From IMG/VR virus record IMGVR_UViG_2681813268_000008: a stretch of 9,463 bases of DNA; one strand, written 5' to 3'. Both the position numbers and the translations under genes were made by a program. Source of the DNA: a virus. Taxonomy: Duplodnaviria; Heunggongvirae; Uroviricota; Caudoviricetes. Shown here piece after piece: positions 1 through 9,463 of this stretch. The notes beneath the pieces are model-generated. The model did not search any database and was not told where the DNA came from. It saw nothing but the letters and a program-made list of their open reading frames with translations. Within the stretch, counting starts at the first letter, position 1. Each line of letters starts with the position of its first letter.

Positions 1-1541
1 CGCCTGCTGGTTCAGATACAGCGTAACGGTGGCTGGGTGACGGAAAAAGACATCACCATTAAGGGCAAAACCACTTCGCAGTATCTGGCCTCGGTGGTGG
101 TGGGTAACCTGCCGCCGCGCCCGTTTAATATCCGGATGCGCAGGATGACACCGGACAGCACCACAGACCAGCTGCAGAACAAAACGCTCTGGTCGTCGTA
201 CACCGAAATCATCGATGTGAAACAGTGCTACCCGAACACGGCGCTGGTCGGCGTGCAGGTGGATTCAGAGCAGTTCGGTAACCAGCAGGTGAGTCGCAAT
301 TATCATCTTCGCGGGCGCATTCTGCAGGTGCCGTCGAACTATAACCCGCAGACGCGGCAATACAGCGGTATCTGGGACGGAACGCTTAAGCCAGCATACA
401 GCAACAACATGGCCTGGTGTCTGTGGGACATGCTCACTCATCCGCGCTACGGCATGGGGAAACGTCTTGGTGCGGCAGATGTGGACAAATGGGCGCTGTA
501 TGTCATCGGCCAGTACTGCGACCAGTCAGTGACGGACGGATTTGGCGGCACGGAGCCGCGCATCACCTGTAACTCTTACCTGACCACACAGCGTAAGGCG
601 TGGGATGTTCTCAGTGATTTCTGCTCGGCGATGCGCTGTATGCCGGTATGGAACGGACAGATGCTGACGTTCGTGCAGGACCGACCGTCGGATAAGGTGT
701 GGACCTATAACCGCAGTAATGTGGTGATGCCGGACGATGGCGCGCCGTTCCGCTACAGCTTCAGCGCCCTGAAGGACCGCCATAATGCCGTTGAGGTGAA
801 CTGGATTGACCCAGATAACGGCTGGGAGACGGCGACAGAGCTTGTGGAGGATACGCAGGCCATTGTCCGTTACGGTCGTAACGTCACGAAGATGGATGCC
901 TTTGGCTGTACCAGCCGGGGGCAGGCACACCGAGCCGGGCTGTGGCTGATTAAAACGGAACTGCTGGAAACGCAGACCGTGGACTTCAGCGTGGGCGCAG
1001 AAGGGCTTCGCCATGTACCGGGTGATGTCATTGAAATCTGCGATGATGATTATGCCGGTATCAGCACCGGTGGTCGCGTACTGGCGGTGAACAGCCAGAC
1101 CCGGACGCTGACGCTCGACCGTGAAATCACGCTGCCGTCCTCCGGTACCACGCTGATAAGCCTGGTTGACGGAAGTGGCAATCCGGTCAGCGTGGAGGTC
1201 CAGTCCGTCACCGACGGCGTGAAGGTGAAAGTGAGCCGGGTTCCTGACGGCGTTGCAGAATACAGCGTGTGGGGGCTGAAGCTGCCGACGCTGCGCCAGC
1301 GTCTGTTCCGCTGCGTGAGTATCCGTGAGAACGACGACGGCACGTATGCCATCACCGCCGTGCAGCATGTGCCGGAAAAAGAGGCCATCGTGGATAACGG
1401 GGCACACTTTGACGGTGACCGGCGCGGCACGGTGAATGGTGTCACGCCGCCAGCGGTGCAGCATCTGACCGCCGAAGTCACCGCAGACAGCGGGGAATAT
1501 CAGGTGCTGGCGCGATGGGACACGCCGAAGGTGGTGAAGGG
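1..1541 (+). pseudogene. J: Tail tip / host specificity protein J, internal fragment A. The 5' end is off-window; J homology stops at 1541, and the frame-1 ORF then reads through the inverted segment to a stop at 1990-1992.
   Basis: Frame-1 translation (RLLVQIQRNGGWVTEKDITIKGK...[18 protein letters not shown]...[19 protein letters not shown]) matches the middle of lambda J as I recall it. After 1541 the + strand is the reverse complement of J sequence, so the provided ORF 37..1992 is a chimeric read-through. Confidence 0.85.
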
Positions 1542-2390
1542 ATATTCCCCGCTGTCTGCGGTGACTTCTGCGGTCAGGTGTTGCACTGCTGGCGGAGTGA
1601 CACCATTCACCGTGCCGCTCTGGTCGCCGTCAAAGTGCGCCCCGTTATCCACGATGGCTTCTTTCTCCGGCACATGCTGCACGGCAGTGATGGCATACGT
1701 ACCGTCATCGTTCTCACGGATACTCACGCAGCGGAACAGGCGCTGGCGCAGCGTCGGCAGCTTCAGCCCCCACACGCTGTATTCTGCAACGCCGTCAGGA
1801 ACCCGGCTCACTTTCACCTTCACGCCGTCGGTGACGGACTGGACCTCCACGCTGACCGGATTCCCCTGTCCGTCAACCAGGCTTATCAGCGTGGTGCCGG
1901 AGGATGGCAGCGTGATTTCACGGTCGAGCGTCAGTGTCCGCGTCTGGCTGTTCACCGCCAGCACGCGCCCGCCGATGCTGATACCCGCATAGTCATCATC
2001 ACAGATTTCAATGACATCGCCCGGTACATGGCGAAGCCCTTCAGCACCCACGCTGAAATCCACGGTCTGCGTCTCCAGCAGTTCCGTTTTAATCAGCCAC
2101 AGCCCGGCGCGGTGTGCCTGCCCCCGGCTGGTACAGCCAAAGGCATCCATCTTCGTGACGTTACGACCGTAACGGACAATGGCCTGCGTATCTTCAACAA
2201 GCTCTGTCGCCGTCTCCCAGCCGTTATTCGGGTCAATCCAGTTCACCTCAACGGCATTATGACGGTCCTTCAGGGCGCTGAAGCTGTAGCGGAACGGCGC
2301 GCCATCATCCGGCATCACCACATTACTGCGGTTATAGGCCCACACCTTATCCGACTGTCGGTCCTGCACGAACGTCAGCGTCTGCCCGTT
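1542..2390 (-). pseudogene. J: Inverted internal fragment of J (J residues ~[17 protein letters not shown]...DSGEY) on the minus strand.
   Basis: Minus-strand ORF 1500..2369 translates to [15 protein letters not shown]...LVDGQGNPV...FDGDQSGTV...DSGEY, colinear with the + strand J copies. Reverse complement of 1542-1960 equals 4531-4949 with one mismatch; reverse complement of 1962-2390 is about 97% identical to 2392-2820 (by-eye alignment). Confidence 0.8.
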
Positions 2391-3241
2391 AAACGGGCAG
2401 ACGCTGACGTTCGTGCAGGACCGACCGTCGGATAAGGTGTGGACCTATAACCGCAGTAATGTGGTGATGCCGGATGATGGCGCGCCGTTCCGCTACAGTT
2501 TCAGCGCCCTGAAAGACCGCCATAATGCCGTTGAGGTGAACTGGATTGACCCGGATAACGGCTGGGAGACGGCGACAGAGCTTGTGGAGGATACGCAGGC
2601 CATTGTCCGTTACGGTCGTAACGTCACGAAGATGGATGCCTTTGGCTGTACCAGCCGGGGGCAGGCACACCGCGCCGGGCTGTGGCTGATTAAAACGGAA
2701 CTGCTGGAGACGCAGACCGTGGATTTCAGCGTGGGTGCTGAAGGGCTTCGTCATGTACCGGGCGATGTCATTGAAATCTGCGATGATGACTATGCCGGTA
2801 TCCGCACCGGCGGGCGCGTGCTGGCGGTGAACAGCCAGACCCGGACGCTGACGCTCGACCGTGAAATCACGCTGCCGTCCTCCGGTACCACGCTGATAAG
2901 CCTGGTTGACGGAAGTGGCAATCCGGTCAGCGTGGAGGTCCAGTCCGTCACCGACGGCGTGAAGGTGAAAGTGAGCCGGGTTCCTGACGGCGTTGCAGAA
3001 TACAGCGTGTGGGGGCTGAAGCTGCCGACGCTGCGCCAGCGTCTGTTCCGCTGCGTGAGTATCCGTGAGAACGACGACGGCACGTATGCCATCACCGCCG
3101 TGCAGCATGTGCCGGAAAAAGAGGCCATCGTGGATAACGGGGCACACTTTGACGGTGACCGGCGCGGCACGGTGAATGGTGTCACGCCGCCAGCGGTGCA
3201 GCATCTGACCGCCGAAGTCACCGCAGACAGCGGGGAATATC
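1542..3241. repeat. Large imperfect inverted repeat (near-palindrome): arm 1542-2390 against arm 2392-3241, with a single unpaired base at 2391. The first ~34 bp on each side of the centre are perfectly complementary.
   Basis: Sequence around the centre is 'cctgcacgaacgtcagcgtctgcccgtt a aacgggcagacgctgacgttcgtgcagg'. Arms show about 97% identity in the proximal 430 bp by eye. Confidence 0.85.
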
Positions 3242-4539
3242 AGGTGCTGGCGCGATGGGACACGCCGAAGGTGGTGAAGGGTGTGAGCTTCCTGCTTCGC
3301 CTGACCGTGGCAGCGGACGACGGCAGTGAGCGGCTGGTCAGCACAGCCAGGACGACGGAAACCACATACCGCTTCAGGCAGCTGGCGCTGGGGAATTACA
3401 GTCTGACAGTCCGGGCGGTAAATGCCCGGGGGCAGCAGGGCGATCCGGCGTCGGTATCGTTCCGGATTGCGGCACCGGCAGCGCCTGTCACTATTGAACT
3501 GATACCGGGGTATTTTCAGATAACGGCGGTCCCGAAACTGGCTGTATATGACCCGACGGTGCAGTTTGAGTTCTGGTTTTCGGAAAAGCGGATTGCGGAT
3601 ATCAGGCAGGTTGAAACCAGCGCCCGCTATCTTGGCACGGCGCTGTACTGGATAGCCGCCAGTATCAATATCAGGCCGGGCCATGATTATTATTTTTACG
3701 TTCGCAGTGTGAACACCGTTGGCAAATCGGCATTTGTGGAGGCCATCGGTCGGGCGAGCGATGATGCAGAAGGTTATCTGAATTTTTATAAAGGGTTGAT
3801 CAATAAAACGCATCTCGGCAAGGAGTTGTGGACGCAGATTGATAACGGTCAGCTTGCGCCGGACCTGACTGAAATCAGGACGTCCATTACGAATGTCAGC
3901 AATGAAATCACGCAAACCGTCAATAAAAAACTGGAAAATCAGAGTGCTGCAATCCAGCAGATACAGAAAGTTCAGGTTGATACAAATAATAACCTGAACA
4001 GCATGTGGGCTGTGAAGCTGCAACAGATGAAGGACGGACGCCTTTATATTGCGGGTATCGGTGCCGGTATTGAGAATACGCCAGCAGGAATGCAGAGTCA
4101 GGTGCTGCTGGCGGCAGACAGGATTGCGATGATTAATCCTGCGAATGGCAACACAAAGCCGATGTTTGTTGGTCAGGGCGATCAGATATTCATGAACGAC
4201 GTGTTCCTGAAATGCCTGACGGCTCCGACCATTACCAGCGGCGGTAATCCTCCGGCATTTTCCCTGACACCTGGCGGACGGCTGACGGCGAAAAATGCCG
4301 ATATCAGCGGTAACGTGAACGCGAACTCCGGGACGCTCAACAACGTCACGATTAATAAGAACTGTCGGGTTCTGGGAAAATTGTCCGCGAACCAGATTGA
4401 AGGCGATCTCGTTAAAACAGTGGGCAAACCTTTCCCACGGGACTCCCGGGCACCGGAGAGGTGGCCATCAGGGACCATTACCGTCAGGGTTTATGACGAT
4501 CAGCCGTTTGATCGGCAAATTGTTATTCACTGGCGGTGA
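2392..4539 (+). pseudogene. J: J fragment B, from NGQTLTF to ...[11 protein letters not shown], then junction-derived codons HWR and a stop at 4537-4539. Lacks the J N-terminus and the final ~100 codons.
   Basis: Frame-1 ORF 2413..4539. 2401-2824 is ~96% identical to 661-1084 and 2825-3281 is 100% identical to 1085-1541. The distal part (3282-4528) is a divergent allele of 4990-6238. The stop arises at the B/C junction. Confidence 0.8.
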
Positions 4540-6238
4540 ACAGCCAGACGCGGACACTGACGCTCGACCGTGAAATCACGCTGCCATCCTCCGGCACCAC
4601 GCTGATAAGCCTGGTTGACGGACAGGGGAATCCGGTCAGCGTGGAGGTCCAGTCCGTCACCGACGGCGTGAAGGTGAAAGTGAGCCGGGTTCCTGACGGC
4701 GTTGCAGAATACAGCGTGTGGGGGCTGAAGCTGCCGACGCTGCGCCAGCGCCTGTTCCGCTGCGTGAGTATCCGTGAGAACGATGACGGTACGTATGCCA
4801 TCACTGCCGTGCAGCATGTGCCGGAGAAAGAAGCCATCGTGGATAACGGGGCGCACTTTGACGGCGACCAGAGCGGCACGGTGAATGGTGTCACTCCGCC
4901 AGCAGTGCAACACCTGACCGCAGAAGTCACCGCAGACAGCGGGGAATACCAGGTGCTGGCGCGCTGGGATACGCCGAAGGTGGTGAAGGGCGTGAGCTTT
5001 ATGCTTCGCCTGACCGTGGCAGCGGATGACGGCAGTGAGCGGCTGGTCAGCACAGCCCGGACGACGGAAACCACATACCGCTTCAGGCAGCTGGCTCTGG
5101 GAAATTACAGTCTGACAGTCCGGGCGGTAAATGCGTGGGGGCAGCAGGGCGATCCGGCGTCGGTATCGTTCCGGATTGCCGCACCGGCAGCGCCATCGCG
5201 GATTGAGCTGACGCCGGGCTATTTTCAGATAACCGCCACGCCGCATCTTGCGGTTTATGATCCGACTGTACAGTTTGAGTTCTGGTTCTCGGAAAAGCGG
5301 ATTGCGGATATCAGGCAGGTTGAAACCAGCGCGCGTTATCTTGGTACGGCGCTGCACTGGATAGCCGCCAGTATCAATATCAAACCGGGCCATGATTATT
5401 ATTTTTACGTTCGCAGTGTGAACACCGTTGGCAAATCGGCATTCGTGGAGGCTGTCGGTCGGGCGAGCGATGATGCGGAAGGTTACCTGGATTTTTTCAA
5501 AGGAGAAATCGGGAAAGCACATCTGGCCCAGGAGCTGTGGACGCAGGTTGATAACGGTCAGCTTGCGCCTGATCTGGCTGAAATCAGGACGTCCATTACG
5601 AATGTCAGCAATGAAATCACGCAGACCGTCAATAAAAAACTGGAAAATCAGAGCGCGGCAATCCAGCAGATACAGAAAGTTCAGGTTGATACAAATAATA
5701 ACCTGAACAGCATGTGGGCCGTGAAACTGCAGCAGATGAAGGACGGACGCCTTTATATTGCGGGTATCGGAGCCGGTATTGAGAATACGCCAGCAGGTAT
5801 GCAGAGTCAGGTGCTTCTGGCTGCTGACCGGATTGCGATGATTAATCCTGCGAATGGCAACACAAAGCCGATGTTTGTTGGTCAGGGCGATCAGATATTC
5901 ATGAACGAAGTGTTCCTGAAATACCTGACGGCTCCCACCATTACCAGCGGCGGTAATCCTCCGGCATTTTCCCTGACACCGGACGGGCGGCTGACGGCGA
6001 AAAATGCCGATATCAGCGGTAACGTGAATGCGAACTCCGGGACGCTCAACAACGTCACGATTAACGAAAACTGTCGGGTTCTGGGAAAACTGTCCGCCAA
6101 CCAGATTGAAGGCGATCTCGTTAAAACAGTGGGCAAAGCTTTCCCCCGGGACTCCCGTGCACCGGAGCGGTGGCCATCAGGGACCATTACCGTCAGGGTT
6201 TATGACGATCAGCCGTTTGACCGGCAGATTGTTATTCC
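2819..6238. repeat. Tandem direct repeat of a ~1709-bp J unit (2819-4528 and 4529-6238). Copies are divergent, roughly 90-95% identical in the distal half; the junction is at 4528/4529.
   Basis: 'ctggcggtgaacagcc' occurs at 2821 and 4530; 'attgttattc' at 4519-4528 and 6228-6237. The period of 1709 is not a multiple of 3, which explains the frameshift and stop at 4537-4539. Confidence 0.8.
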
Positions 6239-6524
6239 GGCGGTGGCATTCAGCGGCGCTAAACATGAGAAAGAGCATACTGATATTTACTCCTCATGCC
6301 GTCTGATAGTGCGGAAAAACGGTGCTGAAATTTATAACCGTACCGCGCTGGATAATACGCTGATTTACAGTGGTGTTATTGATATGCCTGCCGGTCACGG
6401 TCACATGACACTGGAGTTTTCGGTGTCAGCATGGCTGGTGAATAACTGGTATCCCACAGCAAGTATCAGCGATTTGCTGGTTGTGGTGATGAAGAAAGCC
6501 ACCGCAGGCATCAGTATCAGCTGA
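4530..6524 (+). CDS. J: J C-terminal fragment C ([10 protein letters not shown]...[10 protein letters not shown]), frame 3, with the native J stop at 6522-6524. Includes the distal receptor-binding region; N-terminally truncated and out of frame with fragment B.
   Basis: ORF 4536..6524 (GTG at 4536 is an internal Val codon in native J). Colinear with fragment B at a constant offset of 1709 bp (2821 to 4530; 4522 to 6231). Ends in a J-like C-terminus followed by a terminator hairpin. Confidence 0.8.
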
Positions 6525-6542
6525 ATTTTATAACCCATATAC

Positions 6543-6570
6543 GGGCGCCAGAAATGGCGCCTTTTTTATT
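6543..6570 (+). terminator. Rho-independent terminator-like hairpin immediately downstream of the J stop.
   Basis: GC stem 'ggcgcc' (6544-6549), loop 'agaaat', stem 'ggcgcc' (6556-6561), followed by 'ttttttatt'. Confidence 0.6.
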
Positions 6571-6591
6571 GCAGAAAAGCGAGAGGTAATT

Positions 6592-7191
6592 ATGCGTAAA
6601 GTTTGTGCAGCCATTTTGTCCGCAGCCATCTGTCTGTCCGTATCCGGTGCGCCTGCATGGGCGTCTGAACATCAGTCCACACTGAGCGCGGGGTATCTTC
6701 ATGCCCGTACGAACGCTCCCGGCAGCGATAATCTGAACGGGATTAACGTGAAATACCGTTATGAGTTTACGGACGCGCTGGGGCTGATTACGTCCTTCAG
6801 TTATGCCAATGCTGAGGATGAGCAAAAAACGCACTACAGCGATACCCGCTGGCATGAAGATTCCGTGCGTAACCGCTGGTTCAGCGTGATGGCGGGGCCG
6901 TCTGTACGCGTGAATGAATGGTTCAGCGCGTATGCGATGGTGGGTGTGGCTTACAGCCGTGTGTCGACTTTCTCCGGGGATTATCTCCGCGTAACTGACA
7001 ACAAGGGGAAAACGCACGATGTGCTGACCGGAAGTGATGACGGTCGCCACAGCAACACGTCTCTGGCGTGGGGGGCTGGCGTGCAGTTTAACCCGACCGA
7101 ATCCGTGACCATTGACCTTGCTTATGAAGGTTCCGGTAGTGGCGACTGGCGAACGGATGCATTTATTGTTGGTATCGGATACCGTTTCTGA
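6592..7191 (+). CDS. lom: Lom-family outer membrane protein (Ail/Lom/PagC/OmpX beta-barrel family), a prophage-encoded moron.
   Basis: 199-aa ORF with an N-terminal signal-peptide-like segment (MRKVCAAILSAAICLSVSGAPAWA), a conserved C-terminus (...AYEGSGSGDWRTDAFIVGIGYRF) matching lambda Lom as I recall it, position between J and stf as in lambda, and an RBS-like 'gagagg' 7 nt upstream of the ATG. Confidence 0.88.
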   Translation: MRKVCAAILSAAICLSVSGAPAWASEHQSTLSAGYLHARTNAPGSDNLNGINVKYRYEFTDALGLITSFSYANAEDEQKTHYSDTRWHEDSVRNRWFSVMAGPSVRVNEWFSAYAMVGVAYSRVSTFSGDYLRVTDNKGKTHDVLTGSDDGRHSNTSLAWGAGVQFNPTESVTIDLAYEGSGSGDWRTDAFIVGIGYRF

Positions 7192-7295
7192 CAACAGACG
7201 CCGATTTATCTTCTGTAAATATTGTTATGATACGCAGGTTCATCCACCTTATGGGGTGAACTGCGTTTGAGGAAACGTAAAGTTACACTGTCCTG

Positions 7296-7329
7296 AAGCC
7301 CGTGGCGTCACTGCTGCGGGCTTTTTTTA
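7296..7329 (+). terminator. Rho-independent terminator-like hairpin between lom and stf.
   Basis: Stem 'aagcccg' (7296-7302) pairs with 'cgggctt' (7317-7323), followed by a T7 run (7322-7328). Confidence 0.55.
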
Positions 7330-7342
7330 TTGGTGGAAAAGT

Positions 7343-9274
7343 ATGACAGTAAAAATTTCTGGCGTGCTTAAAGATGGCACAGGAAAACCAGTACAGAACT
7401 GCACCATTGTGCTGAAGGCCAGACGAACCAGCAGCACGGTGGTGGTGAACACGGTGGCCTCTGAAAATCCGGATGAAGCCGGACGTTACAGCATGGATGT
7501 TGAGCATGGCCAGTACAGCGTCACCCTGCTGGTTGAAGGTTTTCCGCCTTCACATGCCGGGATCATTACCGTCTATGAAGGTTCCAGACCCGGTACGCTG
7601 AATGATTTTCTCGGTGCCATGACGGAGGATGATGTCCGACCGGAGGCACTGCGCCGCTTTGAGCAGATGGTGGAAGAGGTGTCACGTAACGCCTCCGCGG
7701 TTGCACAGAACACGGCAGCCGCGAAGAAGTCAGCCAGCGATGCCAGCATATCTGCCAGTGAGGCGGCAACCCATGCGACTGATGCTGCAGGCTCAGCACG
7801 TGCAGCCAGCACATCAGCCGGGCAGGCCGCGACGTCGGCTCAGTCAGCGTCTTCCAGCGCAGGAACGGCATCAACAAAGGCTACTGAAGCATCAAAAAGT
7901 GCTGCCGCTGCAGAGTCCTCAAAAAGAGCGGTGGCTACCAGTGCCGGTGCGGCGAAAACGTCAGAAACGAATGCGGCTGCGTCACAACAATCAGCAGCCA
8001 CTTCTGCATCCACCGCGACCACGAAAGCGTCAGAAGCAGCCACTTCAGCACGGGATGCGGCGGCCTCAAAAGAGGCAGCGAAGACATCCGAAACGAATGC
8101 GAAAGCCTCGGAAACCAGCGCAGAATCCTCAAAAACGGCTGCCGCATCGTCCGCCAGTTCGGCGGCGTCATCGGCATCATCTGCGTCTGCTTCAAAAGAT
8201 GAGGCGACCAGACAGGCGTCAGCAGCAAAGGGCAGCGCCACGACGGCATCCACGAAGGCGACAGAGGCAGCTGGCAGTGCGACGGCGGCAGCTCAGAGCA
8301 AAAGTACGGCGGAATCCGCGGCAACGCGCGCCGAGACAGCGGCAAAACGGGCAGAGGATATTGCATCCGCCGTGGCGCTTGAGGATGCGAGCACGACGAA
8401 AAAGGGGATAGTACAGCTCAGCAGTGCGACCAACAGTACGTCTGAAACGCTGGCGGCAACGCCAAAGGCAGTAAAATCAGCCTATGACAATGCAGAGAAA
8501 CGTCTGCAGAAAGACCAGAACGGCGCTGATATACCCGATAAGGGACGCTTCCTGAACAACATTAACGCGGTCAGTAAAACAGACTTTGCTGATAAGCGTG
8601 GTATGCGTTATGTGCGGGTTAACGCTCCTGCAGGTGCAACATCTGGAAAATATTACCCTGTTGTTGTTATGCGTTCTGCTGGCTCAGTAAGCGAACTGGC
8701 ATCAAGGGTCATTATCACCACGGCAACGCGAACCGCAGGCGATCCGATGAATAACTGCGAGTTTAACGGATTTGTTATGCCTGGTGGCTGGACTGACAGG
8801 GGGCGTTATGCTTATGGAATGTTCTGGCAATATCAAAACAATGAACGAGCCATCCACTCAATAATGATGAGTAATAAGGGCGATGATTTGCGCTCTGTGT
8901 TCTATGTTGATGGCGCTGCTTTCCCTGTTTTTGCGTTTATCGAAGATGGCCTGTCAATATCCGCACCTGGTGCTGATCTCGTTGTTAATGATACGACCTA
9001 TAAGTTTGGGGCAACAAATCCAGCGACTGAATGTATCGCGGCGGACGTTATCCTTGATTTTAAGAGTGGGCGTGGTTTTTATGAGTCTCATTCGTTAATC
9101 GTTAACGATAATTTGTCGTGCAAAAAACTTTTTGCCACAGACGAAATTGTAGCGCGTGGTGGTAATCAGATTCGAATGATAGGTGGGGAGTATGGTGCAT
9201 TATGGCGTAATGATGGCGCTAAAACTTACCTGCTGCTTACCAATCAAGGTGATGTTTATGAAGTGGCACACTGA
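7343..9274 (+). CDS. stf: Side tail fiber protein Stf, with a lambda-Stf-like N-terminus and Ala/Ser-rich repeat shaft. The C-terminus appears truncated by an IS insertion; the last codons and stop come from the IS end.
   Basis: 643-aa ORF. The N-terminus (MTVKISGVLKDGTGKPVQNCTIVLKARR...GFPPSHAGIITVYE...) and the low-complexity A/S/T-rich region match lambda Stf (orf-401) from memory. The ORF ends ...LLLTNQGDVYEVAH*, where 'tgaagtggcacactga' (9259-9274) is the start of the IS terminal repeat. Confidence 0.82.
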   Translation: MTVKISGVLKDGTGKPVQNCTIVLKARRTSSTVVVNTVASENPDEAGRYSMDVEHGQYSVTLLVEGFPPSHAGIITVYEGSRPGTLNDFLGAMTEDDVRPEALRRFEQMVEEVSRNASAVAQNTAAAKKSASDASISASEAATHATDAAGSARAASTSAGQAATSAQSASSSAGTASTKATEASKSAAAAESSKRAVATSAGAAKTSETNAAASQQSAATSASTATTKASEAATSARDAAASKEAAKTSETNAKASETSAESSKTAAASSASSAASSASSASASKDEATRQASAAKGSATTASTKATEAAGSATAAAQSKSTAESAATRAETAAKRAEDIASAVALEDASTTKKGIVQLSSATNSTSETLAATPKAVKSAYDNAEKRLQKDQNGADIPDKGRFLNNINAVSKTDFADKRGMRYVRVNAPAGATSGKYYPVVVMRSAGSVSELASRVIITTATRTAGDPMNNCEFNGFVMPGGWTDRGRYAYGMFWQYQNNERAIHSIMMSNKGDDLRSVFYVDGAAFPVFAFIEDGLSISAPGADLVVNDTTYKFGATNPATECIAADVILDFKSGRGFYESHSLIVNDNLSCKKLFATDEIVARGGNQIRMIGGEYGALWRNDGAKTYLLLTNQGDVYEVAH

Positions 9275-9463
9275 ATTTGGCCACCTGAACAGAGGTGATA
9301 TGCTCACCTCAGAACAACACAGGTGCTCCAATGAAAAAAAGAAATTTCAGCGCAGAGTTTAAACGCGAATCCGCTCAACTGGTTGTTGACCAGAACTACA
9401 CGGTGGCAGATGCCGCCAAAGCTATGGATGTTGGCCTTTCCACAATGACAAGATGGGTCAAAC
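9259..9463 (+). mobile_element. IS3-family insertion sequence, IS911-like, left end. Partial; it continues beyond the window.
   Basis: Terminal sequence begins 'TGAAGTGGCACACTGAATTTGGCC...' (a TG... end typical of the IS3 family), followed 72 bp later by an ORF beginning [44 protein letters not shown], which I recognise as IS911 OrfA. Confidence 0.75.
9331..9463 (+). CDS. insN: IS3-family (IS911-like) transposase OrfA, N-terminal helix-turn-helix part. Partial; the 3' end is off-window.
   Basis: ATG at 9331; translation [44 protein letters not shown]... is characteristic of IS911/IS3-group OrfA. There is no stop before the window end, so it is absent from the provided ORF track. Confidence 0.75.

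Follow-up and report, generated by a model that had tools for sequence, protein, structure and literature searches.

The scaffolder SSPACE inserts a single n between contigs that it takes to overlap. GapFiller extends the edges of a gap base by base and decides allelic ambiguities by a majority-ratio vote (PMC3446322), and SSPACE and GapFiller are both greedy and able to make false joins (PMC5320598). In E. coli, an interrupted palindrome of as little as 246 bp folds into a hairpin, which is cut by SbcCD in each replication cycle, and palindromes of this type exceed any found in nature in length (PMC3315005). Mosaicism among alleles of the lambdoid tail-tip attachment gene J is ordinary and already known. 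Here we analysed a 9463-nt stretch of viral DNA (the window), in which a first-pass annotation had described J fragments that switch between alleles at one recurrent 16-nt motif. We find that the window is very probably a mis-scaffolded short-read draft contig assembled from paralogous prophage J pieces, an artefact laid on top of ordinary J mosaicism.

First, the window proved to be the whole of the NCBI draft contig CXEW01000190.1 (9463 nt), save that the N of the record is an A in the window at positions 1542, 2391 and 4529. The record contains N nowhere else, and comparison of the window with itself placed its three junctions exactly at these three positions. The window is therefore a scaffold of four pieces, P1 (1–1541), P2 (1543–2390, reversed), P3 (2392–4528) and P4 (4530–9463), and because it displays N as A, the joins resemble sequence-resolved junctions of an inversion and a duplication. 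We found no usable homology across any of the three junctions and no overlap between neighbouring pieces; the pieces overlap in J itself, P4 running from position 5081 of the annotated reference L001 to the end (Table 1). At the third gap, natural alleles read ...GTTATTC CGGCGGTGGCATTC, without passing into the 16-mer. In principle, one lone N might stand for a poorly read base inside a true junction. A literature search for the accession numbers returned nothing relevant.

The locus was identified as the lambdoid gene J with lom and stf from the Pfam domains of gpJ (FNIII-A_GpJ, Phage-tail_3, Ig_J, Ig_J_second, Phage_Tail_Tip and Ig_GpJ_C) and from the J-lom-stf order, with which the annotation of L001 and L006–L009 agrees. 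The Phage-tail_3 domain ends around J nt 1480–1500, where a low-diversity stretch begins. Likeness to a normal stf stops near 9260, and the match to an IS3-family element begins at 9247. As laid out in the window, J is split into three non-functional reading frames; frame 1 of P1 encodes J protein up to 1541 and nonsense beyond.

Table 1 Pieces, gaps, genes and motif copies in the window (L001 is the annotated J-lom-stf reference used for J coordinates)
Feature	Position	Strand	Note
Piece P1, J allele alpha (fragment)	1–1541	+	J nt 406–1946; L001 4001–5541; collinear with L001 J
Divergent patch, alpha versus beta	385–1080	+	L001 4385–5080; right edge is the A/B switch
Motif copy in P1	1081–1096	+	opening bases of the 461-nt block common to alpha and beta
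Scaffold gap 1	1542	.	N in CXEW01000190.1, A in the window; flanks without mutual homology
Piece P2, fragment of gamma-like J allele, reversed	1543–2390	-	L001 5499 down to 4652
Motif copy in reversed P2	1946–1961	-	motif scan
Scaffold gap 2	2391	.	N in CXEW01000190.1; centre of apparent 850-nt palindrome
Piece P3, J allele beta (fragment)	2392–4528	+	L001 4652–6787
Motif copy in P3	2821–2836	+	motif scan; A/B alignment
Scaffold gap 3	4529	.	N in CXEW01000190.1; junction of apparent 1709-nt tandem repeat
Piece P4, J portion: allele gamma, 3′ part	4530–6524	+	J nt 1486–3480
Motif copy in P4	4530–4545	+	very first bases of P4
lom (Ail/Lom outer-membrane protein gene), within P4	6592–7191	+	Pfam families; synteny with annotated L001
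stf, side tail fibre gene, 643 aa	7343–9274	+	gene end passes into IS3-family element
IS3-family insertion sequence, start only	9247–9463	+	repeat at the terminus of the contig

Every piece was collinear with a natural J allele of other assemblies. P1 differed from its closest natural allele, L010, at 4 sites over 890 nt, and L010 is contiguous across the motif. The independent contig L090, which is free of N, differed from 2392–4027 of P3 at 2 sites in 1636 nt and ran collinearly through both 4652 and 5081. Mismatches of P2 numbered five against positions 81–928 of the sister contig L003 and six against L072, and the whole of P4 was 99.98% identical to L003 510–5443. In L003, the reverse complement of P2 and P4 make up one ordinary J-lom-stf contig, and the gamma locus was ordinary and collinear in all of the sister contigs L003–L005. 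In a megablast search with the whole window, the best matches listed from 279 records of phages and 6748 of complete E. coli genomes showed an ordinary collinear J-lom-stf order, and the rearranged layout was absent from them; among the matches listed, positions 1–9267 corresponded to ~6.06 kb, and one match spanned 9.75 kb and contained an IS3-like element. A 23-mer from the palindrome centre gave 0 exact matches in viral, genome and metagenome collections, with a query that carried the substituted A and would match only the same artefact after the same processing. Together, the N placeholders in the record, the pieces that are individually collinear and overlapping, and the lack of this layout in the sister contigs and the matches listed point to scaffold joins at the junctions.

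The piece ends also lie where paralogues part. P1 ends (L001 5541) one base short of site 5542, where the paralogues differ, one end of P2 falls at the variable site 5499|5500, and P4 starts one base past the variable site 5080; with 6.2% of sites variable, the chance is ~2e-4 that all three of these ends (5541|5542, 5499|5500 and 5080|5081) lie directly beside a position at which the pieces differ. The other end of P2 and the start of P3 share one L001 coordinate, 4652, at which the end of an IS21-family element directly precedes J in L003, so that two piece ends coincide with an IS21-family|J junction. For P3, whose end is L001 6787, the nearest visible variable site follows at a distance of two bases instead of one. 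In the sister assembly L004, a 30-nt poly-G fill stands in place of L001 5075–5104, and the same spot was therefore an assembly break there as well.

These observations are best accounted for by an assembly error. The source would be an Escherichia/Shigella-type genome with several lambdoid prophages or their remnants, whose J genes would be paralogues of ~93–98% identity. Graph and greedy-extension assemblers would be unable to choose a continuation where such paralogues converge or diverge, and the pieces would have stopped at the SNPs at L001 5080, 5500 and 5542 and at the IS21-family|J junction at 4652. A scaffolder would then have chained four separately assembled pieces, one of them reversed, with a single N per join. 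At least three source alleles would have contributed: alpha (1–1541), a gamma-like allele (1543–2390), beta (2392–4528) and gamma with lom, stf and the insertion sequence (4530–9463); the first-pass annotation had likewise counted at least three J allele types, which alpha, beta and gamma bear out. That a scaffolder and gap filler of the SSPACE/GapFiller kind made the joins is our guess, and the true genomic positions of the pieces are ones that we infer. The start of P4 at exactly 5081 needs either a small value of k or of the overlap length, or else one more allele with the block 5081–5499 in common; the k-mer at this start is specific to gamma for k > 21, and such a fourth allele would account for where the duplicated block of 419 nt begins and where it ends. 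Ends 5081 and 5541 both border stretches of exactly 20 nt that are common to all alleles. A k of 21 or a 20-nt overlap would fit these two ends, yet would have broken the pieces at many internal sites. Two other artefacts were considered and rejected: a De Bruijn hairpin or microhomology-mediated template switch, as neither inverted nor direct microhomology occurs at the junctions, and a long-read fold-back chimera, as the arms are different alleles and substitutions are their only differences.

Within the window, self-comparison aligned copy A (652–1541) with copy B (2392–3281) over 890 nt with 18 mismatches and 0 gaps. All 18 fell at alignment positions 6–429, the last at 1080/2820, the base that precedes the motif, and the final 461 nt (1081–1541 and 2821–3281) contained none, in line with the first-pass annotation; its range from 661 holds 17 of the 18 mismatches, and the repeat itself starts at 652. 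The annotation had proposed that a uniform distribution of mismatches would undo its block boundary. We ran this check and found the distribution to be non-uniform: under a uniform spread, the probability that all 18 mismatches lie in the first 429 of 890 nt is 1.6e-6, and a stretch of 461 nt or longer without a mismatch would arise anywhere with a probability of ~4e-5. The same comparison yielded a direct repeat of 93% identity (2821–4538 and 4530–6245), near-palindromes of 1541–2390 with both 652–1501 and 2392–3241, and a 419-nt segment, 1543–1961, that is the exact reverse complement of 4530–4948. The repeat copies are different alleles, 4–7% apart, each with its own natural allele match.

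Of the boundaries noted at the motif, only the A/B switch is real biology: it forms the right-hand limit of a patch of ~700 nt in which two natural alleles diverge. P1 and L090 differed at 41 sites, every one within L001 4385–5080, and at 0 sites in 5081–5541, which upholds the block-boundary reading that the annotation had offered for this switch. SNPs between the complete long-read genomes L006 and L007 were clustered likewise, the last clustered SNP again at 5080, and the edge recurs in independently assembled genomes (L010, L090, and L006 versus L007–L009). Differences are significantly non-uniform and the edges sharp, as in a mosaic patch (18/18 in the first 429 of 890 nt). Among the 70 distinct natural alleles, SNP patches are combined in almost all ways, and the real part of the pattern adds nothing new to the known mosaicism.

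How the motif came to mark several boundaries follows from its position. The 16-mer CTGGCGGTGAACAGCC occurs in the window three times on the plus strand (1081, 2821 and 4530) and once on the minus strand (1946–1961), with 0 copies expected by chance. The base directly before it (J nt 1485) is a synonymous site that is polymorphic; the motif itself opens a stretch common to all three alleles of the genome (L001 5081–5100) and precedes a low-diversity stretch of the wider allele sample (L001 5092–5171). Since it opens a stretch shared by all three alleles after a polymorphic site, the contig end at 4530 and the patch edge (1080|1081 and 2820|2821) share one base. Copies do begin at both starts of the tandem unit, 2821 and 4530, as had been noted. 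The inverted arm is indeed identical to the third copy, C, from 1961 to 1543, but the change at 1961 is not an event, because copy C has no sequence upstream of 4530 for comparison; in L003 the arm and C are one collinear allele, with 0 mismatches to the arm over L001 4958–5499. The three coincidences that had been read as independent events at one coordinate are thus not independent, and two of the three are not biological. The assembler had also been suspected of switching paths at a repeat boundary; position 4530, as the 5′ end of a separately assembled piece, favours this alternative, although the pieces were joined there by scaffolding and no path was switched inside a contig.

The 461-nt identity of A and B might itself be a product of assembly, either by collapse or because P3 switched to the alpha path, in which case true beta would differ past 5081. 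No allele in the first sample of 70 distinct alleles was close to P3 in both halves: L076 differed from it at 3 sites in the left half and 20 in the right half, and L010 at 18 and 2. Moreover, alpha equals beta exactly over the block, with their closest natural relatives 2–3 sites off, and signs of allele cross-talk appear in P2 and P3 near 4652–4957. However, an exact 73-mer across the putative switch is present in the independent, N-free L090, which equals P3 over 1636 nt save for two sites and is identical to P1 over 5081–5541; the alpha-like L010 and the beta-like L090 differ at two sites in the block, and the complete long-read genomes L006 and L007 carry the same SNP cluster, ending at 5080. 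We therefore regard an artefactual identity as improbable.

It is similarly doubtful that J nt ~1480–1500 is a preferred end-point of recombination tracts, be it a module boundary kept by selection or an effect of a Chi-like sequence; if it were, the alpha/beta patch edge would be one instance of a recurrent boundary. The related idea of a hotspot that repeatedly sets the end-points of exchange in lambdoid J, formed by the 16-mer or by the Chi-like octamer GCTGGCGG (2820–2827) that overlaps it, strikes us as very improbable. The alpha/beta patch does stop exactly one base before the motif, here and in independent contigs, GCTGGCGG is one base off Chi (GCTGGTGG), and among the 70 natural alleles, long identical runs often have their left edge less than ~10 nt from the motif (5074, 5077 and 5089). 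However, the crossover interval of P3 is bounded only to 5081–5136, and the motif therefore marks the last informative SNP and not a breakpoint. In a crude comparison of pairwise identical runs among the 70 alleles, we found no excess of exchange end-points at the 16-mer over other sites: the left edges of long runs clustered at neighbouring SNPs and not at 5080, which was not in the 12 commonest boundaries listed, whereas 5077, 5089, 5074 and the unrelated 4690 ranked higher. A dip in diversity at 5092–5171 behind a SNP-dense stretch is the simpler account. The window contains 23 octamers one mismatch away from Chi (10.5 expected by chance) and no exact copy of GCTGGTGG, so the overlap of GCTGGCGG with the motif carries little weight, and the other two supposed events are scaffold effects.

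Last, the layout could be real, a decaying prophage in which J underwent inverted and tandem duplication followed by gene conversion from other prophages, with the Ns as uncalled bases in true junctions. Some read-pair evidence presumably underlies the order chosen by the scaffolder, the region is IS-rich and degraded (an IS21-family element truncates gamma J in the sister strain, and an IS3-family element interrupts stf), and reciprocal SNP states in P2 and P3 at L001 4686/4703 could reflect a real exchange. Against this, N occurs at all three junctions and nowhere else, the joins lack homology and microhomology, and both the arms and the repeats derive from different alleles instead of from one another, unlike those of a biological inverted or tandem duplication. 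The gamma locus is ordinary and collinear in three sister assemblies, the layout is absent among the matches listed from complete genomes and phage records, and the piece ends coincide with allele branch points. Read literally, the window would contain a 1.7-kb near-palindrome whose 850-nt arms, separated by a 1-nt spacer, would be a substrate for SbcCD; because of this and of the splitting of J into three non-functional frames, the layout is biologically implausible, and we consider a real rearrangement highly unlikely.

The value of recognizing the window as a mis-scaffolded contig is practical, not biological. Single-N joins in draft genomes mimic inversions, palindromes, duplications and "recurrent breakpoints", worst where a pipeline turns N into a base, and this contig would mislead anyone who searches draft genomes for structural variants of the host-range genes of phages. 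Its gene calls are already in protein databases, as a 651-aa fusion of J with nonsense and as fragments of 700 and 662 aa.

Compared with known systems, the window resembles a Chi (GCTGGTGG) hotspot only in an inexact octamer, one mismatch from Chi, that overlaps the motif start in G-type alleles. Palindrome-mediated inverted and tandem duplications are alike on paper (a fold-back in the order forward-reverse-forward around a 1-nt centre, plus a direct repeat of 1.7 kb) but unlike in substance: the junctions of the window are N and its arms are different alleles. Lambdoid tail-gene (gpJ) mosaicism, which arises by homologous recombination between co-resident or co-infecting prophages, matches alpha and beta, identical save for a patch of ~700 nt and ~6% divergence; the J-lom-stf order and the gpJ Pfam domains are the standard ones here, with no difference from the ordinary pattern, and this mosaicism accounts for only one of the three coincidences that had been noted. 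False joins by scaffolders and gap fillers, such as SSPACE followed by GapFiller, are alike in the N placeholders, in joins between near-identical repeats and in piece ends where the reads of paralogues disagree, and the sister assembly shares with them its junk fill of poly-G.

The window corresponds end to end to NCBI WGS contig CXEW01000190.1 (assembly GCA_001260755.1, 9,463 nt). Base-by-base comparison revealed only three differences, at positions 1542, 2391 and 4529, each of which is N in CXEW01000190.1 and A in the window; the contig holds no other N. These positions coincide exactly with the three junctions of the layout, which identifies the contig as a scaffold of four pieces, P1–P4. 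No homology was found across any of the three joins, and natural sequence runs on differently on either side of each. When mapped onto an annotated prophage (L001, the coordinate reference), the window resolves into four segments of J, the tail-tip attachment protein gene. Since these segments overlap in J coordinates, they represent alternative versions of one J stretch, with allele types designated alpha, beta and gamma.

Pieces of the window and the low-diversity stretch of J
Feature	Window	L001	Orientation or context
P1 (alpha)	1–1541	4001–5541	forward
P2 (gamma-like)	1541–2390 as mapped; piece 1543–2390	5501 down to 4652	reverse
P3 (beta)	2392–4538 as mapped; piece 2392–4528	4652–6796	forward
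P4 (gamma)	4530–9260 as mapped; piece 4530–9463	5081–9811	forward; rest of J, lom and stf
Low-diversity stretch	1092–1171, 2832–2911, 4541–4620	5092–5171	immediately downstream of the Phage-tail_3 domain

Self-comparison confirmed all the repeat coordinates and the patchwork described in the first-pass annotation. The ungapped 890-nt alignment of copy A (652–1541) to copy B (2392–3281) contains 18 mismatches, 2821–4538 matches copy C (4530–6245) at 93%, and 4530–4948 is the exact reverse complement of 1543–1961. Two near-palindromes of 850 nt involve the segment 1541–2390, which pairs with A across a 39-nt spacer and with B across a 1-nt spacer. A 16-mer motif occurs four times in the window (1081, 2821 and 4530 on the plus strand, 1946–1961 on the minus strand), compared with zero expected by chance. 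Not one of the 18 A/B mismatches falls at or beyond 1081/2821; the final one is at the base just before the motif, and the copies are identical over the 461 nt that begin with the motif. Such clustering has P = 1.6e-6 under uniform placement. The patchwork as described stands.

Each piece has a natural counterpart. P1 differs from an IMG/VR contig that is contiguous over the motif (L010) at 4 of 890 sites, and P3 differs at 2 of 1,636 sites from an independent, N-free contig (L090) that is unbroken through L001 4652 and 5081. The reverse complement of P2 together with P4 forms one ordinary contig in a sister assembly (L003; 5 mismatches in 848 nt and 1 in 4,934 nt, respectively), and two more sister contigs (L004 and L005) are collinear too. 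The best matches listed from 279 phage and 6,748 complete-genome E. coli records carry plain collinear J-lom-stf, spanning about 6.06 kb for query 1–9267 (9.75 kb in one, with an IS3-like element), and the rearranged layout is absent among them. At L001 4866, 4882 and 4957, P2 departs from L003, L004 and another natural allele (L072), and at the first two of these sites also from L005; there it agrees with the other alleles of its own genome. At L001 4686/4703 (window 2356 and 2339 in P2; 2426 and 2443 in P3), P2 carries the natural beta states (L090) and P3 the natural gamma states (L003 and L072). This reciprocal swap covers the last ~50–100 nt beside the N at 2391. Both it and the P2 differences could reflect allele cross-talk during gap filling or real exchange.

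The first-pass annotation had proposed three independent events at one motif, caused by a recombination hotspot or block boundary in J, or by an assembler switching paths. The last of these essentially accounts for two of the three coincidences. At 4530, where the tandem unit starts, P4 has its 5′ end, directly after an N. Nor does any event occur at 1961, where the inverted arm appears to become identical to C: the arm is collinear with the L003 gamma allele without mismatch over L001 4958–5499, and C itself begins at 4530, leaving nothing further upstream for comparison. The third coincidence, the A/B switch, falls to the block-boundary alternative as a real, natural and ordinary edge. All 41 mismatches between P1 and L090 lie in L001 4385–5080, with none in 4001–4384 or 5081–5541, and the same SNP cluster recurs in complete-genome alleles (L006 versus L007–L009), where it too stops at 5080. 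The P4 start and the A/B switch coincide because a polymorphic site, 5080, precedes a stretch common to all three alleles of this genome. A hotspot at the motif finds no support: a Chi-like octamer overlaps it, but the window holds 23 near-Chi sites, and the motif is just the sequence next to the last informative SNP.

Natural J alleles form a dense reticulate mosaic. In a set of 70 distinct alleles, long identical runs tend to have their left edges at 5074, 5077 and 5089; the low-diversity stretch comes next, with pi of 0.008–0.016 versus 0.03–0.07 on either side. The switch site corresponds to J residue 495, where the Pfam Phage-tail_3 domain (residues 330–498) is ending. The only differences between alpha (P1) and beta (L090) fall in a ~700-nt patch at window 385–1080, a clean example of a recombination tract within J that covers most of that domain. 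The P3 crossover can be placed only within the interval 5081–5136.

Three piece ends abut allele-variable sites in L001 coordinates (P1 ends at 5541, beside 5542; P2 at 5499, beside 5500; P4 starts at 5081, beside 5080), for which chance gives ~2e-4 at 6.2% variable sites. Two further ends lie at a junction between an IS21-family element and J, and for the P3 end at 6787 the nearest variable site seen is two bases off. Graph or greedy-extension assemblers halt at such points. GapFiller, for instance, lengthens the edges of a gap base by base, taking a majority-ratio vote on allele disagreement (PMC3446322), and the authors of a widely used Velvet-SSPACE-GapFiller pipeline state that these greedy tools can produce false joins (PMC5320598); we infer that such software made the CXEW01 joins. 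Independent support for the motif region as an assembly trouble point comes from L004 (CXEE01000211.1), in which a 33-nt G run (368–400), evidently junk gap fill, lies at the same spot; its last 30 nt (371–400) stand in for an equal length of natural sequence, L001 5075–5104, which includes the motif. With k > 21, no branching is expected of the gamma-specific k-mers at 5081, yet P4 starts there; a further allele with the same block 5081–5499 would account for the 419-nt duplicated block at its start as well as its end.

In L003 (CXEX01000209.1, 1–80), the IS21-family end adjoins J at L001 4652 (J nt 1057), the coordinate where P2 and P3 both end (in the window, the base before 2390/2392). The gamma allele is thus a 5′-truncated remnant between two insertion sequences: the sister strain carries the J-lom-stf locus of P4 as a 5′-truncated prophage remnant, and the window probably does too. 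An IS3-family element starts at ~9247 and extends to 9463, so that the contig ends inside this repeat. stf (7343–9274; 643 aa versus 1,025 aa in L001) appears to be truncated by this element, its frame entering it and stopping at 9274. Among complete genomes, the nearest to alpha and beta are CFSAN029787, an enteroinvasive E. coli (EIEC), RMDEC332/364 and VL46, which also carry the same IS21-family element on ~290-kb plasmids. This hints at an EIEC/Shigella-like, IS-rich source isolate.

Therefore, the patchwork with its recurrent breakpoint is a scaffolding artefact rather than biology, disguised by N-to-A substitution and superimposed on the known mosaicism of J paralogues in prophages. Other windows of the same source may hide such substitutions, letting scaffold gaps pose as sequence. 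Taken as shown, the layout would split J into three dead reading frames, and an enterobacterial chromosome would have to maintain a near-palindrome of 1.7 kb around a 1-nt centre. SbcCD of E. coli cleaves even an interrupted palindrome of 246 bp in each replication cycle, and such palindromes are longer than any found naturally (PMC3315005).

Follow-up and report, generated by a model that had tools for sequence, protein, structure and literature searches.

Introduction

Long palindromes are inviable in wild-type E. coli according to the established literature referred to in PMC4787754, and the references given there describe 246-bp palindromes in the E. coli chromosome that are cleaved by SbcCD. 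A second kind of described system is the tandem inversion duplication (TID) of Salmonella (Kugelberg et al. 2010, as treated in PMC4417113), in which, as presented there, the copies come from one template, are identical when formed and are joined at quasi-palindromic junction homology. The third comparison is with assembly software. The Sanger pipeline of Velvet, SSPACE and GapFiller, which sorts and renames contigs by size, was behind 299 public S. sonnei assemblies, which average 405 contigs. Both SSPACE and GapFiller are described by the authors of the pipeline as greedy tools that may introduce false joins (PMC5320598). Furthermore, the GapFiller authors reported that base-by-base extension stalls in repeats with equal-ratio alternatives (PMC3446322).

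In this work, the window, i.e., the whole stretch of DNA that was analyzed, is the entire contig CXEW01000190.1 (9,463 bp) of the draft assembly GCA_001260755.1 of Shigella sonnei. An earlier note on this DNA had described a foldback inside the prophage tail-tip gene J and had left it open whether this was a real rearrangement or an assembly chimera. Of these two possibilities it is the chimera that gained ground, by the repeat-only nature of the contig, the normal locus in sister assemblies, an IS boundary at the arm start and junctions that are unique to this contig. Judged from sequence comparison, the foldback is most probably (about 92%) a misassembly of paralogous, IS-disrupted prophage J genes and not a biological palindrome.

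Context of the contig

Exact look-up of the 662-aa ORF at 4536-6524 leads to this contig, which starts within J, breaks off on the right within the gene of an IS3-family transposase, and consists of multi-copy prophage DNA only in between. A complete E. coli genome has, in the median, 6 places that match the genes J, lom, and stf. The exact stf product was found on only six contigs, all of them 5-10 kb in length, and four contigs among the stf matches listed come from one accession batch (CXEW, CXEX, CXEE, and CXEJ). The window contig and each of its sister contigs are recorded in two samples, which may be one assembly deposited twice or an independent second one.

Positions in J are given below on the scale of the 3,480-nt J genes of the natural loci L002 and L010, APEC E12049, and E. 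coli FDAARGOS_943. The last of these is the closest complete-genome relative of two of the J alleles in the window (X and Z, see below). In FDAARGOS_943 (L013, NZ_CP065615.1), a frameshifted ipaH-family T3SS effector gene is located just downstream of J-lom-stf, at 10321-11966, and this ipaH context is Shigella/EIEC-like.

Structure of the foldback and its junctions

The foldback is present in the deposited sequence as it had been described. Its arms occupy 1541-2390 and 2392-3241, are 850 nt long and 96% complementary (95.8% identity in self-BLAST), and are separated by the single base 2391. The column-by-column comparison gave the claimed 34 bp of perfect pairing on each side of this base, i.e., a palindrome core of 34+1+34 or 69 nt, and the first arm mismatch at 2356/2426. 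The arms had been said to be non-identical, with an identity of ~97% close to the center, and the count agrees: there are 13 mismatches in the 429 positions of the proximal half (2392-2820, copy C; 97.0%) and 23 in the 421 positions of the distal half (94.5%). The distal part of the inverted arm had also been matched to a copy further downstream, at 4531-4949. The match is right but its position was off by one base, since 1543-1961 is the 100% reverse complement of 4530-4948 over 419 nt. Both arms begin at the same codon of J, at nt 1057 (AAC GGG CAG, NGQ), and the J reading frame is indeed destroyed; the only J-sense ORFs are at 37-1992, 2413-4539, and 4536-6524, and none of them is an intact J. 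In silico folding of the central 299 nt as DNA gives an almost perfect hairpin with an energy of -199 kcal/mol vs. -50 ± 3.8 kcal/mol for shuffled sequences, which is far beyond chance.

Two structures were found that the earlier note did not contain. A second foldback pairs 652-1501 with 1541-2390 across a 39-nt spacer and turns at 1541-1543, and at a third unnatural junction, at 4529, the sequence returns in direct orientation from J nt 3193 to J nt 1486. The window thus contains a forward-inverted-forward triplication, composed of 652-1541 (+), 1543-2390 (-), and 2392-3281 (+), and two sets of direct repeats, where 652-1541 equals 2392-3281 (98%) and 2821-4538 resembles 4530-6245 (93%).

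A forward-inverted-forward order with two foldback junctions is the layout of TIDs and of replication U-turns in bacteria and organelles, and it is this layout that gives some weight to a biological origin. The contig would then describe a real inverted triplication with a direct duplication (TID or DUP-TRP/INV-DUP), private to this isolate and produced as the template was switched serially between three or four prophage J copies at ectopic sites; the palindrome would be tolerated because its arms are 4% diverged. Such an origin also fits the many IS elements and rearrangements of S. sonnei and the true break of one J copy at J1057. However, the predicted hairpin of -199 kcal/mol is the kind of substrate that SbcCD cleaves, and we consider a real rearrangement very unlikely, also with regard to the alleles, breakpoints, and sister isolates discussed below.

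The window can be divided into four pieces that are joined at three junctions. The first piece, P1 (1-1541, + strand), covers J406-1946 of an allele designated X, begins at the contig end inside J, and is collinear with the J gene of E. coli FDAARGOS_943 at 98.4% identity. Junction 1 (1502-1542) is a foldback with a loop of ~39-42 nt, in which J nt 1946 in forward orientation meets J nt 1904 in reverse orientation, with an 'A' at 1542 between them. The second piece, P2 (1543-2390, - strand), forms the left palindrome arm and covers J1057-1904 of allele Y; it is 99.4% identical over 848 nt to natural J genes and collinear with positions 81-928 of the sister contig L015. Junction 2, at the palindrome center, is the single 'A' at 2391, which matches neither natural neighbor because J nt 1056 is naturally a G, or a C when read on the opposite strand. 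The third piece, P3 (2392-4528, + strand), forms the right palindrome arm with its continuation and covers J1057-3193 of allele Z, collinear with the J gene of FDAARGOS_943 over query positions 1-2137 at 98.3% identity. P1 and P3 are identical over 1081-1541 and 2821-3281. Junction 3 is again a single 'A', at 4529, between J nt 3193 and J nt 1486, where the natural base would be the C that follows 3193 or the G that precedes 1486 in allele Y.

The fourth piece, P4 (4530-9463, + strand), runs from J1486 to the end of J and then through lom and stf. Its J part (4530-6524) covers J1486-3480 of allele Y up to the natural stop codon and is 99.95% identical to the J genes of L002 and L010 (one mismatch in 1995 positions) and 99.98% identical to L015. 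The lom gene for an Ail/Lom outer-membrane protein (6592-7191, + strand; PF06316) follows in its natural place, and the exact Lom protein is widespread, always downstream of an intact J gene. The side tail-fiber gene stf (7343-9274, + strand; PF08400, PF03406) encodes 643 aa here, compared with 1,008 aa in related loci, and is unmatched in L002 over its C-terminal part. The start of an IS3-family transposase orfA (9331-9463, + strand; PF01527, HTH_Tnp_1) brings the contig to its right end inside the IS, in which the sister contigs also end. This start is located 56 nt past the stf stop codon (window 9275-9463).

The bases at 2391 and 4529 are not templated by their neighbors, while that at 1542 is ambiguous, as the closest X-type allele naturally continues with an A as well. 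There is no useful microhomology at any of the junctions, with at most 1 nt of possible homology at junction 1. Junctions with an untemplated base and no microhomology speak against template switching, as do three illegitimate joins within 3 kb that are all placed where the paralogues differ.

Allelic composition of the J fragments

There are 23 variable sites in the distal arm half (J1506-J1878). P1 agrees with P3 and P2 with P4 at every one of them. Moreover, P2/P4 are of the L002 type at 23/23 sites, and P1/P3 are of the FDAARGOS_943 type at 21/23 (the exceptions are J1580 and J1707). Upstream of J1486, P1, P2, and P3 each represent an allele of their own (X, Y, and Z, respectively). From exactly J1486 on, the coordinate where P4 starts, P3 does not differ from P1. 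The statement of the earlier note that the foldback is not a self-copy and joins different J alleles in opposite orientation is thus supported by the 23-site pattern. The idea of the inverted arm as a mosaic, with the distal 420 bp taken from elsewhere, is not needed, as the whole arm is one natural allele with 99.4% identity to natural J.

By its sequence, 4530-6524 is the continuation of the allele in the inverted arm. When P2 is flipped and merged with P4 through the 419-nt identical overlap, giving a composite of the reverse complement of 1543-2390 followed by 4949-9463, the product is collinear with natural J genes at 99.7% over 2,425 nt. The inverted arm thus represents the natural upstream stretch of the J gene that ends in 4530-6524. 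P2 might also derive from a further J copy and not from the P4 locus, judging from its differences from L015 at 5 sites.

Since the arms are different alleles, snap-back on one molecule cannot have made them. The same result weakens the reading of a real rearrangement, as the three copies are different natural alleles that do not go back to one template. With regard to TIDs, three copies with an inverted middle one are present in the window, but their pairwise identities of 93-98% depart from single-template near-identity. In addition, the parent sequence at J1050-1060 (TATGG/AACGGG) contains no matching inverted repeat of the quasi-palindromic kind.

The allele Z segment (2392-2820, compared with 652-1080 and 1962-2390) is a fine mosaic of X-type and Y-type bases with four private ones. 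Such a pattern could come from gene conversion between the prophage J copies in nature or from a mixing of paralogues by the assembler.

Sister assemblies and the J1057 boundary

Three sister contigs (L015, L016, and L017) start inside or at J, are collinear with the composite of flipped P2 and P4, and do not contain the foldback. In the case of L015, the alignment with the composite spans 5,363 nt with 6 mismatches and 0 gaps. The sister assemblies that share the J-lom-stf locus differ from each other at single sites, e.g., J1362. The missing foldback in clonal sister isolates argues against a real rearrangement, although it is compatible with an event private to this isolate.

In L015 (CXEX01000209.1), J starts exactly at nt 1057, after 80 nt (1-80) that match the istB end of IS21-family elements. 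The Y-type J in this contig is thus cut at nt 1056/1057 by the IS21-family istB end. Because the J of L015 abuts the IS21-family end at this position, the arm start of the palindrome at J1057 is a genuine IS/repeat boundary in the lineage. It also follows that this J copy is a 5'-truncated remnant in the lineage and that the prophage at this locus is a decayed one. An IS boundary such as J1057 is a place where contigs from short reads are expected to stop. A real rearrangement, on the other hand, would require breaks at an identical nucleotide in two different J copies, and this nucleotide, J1057, is at the same time the IS boundary in the sister. As J1057 is an IS boundary, a common break there is natural for an assembly graph and not for biochemistry.

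The ends of P2 and P1, at J1904 and J1946, each lie directly ahead of a variant site, 1905 and 1947, respectively. In L016 (CXEE01000211.1, ~370-400), a run of G takes the place of 29 natural bases at J~1479-1507, with the length preserved. This poly-G stretch reads as an obvious junk patch at the coordinate of junction 3 in a contig of the same batch.

Searches for the junctions in other genomes

For junctions 1 and 2, no place covering ≥80% of a 300-nt probe was found in 5,426 complete E. coli genomes, a collection without S. sonnei. Because the source is S. sonnei and the collection is E. coli only, this negative result is weaker than it first looked. No copy of the 31-mer across the palindrome center, with any base at the center, is present in the contig collections of viruses, metagenomes, and species-representative genomes. 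Junction 3 also has no equivalent in the 5,426 complete E. coli genomes, and the sole match, in E. coli FY26, was rejected as an occurrence of it because the tandem J fragments there are in another arrangement. In this 'complete' FY26 chromosome (NZ_CP101741.1, L014), the last ~6.7 kb consist of three tandem 5'-truncated J copies that are annotated as incomplete pseudogenes, which may be a circularization or assembly artefact or a real tandem array.

At the protein level, two junction-dependent ORF products are on record, deposited as CST11851.1 and CST11886.1 under the name "host specificity protein [Shigella sonnei]", and both are singletons among ~15 billion proteins. No record was returned by exact look-up for the ORFs of 708 aa and 700 aa (2413/2437-4539) or for an antisense ORF of 289 aa.

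Origin of the foldback

The features expected of a chimera are found together in the window: the draft contig is bounded by repeats, its pieces rebuild a normal locus, the breakpoints lie at boundaries or variants, and the junctions are not reproduced in the other assemblies searched. The misassembly most probably took place as follows. The S. sonnei genome would hold at least three copies of the lambdoid tail-tip gene J (X, Y, and Z) with 92-98% identity, at least one of which would be cut by an insertion sequence. The assembler would have broken the J copies at the repeat boundaries and at the sites of copy difference. Scaffolding and/or gap closure would then have strung the fragments together wrongly, as X forward, Y inverted, Z forward, and Y forward, leaving one arbitrary base per join. 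The duplicated 419- and 461-nt blocks would be greedy extensions into false gaps that stopped where the paralogues differ. A filled or converted 1-N scaffold gap is an attractive explanation for the single 'A' at the joins, although the base at 1542 could be a natural X base.

The circumstantial evidence suggests that Velvet, SSPACE, and GapFiller are likely the pipeline responsible. The contig numbers fit size-sorted naming, with 190 for a contig of 9.46 kb and 209-211 for those of 5.0-5.4 kb. A search of literature and supplements for the accession returned no paper or pipeline. A head-to-head join with a 1-nt filler is an unusual scaffolding outcome, and multi-mapping of read pairs alone does not obviously give the head-to-head orientation. 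For the arm start, a de Bruijn bubble with k=35 was also considered, as there are 34 identical bases before the variant at J1091. It was dropped because the IS21-family junction at J1057 suffices, and it is possible that the bubble effect and the IS boundary at J1057 both contributed.

An artificial foldback could also have arisen before assembly. Sequencing libraries are known to give inverted chimeric reads at a low level, and fold-back or chimeric fragments from library preparation could be faithfully assembled while being absent from the genome. The extra single 'A' per join recalls the chemistry of end-repair and A-tailing. However, random library chimeras are each seen once, below the coverage cut-offs of assembly, and three joins in a 9-kb contig at repeat or variant boundaries, with the paralogues meeting at the same coordinate, point to the graph or the scaffold as their source. 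We therefore hold a library-level origin to be even less probable than a real rearrangement.

Two other mechanisms that diversify phage genes were rejected. An invertible tail-fiber segment of the Gin/Cin/Pin/Min kind does not fit, as no recombinase is found among the window gene calls and what is inverted is a fragment from within J that repeats its flanking sequence; a resolvase was seen only in the unrelated locus L006, beside stf. A diversity-generating retroelement (DGR) does not fit either, because there is no reverse transcriptase (RT) among the window gene calls, the repeats are 0.4-2 kb in length, and the differences involve all base types and match pre-existing natural alleles.

Significance of the two readings

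The chance that the contig is correct as deposited is very small. If it were, an S. sonnei isolate would carry a stable 850-bp near-palindrome with a 1-nt center, within a triplication of three prophage J copies. It would be a case of natural multi-template switching and of a rare long palindrome surviving in a wild enterobacterium. As an artefact, the window shows how invented foldbacks, duplicated gene fragments, and truncated "host specificity protein" ORFs can get into draft assemblies when a genome has many IS elements and prophages, as in Shigella, and that ORFs of this kind, here the two deposited ones, enter the protein databases as singletons. Genome scans should discount long palindromes on short, repeat-only contigs.

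Comparison with known systems

The window shares with the palindromes of the Leach laboratory, as they are described in the references in PMC4787754, a perfect core and a hairpin in silico, here in an 850-bp near-palindrome compared with 246 bp. Those palindromes were engineered and are cleaved by SbcCD at each replication, whereas the window is known from the deposited sequence alone. With TIDs and U-turns, as far as these are presented in PMC4417113, the window has in common the three copies with an inverted middle one, the two foldback junctions, and one loop of ~40 nt. It differs from the single-template TID copies in that three alleles are involved, junction 2 has no homology, and the center is untemplated. 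The J array of E. coli FY26 resembles the window in joining 5'-truncated J fragments of different alleles with 92-98% identity. On the other hand, all of its copies are direct, its junctions follow the J stop codon, and there is no foldback.

In the case of the greedy scaffolding and gap-closing false joins (PMC5320598, PMC3446322), two points are unlike the documented pipelines: the pipeline behind the window is one that we infer, and closure of a head-to-head join by a single base is unusual. The likeness lies in a repeat-only and repeat-bounded contig with ends at variant boundaries, in duplicated blocks that are identical within the contig, and in a junk patch that a sister assembly has at the same coordinate.

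Follow-up and report, generated by a model that had tools for sequence, protein, structure and literature searches.

The stretch of DNA analysed here (the window, 9,463 nucleotides) is the whole of contig CXEW01000190.1 (9463 bp) in assembly GCA_001260755.1. Its right-hand part carries genes of a lambda-like prophage in the order J, lom and stf, followed directly by the left end of an insertion sequence (Table 1). The deposited product of the 643-aa stf ORF is named as a Shigella sonnei "tail component encoded by cryptic prophage CP-933M". As intact comparator from the same species we used S. sonnei locus L017, whose stf protein (P0009) has 1025 aa. Window positions 4530-9260 correspond to L017 7188-11918 with all 4731 of 4731 nucleotides identical, and the identity ends at 9260. 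The gene order in L017 is tape-measure, minor tail genes, J (1159 aa), lom, stf (1025 aa) and tfa (194 aa); beyond tfa lie a reverse-strand methyltransferase, a tfa fragment and then chromosomal genes. By Pfam content and order, and with names taken from the K-12 map, this flank is presumably potB-potA-pepT-roxA-phoQ-phoP-purB. The order J-lom-stf-tfa recurs in intact loci, and an exact look-up of Lom returned only E. coli-type intact loci, which served as further comparators.

Table 1. Features of the right-hand part of the window (coordinates in the 9,463-nucleotide stretch)
Feature	Coordinates	Strand	Remarks
J (tail-tip gene), 3' part, from about codon 498	4536..6524	+	window 4530 onward 100% identical to L017 7188 onward
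lom (Ail/Lom outer-membrane protein), intact, upstream of stf	6592..7191	+	Pfam Ail_Lom
stf, native 5' part	7343..9258	+	codons 1-638 plus two bases of codon 639; 100.000% identical to L017 10001-11916
Target-site duplication, left copy, TTA	9256..9258	.	single TTA in intact stf (L017 11914-11916)
IS911, first 205 nt, then contig end	9259..9463	+	205/205 identical to the L002 copy, E = 2e-103
IS911 left terminal inverted repeat (IRL), 36 bp, starts 5'-TG	9259..9294	+	identical to the IRL of the L002 copy
IS-encoded tail of the chimeric Stf ORF	9260..9274	+	GAA GTG GCA CAC (EVAH), TGA at 9272-9274
IS911 orfA, 5' part, 44 codons, same direction as stf	9331..9463	+	gene call; HTH_Tnp_1, E = 2.5e-7

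The stf ORF (7343-9274, 643 aa) ends in ...LLLTNQGDVYEVAH*. Where intact stf of E. coli ABWA45 and S. sonnei L017 reads GGT GAT GTT TAT GGT GGC TGG AAT, the window reads GGT GAT GTT TAT GAA GTG GCA CAC TGA. The codon of Y639 is completed by T9259, a base common to stf and the IS, and codons 640-643 together with the stop codon are IS-derived, as the earlier note had proposed for the last codons and the TGA. Measured against the 1025-codon intact gene, the window ORF retains 639 native codons and has lost 386, which answers how many residues are missing relative to intact homologues. Among the closest homologues are S. sonnei proteins, 1024-1025 aa long, with 100% identity across the native part of the query, and after NQGDVY all the other top homologues (119/119) read on as GGWNTL or GDWNTL, with not one natural end at this position. 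The short C-terminus is thus no native variant among these proteins, and the IS repeat begins 386 residues before the native stop.

Pfam places phage_tail_N (PF08400) at Stf residues 1-134 (E = 6.7e-70), Phage_fiber_2 at residues 350-390 of the window protein and Gp34_trimer at residues 551-639, where the match stops at profile position 105/116. In intact Stf the same domain covers residues 551-650, so that the cut falls within the match. Removed by the cut are a gp37_C-like segment, the Collar (795-842), a fibre repeat and a His-rich tip; the last three are present only in the intact allele or in the remnant ORF described below, and absent from the window protein. In tblastn, queries with Tfa and with the 386 Stf residues that are cut off gave no match in the window (best E = 0.6), in agreement with the earlier observation that the window lacks tfa. 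What marks a member of the Stf family at its proximal side, namely the N-terminal tail fibre domain and a place after J and lom, is present; the complete distal part and the adjoining tfa are absent from the window, and because of this we classify the window stf as a predicted pseudogene fragment of the Stf family, without the status of a functional member.

The sequence that ends the stf frame belongs to a well characterized element. Starting at 9259, TGAAGTGGCACACTGAATTTGGCCACCTGAACAGAG is the 36-bp IRL of copies annotated 'IS3-like element IS911 family transposase', and 36 bp is the length described for IS911 inverted repeats (PMC2909936). The complete IS911 copy used as reference (1250 bp, L002 2503-3752) also begins TGAAGTGGCACACTGAATTTGGCCACCTGAACAGAG; its IRL and IRR match at 24/36 positions, it encodes a 100-aa orfA and it has an A6G motif at nt 324. 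The orfA start in the window (ATG 9331) is identical to the start of this 100-aa OrfA, and window positions 9257-9463 are 100% identical to several annotated IS911-family copies in E. coli. As TG at 9259-9260 is common to stf and the IS, the junction is placed within 2 bases. The earlier note had spoken of an IS911-like element cutting stf from about 9259; the cut is borne out and the position proves to be exact, and with 205/205 identity the inserted element can be named, as far as sequence identifies it, as IS911 itself, beyond merely IS911-like.

The two sides of the junction behave very differently in database searches. In megablast against 5,426 complete E. coli genomes, positions 8900-9267 match prophage tail fibre genes at 99.5%, several of them labelled stfR, and positions 9255-9463 alone give thousands of matches, with as many as 24 in a single genome. 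With 8900-9463 as query the stf-IS911 junction is spanned in 0/5,426 of these genomes (query coverage stays below 80% in every record), which means only that the junction is not an E. coli allele. A 41-mer across the junction was likewise absent from one-genome-per-species contigs, a collection in which Shigella apparently has no separate entry. By exact protein identity, the 643-aa chimeric protein occurs on six contigs only, each 5-10 kb long and from sibling assemblies (CXEX, CXEE, CXEJ and others), with at least four independently assembled genomes among them. The window contig and its sister L004 differ at 1 base in 4934, which indicates that their genomes would be very close relatives.

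IS911 is one of five IS expanded across all Shigella species and is present in S. sonnei 53G (PMC7373316). The window, a whole short-read contig, stops inside the element because IS911 is present in many copies in Shigella: the window's end is a contig boundary created by the repeat, one of the two explanations offered earlier. The sister contigs with the left junction (L004-L006) end in the same way, 48, 89 and 209 nt into IS911, and the partner contigs with the right junction begin 149-493 nt before the IS911 right end. A gene seemingly without its partner at a contig end, here stf without tfa, should therefore raise the suspicion of an assembly boundary before that of gene loss.

We built the expected reciprocal joint (IS911 right end + TTA + remaining stf) beforehand. 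In this construct the stf frame is closed by a TGA in the IRR, and the first in-frame start, a GTG, gives a remnant of 325 aa. Exactly this protein is on record (P0241, "side tail fiber protein [Shigella sonnei]") on four contigs, in S. sonnei only, with accessions of the CSS/CSR series, which are shared with window-type proteins. A guessed 272-aa remnant with an ATG start returned nothing in a homology search of cluster representatives, and exact look-ups of 272-aa and 274-aa versions found none. The four right-hand contigs (L021-L024) begin within IS911 orfB, whose C-terminus carries rve/rve_3, and all contain the IRR end ...GTTGACCACTTCA at the partner junction. In L021 and L022 the joint is IRR ...CCACTTCA, then TTA, then TGGTGGCTGG; read over a longer distance it is ...GGCCAGTTTTTGTTGACCACTTCA, TTA, TGGTGGCTGGAATAC..., and CCACTTCATTATGGTGGC is the sequence across the IRR-TTA-stf joint of this simple-insertion allele. 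From the right-hand TTA onward (L021 494-496, L022 416-418) both contigs follow L017 11914-23078 (11.2 kb) with 99.97-99.98% identity, via an intact tfa into the chromosomal flank.

TTA thus stands before the IRL in the window, after the IRR in L021 and L022, and once in the intact allele, which makes it a target duplication of 3 bp, the size characteristic of IS911; a 4-bp duplication is excluded by the flanks (TTTA vs TTAT). Assembly GCA_001261655.1 has both junctions, the left one in L004 and the right one in L022, with the same IS orientation and TTA at both, and because of this a single simple IS911 insertion would be the simplest reading. The 494 nt of the right end in a sister contig are 97.4% identical to the E. 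coli reference copy of IS911, with 1 mismatch in the IRR. No contig linked to either junction covers IS nt 206-756, which include the A6G frameshift site, and it is the target duplication that points to one 1250-bp IS copy at the site. A search of the IRR/stf joint for a sigma-70-like hybrid outward promoter, which might serve the remnant and tfa, found none. The other end of the IS thus yielded, in sister assemblies, both the remainder of stf and tfa, along with a 3-bp duplication, within the 3-4 bp that the earlier note had asked for. That note had considered the distal stf and tfa "missing or displaced". Displacement is what L021 and L022 contain, and the possibility of loss fails there, with tfa intact after the IS; for the genome of the window itself, the same displacement is probable.

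The state beyond the IS varies within the S. sonnei clone, because the right junction of L023 and L024 differs from that of L021 and L022. In L023 and L024 the IRR tip is joined directly to TGGTGTTGAG (L017 12052), and CCACTTCATGGTGTTGAG is the sequence across this IRR-stf joint. These contigs lack TTA and 132 further stf bases, 135 bp in all, and there is no microhomology at the joint. Assembly GCA_001260455.1 pairs the shorter right allele with the standard left junction (L005). A slippage or microhomology origin was rejected, as no shared bases flank the deletion and TTA is lost as well. The unrelated E. coli contigs P0017 and P0031 also break at residue 684 (nt 12052), and because they break exactly there, residue 684 is a module, repeat or mosaic boundary. 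The shorter allele could have arisen as an adjacent deletion made by transposase or through a second IS911 insertion (duplication TGG), whether or not recombination came afterwards; less likely is an assembly artefact in which stf was collapsed with a paralogous fibre gene.

The condition of J bears on the state of the prophage as a whole. Upstream of 4530, self-comparison resolves the window into a mosaic of J paralogues: positions 1-1541 and 2392-4538 match J paralogues at about 94%, 1543-2390 is an inverted J segment whose first 419 nt are the exact reverse complement of 4530-4948, and position 2391 is the centre of a perfect fold-back. Across the 4530 breakpoint three sister contigs keep the order of intact J, and because of this the J mosaic of the window is judged a probable assembly chimera among J paralogues. 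The disruption of J in the window was accordingly dropped as evidence of decay, being probably artefactual, and the IS21 junction of L004 was used in its place. The first 80 nt of L004 match the right end of IS21 at 100% identity (the istB 3' end to within one base of the terminus), and this end adjoins J at L017 6759, the same coordinate as the fold-back in the window. In this lineage, J is therefore genuinely interrupted by an IS, namely IS21 in the sister L004.

J is essential for the phage. Lambda PaPa, a laboratory lambda, is reportedly viable without a functional stf, a frameshift having split the gene into orf401 and orf314; stf is thus dispensable for forming plaques, and because of that a broken stf alone is no proof of decay. 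Taken together, J::IS21 and stf::IS911 support a prophage that is most likely eroding and would be defective. The earlier reading of a decaying prophage hence stands, on the strength of J::IS21 in L004, and the broken J of the window, which had been offered as its evidence, does not.

Our assessment, with a probability of about 0.86, is that IS911 transposition into stf split the gene, and that the distal stf and tfa follow the IS on another contig. IS911 transposes by copy-out/paste-in via a circular intermediate, and its OrfAB is made by -1 frameshifting (PMC2909936). By this route the element, a member of the IS3 family, would have inserted into stf of a lambda-like prophage carried by a small sublineage of Shigella sonnei, between bases 2 and 3 of codon 639 of 1025, with duplication of the target TTA. 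Translation of stf would then continue for 15 bases into the left inverted repeat, add E-V-A-H and halt at TGA, and the late phage transcript would yield Stf(1-639)-EVAH, a product that keeps the tail-attachment domain and the proximal shaft and lacks the last 386 residues, a loss that takes in where the Gp34-like trimerisation domain ends, the collar domain, and the distal, His-rich part for receptor binding. Because the distal trimerisation and receptor-binding parts are gone, a working fibre would not be expected from the truncated Stf. Rather than being deleted, the rest of stf would have been shifted by about 1.25 kb by the IS, along with an intact tfa and the flanking chromosome, in a prophage under multiple IS attack.

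What lies to the right of the IS in the window's own genome is the point on which the alternatives differ. That genome may have the shorter right allele, in which the IRR is joined at L017 12052 and 135 bp are missing with tfa still present, either through transposase-mediated adjacent deletion or through a nearby second IS911 (TGG) followed by recombination between the copies. We regard this as a tentative but serious possibility, since 2 of the 4 assemblies with a recovered right junction (L023 and L024) have this allele, GCA_001260455.1 carries the identical left junction (L005) too, and the joint lies exactly at the IS tip without microhomology, as expected of a joint made by transposase. 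The other 2 of the 4 show the simple TTA-flanked junction, however, and the break of P0017 and P0031 at the same nt 12052 leaves room for a collapsed-paralogue artefact; neither right allele is linked to GCA_001260755.1. It is much less probable, and in our view unlikely, that recombination between IS911 copies (deletion or inversion) has removed the distal stf and tfa from this genome or carried them far off. The window does end in the IS, the exact 325-aa remnant ORF was found in four other assemblies only and is not among the records of GCA_001260755.1, and Shigella genomes have hundreds of IS copies with frequent IS-mediated rearrangements (PMC7373316). Against this, all 4 of the 4 related assemblies with a partner contig have the stf 3' part, tfa and the same flank after the IRR, and the window is separated from its sister L004 by that single base; a missing exact-ORF match also weighs little, since a single SNP, an N or a break in the contig is enough to mask the remnant.

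That the junction is not biological, being a chimeric misassembly of stf and IS911, or that Stf is a naturally short variant, has a negligible probability. The left part of the window contig does contain an apparent chimera, with the fold-back at 2391, but the identical 643-aa ORF is found on 6 contigs from at least four separate assemblies, the reciprocal junction exists with a matching 3-bp duplication, and the break falls exactly at the IS tip (5'-TG); a short variant is contradicted by the 119 homologues that continue beyond the break. A further thought concerns the choice of target. The stf sequence to the right of the IS (TTA-TGGTGGC) resembles the 3-bp spacer and IRL tip TGAAGTGGC of the reactive IRR-IRL junction in an IS911 circle, so that an end-like target could have attracted IS911, and the resulting pseudo-junction might then have driven the re-joining of the IRR 135 bp downstream that sister isolates show, again beside TGGTG. 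If true, this would be a natural case of IR-targeted insertion followed by a junction-driven adjacent deletion. We consider such targeting very improbable: by eye, the likeness consists only of TG + GTGGC with a 2-nt gap, which was judged insufficient, and nothing similar was seen where transposase binds inside the IR.

The simple insertion of IS911 into stf has consequences for the deposited records. The 643-aa "tail component" is a chimeric product of a predicted pseudogene, with its last four residues and stop derived from the IS, and the 325-aa "side tail fiber protein" of sister assemblies is its other half. The stf::IS911 junction and the two right-hand alleles are exact markers of a small clone of S. 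sonnei.

IS911, an IS3-family element first described in Shigella dysenteriae, is a model for copy-out/paste-in transposition, and the element at this locus agrees with it in the IRL (36/36), in the first 205 nt, in the ends 5'-TG...CA-3' and in the 3-bp duplication. It also has the orfA N-terminus with HTH_Tnp_1 in the window, and orfB with rve and the IRR at the partner junction of the sisters, and there is no difference in kind. Lambdoid side tail fibres include lambda Stf, StfR (Rac) and StfQ (Qin), with the chaperone gene tfa downstream. RefSeq names the close homologues stfR and the genes after them tfaQ and pinQ. The locus resembles lambdoid stf loci in the order J-lom-stf-tfa, and its intact allele resembles lambdoid Stf in phage_tail_N, an Ala/Ser-rich shaft, Gp34_trimer, Collar and a His-rich distal part; unlike these, the window stf breaks off after residue 639 of 1025, and the IS separates it from its 3' part and tfa. 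With lambda PaPa it shares a lambdoid side tail fibre gene broken mid-gene, but the lesion there is a 1-bp frameshift and here an IS, and in the Shigella lineage J is also interrupted by IS21. In Shigella, expanded IS cause lineage-specific gene interruptions and short-read assembly breaks (Hawkey et al. 2020, PMC7373316). stf::IS911, in a few assemblies only, is one such site of IS-driven pseudogenisation. Overall, the type of event is already known: an ordinary IS911 insertion in a Shigella prophage, of a kind catalogued at population scale.

The J region of the window (J encodes the tail tip), nucleotides 1-4538, was found by sequence comparison to be a mosaic, in which two J-paralogue pieces, 98% identical to each other across their overlap, flank an inverted J segment (see table for coordinates). 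The initial 419 nt of this segment are the exact reverse complement of window 4530-4948, and a perfect fold-back is centred at window 2391 (...CTGCCCGTT A AACGGGCAG...). Across the 4530 breakpoint, intact J and the sister contigs are collinear, which argues that the mosaic, as judged from these comparisons, looks like an assembly chimera and not biology. A minus-strand ORF in this region was rejected as a separate gene, since it is no more than the inverted segment read in the J frame (J residues ~353-635).

The sister contig L004, which shares the stf/IS911 left junction of the window, carries IS21 sequence at the same coordinate as the fold-back. Its nucleotides 1-80 match the IS21 right end at 100% identity, spanning the istB 3' end and reaching within one base of the terminus, and they adjoin J at position 6759/6760 of L017, the intact S. 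sonnei reference locus. The abutment of the IS21 right end on J means that IS21 truly interrupts J in this S. sonnei lineage.

Features in the window and in related contigs
Feature	Location	Strand	Remarks
J paralogue pieces	window 1-1541 and 2392-4538		~94%
Inverted J segment	window 1543-2390		
289-aa ORF	window 1500-2369	minus	no Pfam entry on record
Long Ala/Ser/Thr-rich low-complexity shaft	window 7700-8380		Stf residues ~120-345
IS21 right end/J joint	L004 1-81 (CXEX01000209.1)		equivalent to window 2391/2392
Allele-B right junction	L023 144-160; L024 142-158		IS911 IRR joined directly to stf
Methyltransferase gene and 88-aa second tfa-like fragment	L017 13717-14708	reverse (methyltransferase gene)	3' of tfa

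A second IS911 right junction, allele B, is present in two further sister contigs (L023 and L024). Its joint reads CCACTTCA|TGGTGTTGAG, with stf resuming at L017 12052; it is without the TTA, and its stf is 135 bp shorter than in the contigs with the first right junction (L021 and L022). TGGTG opens the right flanks of both alleles, and no microhomology was found flanking the allele-B joint in L023 and L024. Two partial E. coli Stf proteins, P0017 (684 aa) and P0031 (767 aa), each stop exactly 45 residues past the NQGDVY motif, at residue 684 of intact Stf. This coincides with the allele-B junction and suggests that stf has a boundary here, either of a recombination module or of a repeat, that is prone to assembly breaks.

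The shaft differs in length between Stf homologues, whose totals range from 1004 to 1137 aa, and the residue equivalent to the breakpoint is 639 in the window Stf vs ~752 in E. coli ABWA45. Several spurious overlapping ORFs lie within the shaft region on both strands. Many near-identical homologues of the window Stf (7343-9274) are named 'short-chain fatty acid transporter' at NCBI, evidently a propagated annotation error.

The 88-aa tfa-like fragment that lies 3' of tfa in the intact locus matches the 3' end of tfa across 144 nt at ~90% identity. Together with the methyltransferase gene, it may be the remnant of an invertible fibre-switch module; in E. coli ABWA45, this position is instead occupied by the pinQ invertase.
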